This document shows positions 1-64,000 of a stretch of 64,000 nucleotides of DNA, one piece after another; the first letter of the stretch is position 1, and each line of letters starts with the position of its first letter. Source of the stretch: Lama guanicoe (Eukaryota); the NCBI GenBank assembly GCA_013239625.1, contig MU053810.1, positions 4,186,071 through 4,250,070 of the forward strand. The letters are read 5' to 3'. A program made the position numbers and the translations under genes. The notes below the pieces were generated by a model, which was not told the DNA's origin, did no database searches, and saw only the letters and a list, made by a program, of their open reading frames with translations.

Positions 1-1319
1 GCTAGAGAGGTTGGTTTCTTTATTCTTACATTGTTTCTGATAGATCTGAAGTCAGAGCAAAGATACATACCATGAAAGTAGAAACAGGGATAAGAAAAAA
101 AAAAAAAGAACCAATGATGAGGTTGGTATACAAAACGTATGCTAGGGAATCCTCTACCTTTGGAGATGTGGACCAGAAAATCGGGCTGTGAGCTCACTTG
201 CAGCCAATGCAAAGCTAAAACATCATCAGCGACGTGTCTGATTCACTGTGTCCACAATCTGAAAACAAAGCAGCTCTTCAGGGAAAGTGCAGCTTATCCT
301 GATAATGGGACCCAGATCCTCACTGCAATGATCACAGAGAATTACATAGAAATCCCCTTAAAATATATGTATCTTTTCAAAAATGTTTTCATATGGGCTT
401 TCTGGCTTTCTTGAGCTGTGTTTTAGTGTCAAAGCCATCATGCTCAGGCTTTCCTATTGGTTTCCCTAAGTTCTCTTTCTTTCCATTTTATTCCACTGCT
501 ATATGATTCAATAAGTACAGAATAAATATGCATTCTCTCCCTCCCCACTTTCCATCCTCAATAGAAAGCATGTTGGTAGTAGTTAAATATCTGTGACTGC
601 CTTTGACATAGCCCTTCATCTATTAACTATCTTACTACTTACAAGAACAGTTTTATTTCTCATTTTTCTTTTTCAAAATTTTTAAATGTGGTTTACAGGG
701 TAGCAGAAATATTGTGAAAAGTCATTTGTTTATAAGTAAGTTTTGTGTCACGGGGAAATGTTTCATGATTCAGGATTTGTCCCAAGTTTGTTTTTCCTGT
801 GTTTAATATAATTCTTAAAAATAAAATAAAATAATTCTTTTTGCTTGTTTTGTTATTCATCACAAGCTTATAACAGTTTTTTAAATTGCATTATTTTTTC
901 GTTACTGATAAACCCTTTATCTGGGGTGAAGACTATGTGGGTGTAGAAACATCAAGACTGGTTTGATTTGGAATAAATTTACAGAGATGGAAAGTTCCTA
1001 TTCTATACTTTAAAAAAAAACAAACCAAAATCTGTTTAGAGAAAGATGATTGATAGGTTTTCTCTTTGTTAAAAAGGACATTATTCTTTACAATATTTTC
1101 TTACAGCAATCGCAAGGTTTATACAGATAAGTATTTAATAAATAGTTTTGGAGCATCTTGAGAAGCCTATCAGGAGCCATATAACTCAGAGAGAGAGAGA
1201 GAGATAAAGAGAGAAGAGACGGTAGGAAGGAAAGAAAAGAAAATACAAACTTAATTAAAGACAAAGACCTTCTTCCCTTTAAGAAACTTATTTATTTAGA
1301 ATGTTCACAAAAAATAAGT

Positions 1320-1964
1320 GTTGGTGTTTGATGGTTCCTCAAAAAAAAAGCGAACATAGAATTACCCTGTGACCCCACATTTCCATTCCTAGGTGTATAC
1401 TCCAAGGAACTGAAAACAGATGCTCAGATAAATACATGCACACACGTTCACAGCAGCATTATTCACAGTAGCCAGAAGGTGGAAACAGCCCAGGTGTCTG
1501 GCAGTGGATGCAGGGATACACGGTTGTGGCATTTACATACAATGGAATGTTATTCAGGAAGGAGTGAAGGAGTGATGCATGCTACCACCTGGACAAACCT
1601 CCAGTACATTCTGGTGAGTGAAAGAAGCCAGACCTCAAAGGTTCCATATTGTATGATTTCATCTAAATGAAATATTCAGAATAGGTAAATCCATAGAGAC
1701 CAGATCCAGGTTGGTGGTTGCTAGGGATGGGGGGGAAGGATGAACGGGAAGCAACTGCATCATGGGTGGGAGGTTTAACTTTGGAATGACGGAAGTGTTT
1801 TGCAGCTAGAGTGAACCAGTGGTTGCACAACACTGTGAATGGACCCCATGCCATTGAATCATCCACTTTAAAATGGTTAACTTTAGGGGAGGAGGGTATA
1901 GCTCAGTGGTAGAGTCCATGCTTAGCATGCACAAAGCCATGAGTTCAATCCCCAGTACCTCTGA

Positions 1965-2023
<59 letters not shown>

Positions 2024-2115
2024 ACAAGCAAGCCTAATTACCTTCCCTGACCCAAAAGGCCTGAAAAAAAAAATGGTTAACTTTATGTTATGTGAAGTTC
2101 ACCTCAATAAATTAA
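1320..2115 (+). mobile_element. Old L1 3' fragment (L1MB-like), interrupted by a SINE
   Basis: Typical L1 ORF2-end/3'UTR motifs: 'acatagaattaccctgtgacccc...ttcctaggtgtatactccaaggaactgaaaaca', 'ggtgagtgaaagaagccagac', ending 'gttcacctcaataaa'. Recognised by eye; boundaries approximate. Confidence 0.8.
1886..2069 (+). mobile_element. tRNA-derived SINE (camelid Vic-1-like) with 16-bp TSD
   Basis: A-box 'tagctcagtggtaga', B-box 'gagttcaatccc', (TAAA)n, 'cctaattacc', A tail. TSD AAAATGGTTAACTTTA at 1870-1885 and 2070-2085. Confidence 0.9.
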
Positions 2116-3910
2116 GAAATAGTCATATTATGTGGAAATAAGGAAATATATAATATATAAATATGTAAATGCCAGGTTAAACAGCTGGAAGGTTCAAAAG
2201 CATTTGCCTCTAGGACAGAAGGATGGCGGTTTGTGGAGAGATGGGCCAGTGTCATGGTTTTCTTGTTTTAAAGTTTGCAGTAGTATTTAACCTGCTCACC
2301 TGTGTGTGTCACTTGATAAAATTAATTTAAAAATTAAAAACAGTGTTTACTTGTATTTTGTAACAATGTACAGTAGATAATCATGAAATAGCTAAATCCT
2401 GGTGAAAAACTGAGTAAACTTTAGAATATTGAGGGTGATTTCAAGAAATCTCTTTGTGGAAATGAGTTTTGAGCTGGATTTCAAGGTTAAGCTGACTAGA
2501 TTAATGAAGTGAATTGGGGATGAGGGAGCAACAGAATGCGGTGAGACAGGCAGAGGGGCTGGGCTGAAGTCCCAGGGCATCATGGGAAAGAACTTCCCCA
2601 AGATGCATGTAGAGATAACAGGAATCCAAAAATTGGTTACTTCCTCTCCATTTTGTTTCTCACCTGCTCTAAACACTTCCTTTGCTTTCAATTTTCTATT
2701 TGGTTAAATGAAAAAGATACTGGAATCTCACAGCTGCATCTTGCAACTACTATAAGAATACTCTGCTCTGGGATAGGAAAACTCCTCCTAAATTTTGTAG
2801 GTAAAAATTCAATGTAAGTAGAATAACTTCTTTAAGCCTAGGATTATTTCACCAACATTCACAGATCACCCAAATGGAAATGGCTCATGTTCTCTAAGGG
2901 ATTAAAAAAAAAACTGCATCTAGTTTTTGCTTAGAAAATTAAAATGAAAAAGTATGACTCCTACTGACACCTTTTTAACTTATTGAAGACCCTAAGAATA
3001 TTTTTGGATTCAGGGCATTAATAATAGCTTCTATGCACCCAATTTTGTACAGGCTTTTGTCATCTTTAAGTTCTATTTTCTAGGCCCATTAAAAAATCAT
3101 TTTTAGAAAGAAATATGTGAGAACTTCATAAAACATCTGGGAAATTAGCCAGTTTCCCTAAGAGAATGCCCTTGAAAAGTCAGATGGAACTTCCAGAGTG
3201 ACTCTGGGAATTCCAAATCGCCATCATCCCATCCTGACCACTCTGCCCCTAAAGTGCAACAGCTCAGGAAATTGGAAGGTGGGTTAGAGCTTCCTGTTCC
3301 CAGGATTATTTTAATTAGAGCTGCCACCTTTCACCTGACTGGCTCTGACAAACCCCATGCGTTGCACAGCGTGTGAGTGAAATAATAGGTAAGGAGTTAT
3401 CATCCGCTGGACTCAGGGTTACTGTTATAAATAACATCTTTTATTCCTTTTTTTAAAAAACCTGTGATGAACTGACATTGCCTTCCCCACCGGTGTCCGC
3501 CCCTCCTTTCCACTGCATATAACAGTATAAGTAAGTACATAACCCGTGTTCTTGGTTCCCTAAACCAATTCAACCTAGCAAATGTCATTAAAAAATGTTC
3601 TCTGAGTATGTTTACCTTCAGTATAAATAAGTTGTTAAAAATTTCTGGAAACACGTCTCTTATTTAGGAACCAGGCAATGTGCCTTCTGAGACAGTAAAA
3701 GAAATTAGCATAAACCCACCTGTTCAGAATTTCAAAGAAAGCAACCCTAATGCCTAAAGCACATGCAGTGGGGGTGCTTCTAATACATTTTTGAAATTTT
3801 GCTTTTCCACTAAATCAGGCACAGAAGGTTTCCTGTATTTTACTTTCTTTTATTATTCTTGTTTCTATTCAGTTTTCTTACCTTTTATGCTTTAAAAACA
3901 TCTTGCTGTT

Positions 3911-3955
3911 GCAACCCAAGTGTCCATGAACAGATGAAGGGATAAATAAAATAGG

Positions 3956-3986
<31 letters not shown>

Positions 3987-4370
3987 CAATAGAAATTACT
4001 CACTTTTTAAAAGAAGGGAGTTCTGATACATGCTACAACACGAATAAAGCATGAACCTAGAGGGCACTGTGTTAGGTGAAAGATGCCAGTTACCGAAAAA
4101 GCAAATACTGTATGATTCCACTTATATGAGGTAAAGTAGTCAGATTCATATGGATAGAAGTAGAATGGTGGTTGCCAGGGGCTGGAGGGTAAAAGGAATG
4201 GAGAATTAGTGTTTAATGGGCACTGAGATTCTGAGGGGAAAGGTGAACATTTCTGCAGATGGATGGTGGTCGTGGTTGTACAACCATGTGAAAGTACTTA
4301 ATGCCATGGAACTGTGCACTTAAAAATGGTTAAAATAGTAAATTTTATGTGTATTTTACCACAGTTAAGA
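3911..4370 (+). mobile_element. Old L1 3' fragment
   Basis: 'gcaacccaagtgtccatgaacagatgaagggataaa', 'aaatactgtatgattccacttatatgagg', 'actgtgcacttaaaaatggttaaaatagtaaattttatgt'. Contains a (GT)n run near 3955-3985. Confidence 0.8.
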
Positions 4371-7300
4371 TTATATTTGCATATGTATGTAAATGGGTTT
4401 AACACATTTCCTTGAAGCCTACAAATATCTCTTGGATTAAGGTACCCATTGTCATGCTAAAGAAAAACATCTTGCCAGCATTTTATTAATTATTTTAAAA
4501 CTCAGATAATTCTGGATAAAACTCTTTTCCAAATGTTCTTAAATATAGTCTACTTATAGTCTGGGTTTTCAGGGTGAGCCATCCTTTGGAGTAACAGACC
4601 ATATGTGATGCAATATGCTTTAGCTCTGTTTTCTCGTTAAATCCTCACAAGTATCAGTGAAGAAACTGAGACTCAAAGAAATTACGTACTTTATTCCAAG
4701 TCCCGCAGTACCAGAGCCAGGACTTGAGCTTAGCCTGTGTGATGATAAGCTTTGGACTGACTGCATGTAACAGAATTCCCAGTGGAAACTGGCTTCAAGG
4801 AGATAATATAATTCATACATTCCATTTCCTGATGGGCGGGTTTTGGGTCTTGAATCTTTGGTCTAGCTGTCCTTCTGTTCCTCCCTGAATTCTGCTTTAC
4901 CCAGTGTGTTGGCCCCATTCTCAGACTGGTGGCAAGTGGGGAAAGGAATTCTTGAGTGTCATCAGACGGCCCTTTGTTAGATTTCATCACATTATCTCAT
5001 TGGCCAGGATTGGGCCACATGCCCGTTCTTAGACTGGCCAGCAGAAAATGGTGAACTTAAATTATAATTTGGGGTCAAATGCTATTCAGGAGCCCACCAT
5101 CATGACCACTGTAGCCTGTCTGATTCTCACATCCTGTGCCACTTTCTTAGGGCTTTTGATGTTTTTCAATCTGTTTCTGCACTGAATGGTCCTCTGCTTC
5201 TGTGCTTCCTGTGTGATTACATCTGGCTTATTACAGCTTCTAACCCTTGCTGTCCCTGTAAGTGGCTCCTTCCAATTTCTATTAGTGTGTTCCCAGCAGT
5301 ACACCCATTCCTCCTTGGATTATTTAATTATCCGCTTCTTAGCTACTGTACCCGGGAAGATGAAAAAATATCACCTTATTAGACTTTTATATAAAAATTT
5401 AAAGATAGACTAATACTAATGGCATGTCGGTCTCTCCTAAGGGGAAAAATGCATGAGCTTTGATGCGTGCAACCTGTATCATCACTTTTTGTTGTTCAGA
5501 CTCATTTTTGAACATTTACAGCTTCGCAAGTTTCTTAGTAGTTGAGACTGGCTTATGAGTAACTTCTAACTGAATATTTGAGGTTATACATAAAGACTAT
5601 ATAATACTTCTACATTTCTCAAAGTGATTATGAAATTAGTAGGATTAGAATTCTTAGCATTCTTAAGGTGCTATCCAAGGTGTTTTTCACAGTGGTATTT
5701 GGTTTACCAGTAGTGGAAGTTAAGGTTGAAAGGTGGACAAGTTTGTGGAAGATTTTGATTGCCAGGCTGGATAACCTAGCAGATCCTCCCAAATTTTATC
5801 CCTAAGTATCCCTAAAGGTGGAAGAGAATGAAGGCATAATCCCACAACTTGGGTGGATAGCCCTGAATGGTTCCAAAAAGCCCATTGACATTTATCTGAG
5901 CTTTTGTGCTGCAGCGTAAAAACCCCTGTAAATTTCACATCCCCTGCCATAATATGTGTAATTATTTTAATAGGAATTATGATTTGATTACTTGTCATTG
6001 GGTTAATTGATGCACCAGGAATACACGCCCATGTTTATCTGATAACTTGTGCCTTCAGTCTGTCCCACACCCAGGAGGACTTGCCTATCTGACCGTCACT
6101 GTGTGCACGTGAAGCTCTCCGCGTTCATTCTTCCAGGGCTTGAAGCCATTGGGTCTGGCTCAGTTCTTCACCATGGGAGCCTCCCTATGCCCAATGTTTT
6201 GCACCAGTCCTTCTTCCAAAGTGCTAGTGACCCCACAGGTTCCCTCCCCTCTTCTGCCTTCAAGTGTACTGCTGCTCTTTTCATGGCATCTTTCTTCTCT
6301 TTGAAACTGAATTTGGACTCTTGCTACCTTGCCATCAGCACCCTGGTTCAGCCTGTTCCATGGAGTGAGACCGAAAACTGAAGATTTTCATACACTAGGG
6401 TGACCGATCAGAGTGTTTGTAAAAACTTGCCTGAGAGTGGTCTGTGAGAACAGTTTAAGTGGAGAACCACAGAGTTAGGGACTCCTATGAAAGGCACACA
6501 GAAAGCCATTTTGGCAGGAAGACTGGCACAATTTGATGTTAAAGGTAAATTACAGAAACTGTGAACTAGGTCTTGAATGATGCTTTTTTTCCCCTTCTTG
6601 AGATTAAAGATCATTATGTGGGTGAAATGTTGATTCACGTGACATGTTTAGGTATTTTCCTACGTTTAACTTGATGATTGCAATCGTGTATGGAATCTTT
6701 GAGAAGAAGACATAATTAAACATAACACAGCAAATGAGCTGGTTGCCTCCCTTTCTTCCAAGTAGAGTAAAATCAGAACACTGTGGTTAATGGAATTATT
6801 AATGTCTACTGCTGATTAGAGTGAATTCTTGGTTTGGAACAATAAATGTCATTCTGCTTACATACAGGACTTGTTTATTCATTGAACTTTTGACTTATGG
6901 AAACTAACATTTTACTGTAATAAACACTTGGTTACATCTGTTATGAATTGAACGCAATTGGTTTTTCCAAGAATAGTGTTCCAACTCTAAACCAAAATTA
7001 TAAGCAGCTGTCTGCTAATAGAAATGCACACCATCTCCCCACCTTTGTATCCTGTTGTTTTAAAATGTCTGTACCTCAAAAGTCAAGTTCAAGCTGATGT
7101 AATTTCTCATTTGAAAAATATGCTTTAGGCTTTGGTGTTCTCTCCTTTGCTCACTCAAAAAAAAAAAAAACCCATCTGTGTGGGGAGAAAAAGGATTTTG
7201 CAGATTTTTTTCTTCATGTTGTCCTTTTAGTTGCATTCAAGGAAATATTTCTCTGTTAATTTTATCCATGGCTCCAACTTAATTTAGCTTTCTATCCTTT

Positions 7301-7539
7301 GTAATTATTATGGGGTATTAAATTCACTTTATTTTTTCATGATGCTTACTTTTCTATAGTACCCACCTGGGTTGTTTTCCTAGAACTTTGCGGGAAAGTA
7401 AAACTAATTTGTTTGTAAAAGGTAAGCTTAATTTTTGAGCATTACATTAGTTTGTCATTTTCTTACTAACTTTCTTAAATTATAAGAGAAATATAATTCA
7501 CATGTGAAAATCCTGGCATATAGAGAAAAGTGTCCCTGG

Positions 7540-7890
7540 GGGGTTACCAGGACCTGCCCCCCTCAGCGCATACCTATGTTGGTATCAAATTCTGCAGTTG
7601 CTCAAATCCCTTGTATGAAATGGGTAGTACCATTGGTCCACCATATGCTCGGTTTCACAACCACATATTCAACCAACCAGATCATTGAAATTCGATCTGC
7701 AGATAGGAGGGCTGGCTGTATTTAATTCCATTCCTGGTTTTTAAAAAATACTTTTTTTTCTCCCAATCCAAGGATGGTTCAGTCCATGCATCTGGGACCA
7801 CAGGTGTGCAGGAACCTTGGGTAGGGACGGCTGATGCTAAGTTATGTGCCGATTTTCAACTGCCTGGAGGGCCAGCCCCCAATCCCTGCT
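7540..7890. mobile_element. Degenerate TcMar-Tigger/MER2-like DNA transposon fragments
   Basis: 'caaattctgcagttgctcaaatcccttgtatgaaatgg', 'tattcaaccaacc' and 'ggagggctggctgtat' resemble MER2/Tigger consensus as recalled. Confidence 0.55.
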
Positions 7891-8064
7891 TAGTATGTTC
7901 TTTTATTATATTGCGCTCAGCAAGTAGATATTCTTTAAAAATGTTTTTTGGTTTTTTAAAGTCTGTGTGAATGTGAGCCTGGTTAGAAGGCAATAAGAGA
8001 ATTTTCCATTAAGCTATTATACTCTGCTTTACTTTTCTTGGACAGGAGAAATTTATGGAGAGAC

Positions 8065-8630
8065 AATTGATTACTTAATTCAGCACATATCTACTGAGCA
8101 CCTGCAATGTGCCAGGCACAATTTCAGGCAGTGGGGATGTAGTCGTGAACAAAACAGGAAAAAAAAAAACACTCTCATGGGTTTATAGTCTACTAGGGAG
8201 ACACAGGACGTAAATAAATAAGCAAAGAATTTATACATCAAATGGAGAGATGTGCTCTAGAGAGGAATAAAGTGGGGAAAGCAGACAGAAAGTGTTGGGT
8301 GGGGGTGCATGGGCTGCTTTTAAACTAAGAAGGGGAAGGGGATTCCAGGTGGAAGAAACTGCTAGTCCAATAGCAGTTAGCAGGAGCATGCCTGGTGCGT
8401 ATGAGGAACCATGGCGAATGTGAAGGGGGCTTGAGCTGGTCAATGGGAGGGACCAAGTAGGAGGAAGTGATGTCAGAGTGGCTTGGATACCAGATGCACA
8501 GCACTTCTTGGCTTTGTAATATGGGAATGTAGCAGAGGATTTTGGAGCAGAGGCATGATGAGGATCTTACTTTTTTTTTTTTAAAGCAAGATTACCCTGG
8601 TTGCTGGGTTGAGAATTGATGATAGAGGCC
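8065..8630 (-). mobile_element. L2 fragment
   Basis: 'attcagcacatatctactgagcacctgcaatgtgccaggcac' is the reverse complement of the L2 3' end, followed by L2-like body. Confidence 0.7.
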
Positions 8631-10444
8631 AGAACTGACCTCTCAACTGAGAGTGAAAAATGACTGTTGGGTTTGCCATCATCGTCCTAGAATATCAAGG
8701 CCAGGGTTTGGGAGAGTTGGAAGAGGGTCCAGATAGGGACTCATTTTTGGCCAAGTGTAGAAAGGGCAGTCCCTCTGATACGCCAACCACTGAAGGAAAG
8801 CGGAATGTGCAGAAGCTGCCCCAACCCAGCCCTGCCTCTGCAGAAGTACCAGACGTGATGGGTACTTGGAATAAAAACCAAAATGGTACCACTAACTTGC
8901 AACAGAAGAACACAGAGATTGCCAGAAGTTCAATAAGACTGAGGTTATTTTTATCACCTTTATGGTGTGTGTGAACGTGACCTGAATGGAAAACCTGAGG
9001 AACTAAGGGTACACAACTGAAATGGTCCCCTGGAGGCTCAAGAAGAAGGATGAACTTTGTAAAAATCCATGAGTGTTGGTTGTAGTTCTCACTACCATCT
9101 GTTGGTAATCCCATCGGACATCTCTTTCCACGATTAGCTCAGTTTTATGCTCTCTTGTGCAAATCACCTCTAAGTTGAGCACATGATATGTGCTAGAATC
9201 TGCCTGAGGGAGAACAAGTTCTCTGGCATTTAAATGGAGTTGACCAGTGTTCGTTTTGAAAATTCCCAACAAAAAGGGACATTTTATTAAGACATTCCAC
9301 TGGAGTAAATGGTTAGTTGCTTGAACTATATTTTCAAGATCATACAATTCCATTCACTTTCAGGGAGGAAGGATGTAAAGAATGGAGGTAATTAGGTTAG
9401 TTATACTATAAATCCGTTATCATTATGGAGCTGACACCCTGCTGTGCTGAAAGAAATGACCAGTGCCCACCTCACCAAGACTGCACCCTACACTTTTCTG
9501 TTTTGGAGTCCTTTTATTTGAGGGATATGGCTAATTTATGAGCTAACTAATTTCTCAAAAGCAACCTATTGTTCTGAGCTATCCAGCACCATGAACCTCT
9601 GTTTACAAATTGCATTTGCAAAGACTGGAACTGAAAGCAGAATAGAATAGAAGCAGTAAAATTTGCACCTTCTCATATTTAGACTAGTTTTCTAGAACAA
9701 TTTTTATTGGGCTGGTGTTTGAATGTTTGACTAATAGGATCATGTTTTTATGTGTCCTTTTTAATCTTCAGAAGAAAAACAAATCTCTCTGGGAACACAG
9801 TTGAAGGAGAAATAAAAATTTTTTTTCTGGCTGTGGTCAGGAAAGACCAGGAAAAAAAAAAGTAACATCTGAGGCAAGGCTGGAAGGTTGGATAGTTTTC
9901 TGGTAGAAAAAGAGAAGAAAGCATTCCATGCAGAGAGAAAACATGAGCAAAGTCAAGGCCAAGTTGAATTGCCCAATGTGCTTGGATCTAGGCTGAGTCC
10001 AATGAGAAGATGACTGTCTTGGAATTCAGGACATGAAGAACAGAAGCAGGACTTTGCATTGTCCAAGGTTTCCAGTTAGCAAGTGCATGAGCCACTAGAT
10101 GATTTATGTCCCTGGGGGCAGTATGACTGTCATTTCTTACTGTGGCACTTTCTTGTTGGTTCTGACATGGGTGTTACCCTAGCAGATCCAAACTGGTGTT
10201 GCTTCAATCTGAAGATTGATTTCTGACATTGGGAAGTTTCATTGGTGACCTCTAGAGCCAGCCAAACTGGTTGCTTTCTTGGAGAACACACCAGAATGAG
10301 TGACACTGAGGGGATGCCAGGGGAAGGTGCCAAAGGTGGGGTTTCAAAGGGCAGGCTTTCCTTGATACTGTTAACCCAGAGAGGGCCATCCTCAGAGTCC
10401 ATCATGACTCTCTGTCTCTCTCTGTCTCTGTCTCTGTCTCTCTT

Positions 10445-10797
10445 TCTATATATATGTATGGAATTGCCTCATGTGATTATAGAGGCTGGCAAGTCTAAAA
10501 TCTTCAGGGTAGGCTATCAGGCTAGATACCCAAAAAAGAGCCCATAGTGCAGTTCAAGTCTAAAGGCTATCCACAGGCGGAATTCCTTCTTGCCTGGGGA
10601 AGGTTAGTCTTTGTTCTATTAAGACCTTCAACTGATTAGACGAGGCCCACCCTTGTTATGGAAGGTAATCTGCTTTACTCAAATTTAAATATTGATATTA
10701 TTGGAAAAAAAAAATCCTCACAGAAACATCCAGAATAATGTTTGACTAAATACCTAGGCACCATGGCCCAGCCAATTTGGCACATAAAATTAACTAG
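10445..10797. mobile_element. MLT2-like (ERVL) LTR
   Basis: 'gaattgcctcatgtgattatagaggctggcaagtc', 'ccttcaactgattagacgaggcccaccc', 'cacagaaacatccagaataatgtttgac', 'cacataaaattaac'. Confidence 0.75.
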
Positions 10798-11929
10798 TGC
10801 AGCCTCCAGAGACTGAAGCAGAAGGAGGATTCTCTGTTAGAACTCGGTATCACTTTATCATCTCTTTGCCAACAAAACATCAGGGACTTTCGATTATTTT
10901 TTTCCATGTTGCTGTATCCTCAGTACCAATAGTATTACCAGGCACATAGTAGATGCTCAAGAAGTGCTGTATAAATGAAATGAATAATAGAGTAAATATT
11001 TATTTTCAGTTATTTGGAAACACATCCAACATCCAGTTATTTCCATCCTGGCCCAGAATGCTTGTGCCAACATACTATTTTTGCACTGAGTCATTCATTA
11101 TGTCTGGCTGGAGGTTCTGCACCTTCCCAGACATACATTAGGCATCTTTGGAAATTGATTGTTAAATTTTTCATATTGCTGATTACCACAGAGACATGGA
11201 GAATAGACTTCAGTGCATCATGAGTGAGCATTTACGGATAAGGCTTGTTTTGTAATGAGATCCAGGGCCCAGAAGATGCTGCTGTGTCTGGCACTTGGAT
11301 TCCCCGAGAAGCCCAGTTAATCAAGATTTGCCCATTTGGGACGAATTCCACTGGGCACCTCAAGGCCCATTAACCAGCTCCTCCTCCAGGCTGCACAACC
11401 CTGACATTCTTAGTTCATTCTTAATGAAAGTCCTTCCAAGGTCATTTACCCCTTCTGTGCAGCCCAGCCTGCTCTGTGCTTCCTGACCCAGCCTCTGCCA
11501 CGCCCTTTCACCACAATCTGTGCTCTGTGCCTTACAGAGTTCTCGTTCCCTAGTGAGCAAAGTCCCTTCCTCTGTCCTCTTCAGTGGAAGTTTTCTTTAC
11601 CTCTGGTTCTCTCTGACACCTTCCTCCTCCTCAAGGCTTTCCCATTTCCAGCAGCCTCCTGACCTTGGGTTCTGTGAGAGCAGGAAGCACTTGTGACTTG
11701 TTCACCCAGAATCCTCCCAGCATCAGGTACAGCCCTCACACTAGTAGGTACTTGAGAAACACACCTTGAGTGAATGATTGCACACACACAGAATTTGCTC
11801 ATTTGCCACAGCCTGTGTTGTCAGAGTCAGGAGTTGGGGTTGAGACCCTTTTGTTCCCCTAAGTATCTTACAGATAACCATTCCTCCTCCACTCAGCAGT
11901 GCCTCCCCTTTGAGGGTCATGCTACCCAA

Positions 11930-13335
11930 CTAAAACCCACTACCCCGTCACTGTCAGCAGCTGCCCTCACTTCTAACCCCCTCGTCATGAATGCTTTGCT
12001 TCCTGCACCAGCCTCTCTGCTACTCCAAGCCCGGAGGAACTTCAGTGTCCATGAAGACAATGTGCCCTGCACGCTAGCTTCTTGGTTCCTTGACCTCATC
12101 AATACCAGTAACCCTCACCTCCACATCCCTGCCATCATCCACTCCCTTGACTTAGAATGATGCCACATCTGACATTTTTATGTCCATGGGTATAAATTTC
12201 CAGAAGTGGACCTTCAGAGTTCATGGAAACTTCCTTTATACAAGTATCTCCAATTCCTCAGCTCCTAGATAGGAATCCTGGCACAGTCCAATCAAGCATT
12301 TGTACACCCACAGTCCCTCACTTATCTTCTTTGCCATCTCTCTTTATGTCCTTCCACTGAGGCCTGTTCCAAAATATTGGGGTTCTTTAGCGTTTTGTCT
12401 TCTGCTCTTTTTTCTCTTAACTCTACCCTTTTTACTTGTGCTATCTCTGCCAGCCCTTGGATAATCATTTGCATTAAAGATGTCTTCCAAATTTAGATCC
12501 ACCTCAGACCAGCTTTGAGGTCTAGATAGATAACTCACTGCTATGCACAGGTTAATTGTTTTTAAGGGACTAGCAATGACCTCCAATCCAGCCTGTTATA
12601 AATTAGACATGTTGTTTCCTACCCATATCTCCACATTGGCTTTGTCCCCTGTATCCTTTCATTTTATTTTGTAACCTTCTTCATATGTCTTAATTCTGGT
12701 CTATCCTCTCCAGCTCCACCCGCACAGCCTTCTTCTGGCCATCTCATTTATTGTCTGAGTGATTGCAACCCTTTCTTTAAACAGCTTTCCAGCTGTCTCC
12801 TCCTAACTCCATCTGATTTCAGATCCAAACTGTCATCTTTCTAAAATAAAAATCTCATTTCATTCCCCTGCTTAAAACCCTTCCATTTCTCTGCGTTGCC
12901 CTTAAGAAAAGCCTCAACTTCTTGGCATGGCATACTCAGCCCTTCAGAATCTAACCCAAGATGACCTCTTCTGCTTTGTTTCTGGCCACTCCTTTGTTTC
13001 AGGCTACTCCACCCTGAATTACATTAGGACTTGGCAGTCCTGAGAATGCAAGAACTTTCATTCAAGTCTGTTTCAGTTGCCTGCAAACAGCCTGCCTTGT
13101 GCCCCTCTTTTGGCCACCTCTGCACGAATCTTCTCTGTGCTCTCCCTATCTTGGCCTTAGTGCCTCTCCTTTTTTCACCAGCCTGTCCCTGTACGTGGTG
13201 TTTGCCTGCGTCTGCATTGCTATTCAGAACGCTTCTTGACCACAGGCATTCCAGTCGTGTTCACTGTTCACTTTCCACCTCTGGCCCAGGACAGCATCTG
13301 TTTCACAATGTACTTATTGATTTAATGAATGACTA
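11930..13335 (+). mobile_element. Degenerate L2 fragments
   Basis: Pyrimidine-rich L2-like text ('ttcccctgcttaaaacccttcca', 'cttggcatggcatactcagccctt'), ending 'ttattgatttaatgaatga'. Confidence 0.5.
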
Positions 13336-16047
13336 ATTTAAGAGTTTGAATGAGAGGCTGTGATTAACTAAAGCTGGCATAGAGGCAGAAGAGTTCTAGG
13401 AGCAGCACCTTGGCCAGATGAAGTTGTTGGTCCTGTCTTATTATCATCATGAATATATTCAGGTACTTTCTCGGCTTGAAAAGAGTTGAAGTTTAGTCTT
13501 TCATCAGCAAGCATGCACCTTGCCTTTCCTCTCACAGCAGGCTGGGCATTAGAACGTGCCCTACAATAATCTGTGTGAGGCATCCTGTGCCTAGGAACAG
13601 ATGTGCTGTTTGGGAGGTTTATTCATTCACAGATTTTACTGATTGAAACCGATGTGTGCTGAAGCATTTTGAAATACATTGCTGGAAGTGGGGCTCCTGG
13701 TTTCACTTCCCCACATTATGAGCCGAAAAGTCCTTCCAGGAGCTCAAATGTCCCATTTCTCCATTTATCCCCTTGTGCCATGGAACTTACTTTCAGTATG
13801 AAAAAAAGTTCAATTTCATCCCATTTTACTGAGATTGATGAAATTAATTTCTTAGCGTGGCTAATGGTCTTGCAAATAAAAATCATTTCCTTGGTTTAGC
13901 AAACCTGGGGGAAGAAAAATGTGAAGAAAAAGTTTTAACTTCTTGGCTTCTGTTACTATATTCTGAGACATCTTCAGGGGCTCCTTGTCAGATTACATGT
14001 CTTGAAAATATCTGTAACTGATTACAGGTGGTGGAACCTAGAGGCAAGACGGTTCAGGTATGGATTTTGAAAAATGTTGGGATGAGGGCACATCAGCAAA
14101 CATCTTTTATCATGTCTGCTTTTAAACACATTTTTCTGGGAAAGTTGTTTTTAGAGGCAAAAAGTGGGTCTGGTGTGTTGTTGTTTTGCTTTGGACAGTG
14201 GACTCCGTATTTCACATCCCTCAAAATCCACCCTCAGGTTAACGGGAAGACTGAGGCAGTTTGTGGGTGTTTGTGAGCCAGTGGAAGAGACAGTTGGACA
14301 CCAATTTCTATCCATGTTCAATTGTCCTGTGGTGTATGTTAAGCCCCAAATAGTTTGCATAATGAAACATTGAATTTCACTGTGAACATTTTCATCAATT
14401 CCTAGAATCTCAGAACGTCATTAATTAGCAGCTGCAAGTGTTGTGTTACGTGTCAGGAGTGATTTTTTTAATGAACTGAAATGTATTAACTTTGTCTCCC
14501 TTTCTCTGGGTTCCTAAGACATTTACATTTTATTTACTCTTTAGCTGTGGGCTTAAGCAAGCCTTTCTTAGAGTGGACATCACTGAACAAAATTTTTTTG
14601 CTCAAAAGGTAGATTGATTTTATTGCTTTGAGTTGCATGGGAAATAATTGTACTTTGATCCAAATGTTAATTGAATGCAGAAGAATTGTTTCTGAAAATT
14701 CGACTATTTTCACATTGATATAGGCTCCCATTAAAATAACCACATGTGACATTTACTTTTATTTTCATTAACTCAGAATTAAGAAGCATGTTATAAATAT
14801 AATTCCCCACTATTCGTGCAATCTTGCACTTTCTCTATGTCCGTTAGGTATTTTACGTTTGATTACATTTATTTGAAGTGATTTTTGTTTCTCTTGTATC
14901 AAAAGCATTAGTTATGGCTTGTTACTAATGAATGCAAGTTTACAGGAAAGACTATTTTTATTATTAAATCCTATCATTAGATTTAATTTGATTCTGTTTA
15001 GATGGTTGGCTTAAAAAAAGTCTATCTTGAGCCAAAGCAAATAGGCATTTACCGAGTGCCTTCTATGGGTCGGGTTTCTGCTAAGCTATGTGTCGTGTAT
15101 GTTATGGAATTAAGCCATAGAAGAGCCCTACAAAGTATCAAAATCTCCAGTTTACATAGAAGGATGGTGAGGCACAGAGGAGTTTAGTGCCTAGGCCAGG
15201 CTCACACAAACAGCAGTTGTTGGATTTTGGGTTGCAGACCTTTGAAATTAGCGACAGATGCTTTGCACGTTGATTCTCCAGTTTAAGGCCTCTTATTTTT
15301 CATGGATGCTCCAATTTTTACCTAGGAACTATTTTGTACTTAGCTGAAAGAGGATTCCAGATTTGATAAACAGTGAAGCCAATGAAGCAGATTTCAAACA
15401 ATAATAGAAGAAAAACTGGTTAACACCGATGGCTCTGGTTAGAGTTAGAGCACCCCTGAGGACACTCTAGAAGCCTTATAGAAAGAAAAGCTAACATCCT
15501 CAGTACAAGGGTTAGGAGACCATTTGTTCCTCGAGAAGCATGATGGCTAAGCTCACAGTTGTTAATAGAAATAATTTGAGAGCTTTGTAGTGTAACATGC
15601 TATTTCTGCTATGCCTGCTTCACCTGCCCATTTTGCTTGTGAATATAATCAAAAGTCCAGTAGCCATCCACCTTTTTCTTGGTTGGGGTAACTATAATAA
15701 TTTTAGAAAACTTGGGATGCAAGCTCGGAATTGGATTTGGGGCTTAGCGGCTTGTGTGCGACTGGGTTGATCCAGCTCTCTGTGATACACTCTGAAAACA
15801 TTTGGTAACAGCAATTTCCTGACTGAAGCAAGTGTCATCTAAACTTCCAGTTTCTGGAAGAACGTTGGAGAAGAGAACGGGAGTCTATTCCATAGTAAGC
15901 AAATTCATCTTTTTAATGATGGAAAATACTGTTCATCCAGGATCCACACTAATCTGAACAGTTAGTCAATGAAAAATAATTAAGATCTTTTGATGTAACA
16001 ACCCATTTGAGTTTTGTGACATCTAGTTTTTAGAACAGAAAATCATA

Positions 16048-18182
<2,135 letters not shown>

Positions 18183-21100
18183 CAGAAATCTTAGATCTTA
18201 AACTCATACTTTCACTTTCAACTCCGCCTTTCCAACCTAATTATTCTAACCCTCCTTGTCTCACTGACAAACATTTTTCCCTGCAAGACCCAGCTCCCAA
18301 GTGCCCTCATCTGTAAATTCTCCCCTAATTACTGCTCACTCTTCCTTCCTCCCTGGTCCCCTCGGAGTGAACCCCTCCCCGATGTCTCCTGTACACTGGT
18401 AGTGACTGGCCCTACTGGTTGTCCTCTCTGCTGAGCTGTGAGAGCCCAGAGAGGGGTGGACGGGTCATTAGTCTTCAATCTGCAGGGTACCATGCGGGGC
18501 TTGGTGTTGGCTAAAGCAAAAAAAAAAAAAAAAAAGAATGATTAACACAGGGTTAAGGCAAGGTGTGTGTACTGAGGACAATCAGGTCAAAAAAAGAGAC
18601 AGAAATGGGGGAAGTTGCCCAGAAGGACCCCCAAAAGAAAAGAATCTCACCCTTAATGAATCTTCTCTGTTCTAAAAGGAAACCAGGTGACTATTCACAG
18701 TGGCCTTCCTGCTGCCCCAGTAAGGGATCTCTTTAGACTGAAAACTTACTAGAACTCCCAGTTTCACCTGTTCTGACCAGGAACCTTCCCCGCGTTTTCC
18801 CAGATGGTCTCACAGACAGACTCCCCCTCCTTTTTTCATTATGAACTTCTGCGGATCTTGTTGGATCCTGTGCTCATGACAGCCTTTACCAGGCACAATG
18901 GAGGCCCGGGGAGGCTGCTGCCTCCATATTGTCCCCCACCCCTCTCTTCCACCTTCATCCTTGATGTCCACAGGTCTCCAGGATAAAGTGTCCCTCCTCT
19001 TCTGACTCTGCCCTGCCAGCTTCTCTTTGGGGCCTTTTAATTTTGACTTTCAACTTGTGAAATTTCTAAATGCTCCTCTTTTTTTTTTTTTTTTCTCTCA
19101 CGTTTCCTTAATCCTGGGGCATCTTCTGAGAGAAGGAGTTGTTACATCCATTGTAACATTTCCTACAATGTATGTTGTTTTTTTGTGTGTTCGTGAGCCT
19201 TGCAGATTTTTTCCATTTGTGAGCCTCAATCAGTGGATTTAATAGCTACATTAAGAGGAAAGATAAAATCAAAGGAAAGGGAATTTTAAAATACCATTGC
19301 CAAGTGATTTAAAACCACCAAATTATCAAAACAATAATTAAATATAAACTGCATTTCATCCTCATTGTACAAACACACAGGCAAATCACAGGCTGTGTAG
19401 CCATTGGGACTGGTCCTCTTGATCTGGAGATCTGCAGCTGTACCCCCTCCGTAGCTCCACGCAGATCCTTCTAGGCCCAGCTGCCTCCGGCTGTGGCCCA
19501 GTTTCTTTCCTGAGCTGCAGAGCAAACGAAACAAAAAGTTTGGAAATGAAGATAGCTTAGATCCTGGGAGCTGACTAGGAGAAATTAAAATCTTGATGAA
19601 ATCCTAGGAACCCAAAGGGGAAAAAAAATGTAAATATCTGTGGCTGTTCGTAACCACCGGTCTTTTGCCATGAGCCAGGGAATTAAGACTCCTGGTTTAG
19701 TCTCTGAAATTCTTTCCCAGTGGCCATATCATCTCATCCAAGCCTCTTCATCTCTGTCACCTTCAGTGATCCTAAAGTCCCCGAGAGCACTGAAAGTCAA
19801 TTCTTCTGTGATCCCGTTGGTGAGAGTGTGCAGAATGTGCAATTTGGAGATGAACTTGGATGATCTTTTCTCCCCAGCGGCCTCGAGCGAGAAGTGAAGC
19901 ACTTATAACTGTTATGAATACGAAGCAACAGCCAATGAGGAAGGAAACAGAGGAGAAACGGAAAATCATCAGCCTAGACGGAGAAGATTTAATAGGTTGT
20001 TGTGGGACTAGCAATACCAGCGCGCAAAGATTGAAAGGTTGGGAGTCAGAACAAGAAGTCCGGCCATGCGGTGTGTCTCCAAGAGCCTCGTGGACTGGTT
20101 GTGAGCTGATGGCGACAGGGGCCCCAGTTCACCTCAAGTAACCATCTGTGTCTTGTGATGTTCACCGTGAGGAGCTGGTACATTGTCACGCTGATACTTC
20201 AGTTCACCTTCTAATCTCTCACACACATAATATCTTTGTCTAGCATGTGACTCTCACGTCCGCCTTAAAGTATAAGGTTAAAAAAAATAGAAAGCTATAG
20301 GGAAATAAACAGGAGTTGACGTGGATTCATATTTTGAAAAATAATACTGGGGATGCTTAAGATGCATTTGATGGATAAATATATGGTGCTGTTAGTGTTT
20401 CTTTTTGAAAGGACTGCTATCAGTTTTCGGATTATCATTGTTTAATTTGGGGGAACATTTTTTCTATTTTTTTTTATTGTGGCAAAATACACATAATATA
20501 AAATTTGCTATCTTAATGGTTTTCAAGGTTACCGTTCACTGGCATTAAGTATGTTCGTATTGTTATGCAACCATCCTCCCCATCCATCTCCATAATGTTT
20601 TTCATCTTGTGAAACTAAAACTCTGTAACCATTGAACAGTAACTCCCCATGCCTTCCTCCCCCCAGTGCCTGGCAACCACCACTCTACTTCCTGTCTGAG
20701 ATTCTAACTGCTCTAAGTATCTCATATAAGTGGAATCACACAATATTTGTCTTTTTGTTTTAAACTGGCTCATTCCACTAAGTATAATGTCCTAAAGTTC
20801 ATCCATGCTGTAGCATATGGCAGAAGATCCTTCTCTTTTTAAGGCTGAATAGAATTCCATTGCATGTATATACACATTTTGTTTATTCTTTCATCCATCA
20901 GTGGACACTTGAGTTGCTCCCGTATTTTAGCTACTGTGAATAATGCAGCTATGAATATGGGTGTACAAATGTCTCTTCAAGACTCTGCTTTCAGTTCTTT
21001 GGTATATATCCAGAAGTGGGGTTGTTGGATCACAATCATATGGTAATACAATTTTAAACAGAATTATTTAATAATGCACAAGGATTCCAATTTCTACACA

Positions 21101-21570
21101 TCCATTCCAAAACTTGTTTTTTCTAAATAACAGCCTTCCTAATGAGTGTCAAGTGTTATCTTGCTATAGTTTTGATTTGCATTTCCCTAGTAATTAGTAA
21201 TCTTGAACATCTTTTTATGTAATCATGCCCAATGTATATCTTCTTTGGAGAAATGTCTTTTCAAATTCTTTGACCATTTTTTAATTAGGCTGCTTGTTGT
21301 TTTTGTTGTTGAATTTTAGGAGTTCTTTATATATTCTGGATATTAATTTCTTATTAGATATGCAATTTGGAAATACTTTGTCCCATTCTGTGGGTTGCCT
21401 TTTTGTTCTGTTGATAAAGATTTTTCCATTTTCATGAAGTCCAATTTTTAATTTTTTCTTTTGTTGCCTGTGTCTTTGGTATCCTATGTAAAAAACTCAG
21501 GGTTGTGAAGATTTTTGTTTTGTGTTTTCTTCTAAGAGTTTTATTTGTTTGTTTGCTTAAATAGTTTTGG

Positions 21571-23680
<2,110 letters not shown>

Positions 23681-24592
23681 AAATAGTTTTGGGTCTTAAA
23701 TTTACATAATGGATCCATTTTAAGTTGAGTTTTGCCCCTGGTGTTAGATAAGGATCTGACTTTATTCTTTTGCATGTGAATATCCAGTGTTCCCAGCATC
23801 GTTTGTTGAAAAGACTGTTCTTACTCTGTTGAATGGTCATAGCACCCTGGTTAAAAAATCATTTGATGGTGTAGGTAAGAGTTTATTTCTGGGCTCTCTA
23901 GTCTATTCTATTGGTCTATATGGCTGTCTTTACACCAACACCACACTGTTTTGAGTACTGTAGTTTTGTAGTAAATTTTGAAACCAGGAATTGTGAGAAC
24001 TCTAGCTATGTTTCTCTTTCAGAATTCTTATTGACTTTTCAAGGTCCCTCAGGATTCCATATGACATTTAGGATGGATTTTACTATTTCTGTAAAAAGTA
24101 CCATTGATATTTTGATAGGGATTATACTGAATCTATGGATTGCTTTAGGTAGTGTTGACATTTTAACAGTATTAAGTCTTCCAATCCATGAACATGGGAT
24201 GTTTTCCCATTTATTTATGTTTTCATTAATTTCTTTAAGAAATGTTTTGTAGTTTTCATTGAACAAGTCTTTCACCTCCTTTTGCTTAGTCAGTTCCTAA
24301 GTATTTTATTCTTTTTGATTCTATTGTGAATGGAAATTTTTTTATTAACTTTCCTTTTGGATTGTTTATTGTTCGTGAATAGAAATTCCATTGATTTTTG
24401 TGTGTTGACTTTGTATCCTGCTAATTTACTGAATTTGTTTATAAGTTCTAACAGATTTTTGTGTGGAATCTTTAGGATTTCTACATATAAAATCATATCA
24501 CCTATGAACAGAGGTATTTTTACTTCTTCCTTTCTAATTTGGATGACTTTTATTTCTTTTTCTTGCCTAGTTTCTCTGGCTAGAACTTCAGG

Positions 24593-25240
24593 ACTTTTTT
24601 TAAAAAACTCTTTTCCCCCTTTGTTTTCTTGAGAAATAATTGACATATGCCACTGTATAAGTTTAAAAGTGTAAAGCATAATGGTTTGATTTACATATAT
24701 TGTGAAACTATGACCACAATAAGTTTAGTTAACATTCATCATCTCATATAGATACAATAAAAAGAAAAGAAAAAAATTTCTTCCCATGATGAGAACTGTT
24801 AGGATCACCTCTCTTAACAGCTGTCCTATATATCATACAGCTGTGTTCACTATAGTCATCATGTTGTACATCACATCCCTAGTAGTTATATGTAACTGCA
24901 GTTTTGTACCTTTTCAGCTCATAGAAATTAACAAGAATTAAAGAATTAAATTTGAGACCTGAAACCATTAAACTTCCAGAAAACACAGGAAAAAAGCTCC
25001 TTGACATGGGTCTTGATAATGATTTTTTGGAACTTACATCTAAAGCTCAAGCAATAAAATAAAAAATAAGTGGGCTACAGCAAACAAGCAAACAAACAAA
25101 CAAAGACTTCTGCACAGCAAAAGAAACCATCAACAGAGTGAAATGACAACCTACAGAATGGGAAAAATATTTGCAAACCATATATCCAATAAGGGGTTAC
25201 TATTCAAAATAAAGAACTCATACAACTCAATAAGAAAAAA
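24593..25240. mobile_element. Nested L1 insertion with 5' inversion (antisense tail plus sense ORF2 piece)
   Basis: About 24593-24915 is an antisense L1 3' terminus ('tgagaaataattgacatat...tttaaaagtgtaaagcataatg'). About 24940-25240 is sense ORF2-like ('gagacctgaaaccattaaac...aaagctccttgacatgggtcttg...cagcaaaagaaaccatcaacagagtg'). Confidence 0.65.
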
Positions 25241-26953
25241 TCTGTGCTATATTGAAAAGAAACGGTGACAGTGGGCATCCTTGCCTTGTTCTTGATCTTG
25301 AAGAAGAGCTTTCTGTCTGTCCCAATTGGTATGTTGTATGCTGTGGGTGTTTCATATGTGGCTTTTATTTTGTTGAGGTATGTTAGTGCTTAATTTTGAA
25401 TGTTACAGTTCCTCGGAAGCCTGATTTCAGGATAGGTAGCTTTATTGTGCAGAAGGCAGTACCAGAAACAATAGTGACACTCGTAATGATTAGGTAATGG
25501 TGTAGACAGAAGATAACTGTGTCTGATGGACCTTGGGCTGATTCACTGATTCTTTAGTGTTACCGTTATTGGATTTGAACAAGGCGCTTCACTTCTGTGA
25601 GCGGCCAGTTTCCTACCTGTGGAATTACCCTTAAAATGTTGTATGTGTGTTTTAAAAGTTTCAGGTGCTTCTGTCCCCACACCTGCATTGTGTGTATGAA
25701 GAAGACACTACTCTTCTGTGTTCCTTGCAGTAGAGGGAGGAAGAAATTATTTCGTTGATACTGTATCCCTGTTTAGCTCACTTCTCCCATTTGCCTCATA
25801 TTTTACATACATGGAGGGGACTAGCCAGTTTTATTTTATTCTGAGACTTTTTCACTCTTCCCAGGTTTAAGGAAGTTTTAACTCACTGCCCAGGCCATTT
25901 CATAGATGTTTTCAGGAGTTGGTACAGACAGGTTGGTGGGCATCTGTGGGTCTAACCAAGAGGATGAGGAGCGGAAGGAGCATCCCATTGTGACTTGCTG
26001 AACATTGCCTGCTCCTTCATGGGTCAAGCTCCCTTCCACACTAGCACCCAGGGTGTAAAGTCAAGAGCATTGGCCATGGTGATGTGCACACTACAGCATG
26101 TGCACAGGGCAGATGAAATTTACTCTCTCCACCTCGCTGCTGATTGGTGAGTCCCTACTGTTCCCACTCTGTCTGAATAGGACTGAAAGTGACATTAATA
26201 AAGAGTTTGCATTCTAGGGTTGCATCAGTACGCACTGAGATGGAAACATTTAGGAATAAGCAAAGCAGAAGGATCTGGAATGGACAGTGGGACAGGAGTT
26301 GAATTCTAGCAGTCATAATATAGGCGTAGTGCACCTATATTAACATCCTAATGTTTTTCTAACCCTTCGCCAATAACAAGGAGAAGAGTAACAGCAAAGG
26401 CAAAAAAAAAAAAAAAAAAAAAAGGTAGCAACATGGGGTGGGGGATGAAAAAAATGCATCAAAATGTCAATATGGCCCACACCCTGCATATGCTTCTATT
26501 GAGACAGTTACCCACTGGTAAGGAAACACAAGGTCAGAGACTTCAACAAGTATCCACTTTCAAGGCTGATCTAGTCCCAGATTCAGTCACTAAATCTTAA
26601 ATTTTGATTTTTAGCAATGTAATTTGGCACATAGGTTGAACTTTCTTGTTAGTTGCAGTGTTAGTCATGATAAGCGACGTAGGACAGCTGGGCAGACAGC
26701 TCTTTCCTTTGTTCTCCTTTTTCCTTCTCTTCTTTAGCCCCCTTTTCCTACCCCAGCAACCTGCATGACACATCAGAATAAATTAGGCAGTTGTTTGCTA
26801 TCCTACCTAATACTTGATACTTTCAAATTTCCAAGTCTTATCAGGGTTACTCGGTAATTTTAGTTTTTTTGAATTATCACAGTAAGGGAAAATTTGAAGG
26901 TGACTCACAGAGGAAAATGTGGCTAACAAGAAGGTAGATAGTAGTTAAATTTC

Positions 26954-27917
26954 TTACTGGTGATTTCAGTGTAGGAAATTTGAGTCGGACGACAGGTTGA
27001 AAATCATGTATTCTAAAAGGGAACTGTGTCCTTCTTTAAGAAATTTCTCTGGCTCTTAAATCAAGCGTGGTTTCATGCCTTGTCGTTGTCACGAGGGGTG
27101 TGACAGAGTGAATGTAGCAAATATTGATTTTTGCTTTTAGTTTTTTTTTTAATTGGCATATAGTCAATTACAATGTGTCGATTTCTGGTGTACAGCATAA
27201 TTTCCCAGTCATACATATACATCCATTCATTTTCATATTCTTTTTCATTAAAGGTCATTATTAGATATCAAATATAGTTCCCTGTGCTATACAGAAGAAA
27301 GTTTTTTTTATCTATTTTTATATATAGTGGTTAATATTTGCAAATCTCAAACTCCCCAAATTTATCCCTTCCCACCTCCTTTCCCCTGGTAACCATAAGA
27401 TTGTTTACTATGTCTGGGGTCTGTTTCTGTTTTAATTACTGGTGATTTCAGTGTAGGAAATTTGAGTCGGACGACAGGTTGAAAATCATGTATTCTAAAA
27501 GGGAACTGTGTCCTTCTTTAAGAAATTTCTCTGGCTCTTAAATCAAGCGTGGTTTCATGCCTTGTCGTTGTCACGAGGGGTGTGACAGAGTGAATGTAGC
27601 AAATATTGATTTTTGCTTTTAGTTTTTTTTTTAATTGGCATATAGTCAATTACAATGTGTCGATTTCTGGTGTACAGCATAATTTCCCAGTCATACATAT
27701 ACATCCATTCATTTTCATATTCTTTTTCATTAAATGTCATTATTAGATATCAAATATAGTTCCCTGTGCTATACAGAAGAAATTTGTTTTTTTATCTATT
27801 TTTATATATAGTGGTTAATATTTGCAAATCTCAAACTCCCCAAATTTATCCCTTCCCACCTCCTTTCCCCTGGTAACCATAAGATTGTTTACTATGTCTG
27901 GGGTCTGTTTCTGTTTT
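26954..27917. repeat. Direct tandem duplication, period 482 bp, including an antisense L1 3' end
   Basis: 26954-27433 is repeated at 27436-27917 with very few differences. The identical ORFs 27073-27258 and 27555-27740 are offset by 482. Confidence 0.95.
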
Positions 27918-28188
27918 GTAGATGAGTTTATCAGTGTCTTCTTTTTTCTTTCTTTTTTTTTCCCTAAGTCTATTATGAATTTCAGAGCACTTATCATTGT
28001 TGAACAGCTCCATAAATTTCTTCACGCTTATTTGCTTAATGCTTATCTGTCCTCTTAGACTGAAAGCCACATGAGGGCCAGGATCATGTCTGGTTTTGCT
28101 CATCACTGTGTTCTGAGCACTTAGCGTGGTTTCTGTTATGGGCATATTACACGTTCAGCAAATATTTGTTGAATCTGCTGGTGGGTTT

Positions 28189-28821
28189 TATTGAAGGCCT
28201 CCTGTCTACTGAAGGATACTTAACCATCCATTCTGCTGTTCAGGAAAAAGGTACATTTGTGAACTCTTTACCAGAAAAGTATAAGTTACCATTTTAAGGT
28301 TGTAGGGGGTTAGTTTTGACTTTTAAATGTAACAGTTGAGCTTCACTGTGATCAGTGTCACAAGAGATGAGGAGCTGAGAAAATAACTGGATGTGGCTCT
28401 TTACCATTTAGTCAGCGCAGGGATGGGTTAATTCAAGGATCCTGGGCTGAATGTGCCTTGTGGGGGTGCTTGGAGCTAAGGGTGGTGCAGGCTTGCCTGG
28501 ATCTATATTGAAGGCCTCGTGTCTACTGAAGGATACTTAACCTTCCATTCTGCTGTTCAGGAAAAAGGTACATTTGTGAACTCTCTACCAGAAAAGTATA
28601 AGTTACCATTTTAAGGTTGTAGGGGGTTAGTTTTGACTTTTAAATGTAACAGTTGAGCTTCACTGTGATCAGTGTCACAAGAGATGAGGAGCTGAGAAAA
28701 TAACTGGATGTGGCTCTTTACCATTTAGTCAGCGCAGGGATGGGTTAATTCAAGGATCCTGGGCTGAATGTGCCTTGTGGGGGTGCTTGGAGCTAAGGGT
28801 GGTGCAGGCTTGCCTGGATCT
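28189..28821. repeat. Direct tandem duplication, period 317 bp
   Basis: 'tattgaaggcctc...gcttgcctggatct' at 28189-28504 and 28506-28821; three substitutions seen. Confidence 0.95.
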
Positions 28822-30829
28822 TCCAGAGCTTCACAGATTACAGCAGACAGCCTTCCAGAAGCAGGCCAGGCAGGTAAATGAGCATTAAAAAAATGTTTTT
28901 GTATTGAAGTATAGTTGATTGACAATGTTGTGTTAGTTTTATGTTGGCGGGGATGTGGTTTGGTGCAGCCACCATGAAAACAGTATAAGCATCGATCCCT
29001 ACACTGTGATGTCTGTGCTGCTGGGGCTGTGGGGTCCTCAGCTGGACCATGTGCAACCCTCATTCACACAGAATTTCAAGTCTTGTGAGGTCTTCATGTC
29101 ATGGAGAGGGAGGTGAGGTGGCGAATGTGTTTTTGTCAAAGAAGTGAGGTCGGCTGCTACTACATCATTCTTTCAGCCCACCTCTCGTAGGCTTTGCTGT
29201 AATGACCTTAGAGGATGAGCAGCTCTCTTCAGAACACCGTAGCACATTTGGCTTCGACACATGCAATCAGTGCCTGCCACAGGAAATGGCTCCCTTTAAA
29301 CTCAAAATTAATTATAGGCATTTATATTTCCAGCGACCAACATGGGTAATCAGATCTAATTAACTGGTAATCAATCAATGCTTCTTTTCTTCCCTTATCC
29401 TGCCCCACGTACAATGGCAAGTCAGTGAAGATAATTCTGAATCTGAGATTAGAACCCTTGGGAGGCCGAGGAGAACCATTCTAATATCATACCTGGGAAT
29501 TTGGTGTGGGGTCTCTACTCTTGCTGATGATGTGTGGGAGGGCTTGTTCCCACCTTTCTCACTGTGCTCCAAGCCCACCCCCGCCTAGTGTGGTGGTTTT
29601 CTTGTCTTCTGTGCCAGAGGCTGTACTGAAATGTGCAGATCCCACTCCTCAAGTGGTTACACATGGATGAGTTTTGATTCTTGCCATCTCTGCTTAGGCT
29701 TCAGTTGAGTTGCATTTAGTTGCATTTAGTTGATTGGTTAAAAGATCCTTTTGACCTAAGCTCAATTTTCACCAACTACTCACTGGTGAAGTTCTGTGTG
29801 TTCAGTTGTGCTGATAGAAGGGGGAGGAAAACCCAGGAGTTTGTGACACATCACTTCAAAAGCAGTATCAAAATGTTGCTCCATTGGCCTTCCAGGATGG
29901 AAAAGACCCTGTGAAGAAATTTATACTGTAGTCTCAATCTAAAAAAGTTAGTTCCAATTTTCTTTTTTAAGGGTGATATTAATTTTCCTCTTATTCACCC
30001 CTGCATCAACCTGGGTCCTCTAGAATCTTCATGATTTATAGATCTTCCCAATGTCCCCAAGGTAAATAGGACACAGGATTAGCCTCTGTGCACAGATTAA
30101 CCGATGCATATCTCCTGTGGCTCTCAAGAGCCCATCAGTTTTTCCAATATCATGGAATGGAGTGGGAAACCTGAGAGGACTAAGGAATGAATTGGTTAGA
30201 GAATACAAATCATCTTTGTATGATTGGCAATAGTAGTGCTGCACGTTGAAACTACTTCTGGTCAAGTCTGAGGCACCCCCCTAACTGTGATATCATAACG
30301 TAGCGTATTTTCAACCCAGCACTCTTTCTGTGATCAACCCATCTCTCCTTTCATCACCTTGATAGAAGCCCTCAGGTGCTTGAAAGTTCTAAAGAAGCGT
30401 CCCTTGTAAGAGCAGAACTATCACTGAAATGATGCCACCAGGTTTGGTTATGATATTTCTTACACCATAGTTAGAGCTACTGCAGAGATGGTTCCCAAAA
30501 ACATGGCTTTGTTTCCTACATAGTTGGGGGGTGAGTAAAGCTCTCTCCTAACTCAAGTTACCCAATGAGTAGAGTTTTTGCAGTGAATATTAGAACCCAC
30601 TTTTTCCCTCTTCATACAGCATGCTTTTGAATGACTTCCTTGCACCAGAGATTTTGATTTAGAAAATGCAGGCAAGCTTTTAATATTAGCATGAGTAAGA
30701 TAGAAGTGAAAAAGTGTATATTTTTGCTGCCAAATCCCCCAAAACCTGTTACTCCAGTCCAAGCCTGTGAATCAAGGTACTGGTGCTTCTTGATGATATT
30801 TTATGGTATTTCTATTGGAACTGGTAACC

Positions 30830-31200
30830 CTGGTCGCTGAACAGATAAACCTGAAAATCTTAAGGGCTGAACACAATGGAAGTTTATTTCTTGGTTACAT
30901 CATAAGTGTTCTTGATTAGTGGGTGGAATCCTTCCAGACCATGATTTGGATTTGATGACTCAGCTTTCTCTCATCTTGTGGCTTTGCCATTGTCGGTACA
31001 AGGCTTCCTTGTTACCACGAAAGGGGGGAAGGCATGAAGGACTGACTGTGTTTAAAGACCATGCTTGGAAGTGGCACACACCACTCTGACTCACATTTCC
31101 TTGGGCAGAATTTGGTCACATGCAAGAAAGCTGAGACTGGGGTCCAGCTGTGTGCCCAGGGGGAAGAACACACAGCTGTGGTCCACGGCCAGCCCATCTG
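30830..31200. mobile_element. Old MaLR (MLT1-like) LTR remnant
   Basis: 'aaatcttaagggctgaacacaatggaagtttatttctt', 'ggcagaatttggtcacatg', 'agctgtgtgcccagggggaaga'. Confidence 0.55.
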
Positions 31201-32369
31201 TGTCACAACTGTTTCCTCGCTTCCTTCACACCCTCCCCTTTCCTTTGCCATTTGTCTTTTTTCACTTCTGCCTTGTAAAATTTGGCGGTACAGCCCGTGT
31301 TGAACATTTAAGAAAGCGTCTAAAAATACACAACCCTGTCAGATTTTTATGAATTTTAAACTATGTGAATTTTAAAAGTGTGACTTAAATGTTAGTAAAT
31401 ATTAGCAGAATCTCATTTGATGTGTAAATGTTGAAAAAAGAAAATACACTCAATTCTAAGATAATCTGAATTATGTGATTTCAAAGCTGACGGACAAAGC
31501 AATTGGTACAGTATTTATGCCACTGACAGTGAGAGGCACCACCCTAACTGCTACCAGAACTATCCACCATCCTTGGTAGATGCAACATGCGTCATAAAAT
31601 TCTTTACATGCATTAGAATCTCTGATGATGAATGACTGATGCGCTGTCATCTTAATGTCCATGGACATGCTGATTTAAAATCTTTTTATTTTTTCTATTC
31701 TAGATCAGTGCTAAACAGGCACTTATCAAGTGGCAGTATTGGTGACAGTGTTGAAAATATGCATGACTATCAATACCATTGAAATGGAAGGTCAGTAGTA
31801 ATGAAGATCAGGAGATAGAAGAGGACAAGTAGAGAGGAAGAAAAATAGATGGAAAAGAGGATTAGTTAATGCATGTGAGCCCTGGGGTTTGTTTTAGAGC
31901 ACTTGGATTTAAGGACCCTTTCGGTCCTTACACTAACCCTCCGAGGTAGGTGGGAGGTCACTCCCTTTTTATGCAGAAACACATTTCCCTGGAGGTAAGG
32001 CCACACCCCGCTGTAACCCATTATATCTTGTTGGTAATTTAGAATGAACACTCTACAAACTATTAGGGATTTTGCAGAGAAAATGGAAAGGAGAATGAAA
32101 GCAGTCTTTTCACCCTGCCCCATTCTAGAATTAATCCTTTCGGATAATTAAGAGTTATGTTTTGTGACAACATACTTCTTCAAGAATTTGTATGCCCTGG
32201 CATACAAGCAGGGATACCAAACTTTCTGCCCTCTAACTTCCTTTAGACACAACCAAGGAGACACATCCATGTGATTTCTTCACACTTCTGCATGTAGAGC
32301 CTGAAGGAGTATGAAACAAACTAACGAACTGACTTCCCTGATGTGAAACTGTTTGTTCATTCATTCTTC

Positions 32370-32715
32370 ACTGAGAATAACCCAGTGGCTGTGGTTCAGG
32401 AAGGAGATAAGAGGCTAACAATCTCAGAAGAATGGGCGGACCCTCCGGAGTTCCTCCTGAAGATTCATGGAGGTTAAGAGGAATGGAGCACCCTGTTAAA
32501 TGCCCAATTGTTATAACCTTTTCTGTTCCATCTAGTTTTTGTACAAAATCGCAGGACCCCAACCCCAAGAAGGGCTCACAGTCTTAAAGACACGAGCCTG
32601 CAGTGACTTCCTTTGCCAGGTGAAGCAATAAAGTCTCTCTTTTCTCTGCTCCCAAAACTCGGACTCCAAGTTTGAATCCACTTCTCGGGGTGCAGAGGCC
32701 GATTTTTTGGAAACA
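32370..32715 (+). mobile_element. Probable ERV solo LTR (5' edge uncertain)
   Basis: LTR-like R/U5 text with 'gcaataaagtctctcttttctct' (AATAAA near 32627), a CpG-containing U5 and terminal '...ttttggaaaca'. Confidence 0.55.
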
Positions 32716-35700
32716 AGCCCTGATTTATTGTTTCTAGTTTCCCTTCTCTCTGTGTCCTTGTGTAAAGAACTTGTTTCGTTTCCATCAATGATGTAGAGTT
32801 TTATTTTTTCCTTCCTGGAACCCTTGATGGGTTTAGAAATGTAATAAAGAGAGTGGAAGGTGAAAAGAAAAACAGACATGGGCTGGAGATACGGACATAA
32901 TTGATTGATTTGTAAATTCATTTCCTCATTCATCAAACTGTTATCAAGGGTATTATGTACCAGGCATTGCTGTAGACTCGGGAGATTCAAAGCTGAGGGG
33001 GGAACAATCAAAGTCCCGGGGTCCACTAGGGAAGGTGAGTGTCAGGAATACAGAGGAACTACAAAGATGTGTCTAACTTTCCCTGGGAAAAGATGATTTC
33101 CAGAAACCCAGAGGCATCTCTGTTTCCAGGTGTATTGGGTGTGCTGTCCTTAAACTTGGGTGACTGGCACCTTGTCCTGGCTCCTGCTCTTTAGGGGATG
33201 TCACTCTGGCAAGAGGTCTGTAAGGGCTGGGGGACCTGCCAACCTGGAGCCCAAGCCCCCTGTGCACCAGGTATGGGGGACCTCGGCATGCCTGCTCAGA
33301 TGACCCCCAAGTTCACTTCTGAGGTCCATGCAGACCTCCTCCCCTGGCCGTTCCCTTGAGGGTGGGAAAGCAGGGTGGCTATAACCATCTCTAAGCCTAA
33401 GCTTGGCCCAGCGGGTGGCTTTTTGCTGAGGGTGTAGTTGCACTCTGACATCCGCCAGGGCTGTCCACATCCTGCCCGCCGCACTGGTCCCAGAGGGAAC
33501 CAAGGAGTGGAAGAAAAAGGGGGATGGGGTGCAGGCTGGGGGCTCACAGTCTTCCTCTGCTGCTGTTTCCCATGTGAGACTCAGAGGAGCCTGAGAATTC
33601 TAAAGTCACCCCTGGTCTCCACGTCCTTTAAGCAGTTATGCTTGTGAAGATAGATCACTTGAGCACATCTAACAGTTTATGAGCTTGATTTATTTGTAAG
33701 TTTTCTTCTTCATCCATGTGATATAGGTGCTTCCATTTCTGCTCTTGACGGGGCCCCACGAGTGTAAAGGGTGGACACCATGCAGCCTGTGATGCTGGGG
33801 AGACAGACTGCAGTCGAAGGATGAAGGTCTTGACTTATCATGCCAAGTAGCAACACACAGCTAACAGACATTTTTAAGAGTCACCCAATAAGATGAGTTT
33901 TATAAAAGACAACTCGGGGGACAAGGTGAGGTGTGAGCTGGGCTGGCCTTCAGGCAATGAGTGGGTTAGACTCTGTTGCAGGTGGTTGGCTCACAAAGGA
34001 TGAGGCAGTGCAGGTGCAGGTGGGATGACGCAGAGGATCTGGATCTGAGGGACATTTACGAGATCGAGTCAGTGAGCTCTGCTGCTTGATAGGTTAATGG
34101 AGGGAGTGACTGAATGGGAGATGGGGAGTTAGAGAAACAGCACTCAGGAGAAATTAGGATGACTTACTTTGTTGTCTAGGAAACTGTGAGGATGGCGAAG
34201 CCTTTGGTGGAGATGGGAAGGCAGAGAGGGTTTGTGGGGGGAGACAAGTTCTGGTGCAGGTACCCTAAATTGGAGGGTCTCTAAGACATCCAGGGCTGGG
34301 TGCGTGGCAGATGCTGGGTGACATGGAGCAGAAAGGTCAGAGCTGCACGTAGACCTTTTTCCTTCCTCACCGCCAAGCCACACATGCACTGTAGCGCGTG
34401 TGACTTGATCAACATTTCCAAACAAATGAATGACCATTAATGATCAGTTTGACTAAACAGACTAAATGTTTGATTTAAGTTAAGAATTTAAACTTAGTTG
34501 ATGATGGGTTCAAGATTTTAGGTCATTCTAGTATTTCACATTACACGGAACTTCAGGATGATTAAATTAACTATCTAGATGTATTGCATTAAAATGGGAT
34601 AAATCTGCATTTTCTCCCTTCAATATGACCAATTTGTAGTGCATGACATGTGCATCACAGACTTTCCCTCCTGGTCAGTGGCTTCTCTCTGTATTTTATG
34701 TATTCTTAATGTAAACCATTTTATGTTGTAACCCTGTTAACTTCTATAACTTGTATAACTATAAAACATAATTGTCCCACAGACATAACAGAAAATGTTA
34801 TGAAAGGAACATTAAATCAAAATGACTTTCATTGAGAAGGGTAAAGAACTCTAATGATTTCTTTTAAAATTATAGGGCAGGTCATGTTCAGAAAAGAATC
34901 AAATATTAAGTAGAGGAATTAATTACATTGGATCTGTGCCTAGATCCTTGAGAGACATCGAAGATGATAACCCGGTTTCCTCTGAACTGGAATCCACATC
35001 ATGTCTCCTTGGTGTAGCCTCCCTCCCAGTAAGCCTGAGTCTTCAGATTCCTCCCCAAAGGACATTGGTGATGGTGTAGTTTATAACTTGATTCTTTAAG
35101 GAATTTAGTCAATGTTAACTTGATGAACTTTGGGGAACTACTTTAAATATTCCCAATATTTAAAATGTTTCATCTATGAACTAACTCTTTTCTAATCTCC
35201 AGAACACTCTGCTCCATGGTCAGTGAGGTTATACAACCCAGATTTTCAAAGAAGATAGAGTCGTTTCTGACCATGGTAATGGCTATAACACTTGGTATTA
35301 AGCCAGGACCTTACGTTCCCTTGGCACCCTCAGAATGACGCTCTGTTTCTCTGAGTTATTCCTGGGTTTCCAGGGTTATTCCTTTAGAAGATTATGTTGT
35401 CAGCAATTCAACTAAATCAAATTAGACCAAATAATCTCAACAAATTTTTTCATCTATGAAGATGCAGATGACGCTATCCCTGAGCCTAATTATTAGTTTA
35501 TTCACACATTTACTTCATATGTTTATTCATAATATCATCAGACTCTTCTCCCAGGTTACAATTGTTTATACCATAAGGGGCGTTCTTGGCTATAGATATT
35601 ATCTGAGGTGAATATGAATATTAATAAAATCTAAAGACCTATTATTATTTTAAGATGTATAGGCAGGATTACTGGAAAAAATACATAGTATGTGTCCTGA

Positions 35701-36410
35701 ATGGTATGACTATGGTACTTTTTCTTTCTTTATACATATCTTCTATTTCCCCAAAATTCCCCAATGAACACATGATTCTTATATTTGGAATAAGGAAATA
35801 TTTTATTTTATAAGAAAAATGACGCATGGTCATATATGGATGAGGAACAGGGGAGTGAGGTCACAGGAGGGCACATGAAGGCTTCCGTGCATGCACACTC
35901 ATACATTCACTAAAAGGAAATAATAAAGCCAAGAAAAATGGAAAAAAGGAGAGCAACTGTCAATTGTCTTGCCATTCCTGTAGAATGGAAAGGAAGTTGA
36001 ACTACAGAAAATACTTGCTTTCTGTCTGTCTCTTTAAAATGTCACTGACTACGTGTCTTAACCAAAGATGTATTTGTGGCAGGTAGAAGCATCCATTGCT
36101 GCATAAGAAACATTTTTACTTCATAATTGGAAGAGGTACCGATACAATTTCTTTTTGGTATCATTAAAGATTGAAGCATATAGAGAAAAATGAAATAGTC
36201 ATGAGCCCGCAGTCCAGCTTTTTCAAAACCTGGCAACTTGCTAGATTGCTTCAGATATTGTATTGGTCTTGTCAAGTAGAATATTTACAACTTTATTGTG
36301 GGGAAAGAGGGAAGACTTCAGGTCTGCCCTGATGGAGGCTGTTGGCATGGGGACATTGTGGGTGGGCAAACCAGAAGTGAGGCATCCTCTGTGATTGGTT
36401 AGGAGTACAT

Positions 36411-38298
36411 TTTTTTAAACTTTTTTTAATTGAGTTATAGTCATTTTACAATGTTGTGTCAAATTTCAGTGTAGAGCACAACTTTTCAGTTATATGTGAA
36501 CATACATACATTCATTGTCACATTTTTTTCACTGTGAGCTGCCACAAGAACTTGTATATATTTCCCTGTGCATACAGTATAATCTTGTTTATCTATTGTG
36601 CATATGCCTGTCAGTATCTACAAATTTTGAACTCCTAGTCTGTCCCTTCCCATCCTCCGCCCCCTTGGCAACCACAGGTTTGTATTCTATGCCCATGAGT
36701 CTGTTTCTGTTTTGTATTTATGTTCATTTTCTTTTTTTTAGATTCCGCATATGAGCGATCTCATATGGTATTTTTCTTTCTCTTTCTGGTTTACTTCACT
36801 TAGAATGATGTTCTCCAGGGACATCCATGTTGCTGCATATGGCATTATGTTGTCATTTTATGGCTGAATAGTATTCCATTGTATAAATATACCACATCTT
36901 CTTTATCCAGTCATCTGTTGATGGACATTTAGTCTGTTTCCATGTCTTGGCTATCGTAAATAGTGCTGCTATGAAAACTGGGTCTTTTTGAAGTAGGGTT
37001 ACTTCTGGATATATGCCCAGGAGCGGGATTCCTGGGTCATCTGGTGAGTCTATTCCTAGTCTTCTGAGGAATCTCCATGCTGTTTTCCACAGTGGCTGCA
37101 CCAAACTGCATTCCCACCAGCAGTGAAGGAGGGTTCCCTTTTCTCCACAGCCTCTCCAGCATTTGTCATTTGTATACTTTTGAATGATGGCCATTCTGAC
37201 TGGTGTGAGGTGATACTTCTTCATAGTTTTGATTTGCATTTCTCTGCTAATTAGTGACATTGAGCATTTTCTCATGTGCCTATTGATCATTTGTATGTCT
37301 TCATTGAAGAATTGCTTGTTTAGGTCTTCTGCCCATTTTTGGATTGGGCTGTTTGTTTTTTTCTTATTATGTTGTATGAGCTGCTTATGTATTCTGGAGA
37401 TCAAGCCTTTGTCGGTTCCATCATTTGCAAAATGTTTCTCCTATTCCGTAGGTTGTCGTTTTGTTTTACTTATGGTTTCCTTTGCTGTGCAGAAGCTTGT
37501 AAGTTTAATTAGGTCCCATTTGTTTATTCTTGCTTTTATTTCCATTGCTTGGGTAGACTACCCTAGGAGAACATTTTTGAGATGTATGTCAGATAATGTT
37601 TTGCCTATATTTTCTCCTAGGAAGTTTATTGTATCTTGTCTTATGTTTAAGTCTTTGATCCATTTTGGGTTGCTTTTTGTGTATGCTGTAAGGGAGTGTT
37701 CTAGCTTCATTGATTTACATGCTGCTGTCCAGTTTTCCTACCATTTGCTGAAGATACTGTCTTTATTCCATTGTATATTCTTGCCTCCTTTGTTGAAGAT
37801 TAGTTGACCAAAAGTTTGTGGGTTCATTTCTGGACTCTCTATTCTGTTCCATTGGTCCATATATCTGTCTTTGTACCAATGCCATGCTGTTTTGATTACT
37901 TTAGCTCTGTAGTATTGTCTGATGTTTGGGAGAGTTATTCCTCCAGACTCTTTCTTTTTCGTCAGTAATGTTTTTGCAATTCTAGGTCTTTTGTGGTTCC
38001 ATATAAATTTTATTATGATTTATTCTAGTGAAATATTTCCTGGGTAATTTCATAGGGATTGCATTAATCTGTAGATTGCCTTGGGCAGTATGACTGTTTT
38101 AACAATACAGATTCTTCCAATCCAGGAGCATGGGATATCTTTCCATTCTTTAAATTCTTCTTCAATTTCCTTCATCAGTGGTTTATAGTTTTCTGTGTGT
38201 AAGTCTTTCACCTCCTTGGTTAGATTTATTCCTAGGGATTTTATTACTTTGAGTGCTATGTTAAAGGGGGTTGTTTCTTTACTTTATTTTTCCATGGA
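36411..38298 (-). mobile_element. Younger 5'-truncated L1 with 12-bp TSD
   Basis: ORF 36853-37404(-) is the L1 ORF2 C-terminus ([11 protein letters not shown]...[18 protein letters not shown]...[18 protein letters not shown]). T-rich tail starts at 36411. TSD TTAGGAGTACAT at 36399-36410 and 38299-38310. Confidence 0.95.
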
Positions 38299-41200
38299 TT
38301 AGGAGTACATATTTGGCTTTCTTTGCTTGGTTCTAAGTTGAAAGCAGGACAAAAATTAGGGAAACTGTCAATTATTAATCAAATCCTTGCCATTTGGGGC
38401 CAAAGTTGTTGTGTGGCCTCCTGGATTATTACTAAAGGTAGCTGTCCAGCTTCCTGAAAGTTTGACTTAAACCAGGCTGGTTTCCCAGGCTGTTTATTGG
38501 AGATAAGGGGTCAGTTTCCTGGGCAGATGGGTGCAGGTTGTGGGTCAGAGTTCTGTTTCTGTATGTGGCCTGGCCATTGTCCGTTTGTGTTTTGTGAGTC
38601 TTTCATGATACTCAAACCTCAAATTTATTCATGTTTACCCGATGAATAGTATTTCATTGTGTGACTACAATAATTTATTTATCCGTTCTCCAACTGATAG
38701 ACTTGGACTCCAGCTTTCTACCATCATGAACAGTGCTGCAATCAATATTCATGTCTACTTGTAGAAGAAATACTTCTACTCAGTGCTTCATGCCATGACT
38801 TTGCTGCTCTATGTCTGCTTTCTATTTGGGGATCAGAAGGAAATGATGAATTTTTATAACTCGTGTCTTTTCCTTTGGTCAAATCTCATGTACTATATAC
38901 TTTGAGAGCTGAATCAAAGATCACTAGAATTAGTAAACACTGCCCAGGACTTCCGGAGCCTAGAGAGGGAGGCCAAAAAATCACATTTGCCTGGCGTTTA
39001 AATGCTTATGATTTAAAAATAAAAATCACTTTTGCTGCATCTGCAGGATGCAAATTCCACCTCCTTTTCTTCCTCTCTCCCTCCTCTTCCTTCATCTGGA
39101 ATTAGTAAGGATGGCAACTTATGCCCTTCACCAGGATGGGAATCTCTTTAAGCTAGTCATTATAAATAGCCTCCAATGTTGCTTATTCAGGACATTATAT
39201 CACATAAAGCTCAGTCAGTGTGAATGTTTACGGTCAAGGCCAGGTGACTAATAGATACTTAACTAGAAGTTAAATTGACCGCAAGTTCTAAGATGAACCC
39301 CTGCTATTGAATAATTGTCAACGTTCTTATTTTATTTTTACCCTCTCCTTTGAAAGCTCTACTGTGTATTGAATATTAATATTGTAATAGAGTCTTTTAT
39401 GTGTATATGCTTTTTAGGATTTTTATAGCTCTTCTTTTCACTCCAGATAATCACTTAATGGGCACTCATGTGAATAGTATTTATTTCAAAGAAATAGTAA
39501 AAATTAAAAAAAAAAACTAATAGAAAAAAAATAGAGAGTTGCATCCTTCCTTTTGTGATCAAGTTTTAAAATCCCAATCTCTTAATTTACAAGCCTGTTC
39601 CCTTTTGTATATCCCACTGCCTCCGTTATTTCTTGCCTGGATTTAAAAACAAAAAGACACTTGTTAACAAATCTTTCTGTCCCTGGGCTTACCCCTCTGG
39701 CCTATTTTTTCCAACTGTGTGATCAGAATGATCTCTCAAAAATGAAAATCTAATTATCCTCCTGCTTAAAATCCATTAAGGCTTCTTATCATTTGTAGGA
39801 TAAAGTAACAACTGCTTATTCTGGTGTGAAAGGCCCTGAATGCATCTTCTCTGAGCCTCCCTGCTGGTAGTCCCATTCTCGACCTACACCTGGGGGTTCC
39901 CAAAGATGCTGCAAGGCCCTGGACCTTTGCCTGGAATATTCCTCCTTCCCCTGTTTATCTGACCAACTCATCTTTCAGGACTTGCCTCCAGAGTGTCTTC
40001 CTCTATGAAGCTGTTCCAGAGTCTGCTCCCTTGCCCACAGATGCAGGAGCCCCCTCCTCTCTCTTTTGTAATTAAGAACGTGTTTGCCTCCTCCGTTAAA
40101 CTGTGGGTTCTTTGAGAGCAGGGACTGTCTTAAAACGCTAATCTATTTTGCTTTTTCAGTTCTGAATTTAAATTTTAAAAATATGTAAACATGTGTAAGT
40201 GCGTACAAATATATTTATACATATATATCCCTGGCTCCTCTCTGCCACTTGTTTTTTGAACTTGGGCCTGTTATTTTACATCAGGACTTCAGTTTCCTCA
40301 TTAAAGAGTTGAGCTAGTTGGGTTTGGGGACTTTGGAGGAGTCATTAAAAATCTCAACCTAGGATCCACCAAAAATAAGATCATTTCTCTTAACTCCTTT
40401 TTCTGTCCTTAGCACCCCTCAAAATGCATAACTCAGTTCATGTCTGTTGGAATAACTTGAAGGAAGAAAGGGAGGAAAGAGGAAGGAGAGAGGGAGCGAG
40501 GAAGGGAACATGCAATGATGCCAAGTGTTTCTTGGGATCCGCACGGGGGAGGGGGATACCTGAACAACGTGGAATTCTGTTGAAAGAGAGAAAAAAGGAA
40601 GAAACTGATGATGGGTAGGCAACTAACAATGTCCATACCAAAATGTCTTGTAGGATACAAACAAATCAGGCTTGCAACTTGCCCCCAAAGGGCTTTCTCT
40701 GTAGTGAAGGAAATTAAAACAGGTGTCTACACAGAATTGCAAAGCAAGTGGTGTCTGGGACAATAGGCCTTCTGTAAAAGTCCACTGATGAATAAATAAA
40801 TGAACAAATGGATGTACAGATGAAGTTCTTATGGGACTTCAAAGGGGAGTAAATTTCATGTAGCCAAAAGGCTCTGGGAAGGGAAGAATAATACAACCTT
40901 GGACTTGAGGAACCGGGAGGTTTTGCATAACATGAATAAGAGGCAGGGGTTTGGGGTAATGAGAGGATGGGGAGGGATACAGTCCAGGTAGAGTGAAGAG
41001 TGAAGAGGAGTGCAGGGGAACTGGGATTAATCCAGATTGGCCAAAAAACTCAGTTTTGATGGCTCACAGGGAGGGGGGGGCCACTCTATCATTACAAATC
41101 TAACAACTTAGACACACCTTATTCTCGTCTTGGCTTTTCTACTGTTATGATACTCATCAAACACTATTTCTACTTCTCCAAAAGCTTAAACACATTCAGA

Positions 41201-44029
41201 GGCAACCAAAAGAACATTAGTCAAAATAGTGACAGTAACTTGTAACTCCGACCTTGTTAAACGCAATGTGGGGACTAGGAAGTGCGCTCCCTAGCGTGGT
41301 GGTGGCGGTTTTCACAGCCTTGTTCCCTAAGGAAGGAATGAAAGTACCTCATCCAGAGTGAACTAGAGGCTAAATGAGGTGCTAAGATCAGCAGACACAG
41401 CGAACCCAGGTCAGGCACTGAAACGTGGCTGCACCTGCTCCCGTGGAATTGCACCTTCTGCTTGTGCTGCTCAAAATTCTCAATGCCTGTGGAGAAAGAA
41501 TATTTTCCAGTCATCAAAGCTTAACCTTTAATGGTCATGACAGCTATCTTTGCGTGCTGCTCACAGGTCCTCGACAGAGGAGATTGAGTATGACAATGAG
41601 AAAGGGGAAAAATGTCTTCTGTTTTATAGACATTTAAAAAATGTTAGAGGGCAAGAACATGATCTTTTTCTTTCTAGTAGCATTTTAAAATTTAAAGTGG
41701 ATCTCTGAATCATTTTTGTGTGTGTTATAAGCAATCATATAAAAGATAGTAAAATGGGAACTTCCATATTTTTTTTTAAAAAACAATTTCCTCATCTTTA
41801 TGAATTATCTCATATTTCCAAATGTTCACTATTCACATTGACTCTCTGGGGTAATTTAAATATAGAATTTGATAAATGGAAAATCCTCTTGTTAGACAAC
41901 AGAATGAGAATATATGAGCTTCTAAAAGATTTATGTTATTTAACTTTCAGTAAATACTGGTTACCTGATGCTATGTCTGGTACCAGGCTGGACATTGGGG
42001 ATATAATAGTACAGAAACTTCTTTGACAGTGTCATTGGAGGGTCAGGAGAAGCAAGCCAGGTCTCACAATTCTGGACCATGTCAATATAGTGGTAAACAC
42101 ACATTTCTTCAGGAGCTTGCAGGAAGGCACTTAACCCAGTCTTGAGGGTCAAGGAAGGATCCTAGAAGGCCATTGAAGTAGAGTAAATCAAAAGAGGTAA
42201 CTAGGGTTGGAGGTAATGTTCTTGGACAGAAGGAACAGCATATTTCAGAGGCTCCGAGGTGAGAGAAAGCAATCTTGCAAGGGCTGTAGCAAGGAGTCAT
42301 GAGAAGACCAAAGCAAACCAAACCAAAATCCATCACGCCACCCAGCTTCCATATTCAATGTGCAGTAAGCACATTGTATTTCTGAAACAGAGATAGCCTT
42401 CCTTGACTGGTATTTCTTTTCTAAACTGATTGGTGAAACATATAATTAAAAAAAAATGTTAATCTACTGGAATTCCTTCTGGAGTATAGTCTTTAGGACA
42501 GAAATTTGTGAAAAGTCTGTTTGCTTGTGTTGAGTTTTGTCCTTGACAAACGCTTTTTTAAACATAATTGGTTATTTGCAAACAAGTAAGATCCCTTTCC
42601 ACACCCTTTGTAGGTAGCCCAGTGGGAGAAACTTGGAATATCTGTGCGGGAATTCCTCTTGGAATTTCGCAGCCCCAGTCCACTCAGGAGGCCACCAAGT
42701 TCAAGACGGAGGAAGCACTTTGCCCAAGTCACTTAGCCTCCGGGGCAAGAGTGATCTGTCTACAGCTTAGGTTTCTAAATTCCCCCTGGGGTGCTGTTCC
42801 CCTAACACCTGAAGTTTAGTCCTAAATTTTCCAGCAGAGGCTTTGTAGGGATCTGCTAATTCTTTTGTAAAGTGTCTAGTGTGACATTATCCTTGGCATT
42901 GCCCTCCCTCCTCCCCATGCGGAGCTTTCAGTTAATTAATGAAAGGTCAGGTGACAAATGATTCATTTTCTGATGGGATTTTTGCTCTGAGTTGTTGAAC
43001 GTGATTATGTGTGCACATTTTGGGGACAGTGGTTTCTTTACAGTGCTCATTTACATGGCTAATTACCGCATGTGGCACTTGTGAGCCAGCTCTGTCGGGT
43101 AGGGGCAGGACAGGGACAGGGAGAAGCCACCAAGGACATAACGCAAAACACCCCAATTAGGCTGTTTCCTGACTGAACGATTAGAGGCTCATTTTAAATA
43201 AAGCCAAGTGACTCGTTATTACAATTCTCAAGGTCCTTTTGTTTGATGCTTCAGATGGCTAGAGAACTTGGTGACATTAAAGAGATGAGCTGCAGGTCAC
43301 AGGGGACAATTTTTGATAAATTTCTTTACAATGTGATGGGGTAAATGAACTCTCCATTACAGATAAAATGTCAGGCTCTTTTTGCATCTCTTTGATTTTT
43401 AATAAAGCTCTTACTGAGACCAAATGAGAAACCCTTTTTTTCCCCTGTTTCCCTTCCTTTGCCAAAAAAGTTTATAAGAAAAAGGAGGAAAAACTTTTAT
43501 TTTCTTGAGTTTTTTGTATTTTTATTACACCAGAACAAGTTAAGTCATCCATATTAGAAGCTCGTGATTCTTCCCAGTGTTGGTGACCTTTGTTTTTAAT
43601 CTTTGGTGATTTAAGTTTTGTGTCTTGAATTCTGAAACAGACCACTGTGTGCATAATCTGGGATTATACAGTTCACTAGTCACCTGCAACAGAGAGCAGC
43701 CATTTCTAAACTTCCTTTTCTGTAGACATAGTTCAGAACCTCCTTTGAATGCAGGTTCTAGAATCAGGTGTTTTTGGCTTCCTAGCCTAACTTAGCCTCT
43801 TAACATCTGAAACACAACTGGGTAAATTTACTTAAATTTTCTAAGACTCAGTTTTCTCACTTGTACAATTGGGTGACAATATGTCCACACTAAAACATAA
43901 CAGAGATTCTCTACATCTTTGCCAAGCTGTCATGTGAACACTTGCATGCTGTTAGACAGATACACATATTTTAAGTCAATCTTAGTTACTTTTCTTAGCA
44001 GAGAGTACATCTTTTAAAAAGCTGGGCTT

Positions 44030-44575
44030 AAGACATGGAAACAGCCTAAATCTCCATCAACAGATGACTGGATAAAGAAGATGTGGTATATTTATACAAT
44101 GGAATACTACTCAGCCATAAAAACTGACAACATAATGCCGTTTGCAGCAACATGGATGATCCTGGATGATGTCATTCTAAGTGAAGTAAGCCAGAAAGAG
44201 AAAGAAAACTACCATATGAGATCACTCATATGTGAAATCTAAAAACAAACTAACAAACAAAAAACAAAGCATAAATACAAAACAGAAATAGACTCACAGA
44301 TACAGAATACAAACTTGTGGTTGCCAAGGGGGTGGGGGGGGTGGGAAGAGATAGACTGGGATTTCAAAATTGTAGAATAGATCAACAAGATTATACTGTA
44401 TAACACAGGGAAATATATGCAAGATCTTATGGTAGCTCACAGAGAAAAAAATGTGACAATGAATATATATATATATATATGTTCATGTATAACTGAAAAA
44501 TTGTGCTCTACACTGGAATTTGACACTACATTGTAAAATGATTATAAATCAATAAAACATGTTAAAAAATAAAAA
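44030..44575 (+). mobile_element. 5'-truncated L1 3' end with 14-bp TSD
   Basis: Same 3'UTR family as the 36.4-38.3 kb L1, with AATAAA and an A tail. TSD AAAAAGCTGGGCTT at 44016-44029 and 44576-44589, at a TTTT/AAAA endonuclease site. Confidence 0.95.
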
Positions 44576-45415
44576 AAAAAGCTGGGCTTGTCTTTTTTAA
44601 TTTGCGTGAACTACAGTGTGCTTCATTACTATTTAAATCATTGAACATAATATTGATGACAAAATTAGGGTTTGCCTTTTCACTAGCGGTCAAAGATATA
44701 AAATGGAGCTTTGATTTCTTCTTTTGTTAAAAAAATGTCCACATCTCAGTGTTGTGGTGAGGATTCAATGAGATGAAGTGGATAAAACTCTTAGCAAGGT
44801 ACCTAGCCTATCTAAGAACTCAGTAAATACTATCAAAATATAATGTGACTGGTTATGTAAAATTTTAAAAATTTTCTGGATTGCATTTCCCATTTTAAAC
44901 TTTTGTACCTTTGCTGACCTTGAGTTCCATCACTGAGAAATGGCCAATTTCAGTTATAGGTGCTGAAGCATATGTTTCTCTAACACTTACTAAGCTGCCA
45001 ATAAGTGATCACAGTGGTGATATTTGTAGTAAATGCCATGCAGAAATTTTCTTTTGGTGCAGATAGCTCATTTTAGAAGAATAAATTATATTTTTCCATT
45101 GTACTACCAAGCAAAGTGAGGGAGAATGGATTCTTTATGAGATCTTAAATCTTTTGATAGATAGCTTTCTTTCAAAGGCCTTTTAATTTGGTTTACTGAT
45201 GTAGATATTCTTAAGCTAATAGTAATATGACTTCTGGCCATAATAATAGTCCAGTCTTTGAATGCTGCTTTTAAAAACTTTACATCATGAAAAAAAATTT
45301 AAACATGTACAAAATAAAGTATAATAGGTTTCTATATACATATCACCTAACCTCAACAGTTAACAATACATGGCCAGTGTTTTTTCTATGTTTTATTCTC
45401 CCCCCCGACCCCAGA

Positions 45416-46330
45416 TTTATTTAGATGTAATTAACATATAACATTGTGTAAGATTAAGGTATATAATGGCATGGTTTGATATATGTATATATTGTAAATG
45501 ATTGCCACAGTAATATTAGTATTACTTTCTAATTTGGATGCCTTTTATTTCTTTTTCTTGCCTAATTGCTCTGGCTAGAACTTCTTGCACTATGTTGAAT
45601 AAAAAAAGGCAAGAATGAGCACCTTTGTTTTGCTCCTGATCTTAGAAGAAAAGATTTTCACTATTAAGTATGATGTTAGCTGGAGGATTGTCACATATGG
45701 CCTTTAATATGTTGAGGTATGTTCCTTTTATACCTAATTTGTTAAGAGTTTTTATCATGAACAGATGTTGAATTCTGTCAAATGCTTTTCTGCATCTGTT
45801 GAGATGATCATATGATTTTTTCTACCATTCTATTAATGTGATGTACTTCATTTGTTGATTTGGATATACTGAACCATCCTTGCATCCCAGGGATAAATCC
45901 CATTTGATCATAGTGAATAATCTTTTTAGTGTGCTACTGAATTTGGTCTGCTAGTAAGTTATTGTGAATTTTTGCATCTATATGTGTCAGAGATATAAGT
46001 TTTCTTTCTTGTAGTGTCCTTATCTGGCTTTGGTATTAGGGTAATGCTGGCTATAAAAAGAGTTTGGGAGTGTTCCCTCTTTTTTGAAACTTTGGAAGAG
46101 TTGGAGAAGAATTGGTATTAATTCTTCTTTAAATGTGTGGTAGATTCACCCATGAAGCTGTCTGGTCCTGTGGTTTTATTTGTTGAGAAGCTTTTGATTA
46201 CTGGGTTCAATCTCCTTACTCATTGGTCTTTTCAGATTTTTTTTTAATTTCGCCATAATTCAGTATTTGTAGCTTGTATGTTTCTAGGAATTTGTCCATC
46301 TTCTCAAGGTCATCTAATTTGTTGGCATCA
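45416..46330 (-). mobile_element. Old antisense L1 fragment (3' terminus joined to ORF2 interior)
   Basis: 'ttggatgccttttatttctttttcttgcctaattgctctggctagaac', 'gaaccatccttgcatcccagggataaatccc', 'attcacccatgaagctgtctggtcctg'. Confidence 0.8.
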
Positions 46331-49300
46331 AATATCCAGCCAGTTCTCAAATTTCTCCAGTTATTTTATGAATATTGGCTTATAGTTTGAGCACCCATTC
46401 TGAATAAAGGAAAATGAAAAAAATATTAAATAAAAATAACTTTTTACTGTGAATTTATGTTCATGTGATATACAATAGTGATTTCTGGAAATTGCCTCTC
46501 AGGGAGTAAAATTATACCACCTAAGTTATTGAAAAATATATCTTAGTACTTGAATTTTACAAGGCAACTGCTGGATGCAACTAGATCCGAAATGATATTA
46601 TTAAACGTGGGCATCACATTGGACGTTAGCAATACTGTATTATATTTCTGCCAAATAAGAACTGATCTTTTCCCCCTTGTTATTCAGACACTGTCAACCA
46701 GGCCCAATGCAGGATAATTTGTATTTCCAATTTTATATTCTGGAAGCCTATTGCAAACTTGTCCTTTGTCTTGCAATCTGAGCTCCATCTGCACCACATT
46801 CTGTCTGGAAAAATGTTGATATCTATGGATGGTTTCATGACCTTCATCCCTAAAAGCAATGAGTACCCCAGAAATGAATTAAATAGAAAATCCTTCTTTT
46901 GGGTGATCATTTTATGATACATTTTATCTTTATAAACTAGGACACTAGAGGGCAAAACAAACATTTAGCCTGCCCAGCAGGGTTAGGAAAAGGGCAAGCC
47001 TTTTCCTTCTCTGCCATAGCTATTCCAGAATGGTTGCTGGTAAATCTTACTTTCAGAGCCCAGCAATGCTGTTGATGCTTACAGAAGCTGGATATTTAAG
47101 AAGAATTACAGAGAATCCTCTTGCAAAGTGAGGAATACATAACTCTTAACCTTGAAAAAATACTATCGATTTAGTTCTCCTATAGCAAGCTTTCATATAT
47201 TACCCTTTTCAAATGGTAAATCATATTTGAATGTCATTACTATTAAAATATTATCCTATTCTTACTCTTTTTGTCTTAAATTGAGAATGAATGTGTCTAA
47301 AAATTCTAAGCTCCTGTAGCCTGCTAAATGCTCTGTTTTACGGAATTGCATTTCCCTGAGACTCATTTTGCTTTCCTTTTCTGATCCAATGATAGGCTGA
47401 AATGGGACCAATGGTATTCTGTAGCCTCGTTTCATGGGTGCCTTATAGATGGTTAGACCAGTGGGTTGAGTGGTTATCCAGAGTCCATCATGTCCCACGT
47501 GGGAGAAGAGATGGCAGTAAATATGCAAGGTCCTTTAAGCTCCAGATCATGTCATGGAAGAAAGGAGTGAAGTTTTGTGCATTGTTCTATTTAGTAATAG
47601 TTGTGAGCATTGTATTCTCATTTCTTTATATATTCTACCATGAGAATGAGACCCCCCAACTCTGTTCAGTTGTCCCACAGTGGTCACAAGCATGGCGGCC
47701 CACAGAACACATTTCCACTCGTGGAAAAGCAGCTCACAAAGCGTCCTAATCAGGCATTGGCAGCACCTGGAGCCCCTTCCTGTGCCACCCCAGACAGCAC
47801 ATGTGCAGTGTCTGCTTCCTCCTTTGCTCACTTGGTTATCTCACGATGCTGACGAGTCCCTGGCTAAGGACTGGATGACTGTGTGAGGAAACCACATTCC
47901 TGCCCGCACCTCCCTTCATCTTTCCCACCTCTTCCAATTGTAGTACTGTTTTCTTCCTGGACAGTATGCACTGTGTCCAGGAGAACATTCAGTCATTTAG
48001 TGAATATTTAGCACTATTAAATATACTTCTACTGAGCACATTCTTGGAAAGGGAAACAATGCCTTTGGTAGCAATCTGCTGCCTAAGACACACTGATAGT
48101 TACTAAGTGTACACAATTTTGTATATAAAATGTTTACTACGGAAGACCTGCTCTTCGGGCTTTTGGGTTCTCTGCTGTTCCTGGTGCTGGAGTGGCTGCC
48201 GCCTCTCTGACCTACGGCATAGCCTGGCTGCAGACTTGTCCATAGGAGCTCTGGGCTCAAAGCTGACAGAGGTAATTTAGGCTTCTACCAGTAAAAGCAC
48301 TTAAAAGCAAAAGGAGACAACTTCATTTTGACCTTTTCTCCCCACAGTTCAAATAAGCTGAACTTAATTTTAATAGTCATTCATTGGAGACATTTTGGCT
48401 ATTATTATAAAACCATTGTTTTAAAAAGTAAGCAAATACTTATTAAGAGGAAATTATGGGGCTTTCAAATAGGTTTCAATTTAAAGAGCATACTTTAATG
48501 ATCACAGAATTTCTAGGGCTTCTTCAATTTTGCTTTCCAACTTGCCTTTAAGTCGTTCATTTATAGACCAAAGTGCAGAGAGAAATGTATCATTTCTTCC
48601 CACCTGCTTGGCAAGTTGCTTTTCTAAGTGGATACATGTTCAATGTTCAGTCCCTCTGAGATGCTGGATTTTCACTGATGTCCACTATTGCTGATCAGAA
48701 GGTACTTAGATATTTGGGGAATATTCTAACACATACAGAATGAATGTTTGGGGGAGGTAAAATTTTCATACAATAACTTGACTTGGGAGTAAGTTGAGCA
48801 GGTAAGGAAGTCCCAGCTTCTACTTTTCACCACCTTCAAATTATAAAGGCTCAACTTTTCACTAAAGAACACAATTTTTCATCCCTCTTTTGCTTACAAA
48901 AGCAGCAAAAGCTGTTGCTCAAGTTTTTAGTTAGCTGACAAAATTGCGCTTGTCTATTTTAGGGCAGTGTTTGATTTTTGTTAACAACTGTGAGTCCTTT
49001 TACATATAATACATGCTTTGGTTTTCATTCTGTCACATTTCAGAACAAAATTTTAGATTTTTTTTTGAAATAAACATGAGGTATGTGGTTTACCCTGTGT
49101 AGAAAAAAAAACCTGACCTATAAAGATGATTAAATAAAATAAATGCATAATTAATTACCTTAACCTGGGAACCAGGAATCCCCAAAAAGTCTGAAAATGC
49201 CTTGAAAAACGTGTGCTGGTTTTTGCGTGTATGTGCAGATCTCTTTTGATGACAAAAATATGGGAACATGTTCTTTTACATGATTGTCAGAGGTCACTTG

Positions 49301-49879
49301 TTAATCAGGTGATTTTACCACTTGTAACACAAATATCTGGGGGGCCCCCTATTCTTTGAAGATCTGCTTACACCTGGCCTGACCAGTTTCCCAGCTTGTG
49401 ATACCTCAGAGTCCTTTTGGGGGAGGCTGGGAAGCTCGGGGGCGTCCTTCCTCAGGGACCCTCGGCCTCAGTGCTCCCGGGTGTGTGCGGGTCTCTTGCT
49501 TCGCCTGGCCCAGCCTGGCCACCATAGCTCCTTCTTTAATCAGTTTTCACAAGAAAAGCCTCCCTGATAACATTCCCTGATTTTGGTGGCCTGCATTGAC
49601 AATGGATGGACTGTGGGGATGGATCACTCAGGAAGTGGCCCCCCTTCTGGTGTCTTCCTGACCGTACCTCCCTCTCTCCTGGTCTCTCCCACAAGCCCTT
49701 GCTGAAAAAGCAGACACCTCACCTTCCCCTTCACCAGTCCTGTTGGAGGTCTCAGCCTCTACCCTCGTGCTTATCTAGACATTTCCCAAAGGAAATCTGG
49801 AATATAAAATGACCTCCATCTTGTTACACACTGTGTGGATTTTAGCTGAGGTTCCGGAGGCCCCGTGTGTATTAGGGAA

Positions 49880-50010
49880 GAGTGCTAGCCCGAAAGCCAT
49901 GGTACCTGGGTCCTGTTAGGCCCGCCTCCTCCTCTCTGTATGTCCTTGTCTAAGTTACTTCACCTCTCTGATCCTCAGTTTCCCCATTTGTACAGTGGAG
50001 ATAATAACCC
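49880..50010. mobile_element. MIR fragment
   Basis: MIR core 'aagttacttcacctctctgatcctcagtttccccatttgtacagtggagataataac'. Similar remnants lie near 15040-15230, 43750-43890 and 58070-58310. Confidence 0.7.
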
Positions 50011-51570
50011 CCACTTCCCCTTCCTCAGAGGCTGCCTGCCATGTTCATCTCCCACCTTCGGGGGGGCTGACACCCTGGGGGGCTGATATCTTGGGGGGCT
50101 CAGTGGCTCCAGAGCCCCAGCTTTCAGCAAAATGCCCATGGGATCAAGAAATCCACTGCACTCACGAGGACCTTACACCAAAGCCCTCTGGAGGAACAGA
50201 GTACTTTGGGTACAATGCCTTAAGCACTCTGTAAAACGTACATTTTAATACAAGTTTTGACCATGCTATCAGGTACGTCTGGAATATTCCGGTCATATCA
50301 CCCTTCCCCAGGAGGGGCCTGGGTGGACGTGAGGGTATTATCAGGCCTGAGGGCTGGCGAGGTAGGAACCCTGGCCCCTGGGTGATGGCAGGGGGTCTTC
50401 ATGGACCACTCACATGCCTGGTGCCACTGGCCGCTATAGTCATGATCCCTCTACTGCCCACAACCACCCAAGAGAAGATATTTTTATTTCTAGTTCAGAA
50501 AGAAGGAAACTGAATTTCTGCGAGGCTCAGCAGCTTGCTCAAGGCCCCAGTCAGTAAATATGTCTGATTCCAAACTTACACATGCCTGGCTCCAGAACTC
50601 CTGATTCTGTTCTTCCCAGTGAGGGTCAAGGTGGTCGTTCATCTTAGCCGACCAACAGCATCTAAGCTTTCTACTCCCACCTGTTCTCTGGAACCACAGC
50701 AGGAGATGCAGACTTGGAGGAGTGATGTATTAGAAGAGTTCTGGTGTCCCTGCCAGCGTCTTGAGAGGTTATGAATCCAGGTCTTCAGCCACAAGTTGAA
50801 CTGAGCTCTTGCGAGAAGAATTTTTTTATTCCTTGTTTTGTCTCTTCCTTTACTTAAAGCAGTGGTCTCTGGAGGGTGATGTCTAAGGCAGTCCATCAGA
50901 TGTGGAAATAAGATACTAGGCAGGAAGAGGAAGTCTTGCCGGGGTCTTAAGGCCTGGTCTGGAAACCAGCTTTCTGGATTCTGGTGGTCAGTTGATCACA
51001 GCATCCATTCAGGCTTAAATGGAGGAAAGAGACCCCACCTCTAGATGGATAATGGACCACAGAACATCTGGCAAAGGATTATTTATAGGAGCTACTATAT
51101 TATAGGAGTTCCTGTTCTCCACCACCTCCATCCATGAGCTGGAGTGATTGATGCTCTGACTTCTCCAAGTGCTCTGGTGTGATTTAAAAAAAAAGTATCT
51201 CAAATCACTGGAGCTAAAGACATAGGCAGAAACTTGAGTTTTTTTGTTTGTTTTGTTTTTTCCCTACTATGAACCAAGCTGAAAACCTCATGACAGAGTG
51301 AGTGTAGGGTCCCTAGGGTTTGAAGTCTATCTCGAGAAACTAGAAAGAAGGGGTAGATGATGTCTCCCTGAATGTTCTGAAAGGTGTAGTGAACCATGCT
51401 AGGCAAGGCGTTTTCCATTTATCCCCTAACACCACGATGACGGCTGGCAGATTCTCTGCCACCCAGAGCCCTCACTAGGATGTTCATTTTCGCTCAAGTG
51501 TCAAGTCCATTGAAAGGAGGGATGAGAGATGATGCCAGTGAGAAAAGAGGGCAGATCATGAAGAACCCTT

Positions 51571-52030
51571 GCATTATGAGTTTGCTGGGGCTGCCTGGAC
51601 ACAGGACCACAAACGGAGCAGCTTAAACAGCAGAAATCTATGGTCTCACAGTGCTGGAGGCAGGAAGTCCAAGATTAAGGTGTTGGCAGGGTTGGTTCCT
51701 TCCAGGGGCTCAGGGTGAATCTGTTCCCCGACTCTCTCCCAGCTTCCAGCGGTTGACTGGCAACCTTTGGCATCCTTGGCTAATAGGAGCATCACCCTCC
51801 TCTCTGCCCTTGTCTTCACATAGCCTTCTCTCTGTGTGTACATCTGTGTCTACACTTCTTCTTTTTGTAAGGACACCAGTCGTACTGGGTTAGAGCCCAC
51901 CCAGATGACCTCATCTTAACTGGATTCCCCCTTTCAAGACTCTACTTACAAATAAGGTCACATGCTGTGTGGTCCTGGGGGTTAGGAATTCAACATATGA
52001 ATTTTGCAGGAAACAATTCAACTTCTAACA
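51571..52030 (-). mobile_element. MaLR LTR (MLT1A/B/C-like), about 260 bp upstream of the AKT3 retrocopy
   Basis: 'gtttgctggggctgcc...gcttaaacagcagaaatcta...ctggaggcaggaagtccaagattaaggtgttggcagggttggttccttc...gggggttaggaattcaacatatgaatttt' is the reverse complement of the MLT1 consensus as recalled. Confidence 0.85.
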
Positions 52031-52540
52031 GCCTTGTAGAGCCTCAAAGGGAAGTTTAGACTTTGTCATCAGAGTTTTGCTTAAGATAATGCAAGGTATG
52101 TTTGTGACAGTGTTTCACAAACTGTGAAGCACAACACAGGTGTGAGCTATTGCTCTTGCCATTACTGTGTATTTCTACCATTTTCAGTCAATTTCCTCCC
52201 ATTTTCCTCTGATTTTTTTGGACATTACAGAGCAGCCTGGGTAGAAAGGATAAAGAAGGCAAAAGATTTCTGCTGCCACAGGATTATTAAGCGATAGAGG
52301 GGCCTGGCCCGCTCCCTCCCTCCCGCCGGCAGGGCTTCAGGGGGCCAGAGGCTCTGCGGGGTGGGGGAGAGGACAGGAGGGAAGGAGAAGGGAGGGGGAC
52401 CCCCGAGTCGCCCCCTCTCACTTTGCAGGCTGATTCCTCACTAGAGAGTGGGAAGGGCAGCAGCAGCAGAGAATCCAAACCCCAAAGCTGGTATCACAAA
52501 GTACCATTTCTCCACGTTGGGGGCTCGGAGGGGACCCATC

Positions 52541-53980
52541 ATGAGCGATGTTACCATTGTGAAAGAAGCTTGGGTTCAGAAGAGGGGAAAATACATAAAA
52601 ACCTGGAGGCCAAGGTATTTCCTTTTGAAGACAGATGGCTCATTCATAGGCTATAAAGAGAAACCCCAACGTGGGAATTTACCTGATCCCCTCAACAACT
52701 TTTCAGTGGCGAAATGCCAGTTAATGAAAACAGAACGACCAAAACCAAACACATTTATTATCAGATTTCTCCGGGGAACCACTGTTACAGAGAGAACATT
52801 TCATGTAGATACTCCAGAGGAAAGGGAAGAATGGGCAGAAGCTATTCAGGCTGTAGCAGACAGACTTCAGAGGCAAGAAGAAGAGAGAGTGAGTTGTAGT
52901 CCAACTTCACAAACTGATAATACAGGGGAGGAAGAGATGGGTGCTTCTGCAACTCACCATAAAAGAAAGACAATGAGTGATTTTGACTATTTGAAACTGC
53001 TAGGTAAAGGCACTTTTGGGAGAGTTATTTTGGTTCTAGAGAAGGCAAGTGGGAAATACTATGCTATGAAGATTCTGAAGAAAGAATTTATAATTGCCAA
53101 GGATCAAGTGGCACAAACTTTAACTGAAAGCAGAGTATTAAAGGACATTAGACATCCCTTTTTAACATCCTTGAAATACTCCTTCCAGACAAAAGACCGT
53201 TTGTGTTTTGTGATGGAGTATCTTAGTGGGGGAGACCTGTTTTTCCATTTGTCGAGAGACCGGGTGTTCTCTGAGGACCACACACATTTCTATGGTGCAG
53301 AAACTCTCTCTGCCTTTGACTATCTACATTCCAGAAAGATTGTGCACCGTGATCTCAAGTTGGAGAATTTGATGCTGGATAAAGATGGCCACATAAAAAT
53401 TACAGATTTTGGATTTTGCAAAGAAGGGATCACAGATGCAGCCACCATGAATACAATCTGTGGTACACCAGAATACATGGCACCAGAGGTGTTAAAAGAT
53501 AATGACTATGGCCGAGCCGTGGATTGGTGGGGCCTTGGGGTTGTTATGTATGAAATGATGTGTGGGGAGGTGCCTTTCTACAACGAGGATCATGGGAAAC
53601 TTTTTGACCTAATTGTAATGGAAGACGTTAAATTTCCTCAAACACTCTCTTCAGATGCAAAATCATTGCTTTCAGGGCTCTTGATAAAGGATCCAAATAA
53701 ACGCCTTGGTGGAGGACCAGATGATGGAAAAGAAATTATGAGACACAGTTTCTTTTCTGGAGTAAACTGGCAAGATGTATATGATAAAAAGCTGGTACCT
53801 CCTTTTAAACCTCAAGTAACATCAGAGGCAGACACCAGATATTTTGATGAAGAATTTACAGCCCAGAATATTACAATAACACCACCTGAAAAATATGATG
53901 AGGACGGCATGGACTGCACGGACAGTGAGAGACAGCCGCAATTCCCTCATTTTTCCTACTCTGCAAGTGGCCCTGAATAG
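52541..53980 (+). CDS. AKT3: Intact 479-aa AKT3-like (PKB-gamma) Ser/Thr kinase retrogene
   Basis: ATG 52541 to TAG 53980 is 1440 nt, the same length as AKT3. PH domain, GKGTFG, K177, E196, [12 protein letters not shown]305, APE, turn motif T447 and hydrophobic motif FPHFS472Y are all present. Expression cannot be shown from sequence. Confidence 0.85.
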
Positions 53981-56770
53981 GTCTCTTACATCTGCTACTT
54001 CACCGTCATCGTAGAGTTATTACTGAAAATGATTCCTGGACATCACACCAGTCCCAGCTCTTACAGATAGCAGGAGCACCTTCAGACGCCCCAGATCAGT
54101 CCATGGTCTTCACCCCTCGCTTCCTTTCACTCACACGAGAACAAACATATACGCAAACACTCTCGACTTTTTGTTTTTGCGTGAAATTGTATCTCAGCCT
54201 AAGGACTCATGCTGTTGCTGCTACTGTCTTACTATTACAGCAACTTTAAGAGGTAATCTTACAGTCTCTGGAAGTCATGAGACCTCCGTTCATTTGTGCA
54301 CCAACTGTCATCTTCTGATCTTTTCAGCTTTTGTTTCTCCCTGACAGTGAAGGCTACATGAGATACACTGCTTCTAGGTACATTTTCTAACTTTCTAGAA
54401 GAGAAATCAAAAACTAATTAGACTAAGAAGATTTGGTTTATAATACAGAACAAGCAGTTGAAGTGTGGTCATGTGCATATGCAAAATTTTAATAAAGCAG
54501 ATCAGATCAGTGCATAAAGTAGGTATGTAGCACTGAGATCCGGCTGGAATTCATTAGGAGGCATTTGAGAGGACTGAGCAACGGTTAAGACAGAGATATA
54601 CATACATAAACTTAAATTCCTGTTGGATACCGCAGAGGAAGCCTGCTGTTCCACGCGGACGTCCAGATTCCATGGGCAGTTGTTGGCAAAGGAACACTTT
54701 CTACCAAGGAAGGAAGCATATGCACAGCAGAGTCAAGGTCACTTAAAGGGTCTGTGATACGATTTGCACCAGAGAGTATGTTCGCACCCGTGCTTGGAAA
54801 CCTTTTTCCCTTCTTGCTACTGTCACCTCTGATGGCTGAAGAATGTGGACTGGTGTTACGATCCTGCTTTTCACCAAAAGTTGTACACCAAGGTAAACAG
54901 GCGTTTGCCTTACTTGTTTTAATTTTTTTATTTTCAGTTCTATGTGAATTAGCTTTTTCTCAAATATTAAAACTTTGGCTGTTAGTTTATGATTTTGTTT
55001 ATATTGTGGTAGTATGTATTTTTTAGTGATAAGAATTGTATGTCATGTTAGCAAATGCAGCTCCAATTTACATAAAATAGACTTACTGCAGTTTATTTTG
55101 ACCCGTGTGCAAGGAATGTACCTGCCGATGAGAACCATGCACTTTTTCTCCTATATAAACAAACTTGACGAGGCTCTGAAATTGTACATACAGGTTAGAG
55201 TTTGACTTTGGGAGAAGAGATGCTGTCATTTAACCCCTTGGTGCTAAAAATGAGAAATCCCCAACTCTCCATGCCAAGGGGTTGAAACCAGTGAGTGTCA
55301 ATGTTTGCTCTTCTGAGAATGGAAGTGTGCTGACGGCCTAGCTGTATACTGTAATGAAGCAAATTGAGACCTGGATGATAAAAAATGAACTTTACTTGGC
55401 AAAATGAACACATCTCGAGTAGTTAACGAAGTGGGCAGTTAAAAGATAAAGACCTAGTGTGTTTATTCTGATCATGGTACATTTATCACTGAATTAAACC
55501 ATAAGGGAAAAAACAAGACAAGAAAGTAGACTAGATCTGTCCTGTAAGTTGCCTTGTATCCATTGTATAAAAAGGAAACATGAGAGAAAGAGAGGACAGC
55601 TGAGCTGGGCTGGTGTTCAAAGCATTCATTTCTTTAGAGGGAAAGTATGACACCATACAGTAAGCACACTGAGAGTTTGGGCTTTTTTTCCCAAATCTTA
55701 AGGTGATTTCCATGACCTTGGCCAAGGACACTTCCTAAAGACTCAAGGTAGCGTTGACCGTGCCCCAGGCTGGCTGCTCTGCACAGCCAGCTTCCCGTCC
55801 CCAGCCAGTGCCCGGGGCTCAGTCCTGAGATTCCATGAGTGTCACACAGGTGTTTTCTTGGCTTCAATCTTGAGAATTCCTTACTTTCACTCCCTGACCT
55901 CAGTCAGCTGGCGTAGAAAAACAGAAATGTGTTTAGACGAAGATTCTGAAGCTTTCCTTGTGTCTGCCCTTAGCTGAAGTTTGGGATTCTGGCAGATGGA
56001 AAGGCCTGAACCGGGAGCCACTCTCTTTGAGTACAGAGTTCCGGCTCTGCGGACTCCATCCTGTACCGAGTCTGCCCTTTGCCATGATGCAGCCATCTTG
56101 GAGGAAATGGGCCATTCCTGCTGGGATTTTCAGCAGGGCTGCTCACAGCTTTGCTTTCCACACTGACTACATAGCATTGTTCCGGTGTTTTCCATTTCCC
56201 ATTTCCATTTTCTGGCTTCTTAAAGCTGACCAGTTCTTGCAGCCGCCACTTGCCTCTCTTCGAGTCCAGAGTAAGGCCCCCCCGCTAACCGCAGGGTCTC
56301 TGCATCACACCTCAGTGTACACACTTTGCTGCTACTGTTTGTACTGTCCACAGTACAATGTCCTTACCTTGCTCCTGGTAGTGCATTACACGCAAGCATG
56401 AAAAGTAAAGGCTTTATTTCAATAAAAAGAAAACTTCTAAATTGGTAATTGAATTACCTCCCTGTAGCTTTATAGTTTGTGACATTTCTTGACCTTGCTA
56501 GTTCTTTCATTAGATCCACGCAAGATCTAGTCATCTGGTTAAGGAGTTTAAGCACATGCAACTATGAACCCAAGAAACTGTATTACTATTACTGTTGGTC
56601 ATACTAAAACTGTTTATTTCCTTAAGTATATGACCCACAAGGATGTGAAATAACTACAAGAAACTGTTTTTGTACACTGTGCATCCTTAGTATTTTTACA
56701 TGTATATGATAAGGATGCACATTATTTTCCTTCGTACAGACAGCTTAAGTAAAGCACTCTGTCAATCTGC

Positions 56771-56776
56771 AAAAAA

Positions 56777-56823
<47 letters not shown>

Positions 56824-56825
56824 AA
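56771..56825 (+). repeat. (TAAA)n microsatellite derived from the AKT3 retrocopy poly(A) tail
   Basis: A6 followed by about 12 TAAA units directly after the mRNA 3' end. Confidence 0.9.
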
Positions 56826-59156
56826 GAGAGATGGGGGAAAAAGACTGCCCTTAGCATATTCTTCTAAAGAATTAGGATCTACTAATTAATTTCTGATTTT
56901 CTGAGGGAATCCAAGAAACTTCCTCCAGAATTTTTATTGGACTTATTAAGATTCACTCTTGTACTCAAGGCCTCTGGGCTTGTGTATGAAATTGAAATGT
57001 TCTGTTAAAGGAAACCTAGTAGCTTCCATTCTGCACTTAAGTGGAAAAGCCTGAGGACCACTCTTTTTGGAATGTCAGATTTAAAGTATAGAAAAGGGTT
57101 TATATTCAAAGAGGCGGAAAACAAGCTAGAGTTCTATTAGACTAAGAATTAAGAATATATTAGCCCTACAAGAAATGCCTTTCTAAGAGATAAACAAGAT
57201 TAATTTTCAAGTGATTTCTGTGCCTGTATAATATTTTCCTGGGAGCAATTTTGTTTGCTTTAAAAACGATCACCACCAGCTGTCTTAGAAATCCCGTGAT
57301 GGCTCTTTCATCTGGTTACAACCCACCAATCCCCCTTCCCTCCCAGGCCTCTTATATTTTCACAACAATAGAAGATCAAAATTCATTTAAACAGGATGGA
57401 AAACACCCATAAAACAGAGCAAACAGTGTAATAGGAAACAAGACATATACCCATTTTGTACGGATTTGTTGCTCCGCTTAGGTATCAAATGACTTTATTC
57501 CTCAGTGGATTTGATGTGTTTCATAAAACCACATAACTGACAATAGGCTTAAGTAACAACTGAGGGAAGCGGGGTCCAGGGGAAAACATGGGTGACAAAG
57601 TTAGAAAGCTCGGGGTAGGTTTAATGCAGTGAAAATGCGTACCACCTGGTCCGTGTCCTTGCTGGAGGCGGACCTCGGCTGGATGGTACCCACCTTCTCA
57701 GTGGCCAGGGCATTCATCCCACAGTGCCCGGGCTCTCTAAGACGGTGCTGCTAATGAGCTCCTCACCCGAGCAGCTTCCCTGATTCTTGTCTGCAGAGAG
57801 ACTTCTTCCAGGGGACTTCATAGGGAGAATACTGTGATGATGGGAGGGGCTGGGAGAGAAGTCCTGGGCACCACGTGCCTCTTGCATCATCTCTCAGTGA
57901 AGGCCAGTGGTATAAAACTAAGGCCTAATTCAAAAAAAAAAGCTAAGTCCAAAAAACATGGTCCAAATCAAACTTTCTGGTGGTCTGACTCCATCTAAGA
58001 GTTTTACTGAGAATATCCAGAGCAGCATTCCGGAATCTTTTGGGGGTGATAGACCTATTTAATAAGAATAATAATGGCAAATATAAACGGAGCACCTGCC
58101 GTGGACAGGCACCATTCAGAGTGCTTCACTCGCTACCTGAGATGATCTTGTTTACTCTGTGTGGTAAACCCCAGGCATAGGTACTGTTATTAGCCACTGT
58201 TACAGGGTGGAACCTTGAGGCCCCCAAGATAAGTAACTCACCCAAGGGCACACACTTGCGGACCTAGGTATAACTCGCACTTGCGGTCTGAGTTCAGTCT
58301 GCTCTTAACCATTGTACACGACTTCCCAGGCCAAGCCCTATGATAACCTGCTGAAAAGCATTAAGCTGTCTCTCCAGAAAAATACACACGTGGACGTAAA
58401 GACAAAAGTCTGCATCTTTGCGGTGTTCTGATGTTCCCTGAGCATCTTCCAAATAGATTAAAGAGCCCCTGCTTGTGAACGCTGAATGATGGAATGTGAT
58501 TTCGGACCTTCTTGGAAATAGTTCTCTCATCAGGGCTTTGTGGGACTGGAGGGCAGAGAGCTGAGGGCCCTGGTTGATGGCAGCAGTGGGGCTTTAGAAG
58601 TGCTCAGCTGCAGATTAAGAAAGGTCCATGAGTTTTTACAGTCGGGTATGATGTGGGTCAGGCGGGAGTCCTCTCATGAAAGCTGAAGAAGGTCACTGAG
58701 TGGGGTGGTCCTTTTGCTGCACAAGCAGAGAAGTTGGCCAGGGAACCCCTGCAGAAGACTGCTCAGGACTGTCCCAACACATGGATGAAGGACTGATTAA
58801 GGCGCCAAAGGTTTTTGCCTACAATATCATTTTAGCTGGGAAAGACTGTGCTAGCAGTACAATGCGGACCATACGAAAATTTTAATAAAACAGCCACAGT
58901 GTACAGTGTATCTTCCTTTGAAATGATGTGGTTTGCTGGCACCCTCCCTAGATGAACTCTCTGCAGATTGTGCCCCCAGGTGTCTGATTGACTTGACCCG
59001 TTGCACAGAATTAGAGCATCGAGGAATTTAAAGGTTGGAGGACCTCTGACAATGATGGTGGGTTTTGATTTGAGAATAGTTGACCTAACACTATTCTTTC
59101 TACTGTTGTCAGCTGTCTTTTGAAGCAATTATCTCCTGACATTAAAACCAGGAACA

Positions 59157-59297
59157 GGGGGAAGGTGTAGCTCAGTGGTATAGCACATGCTTAGCATTCA
59201 TGAGGTTCTGGGTTCAACCCCTAGTATCTTCTCTAAAAAATTAATAAATAAACCTAATTACCACCACCCCCCTCAAAAAAAAAAAAAGAAAGAAAAC
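59157..59297 (+). mobile_element. tRNA-derived SINE (Vic-1-like)
   Basis: 'ggtgtagctcagtggtatagcacatgcttagcat...ggttcaaccc...aataaataaacctaattacc' plus A tail. Confidence 0.88.
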
Positions 59298-59855
59298 AAA
59301 CACAAGAACAGAGGAGAAACACACCTTTATTCTTAGCCATGCCAGGGAAGTCAACCAAAGGCAGTGTGAAATCACTGGTCTACCCCCTGAAATGAGACTC
59401 CTGACATTGACCCTTCAAGTGGTTTAGGAGGCAGATTCTGCATAAGCGTAAGTAACCATAATGTGATGTTGAGCTCATAGAGTTTTGCAGAAATAATCAT
59501 GGTTGTTATAGCTGATGATCTGACAATCCTCTTCTAAGACCTTTGCGTGGATACTTGGATTTATTCTGCACACCCCGTGAGGTTGTTACTATTGTTACCA
59601 CCCTTATTGTACCGATAAAGGAACTGAAGCCCTTTCCACAAAGTGGGCAAGCATATCATGCCAGTCAAATGTTTTTACAAGGTGATTGAAGGTTCTTTTC
59701 CATGTGGGAAAACTGGACTACCGTTGGCTCAGTGACCTAGAAAGGCAGACTATCAGGGGGAAAAATTATAAGCTTTAGAAGGGACCTTTGATGGAACAGT
59801 GGACTTATACTTTGGAGTAACAAATCATAGCCATCATTAAAGAATGAGATGGACT

Positions 59856-60911
59856 CAACAGCTGAGTTCAGCCATATTTGAACAGTTGAATGCCTGTAGT
59901 GATGCTAGGGTTCACTGCCTAGGCCCCTCTTCATGCCTAAGGCATTTCCCCAGCTGCTGGGAGTGTCACTGCTGGTGGCTCACAGTGGAGTTCGTCCCCA
60001 GGCATTGCCCTTCCTTGTCAAGATTCTGCTTCTTCACCAGGGGTGGCCAACATCCTTTGGCTGGGCAAGGCAGGGGTGTAATGGCCCAGACCCCTGCCTC
60101 AATCTGGGATATCTCTGGAAGGCCACCCCCAGCTCCAGGGCTTCCTCTGGGGTCAACTGAGGCTTCTTTTGCAAATGAGTAGCAGTTTGATTCCTCCCTC
60201 TCCCCTGTCTTGCTGCCCTGGCATCCTGTAACAGTGCTCCTCCCAAGGGCGCTCTTCAGTAAACAGTATGAAGACATATTTTGATCTCAGACTGTTTCTT
60301 GGAGAACCTGATCTATGATATCTATCTTTGTTTACAATTTTCCTTTCTTCAGTTTTAAAACAATGAAAGATTGCTTTCTCATGTCACACAAGACATCTAT
60401 TAAGTTACTTTTTTATGTATAGATCTATTTTTCTTATATCCCACTGCTTTATGGAAGAAATACATCTGTAATTGCATCTTGATAAAAGTACCATGAGAAT
60501 GCCATGATTTTACTTTGTGGCTTTGTGTACACACACACACACACACACATCCAGAGTGACCAAGAAATTGATGCAGACTCATACTATTATATGTCTGTTT
60601 CTGTAAAATTAAAATCATTATATGTAACTTTGGGAAATATTGATATAAAGATGAACAGAAATATAGACATAAAGATAAAAATGTTTTACATACATAAATC
60701 ATTACATATCACTCCATAGGTATACAGACTAAATATAAACAAAACTATAGACACACAGACAAGGACTTAGCCATGGGCATAGATGTGCAATTTTGCTGTT
60801 GGCTCCTGTTTTCAGTGTAACACTGCTTTTTTCCTTCACTGCTGATATTTCCCCTTTCTTAGGAGAATGGGTAGAGTGAAACTGTTCAAATATGGCTGAA
60901 CTCAGCTGTTG
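59856..60911. repeat. Perfect 32-bp inverted repeat pair flanking about 1 kb
   Basis: CAACAGCTGAGTTCAGCCATATTTGAACAGTT (59856-59887) and its exact reverse complement at 60880-60911. Confidence 0.95.
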
Positions 60912-63040
60912 GATGGTTCAGGGAGGGGTATGATTTTATGCTGCTGATGTGCTGCAGAATCCTGCAGGGCAGTGAGTGAATCTATCTTTCCGAGCCCTTT
61001 GTCAATGGCTTGCATTCTGTAGAGGCGAGCAGGCTACAGAGTTGGGTGAGGGGTGCCTTTGAAAGTTCTGAACGTCTTCTCTTCTTGAGAGTGCAGGCTG
61101 GAGGAGCCCCGCACTCAGGTGCTTTGTAGTTGGTTAACATGATACACTATTAGATATTTGAAACATATGAATAAATGTTGGACAATTCCTTGGGTGAACT
61201 TTTTTTTTCATTTTTTTGAAAAGAAAATACATGCATGGGCAGGGCGAACATGAGTCTTGTCCTTGGTGCTTCTATCAGTCTGCGTTTTGCTCTGAGTTCC
61301 TTTTCCAGTTCAGAGGTAGAGATACATGCACACCCTGCCCAGTGTCTCATGCACCAGTGGTGTGTACTGATGAGCGAGCTGGCTGAGTGAAGGTGTGTAG
61401 TCTGAGACGACAGGCCAGACTACGTCACTCTTACGAATCCCTTAGTCAACGAACTCAGTCCTCGTGTGTTGAATGAACCTCAGTTTGAACTCAAGACCAG
61501 GTCCCTGGAAGAGGACATTGTGAGACAAATTCTTCTAGTTAAGATCTCTGATCCTCTGATTGGATGGAAGTCCCAAGACTTTCAACCTAGAGATGTCTGA
61601 GAGTTGATTGAGGGGGGTGTGTGTGTGTGTGTGTGCATGAAAGATGAGTAAGGAGGAGATGTAGAATGGGAAAGCTGTGTAGAAAAGAATGTTGTCATCG
61701 ATCAGTCATGTGGCAGCAAGTAAAAAGGATGTGTATTTTATCTAAGTGTGAATTAAAAATGATGGATAAAAAGTTCAAATTGAAAACTAGTCAAGAAAAA
61801 AAATTGAATTTTTTTTACATTAAACTGGCTGTACTTTTGGATAATAGCATAGAACTGGGTGCTCAGATGGCAATTTTCTACTTTTTTCAGCTCTTGCCCT
61901 AATTACTAACTCTATTCACCTTGGTGATGACCTTCCAGTTTTGCATGCATCATTCTTCCCAAGGATGCCATCTTACAGTCTCATGAATTATTCTGTGAGG
62001 AAAAAAAAAAAAACCTCTCAAGCATCTGGGTGGGTTTTTTCCTTTGGTATTCACATTTCATATTCCATTACTTTCCTCTGTCATCTCTTCTAGGAATAGT
62101 GATTTTTTTTTGCTAACCTAGTTGAATCTTCTTAGGTTCAAACCAACTGTCTTTACTCTTTTGAATGAGTTTAATTTGCGCTGTTACTTTTTCTTTTTGC
62201 CGACTCTTTGAAGATTGCAATCAACTCCTTTTTGGCCTACACTGTACATTTTCAAGTTACTGATTCACTTGCTATGTGGTATATAAATGAAGCTTACAAA
62301 TGCAATTTCTTTGGTTCTTTGGGTTTTTTTCTTTTTTCTTTCTTTTTCCCCCTTCAGCTCTCTGATGTCCCAGCAGTTCTAACCCTGCATTCACAGTATC
62401 TTGGCCCATTTGTGGCTAGGATTTGTTTGAGCACAGTGAACTATATTTCCTTGCTCTAATGAAGCACACTAAATATAACTGCTGTCTCCCCAGCAGGGTA
62501 GCCCTTTCTAAAGAGGGCAGAGCAAATGTTCTCTGAGAGCAGAGAGCTCTCTTAATGAACTCTAAGGGACTGTCTGCATGGGAAGGCCACATCGGTGTGA
62601 AACCCAGCAGCTCACTTCCACTGGGTCAGCTGCTCCTGTCTTGCACGGAGCCCTTCTGGCCTTCTGAATGCACACGTTCACTCTCTTGTTTACGTTTTGG
62701 TTAGTTTAGTGCATCGGTGACCTGGATAACACAGTCAGCTGTGCTTTCAACACTCATTTTGTACTTTCTGAAATGGAGGAGTCACAGATTTGAAGAGTCC
62801 ACAGCCTGGATGAAGGTCACAAAATATTACTATTAGAGATGGAAACTGAATGTAGAGTCCACCTCTAAATGAAGTTTCTTCAAATAGAGATGTGCTGTTA
62901 CCTGGAATGTTGGGGAATGAAACCTGGGCCATTATTACTCTGGCACAGGGTAGGGGAGTGAATTAGGGGTGTGATTGCAGGAGAAGTCTGGGAGCCAGAA
63001 TCCCACCTGCATGTGGAGTTTTTAATAGCCAGATAAGGAG

Positions 63041-63183
63041 GGATGGGGAGGGTATAGCTCAAGTGGTAGAGCACATGGTTAGTATGCACAAAGTCTTGGG
63101 TTCAATCCCCAGTACCTCCTCTAAAAATAAATAAACCTAATTACCTCCCTCCCCCAACTTAAAAAAAAAGGAAAAAAAAAACA
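63041..63183 (+). mobile_element. tRNA-derived SINE (Vic-1-like) with degenerate 17-bp TSD
   Basis: A/B boxes, 'cctaattacc' and A tail. TSD aatagccagataaggag 63024-63040 vs attagccatataaggag 63184-63200 (15/17). Confidence 0.9.
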
Positions 63184-64000
63184 ATTAGCCATATAAGGAG
63201 ATTGACATTATCCTTCAAGTAAATGGGTGCCCATTAAAGGCAAGGTGATCATATTTGTGTGTAGAAATATTGGATGAAGATGACTGAGTTGGTGTGAAAC
63301 AGCCCTGGCCTTTTGCTTCAACACACAGGAATGTCAAAATAATAGAAAAAGGCAAATACCTAGGCCAGGTTCGAAACAGAGAAGTGGAACTCCCTAGCTG
63401 TCAGCAATGAAGAGGAACTCAAAGCCAGATCAGTGAGCAGGAGCTGAATCTTAAATGGACCATGAAAGAAAGCTAGAAAGATGTAGACCTTAACTGCTGG
63501 CAACTGAAGTTTTAAGTCCCATGGAGAGGGAGTTCAGGCCACAGTCTCAGATCTGAGCTACATGCACCAAACCAGGGGTCCTAAAGAGCTGCTTGGCTCA
63601 TTAACCAAAGGCCTGAGAAAACTGTGCACCGGCTCAGGGAGTTGGTGACCAAGCACACTAGGCCTCTGGGGCAATGGGGGAAAACATCACCAAAGAGAAA
63701 TGAGAACTCCAGGCCATTGTCACTGCAGATTTACACTGTCTGTGTGGTAGAGGATCTAGTATTGAGAGATTAACGTGAAAAACCATTCTGGCACAGGAGG
63801 AAGAGGTAGACCTCTGGCAGAAGCATATGCGACCATCACATGGATATTCTTCCCAATAAAAGTAATGGGAAAACAGTTCCCGCTGAAAACGAGCTTGCAC
63901 TCAAAAAGTGCACACCATGCGGGTAACGAAGTACCACGGAGAGAATTAGAAGACCCACCAAGTGGGAGGATGTAGGTGCCAGGAACTAGAAATGACATAA

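Follow-up and report, generated by a model that had tools for sequence, protein, structure and literature searches.

Within the AKT family, E17K is the reference activating allele. To our knowledge, it occurs in people only as a somatic or mosaic change and causes tumours, Proteus syndrome or hemimegalencephaly; rarer alleles of human tumours and overgrowth are AKT1 C77F, Q79K, L52R and D323H. PRKACG is an intronless, mRNA-derived and lineage-restricted copy of an AGC kinase, and we know of no activating-type changes in it. v-akt is a retrovirally captured AKT1 that acts independently of PI3K by virtue of a Gag fusion, which gives constitutive membrane targeting. The phosphoinositide head group is contacted in the AKT1 PH domain by K14, R23, R25, N53 and R86 (AKT1 numbering). 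According to PMC3702205, AKT1 E17K, C77F and Q79K each show increased phosphorylation, localise the PH domain to membranes without growth factor and transform cells. PMC12724016 ascribes relief of autoinhibition to W80A, and names E17-R273, K39-E322, R23/R25-E322/D323 and E85-K307 as contacts that the PH domain makes with the kinase domain.

Here we describe an AKT3-derived locus in the window, the whole 64,000-nucleotide stretch of Lama guanicoe DNA that was analysed. It resembles its parent, the RAC-gamma serine/threonine kinase gene AKT3, in length (479 aa), in the order of its PH, Pkinase and Pkinase_C domains and in every functional residue tested. Unlike AKT3, it is intronless, lies on another contig and carries 59 replacements, whereas the AKT3 proteins of reptiles and of this genome differ from each other at 1 position in 479; it also differs from AKT3 in having K17, F76, R78, G79 and K319. 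The change at position 17 is identical to that of human AKT1 and AKT3 E17K, the F at position 76 is that of human-tumour AKT1 C77F, and a basic residue at the equivalent of Q79 together with loss of W80 parallels Q79K and the engineered W80A. In contrast to the human somatic or mosaic alleles, the changes in the retrogene are germline, fixed and no younger than the separation from Camelus, and they would be combined in one molecule, in a duplicate copy whose parent is wild type. They also differ from v-akt, which is activated by its Gag fusion and not by point changes in the PH domain.

A processed AKT3 retrocopy with an intact reading frame

We rebuilt the parent AKT3 from the same genome as 13 AG/GT-bounded exons (G000:C8876:9060006-9257173). 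These 13 exons on C8876 map uninterrupted onto positions 52423-56770 of the window, on C1724, and the locus is a processed retrocopy of AKT3 mRNA. Its parts are as follows.

52298-52422, + strand: GC-rich segment directly upstream of the part matching the parent's ATG exon (72% G+C over 52290-52430, CpG observed/expected 0.39)
52423-56770, + strand: whole processed retrocopy by similarity to the parent, UTRs included, with its A-rich tail at 56771-56825
52423-52540, + strand: 5'UTR-derived part, aligning gap-free with the parent exon on C8876 (111 of 118 bases the same)
52541-53980, + strand: intact intronless AKT3-type coding sequence, 479 codons plus TAA, with PH, Pkinase and Pkinase_C domains (ORF and Pfam)
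53981-56770, + strand: 3'UTR-derived part, by alignment to the parent 3'UTR
56771-56825, + strand: A-rich (AAAT)n tail, what is left of a decayed poly(A) stretch, read directly

The 5'UTR-derived part retains the A at -3 of the ATG. The 3'UTR-derived part is 95.5% identical to that of the parent, with 2658 matches, 124 mismatches (4.46%) and 13 gaps, within which 653 bases are present in the parent only. It ends 17 nt beyond an AGTAAA hexamer (56748-56753), and the A-rich tail starts exactly at the point where similarity to the parent 3'UTR ends. The coding sequence differs from the parent at 76 of 1440 bases, corresponding to 59 amino-acid changes and 13 codons with synonymous changes only; it contains no stops and no indels relative to the parent, and 420 of the 479 residues are identical. 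A search of the same genome with the GC-rich segment returned a single match, the window itself, and no second copy; this segment may represent a non-coding first exon of the parent, or it may be DNA of the insertion site. A target-site duplication was not found, the best direct match between the 5' and 3' flanks being a 9-mer that lies 84 to 215 bases off the candidate borders. A duplication may since have been eroded, or we may have set the 5' border at the wrong place. No promoter was found either. Retrocopies are abundant in the window, and two of them are broken.

All three Pfam domains scored above their cut-offs: PF00169 (4.4e-16, residues 7-105), PF00069 (8e-77, residues 150-405) and PF00433 (2.1e-09, residues 426-473). 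The best PDB matches were AKT2 (E = 2.5e-234) and AKT1 (E = 2.9e-228). The catalytic elements GKGTFGR, K177, E196, HRDLKLEN (with D271 and N276) and D289-F-G are present, and a change of the parental Y269 to H turns YRD into the canonical HRD. The phospho-acceptors T305, T447 and S472 are kept, as is the FxxFSY motif (FPHFSY), while the T-loop context has changed from KTFCGT to NTICGT. The phosphoinositide contacts K14, R23, R25, N52/N53 and R85 (AKT3 numbering) are all unchanged. Taken together, every catalytic, phospho-acceptor and lipid-binding residue tested is kept in the predicted protein, which by its domain order and catalytic residues is an AKT/PKB-subfamily AGC kinase.

Codon 17, accompanying replacements and the Camelus orthologues

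Replacements discussed below lie at the following positions; those other than codon 17 were identified by alignment to the parent.

52589-52591, + strand: codon 17, AAA (Lys; parent GAA, Glu), E17K (ORF, parent alignment and Camelus proteins)
52670-52687, + strand: D44R, V45G, D46N and Y49D in PH variable loop 2
52766-52777, + strand: codons 76-79, C76F, Q78R and W79G (AKT1 C77F, Q79R and W80G)
53450-53458, + strand: activation-loop codons 304-306, K304N, T305 kept (ACG>ACA, synonymous) and F306I
53495-53497, + strand: codon 319, E319K (AKT1 E322), beside the retained D320/D322 pair

An earlier note on this DNA had reported Lys (AAA) at codon 17, in the context QKRG-K-YIK, where AKTs have Glu, and we read the same codon directly in the ORF that starts at 52541. 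The aligned position is E in the AKT1 and AKT2 PDB chains; of the 124 vertebrate AKT sequences whose alignment covers this position, a set that excludes the camel retrogene proteins, E is found in 123, F in 1 and K in none. Lys at position 17 is combined with otherwise intact residues of the lipid-binding pocket. The note's further claim that the G>A change did not arise at a CpG also holds, as the parent reads GGA GAA TAT and the retrocopy GGA AAA TAC, with A on both sides. Two explanations that the note had left for scrutiny are ruled out: the parent does not share K17, its codon specifying Glu, and a base-call error is incompatible with the presence of K17 in the Camelus proteins P0004 and P0122, whose assembly and annotation were independent. 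We likewise considered and rejected intron read-through at the exon 1/2 junction as a source of K17. The junction lies 3 bases upstream and the bases that follow it are those of exon 2, so K17 is a plain point substitution.

The remaining PH-domain changes described earlier, namely D44R (GAT>CGT), V45G (GTG>GGG) and D46N (GAT>AAT) at 52670-52678 and Y49D (TAT>GAT) at 52685-52687, agree exactly with the comparison to the parent. The PH domain (residues 1-107) is indeed more basic, with a net charge of 0 in AKT3 as compared to +5 for the protein of the window and +2 for that of camel. The sites of C76F, Q78R and W79G do not vary among the aligned AKT sequences (127 of 127), and those of K304N, F306I, L292F and H192Q are invariant across all aligned AKT sequences. 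As judged by alignment, the changes equivalent to AKT1 C77F, Q79R, W80G and E322K fall on known activating or autoinhibition-relieving positions. Four of eight experimentally activating positions, a set picked post hoc after the changes had been seen, were altered compared to 0.99 expected (P = 0.01). For 31 interface positions named in the literature, 6 were changed versus 3.8 expected, which failed to reach significance (P = 0.17).

Proteins annotated as "RAC-gamma serine/threonine-protein kinase-like" in three Camelus species represent the orthologous retrogene, with 95% identity: P0004 (C. dromedarius/bactrianus), P0122 (C. ferus) and P0123 (partial). The window and Camelus proteins have 45 derived residues in common, including K17, F76 and K319. 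Since K17 is held in common together with 44 more derived residues, the change is older than the split from Camelus. Nine changes are private to the window protein; the camel protein has 4 of its own and an in-frame deletion of 4 residues (119-122) that leaves an open ORF of 475 aa. Five further sites are derived in both, to differing residues. Relative to the window protein, the camel protein has H44 instead of R44 and A79 instead of G79, and keeps D46 and Q78; it has G45, D49 and F76 as well. Judged by these proteins, K17 is a fixed germline state that dates from an early burst of change, and not the mutation of an individual.

A collection of 15 billion proteins did not contain the exact window protein, and no close relatives from non-Camelus species were listed there, so that the retrogene is unannotated outside Camelus in this collection. 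Of 9 loci that came out of a metagenome scan, none exceeded 45% identity and none is related to the retrogene. Six RNA runs contained 0.06-0.20 of the sampled words of the retrocopy; since the 95%-identical parent mRNA alone would be expected to give about one fifth, these shares constitute no evidence for or against expression.

Selection, neutral survival and the predicted product

Pairwise dN/dS (Ka/Ks) relative to the parent was 1.07, above rather than below 0.5 and not different from unity (Fisher P = 1.0), a value that shows no simple purifying selection. The Nei-Gojobori method counted 61 nonsynonymous and 15 synonymous differences, and dN was not significantly above the divergence of the 3'UTR (P = 0.25). 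Since the parent protein and reptile AKT3 agree at 478 of 479 residues, all replacements are placed on the retrogene branch. The implied omega of that branch is 1.5 if all synonymous changes occurred on it as well (P = 0.08-0.11), and ~3 if the parent contributed half of them (P about 2e-5). Only 9-14 of the 59 replacements followed the split from Camelus, while 45-50 are older than it, a tempo that is non-clocklike (P ≤ 0.015) if the post-split share of the branch is at least 0.38. These omega and tempo estimates hinge on the assumed synonymous share of the parent and on the neutral distance to Camelus.

An artefact of sequencing or assembly, or contaminating cDNA in one assembly, is practically refuted as an explanation for the locus. 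It sits inside a contig of several megabases and its flanks are unique, and its 5% divergence from the parent means that it is not fresh cDNA; the same K17 gene is present in three Camelus annotations, and 14 DNA sequencing runs, which come from three organisms and more than one study, contain 0.76-0.85 of the words sampled from 52423-56770. Alternatively, the locus may be a processed pseudogene. Its ORF would have survived by luck, no protein would be made, K17 and the other changes would be neutral, and the match to oncogenic alleles would be coincidence. The pairwise dN/dS of 1.07 fits this account, which we nonetheless regard as unlikely, and so do the almost even spread of the 59 replacements over PH domain, linker, kinase domain and tail, the 22 of them at sites invariant in 127 AKT sequences, and the lack of a detectable target-site duplication or promoter. 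Under neutral simulation, however, the ORF escaped stops in 121-191 runs out of 4000 (3.0-4.8%), and the coding sequence has acquired no indels in 1437 bases despite 76 substitutions. Given 13 gaps in 2782 aligned 3'UTR bases, 4.7-6.7 coding indels were predicted (P(0) = 0.001-0.01), and the two outcomes are jointly improbable. Two other retrocopies served as controls: one of BECN1, also in the window, which is younger and only ~3.5% diverged but already carries 2 in-frame stops and a frameshift, and one of AKT2 on C1924, which is shattered. Ascertainment tempers this comparison in favour of a pseudogene: the locus was noticed for its open ORF, in a retrocopy-rich window, and a few open ones of such age are expected by chance among the thousands of retrocopies per genome. 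Luck would nevertheless have to extend to Camelus, in which the ORF is also open after independent evolution and the deletion is in frame. The replacements are, moreover, more conservative than neutral ones, with a mean BLOSUM62 score of +0.12 for the 59 compared to -0.35 to -0.41 in simulations (sd 0.21; P = 0.016 and 0.0075), and 23 of the 59 fall at AKT-variable sites as against 28-29% expected (P = 0.04-0.07). Retention of 14 of 14 tested functional residues, the excess of nonsynonymous change once a parental synonymous share is allowed for and the uneven tempo likewise argue against neutrality. Taken together, the case for function is based on retention of the ORF in two lineages (479 aa in the window, 475 aa with one in-frame deletion in Camelus), on conservative replacements and on non-clocklike tempo.

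The same evidence for selection would apply to a functional retrogene whose product is not hyperactive. Through H192Q, K304N, F306I, L292F, Y269H and a rebuilt PH surface, it could encode an AKT that is weak, differently regulated or dominant-interfering, such as one that resides at the membrane and competes for PDK1/mTORC2 or for lipids. K304N, F306I, L292F and H192Q affect invariant sites, as noted above, and fully active AKT3 in the germline would be expected to be harmful. Camels are, in addition, described as insulin resistant in PMC3514880. Against such a product, the catalytic Lys, the alphaC Glu, D271, N276, DFG, T305, T447 and S472 are all kept, which would be unusual for a pseudokinase, and the PH-domain changes match gain-of-function and not loss-of-function alleles. 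We consider a non-hyperactive product improbable, to much the same degree as a pseudogene.

On balance, it seems probable that the locus is a selection-maintained, fast-evolving and camelid-specific AKT3 retrogene with a product that is less dependent on PI3K. In this scenario, an AKT3 mRNA would have been reverse-transcribed and inserted before the window lineage and Camelus split, providing in effect a fourth AKT gene. An early burst of amino-acid change, of which K17 would be part, would have been followed by maintenance of the reading frame in both lineages. The burst would have spared the catalytic apparatus, T305, T447 and S472 as phospho-acceptors and the residues that bind phosphoinositides, and replaced residues that set lipid specificity or hold the PH domain to the kinase: E17K, C76F, W79G (A in camel), E319K and K304N, with Q78R added to these in the window lineage only. 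The product that we infer from the sequence would be an AKT that is competent in catalysis, with a PH domain that attaches to membranes more readily (K17, charge +5) and holds the kinase less tightly. Readier membrane binding and a looser clamp would together make its activity less dependent on PI3K/PIP3, and the product is predicted to be insensitive to W80-dependent allosteric inhibitors. It would be tolerated in the germline only if expression were restricted or low, or if H192Q, K304N and F306I, which lie within or close to the activation segment and could reduce activity, damped its output.

Implications for AKT evolution in camelids

Among the papers listed in our literature search, none describes an AKT3 retrogene in camels or other camelids, and neither 'akt' nor 'retro' occurs in the text of a 2025 comparison of all camelid species. 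A published statement holds that AKT has 'undergone rapid divergence in camels' and ties this to insulin resistance. A supplement to the 2012 paper on the Bactrian camel leaves unnamed the AKT gene that is 'rapidly evolving'. In the gene set published for the wild Bactrian camel in 2012, P0123, which corresponds to the C-terminal half of the retrogene, carries the annotation AKT3. A fast-evolving retrogene automatically labelled 'AKT3' or 'AKT3-like' can mimic rapid evolution of AKT in camels.

In its boldest form, the hypothesis would be of a fourth camelid AKT kept for >16 million years, constitutively membrane-prone and free of PH autoinhibition (E17K + C77F + W80G/A + E322K, AKT1 numbering), a natural and germline-tolerated 'oncogenic' AKT. 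The early burst would then represent adaptive rewiring of PI3K-independent signalling in some tissue, and the retrogene may underlie the published statement on rapid divergence. We view this version as speculative and doubtful.

K17 is germline-fixed in a frame-keeping copy found in two camelid tribes, along with three or four changes at AKT1-activating positions. If the copy is unexpressed, it would be a clear case of neutral drift reproducing cancer hotspot alleles. If our preferred reading of a maintained, less PI3K-dependent retrogene is true, membrane localisation reversible by K17E, signalling independent of PI3K inhibitors and resistance to W80-dependent allosteric inhibitors would be predicted, and camelids would provide a natural experiment in tolerating, or using, a de-repressed AKT.

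Retrocopy structure and the origin of lysine 17

The open reading frame under study runs without interruption for 479 codons (window 52541-53980, forward strand), and its product comprises PH, protein kinase and AGC C-terminal domains. In a protein search it was closest to AKT3 (87-88% identity to mammalian and avian AKT3); among solved structures, its top matches were AKT2 and AKT1. Its architecture and catalytic residues make the product an AKT-family AGC kinase. The earlier note had read lysine at codon 17, where AKT relatives carry glutamate, and both parts of that reading were borne out: codon 17 (52589-52591) is AAA, and E occupies this position in AKT1, AKT2 and the parent AKT3. Among 127 aligned vertebrate AKT sequences, camel retrogene proteins excluded, 124 had a residue in column 17, of which 123 were E, one was F and none was K.

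The window is C1724:4186071-4250070 of its own 2.05 Gb genome. We queried that genome with one protein search and two DNA searches, which returned one additional AKT3-like locus, on contig C8876. Its 13 coding exons span ~195 kb, have AG...GT at all internal borders (checked), and when joined encode a 479-residue protein that is 100% identical to a donkey AKT3 isoform over the aligned part and identical to turtle and lizard AKT3 at 478 of 479 positions. This near-perfect identity marks the C8876 locus as the parent. The match of window 52423-56770 to the spliced parent is continuous, and stops 17 nt past an AGTAAA hexamer.

5'UTR of the retrocopy: 111 of 118 bases identical to the parent
Coding sequence of the retrocopy: 1364 of 1440 bases identical to the parent
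3'UTR of the retrocopy: 2658 matches, 124 mismatches and 13 gaps relative to the parent
56771-56825: A-rich (AAAT)n run, starting where similarity to the parent stops

On these sequence grounds, the locus is a processed retrocopy of AKT3. No target-site duplication was detected in its flanks. A GC-rich 125-base piece lies upstream at 52298-52422, and a second match to it is absent from the own genome. At window 55517 the retrocopy lacks 653 bases of the parental 3'UTR (L025), a difference due either to an insertion that the parent acquired once retroposition had taken place or to a deletion from the copy.

The border between parental exons 1 and 2 falls within codon 16, behind its first base; exon 2 opens with GA GAA TAT, where the retrocopy reads GGA AAA TAC. 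Given the parental E17 and this exon 2 context, K17 is a simple G>A point change lying three bases into exon 2. As the earlier note had supposed, the change was not at a CpG in the parent; K17 is not shared with the parental gene. A splice artefact was rejected as the source of K17, since the substituted base lies inside exon 2.

Camelus orthologues and the age of K17

The window's exact protein was absent from the protein collection searched. Its nearest relative in the 5.8-billion-sequence collection was P0004, a 475-residue Camelus 'RAC-gamma serine/threonine-protein kinase-like' protein (C. dromedarius and C. bactrianus, 95% identity), which clusters with P0122 (C. ferus) and P0123 (C. ferus, a partial model of 255 residues). 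A gene model is present in the automatic annotation of all three species. The cross-species check of K17 likewise found it in the C. dromedarius, C. bactrianus and C. ferus proteins, the K17 stretch being present in every full-length camel protein. A metagenome scan for relatives of the retrogene returned distant kinases only.

Relative to the parent, 45 replacements are common to the window and camel proteins, including E17K, N21T, C76F, E319K, Y269H and F306I. Nine are confined to the window (G10A, D46N, Q78R, I83T, I128T, N146S, E240D, E352G and Q470H) and four to the camel, which also has an in-frame deletion of 4 residues (119-122). At five positions both are derived with different residues (window/camel: D44 to R/H, W79 to G/A, I125 to T/N, E189 to Q/L and K304 to N/S), and these sites have undergone repeated replacement. 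W79 and K304 are otherwise invariant across AKT sequences. Five doubly derived sites compare with ~2.4 expected, a rough estimate in which later replacements fall randomly on already changed sites. The three Camelus proteins differ among themselves at 1 site, and from the window protein at 18 sites plus the indel, a contrast which suggests that the source of the window is a camelid other than Camelus. The shared derived replacements indicate a single retroposition before the split of the window lineage and Camelus, with K17 already in place; judged from these proteins, K17 goes back to the common ancestor of two camelid tribes.

An excerpt of the 2012 wild Bactrian camel genome paper reports 'AKT' as rapidly diverged in camels (PMC3514880). 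As to which AKT gene was meant, an AKT entry was absent from one supplement examined. The gene set of that genome lists the C-terminal half of the retrogene product (P0123) as AKT3, under the name 'RAC-gamma ... isoform 1'. As a lead rather than a finding, a retrogene mistaken for the AKT3 orthologue could be the source of the divergence signal.

Replacements at the autoinhibitory interface

The lipid head-group contacts K14, R23, R25, N52/N53 and R85 are kept, as are the Gly-rich loop, K177, E196, D271, N276 and DFG motif of the kinase, the phospho-acceptors T305, T447 and S472, and the FxxFSY motif. In AKT1 numbering, the changes comprise E17K, C77F and E322K, together with W80G and K307N, where the camel has A and S respectively, and Q79R, which occurs in the window only. 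Variable loop 2 is altered by D44R, V45G, D46N and Y49D, every one exact against the parent as the earlier note had listed them, and the PH domain is indeed more basic, its net charge moving from 0 in the parent to +5 in the window and +2 in the camel.

In the excerpted text of one study, AKT1 E17K, L52R, C77F and Q79K each raised AKT phosphorylation under low serum, directed a PH-GFP fusion to the plasma membrane even when growth factors were absent, and transformed Rat1a cells (PMC3702205). Excerpts of another give E17-R273, K39-E322, R23/R25-E322/D323 and E85-K307 as PH-kinase contacts of the autoinhibited state and W80 as a major hydrophobic anchor against the N-lobe; they further report that W80A and T81Y release the kinase from autoinhibition and make it resistant to allosteric inhibitors, and that E17K raises PIP2 affinity (PMC12724016). 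At eight positions that these studies give as experimentally activating (E17, L52, C77, Q79, W80, T81, D323 and D325), four are replaced in the window versus 0.99 expected (P = 0.01) and three in the camel (P = 0.06), and a wider set of 31 named interface residues gives an overlap of 6 versus 3.8 expected (P = 0.17), all P values being only indicative because the position lists were made after the changes were seen. K17 occurs alongside several other activating-type replacements, in a frame that has resisted decay; the original observation is confirmed, and is stronger than the earlier note put it.

With respect to function and mechanism we infer, as the most economical reading, that the product would be an AKT that retains catalytic competence, binds membranes more easily and has a looser PH clamp. 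H192Q, K304N and F306I fall within or next to the activation segment, and His-192 corresponds to the alphaC histidine, a residue in contact with the activation loop when that loop is phosphorylated. These three replacements could retune or damp kinase activity, and such damping is the basis for an alternative in which the product is functional but not hyperactive.

Neutral decay or selection

Using the Nei-Gojobori method, 61 of 1139.2 nonsynonymous and 15 of 297.8 synonymous sites differ from the parent (dN 0.056, dS 0.052, ratio 1.07), which places the retrocopy outside the classical constrained-retrogene range (Ka/Ks < 0.5). These values look neutral, as for a decaying pseudogene: dN is not significantly higher than the 3'UTR divergence of 4.46% (P = 0.25), the replacements are spread evenly (PH 12, linker 7, kinase domain 32, tail 8), and 22 of the 59 fall at sites invariant in 127 AKT sequences. 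However, the coding sequence contains no stops and no indels, whereas only 3.0-4.8% of 4000 simulated sequences, each given 65-76 neutral substitutions, stayed stop-free with start and stop codons kept, and the 3'UTR gap density predicts 4.7-6.7 indels (probability of none, 0.001-0.01). The camel copy is likewise open, its sole indel being a multiple of three, and is the part of this test free of ascertainment bias from how the locus was noticed. Moreover, two internal controls, the BECN1 and AKT2 retrocopies, are broken.

Window 21570-23500, forward strand: BECN1 (Beclin-1) processed pseudogene, parent exons on contig C5890
Window 16300-18300, reverse strand: EGLN2 (PHD1 prolyl hydroxylase) retrocopy, 90-96% identity to its multi-exon parent on contig C1236
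G000:C1924:17969-19311: AKT2-derived processed pseudogene (loci L002 and L008)

The BECN1 retrocopy, 30 kb upstream of the AKT3 retrocopy, is the within-window control for neutral decay; although it has diverged from its parent by only 3.5% (68 of 1969 aligned bases mismatched), less than the AKT3 retrocopy, it carries two in-frame stops and a frameshift near the 3' end. The AKT2 retrocopy lies in pieces in several frames and reads ERGEYIKAWRP, with E17 kept. In the EGLN2 retrocopy, a 266-residue open frame (16644-17441) spans the entire catalytic domain (top PDB match EGLN2, E = 1e-137) and the N-terminal part is in a different frame (17369-17884), implying at least one frameshift; with BECN1 and AKT3, this makes three retrocopies within 40 kb. 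A 702-base copy of part of the EGLN2 retrocopy, 99% identical, is present on the small contig C48884.

The nature and timing of the replacements likewise argue against neutral decay. The 59 are milder than random (mean BLOSUM62 +0.12 versus -0.35 or -0.41, sd 0.21; P = 0.016 or 0.0075, according to CpG model), with a weak excess at sites variable among AKT (23 of 59 versus 28-29% expected, P = 0.04-0.07). Since the retro branch carries every replacement but synonymous changes accumulate on both branches, the neutral expectation of the pairwise ratio is below 1. With the UTR ts/tv ratio and an assumed parental share of the unpolarised synonymous changes, the implied retro-branch omega is ~1.5 with none of these changes given to the parent (P = 0.08-0.11), 2.2-2.3 with a parental rate half that of the retro branch (P = 0.001-0.002) and ~3 with equal rates (P ~2e-5). 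In the window lineage, only 9-14 of the 59 replacements arose after the split, the Lamini-Camelini split being dated to ~16.3 Ma in an excerpt of PMC12337305. As the total neutral distance from parent to retrocopy is only 4.5-5.2%, the post-split part is expected to make up much of the branch, a share that we estimate at 0.3-0.6 or more when rates of 1.0-1.6e-9 per site per year are assumed; the probability of 14 or fewer is 0.18 at a share of 0.30, 0.015 at 0.38 and 3e-5 at 0.5.

We consider it quite probable that the locus is a protein-coding gene on which selection acts now or acted for a long period. A literature search found no paper on a camelid AKT3 retrogene or on germline E17K. We characterise the locus as an AKT retrogene restricted to its lineage, in which the autoinhibitory interface has been remodelled. 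Taken together, the sequence comparisons indicate an early burst of replacements, after which change slowed while the frame was maintained, which is the pattern of a young gene remodelled and then constrained.

Follow-up and report, generated by a model that had tools for sequence, protein, structure and literature searches.

AKT3 ranks with the most highly conserved proteins of vertebrates, and an intron-less AKT3 reading frame with 59 residue changes in the genome of Lama guanicoe raises the question of whether such a frame is a decaying relic or the template of a kinase with loosened regulation. A preliminary description of the 64,000-nucleotide stretch in which it lies (the window) singled out four changes within codons 76-83, three of them in four codons, and took their density in an otherwise invariant loop as a sign of directed loss of autoinhibition. 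The analysis below addresses the origin of the copy, the order in which its changes arose, and how far those changes depart from what mutation alone would produce.

A processed copy of AKT3

The parent AKT3 gene of the same genome was rebuilt from 13 coding exons with GT/AG borders (G000:C8876), and comparison with it shows that the 24 bases at 52766-52789 are part of a processed, that is, reverse-transcribed and intron-less, copy. The copy is colinear with the spliced parent mRNA, both untranslated regions (UTRs) included, and is followed by the remnant of a poly(A) tail (Table 1). Projected onto the copy, the parental exon borders fall at 52586, 52712, 52824, 52969, 53101, 53167, 53236, 53359, 53488, 53703, 53791 and 53894, and the junctions are exact.

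Copy and parent coding sequences (CDS) differ at 76 of 1440 bases (94.7% identity), with no stops and no insertions or deletions (indels); the resulting 59 residue changes agree exactly with the number given in the preliminary description. In the 3'UTR, 128 mismatches occur among 2784 aligned bases (4.6%; 95.4% identity) together with 11 indels, one of which is a 653-base segment found in the parent only. At the other end, positions 52423-52590 are 94.6% identical to parental segment L001 by blastn, and the splice-acceptor-like bases that directly precede the ATG-bearing exon in the parent are absent from the copy. The region 52279-52540 has a GC content of 0.63 and a CpG observed/expected ratio of 0.35, and no second match to window positions 52150-52440 was found in the assembly. 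Because this GC-rich 5' stretch is without another match there, the first exon of the parent may be absent from the assembly. No sign of the parent's CpG-island promoter was seen at the copy, nor does any CpG island lie within about 30 kb of it. A search of the flanks for a target-site duplication, with the 5' end imprecisely placed, returned best common words of 7-9 bases and no clear duplication.

Since the parent protein shows no difference from a Bos mutus AKT3 segment and only one from lizard and turtle AKT3, all 59 changes are assigned to the copy's side. Among sequencing runs matching the stretch were 14 of DNA and one of unrecorded kind (share 0.76-0.85). Six RNA runs had small shares of 0.20, 0.20, 0.20, 0.06, 0.06 and 0.06, which are not evidence of expression of the copy; the share of 0.20 is explicable by parental AKT3 mRNA alone because 24% of the copy's 31-mers are also present in that mRNA.

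Table 1. Features of the AKT3 copy, in window coordinates
Feature	Position	Strand	Remarks
Presumed 5' end of retrocopy (non-coding first exon of AKT3)	52290..52422	+	Putative, by inference only; GC-rich, adjoins matching 5'UTR
5'UTR of retrocopy	52423..52540	+	Matches ATG-bearing exon of parent AKT3
Intron-less AKT3-derived reading frame (P0001), 479 codons and stop; PH, kinase, AGC tail	52541..53980	+	Colinear with 13 parent exons
E17K, codon 17, GAA to AAA	52589..52591	+	Equals human AKT1/2/3 hotspot allele (available text of PMC11876451, PMC4826202); also in Camelus
Changed cluster, codons 76-83: C76F (TGT>TTT), Q78R (CAG>CGG), W79G (TGG>GGA), I83T (ATA>ACA)	52766..52789	+	Read against rebuilt parent
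N229S, codon 229, AAT to AGT	53225..53227	+	Equals human megalencephaly allele (available text of PMC11876451, Table 2); also in Camelus
3'UTR of retrocopy	53981..56770	+	Aligns to last exon of parent (L014)
A-rich tail, now an (AAAT)n run; poly(A) remnant	56771..56826	+	Starts exactly where similarity to parent stops; read directly

The predicted product

Pfam places in P0001, all above cut-off and in the order typical of AKT/PKB, a PH domain (residues 7-105, 59.7 bits), a Pkinase domain (150-405, 258.6 bits) and a Pkinase_C domain (426-473, 38.4 bits), and its best relatives with a solved structure are AKT2 and AKT1 (E-values 1e-234 to 1e-223). Inspection by eye of the alignments to AKT1 and AKT2 shows that the copy has kept the beta-3 Lys, the alpha-C Glu, the catalytic-loop Arg-Asp, Lys and Asn, the DFG and APE motifs, the activation-loop Thr305, the turn-motif Thr and the hydrophobic-motif Ser472, as well as the lipid-binding residues K14, R23, R25 and R85. 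The roles named for the catalytic and phospho-regulatory residues are those general among kinases. Changes near catalytic or regulatory residues comprise Y269H, L292F, K304N, F306I and Q470H. The signature of autoinhibition and of the allosteric pocket in vertebrate AKT (E17, C77, Q79 and W80 in AKT1) has been lost through E17K, C76F, Q78R and W79G; the copy is an AKT3 derivative by descent that no longer carries the vertebrate regulatory signature.

A cluster assembled in steps

Codons 76-83 read TTT CTC CGG GGA ACC ACT GTT ACA (F L R G T T V T), as previously described, where the parent reads C-L-Q-W-T-T-V-I with TGT, CAG, TGG and ATA at codons 76, 78, 79 and 83. The equivalence of the first three changed positions to AKT1 C77, Q79 and W80 likewise holds in HMMER alignments to AKT1 chains. 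What does not hold is the argument from density. When 76 neutral substitutions were simulated with the frame left open (3000 runs per mutation spectrum), at least three changed residues fell within some 4-codon window in 77-81% of runs, and at least four within some 8-codon window in 71-76%, such that the cluster is at chance level; equally dense clusters lie elsewhere in the copy, at codons 43-47 and 460-467. The loop is indeed invariant among the vertebrate AKT sequences examined, but not among 30 invertebrate or other Akt proteins, in which Q78 is retained in 97%, W79 and I83 in 40% each, and C76 in only 3%.

The history of the cluster can be read from camels. RefSeq models named 'RAC-gamma serine/threonine-protein kinase-like' in Camelus dromedarius (XP_064335464.1), C. 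bactrianus (XP_045360998.1) and C. ferus (XP_032330052.1) evidently represent the same insertion. P0001 shares 95% identity with the Camelus proteins P0004 and P0122 (475 aa) as against 87-88% with true AKT3, and the models have 45 identical derived residues in common with P0001, E17K, C76F, N229S and R465Q among them, with a further five positions changed in both. Judged from these automatic predictions, which consist of proteins only, the copy was inserted in the camelid stem lineage, and its 479-codon frame, open here, is open also in the three Camelus species. The models differ from P0001 in having a four-residue gap at 119-122, possibly a device of gene modelling rather than an in-frame deletion, in carrying Ala at position 79 and retaining Q78 and I83, and in changes of their own (H88Q, Y174C, S210A, S371L). 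A search of the literature by title and abstract opening returned nothing concerning these models; the subject of PMC7256775, as far as its available text goes, is AKT3 proper. Similarly, a collection of 15 billion proteins yielded no protein model of the copy from a camelid other than Camelus, and as far as this protein search shows the copy is restricted to camelids.

The Camelus proteins have F L Q A T T V I at the eight codons in question. Thus C76F and the loss of W79 predate the camelid split, dated to about 16.3 Ma (PMC12337305), while Q78R and I83T arose later and in this lineage only. A single multi-base mutation, considered as an origin of the cluster, is ruled out because Camelus has only part of it. 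The earlier suggestion that TGG may have reached GGA by way of a TGA stop becomes moot with Ala in Camelus and Gly here; the shared first step, as far as proteins allow it to be reconstructed, was most simply TGG to GGG. A test for faster change at residues 76-88 following the split gave no significant result (4 of 18 changes, P = 0.10 after scan correction).

Disease positions, interface and inhibitor pocket

The preliminary description had proposed that the changes be examined for enrichment at catalogued activating positions and at the PH-kinase interface, and the two tests gave different answers. Of 18 published AKT3 disease positions, seven have changed in the copy where 2.2 are expected (hypergeometric P = 0.0032; simulation P = 0.0023), in a catalogue that was looked up after E17K and N229S had been noticed. 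Six of the seven changes were already in the stem (P = 0.0067), and most catalogued AKT3 variants are gain-of-function (PMC11876451). Exact disease alleles number two (E17K and N229S) versus 0.40 expected (P = 0.06); the other five matches differ from the disease residue (R for K, G for C, R for Q, F for D, Q for W), and one change, R465Q, is a CpG transition. L51, D320 and D322 are unchanged in the copy. At the interface, by contrast, no enrichment was found in the residue lists quoted in papers, whose figures and supplements may hold fuller ones: 3 of 25 (P = 0.62), 4 of 17 (P = 0.145) and, in their union, 6 of 34 (P = 0.23).

The biochemical premises of the preliminary description are supported in part. 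That C77F and Q79K activate has been established experimentally (PMC3702205), while the contribution of Q79 to the interface is described as negligible in the available text of PMC12724016. W80 had been said to anchor the PH-in conformation and the pocket for allosteric inhibitors. Regarding the pocket this stands, as mutants are activating and insensitive to MK-2206 (PMC9018718, PMC4826202) and Trp 80 stacks on the inhibitor (PMC2944833); as for an anchor, the available account of an inhibitor-free Akt1 structure places this residue without kinase contact (PMC8379990). W79, T203 (AKT1 Ser205) and G265 (in the AKT1 Glu267 turn) of AKT3 line the inhibitor pocket described in PMC2944833, and E319K, L313M and L359V fall at E322, L316 and L362 of published AKT1 interfaces. 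Most rare AKT variants are regarded as passengers (PMC4826202).

Possible signs of selection on the reading frame

By several broad measures the coding sequence looks unconstrained. Its divergence of 5.3% is close to the 4.6% of the 3'UTR, the three codon positions have changed evenly (25/28/23), and the 61 nonsynonymous and 15 synonymous differences (16.6-20.6 synonymous expected) correspond to a pairwise dN/dS of 1.07, which is not significantly below 0.5, the value against the parent by which retrogenes are recognised. The nonsynonymous rate of 0.059 compares with a pairwise UTR-plus-synonymous rate of 0.0455, such that omega comes to 1.30 (P = 0.055) for a parent that never changed and to 1.68 (P = 6.5e-4) where the parent is credited with 0.3 of the neutral rate; the differences behind these values, 15 synonymous and 128 in the UTR, are pairwise and unpolarised as to lineage. 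Sites invariant in 30 distant Akt proteins were changed nearly as often as chance predicts, both in the stem (12 of 50 changes, 13.5 expected) and overall (13 of 59, 15.9 expected), and include G10A, K161R, E189Q, H192Q, E232D, Y269H and L292F. These 30 proteins came from a metagenome scan (at most 65% identity for full-length matches, no mammalian AKT3) and serve the conservation test only.

Other measures point to constraint. The probability that 76 substitutions leave no stop is 0.02-0.06, and that of finding no indel in the CDS, given 11 in 2784 UTR bases, lies between 0.0034 and 0.058 according to the share assigned to the parent; these open-frame probabilities are inflated by ascertainment, open frames being what first readers flag. 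The 55 single-step replacements have a mean BLOSUM62 score of +0.24 as compared to the -0.27 to -0.35 that mutation by itself would give (P = 0.0097 and 0.0042). The 20 parental CpGs of the CDS show no C>T and seven G>A transitions (P = 0.008), against seven and four in the UTR, and the absent C>T changes are those that would turn Arg into stop, Cys or Trp. APOBEC- or ADAR-type editing, a candidate explanation for the sense-strand excess of G>A and A>G, was rejected as the UTR shows no such asymmetry, and because it is absent there, selection on codons is the better reading of the excess.

For changes that followed the camelid split, protein-only proxies point towards purifying selection. Only two of 13 single-lineage changes fall at sites at least 90% conserved in the 30 distant Akt proteins (6.1 expected, P = 0.019), and positions already changed were struck again more often than others (5 of 50 versus 13 of 429, P = 0.030). 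In total, 18 post-split changes compare with 23-114 expected, by a protein-only proxy based on literature dates and assumed mutation rates. Among the three Camelus proteins a single residue differs where 4.8-25.5 differences are expected neutrally (P(<=1) 0.048 or less), with split times taken from papers and mutation rates assumed to be 0.5-1.5e-9 per year. That the dromedary and Bactrian proteins are identical could be due to introgression, an event reported in both PMC6946651 and PMC12337305. About a dozen tests were run overall, of which several were null.

Competing explanations

That the copy is a neutrally decaying processed pseudogene, its frame open by luck and its cluster and E17K random, is a less likely explanation, though one of appreciable probability. 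The dN/dS near one and the even use of codon positions are the textbook appearance of a pseudogene, and the parity of CDS and UTR divergence, the near-chance change at invariant sites, the chance-level density of the cluster and the lack of a nearby promoter-like CpG island all accord with it. Genomes hold thousands of retrocopies, among which a few still open at 5% divergence are to be expected. Against this stand a number of independent coincidences that such an explanation would require: no stop, no indel and a frame that is open in Camelus as well; conservative replacements; not one of seven CpG transitions on the strand where they would yield stop, Cys or Trp; post-split changes that avoid conserved sites and revisit changed ones; near identity among three Camelus species; and changes at seven of 18 disease positions. 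A clear pseudogene of AKT2 origin in this genome, moreover, has the decayed, multi-frame look that the AKT3 copy lacks. A role as RNA, for instance in drawing off as a decoy the microRNAs directed at the AKT3 3'UTR, the frame then being incidental, is very improbable. Transcripts of pseudogenes acting as decoys are a known idea, and a 2.8 kb 3'UTR so similar to the parent's would suit it, but this UTR diverges as fast as the CDS and has gathered indels, and the signals of conservative replacement and codon-aware CpG asymmetry lie at the level of protein.

At the other extreme, positive selection may have acted specifically to abolish PH-kinase autoinhibition, giving a constitutively active AKT3 paralogue resistant to allosteric inhibitors with the 76-83 cluster at its core. 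The excess at mostly gain-of-function disease positions, nearly all of it in the stem, the identity of E17K, N229S and the equivalent of AKT1 C77F to activating alleles, the changes in the inhibitor pocket and at published interface residues, and an omega above one under any realistic parental contribution speak for this. We consider it unlikely nonetheless: the interface lists are unenriched, the cluster is of chance density and was assembled over two periods, most catalogue matches are unlike the disease alleles and one is a CpG transition, the structural weight of Q79 and W80 is reduced by the sources cited above, rare AKT variants are mostly passengers, and the catalogue was consulted with E17K and N229S already in view. 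Directed loss of autoinhibition, as proposed in the preliminary description, is thus one possible reading, and a gene that still codes but whose regulation is under relaxed constraint fits equally well.

Taken together, these considerations suggest that the copy is, or until recently was, most likely a putative protein-coding retrogene rather than a dead pseudogene, and we regard as probable the fuller account in which it is a fast-evolving coding retrogene whose putative product has weakened autoinhibition. After its birth a phase of very fast replacement, at some 50 positions and at or above the neutral rate, would have been followed by slower and more conservative change; the early steps would include C76F and the loss of W79 with E17K, N229S, K161R, V183F and R465Q, and the late steps, in this lineage only, Q78R and I83T. 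Experiments on human AKT lead one to expect that these changes weaken the clamp of the PH domain on the kinase and favour membrane binding, and the Trp on which allosteric inhibitors stack would be removed. An AKT3-like kinase with reduced autoinhibition is predicted because the clamp residues have changed and the catalytic, lipid-binding and phospho-acceptor residues checked have been kept. Whereas the anatomy of the copy, its shared origin, the stepwise order of its changes and their statistical patterns are observed, we infer from them selection on the protein, a biochemical effect and any expression; the loosening may have been selected for or merely tolerated.

Implications and comparison with known systems

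A bolder interpretation, which is improbable, can be offered tentatively: camelids may possess a family-specific extra AKT3 that was remodelled early by positive selection at residues whose mutation in humans causes megalencephaly and cancer (E17K, loss of W80, N229S and the equivalent of C77F), and that conservation has since maintained over more than 10 million years as a naturally fixed, weakly autoinhibited kinase, a germ-line 'oncogenic' AKT tolerated or exploited presumably by means of restricted expression. If expressed, a copy that combines 59 changes, among them several gain-of-function alleles known from humans, with a frame open in both camelid tribes would amount to a natural experiment on the extent to which a healthy animal can bear loosened AKT regulation, and would supply a ready panel of combinations that are tolerated in the allosteric drug pocket and at the clamp between PH domain and kinase; it might also bear on the peculiarities of insulin signalling in camelids, though this link is speculative. 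If silent, it would stand as a caution that drift in a retrocopy can by itself recreate several 'driver' alleles, and that a dense-looking cluster is a chance outcome at 12% replacement.

Among the closest known systems is the parent AKT3 itself, which has the same length of 479 codons and the same architecture of PH domain, kinase and AGC tail; the copy differs in lying on another contig, in having no introns, in the loss of C76 and W79 and in the gain of E17K. The AKT2-derived pseudogene (G000:C1924, L095) resembles the copy in being intron-less and in stemming from an AKT mRNA, but its match to AKT is spread over several frames with stops within one matched stretch, neither of which is seen in the AKT3 copy. 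Lastly, the human gain-of-function alleles (E17K, L52R, C77F, Q79K, W80 variants and D323H in AKT1/AKT3, and N229S, W79C, Q78K and R465W in AKT3) affect the same residues, and in the case of E17K, N229S and the C77F equivalent the substitutions are the same. The human alleles, however, occur singly, as somatic or de novo changes that cause tumours or brain overgrowth, whereas in the copy many are combined, fixed in the germ line throughout a family and carried by an extra copy of the gene.

Origin and Anatomy of the Copy

The intron-less AKT3-like sequence is a retrocopy of AKT3: a search of the assembly (~2.05 Gb) recovered 13 of 13 coding exons of the parent gene, with GT/AG borders, on a separate contig, and the exon joins are exact in the copy. 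Similarity to the parent gives way to an A-rich run; no convincing target-site duplication was found at the copy's flanks. Of 1440 coding bases, 76 (5.3%) separate the copy from its parent; indels and stops are absent. The rebuilt parent protein matches a Bos mutus AKT3 segment at every residue and departs from lizard and turtle AKT3 at just one, which places each of the 59 residue changes (the count given in the preliminary description) in the copy.

The GC-rich stretch upstream is presumed to be the parent's non-coding first exon. When 52150-52440 was compared with the whole assembly, no counterpart near parent AKT3 was found, and the parent's CpG-island exon is probably absent from the assembly. 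No CpG island lies within ~30 kb of the copy, and its 5'UTR-like part has a CpG o/e of 0.35. The CpG-rich patches elsewhere in the window may represent either a GC-rich repeat or the promoter or opening exon of a gene, and the repeated element downstream is probably a SINE. The 653-base segment of the parent is either an insertion after copying or marks a repeat-mediated deletion in the copy.

Positions of the copy and of neighboring or related features (window coordinates unless a contig or locus is named)
Feature	Position	Observation
CpG-rich patches	16095-18300; 21500-21800	sole ones in window, CpG o/e 0.6-1.0
Open frames	16095-18197	several, long, overlapping, both strands
GC-rich stretch	~52290-52422	directly upstream of parent-matching part; no second match in assembly
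Parent similarity	52423-56770	begins in 5'UTR, continues across 2.8 kb 3'UTR
Coding sequence	52541-53980 (+)	479 codons, uninterrupted frame
Residue cluster	52766-52789	TTT CTC CGG GGA ACC ACT GTT ACA = F L R G T T V T
Codon 256	53306-53308	V256L in copy and dromedary/Bactrian protein; parental Val in C. ferus
Codons 460, 462	53918-53926	M460T, N462S, as in dolphin and pilot-whale AKT3 models
Parent 3'UTR segment (L014)	opposite 55517	653 bases, absent from copy; flanked by 10-base direct repeat (GACAAAAAAG / GACAAGAAAG)
(AAAT)n run	after 56770	takes over where parent similarity stops
Repeated element	59149-59299	~150 bases, many genomic copies; 30 of 41 matches listed at 80-89% identity
AKT2-like copy	G000:C1924:17969-19311 (locus L095, ~2431-3999)	intron-less, N-terminus AKT2-like

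A Shared, Probable Camelid Retrogene

The best database match to the predicted product, P0001, is not AKT3 but a 475-residue predicted 'RAC-gamma serine/threonine-protein kinase-like' protein of Camelus (95% identity, vs 87-88% to true AKT3), the sequence of which is the same in C. dromedarius and C. bactrianus and differs by one residue in C. ferus. Camelus annotations already contain the copy as an automatic 'AKT3-like' model. The protein collection holds no model of it from any camelid outside Camelus, and no work on a camelid AKT3 retrogene was found among the titles and abstract openings listed in literature searches. The copy is probably a new, lineage-specific retrogene. As it is common to both camelid tribes, its insertion is older than their split, placed at ~16.3 Ma in PMC12337305.

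Comparison of copy, parent and Camelus protein (the Camelus side being known from protein alone) shows 45 changes to the same residue in both lineages, E17K, C76F, N229S and R465Q among them, and five positions (44, 79, 125, 189, 304) changed to different residues. Nine changes are confined to the Lama guanicoe copy (G10A, D46N, Q78R, I83T, I128T, N146S, E240D, E352G, Q470H) and four to Camelus (H88Q, Y174C, S210A, S371L), where the protein has an additional 4-residue gap. The pattern at codon 256 could stem from reversal, polymorphism, lineage sorting or introgression, while positions 460 and 462, variable in further mammals too, seem naturally free to vary.

The Residue Cluster

The cluster reported in the PH domain (C76F/Q78R/W79G/I83T) is real, with parental codons changed TGT>TTT, CAG>CGG, TGG>GGA and ATA>ACA. 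P0001 contains PH, protein-kinase and AGC C-terminal domains, and alignments to its closest solved relatives, AKT2 and AKT1 (E 1e-234 to 1e-223), set AKT1 C77, Q79, W80 and I84 opposite the four residues, confirming the claimed correspondence for the first three. The cluster is composite: W79 was lost and C76F gained before the tribes separated, and Q78R and I83T arose later in this lineage alone. At position 79, Gly here and Ala in the Camelus protein suggest TGG>GGG as an early step, which would make the passage through a TGA stop raised in the preliminary description unnecessary.

The proposed interpretation, directed loss of autoinhibition, is half right. Cluster density, taken as a special signal, is no more than chance: in neutral simulations of 76 substitutions (stop-free outcomes retained, 3000 runs per mutation spectrum), some 4-codon window held at least three changes in 77-81% of runs and some 8-codon window at least four in 71-76%, and clusters as dense occur at 43-47 and 460-467. 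As to location, enrichment depends on the residue list chosen, the catalogued disease positions being enriched and the interface lists not.

Changed positions of the copy against published residue lists (as excerpted from the cited papers)
List	Positions	Matches	Expected	P
Inhibitor-bound AKT1 simulation interface (PMC12724016)	25	3 (17, 79, 319)	3.1	0.62
Inhibitor-free Akt1 crystal interface (PMC8379990)	17	4 (17, 78, 313, 359)	2.1	0.145
Union of both interface lists	34	6	4.2	0.23
Human AKT3 disease variants (PMC11876451 Table 2)	18	7 (17, 78, 79, 161, 183, 229, 465)	2.2	0.0032

By simulation the disease-catalogue enrichment has P = 0.0023, for a catalogue consulted after E17K and N229S had been noticed. 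Six of its seven matches were already present in the stem, before the tribes split (P = 0.0067). Two exact disease alleles, E17K and N229S, occur vs 0.40 expected (P = 0.06), and C76F equals AKT1 C77F, described as activating in PMC3702205; at the other five matches the residue differs from the catalogued allele, and R465Q is a CpG transition.

Decay or Constraint

The early phase of the copy's evolution was fast. The nonsynonymous rate (0.059, 61 of ~1035 sites) is at least equal to the pairwise UTR plus synonymous rate (0.0455, 143 of ~3143 sites), to which changes in the parent itself also contribute; omega is 1.30 with the parent unchanged (P = 0.055), 1.68 with the parent at 0.3 of the neutral rate (P = 6.5e-4) and 1.94 at 0.5. 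After the split ~18 replacements accumulated in both lineages combined, vs 23-114 under drift if published split dates of 11-25 Ma and assumed mutation rates of 1-2.2e-9 are used, with Camelus represented by its proteins. The apparent pattern, an early burst followed by constraint, is frequent in young retrogenes.

That the copy is a neutral pseudogene, its frame open by luck, is a less likely account, although a pairwise dN/dS of 1.07, changes at codon positions 1/2/3 of 25/28/23, similar coding and UTR divergence (5.3% and 4.6%), and 13 changes, vs 15.9 by chance, at sites that never vary among 30 distant Akt sequences are all consistent with it. Against it, the probability of no stop is 0.02-0.06, and the coding sequence has no indels vs 11 in the UTR (P = 0.003-0.06). 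Replacements are conservative (mean BLOSUM62 +0.24 vs -0.27 to -0.35 from the mutation spectrum; P = 0.0097 and 0.0042). The 20 parental coding CpGs show no C>T vs seven G>A transitions (P = 0.008; UTR, seven C>T vs four G>A), and the missing C>T changes are those converting Arg codons to stop, Cys or Trp. Post-split changes spare conserved sites (2 of 13 vs 6.1 expected, P = 0.019) and favor already-changed positions (5/50 vs 13/429, P = 0.030).

A single residue also distinguishes the three Camelus proteins, vs 4.8-25.5 replacements expected under drift at assumed mutation rates of 0.5-1.5e-9 per site per year (P of at most one, 0.048 or less), an expectation whose underlying tree could be shortened by the reported gene flow between domestic camels. 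The dromedary-Bactrian split is dated to 4.4-8 Ma and 5.73 Ma in PMC12337305 and PMC6946651, respectively. Transitions are strand-asymmetric in the coding sequence (A>G 18 vs T>C 10; G>A 12 vs C>T 2) and not in the 3'UTR (A>G/T>C 15/22; G>A/C>T 21/22), which we read as codon-level selection; transcription-coupled mutation bias may also produce such asymmetry.

Predicted Biochemistry

By-eye reading against the AKT1/AKT2 alignments finds lipid-binding K14, R23, R25 and R85, the catalytic residues, activation-loop Thr305, the turn-motif Thr and Ser472 retained. Published work on human AKT bears on the cluster's counterparts: AKT1 C77F and Q79K bring the PH domain to the membrane without growth factor (PMC3702205), while W80 contributes ~-5.3 kcal/mol to PH-kinase association in simulations (PMC12724016) and W80 mutants are freed from autoinhibition and escape MK-2206 and Inhibitor VIII (PMC12724016, PMC9018718, PMC4826202, PMC2944833). 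PMC8379990 and PMC12724016 further describe E17K as increasing membrane affinity and disrupting the E17-R86 salt bridge that stabilizes a loop packed on the kinase domain. T203I and G265R alter the two other pocket elements named in PMC2944833 (Ser205, Glu267-Asn269 turn), and E319K, L313M and L359V correspond to the kinase-side interface residues AKT1 E322, L316 and L362. Extrapolating from human AKT, the product, if made, would be an AKT3-like kinase whose PH clamp is loosened and which does not respond to allosteric inhibitors.

Taken together, we lean toward a camelid retrogene encoding a rapidly evolving protein whose autoinhibition is weakened; that loosened autoinhibition was itself the selected trait seems, within that reading, doubtful. 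The second intron-less AKT copy in this genome, the AKT2-like one, is an ordinary dead processed pseudogene, its match to AKT protein scattered across several reading frames and with stops within one matched stretch; the AKT3 copy, in contrast, retains an uninterrupted frame.
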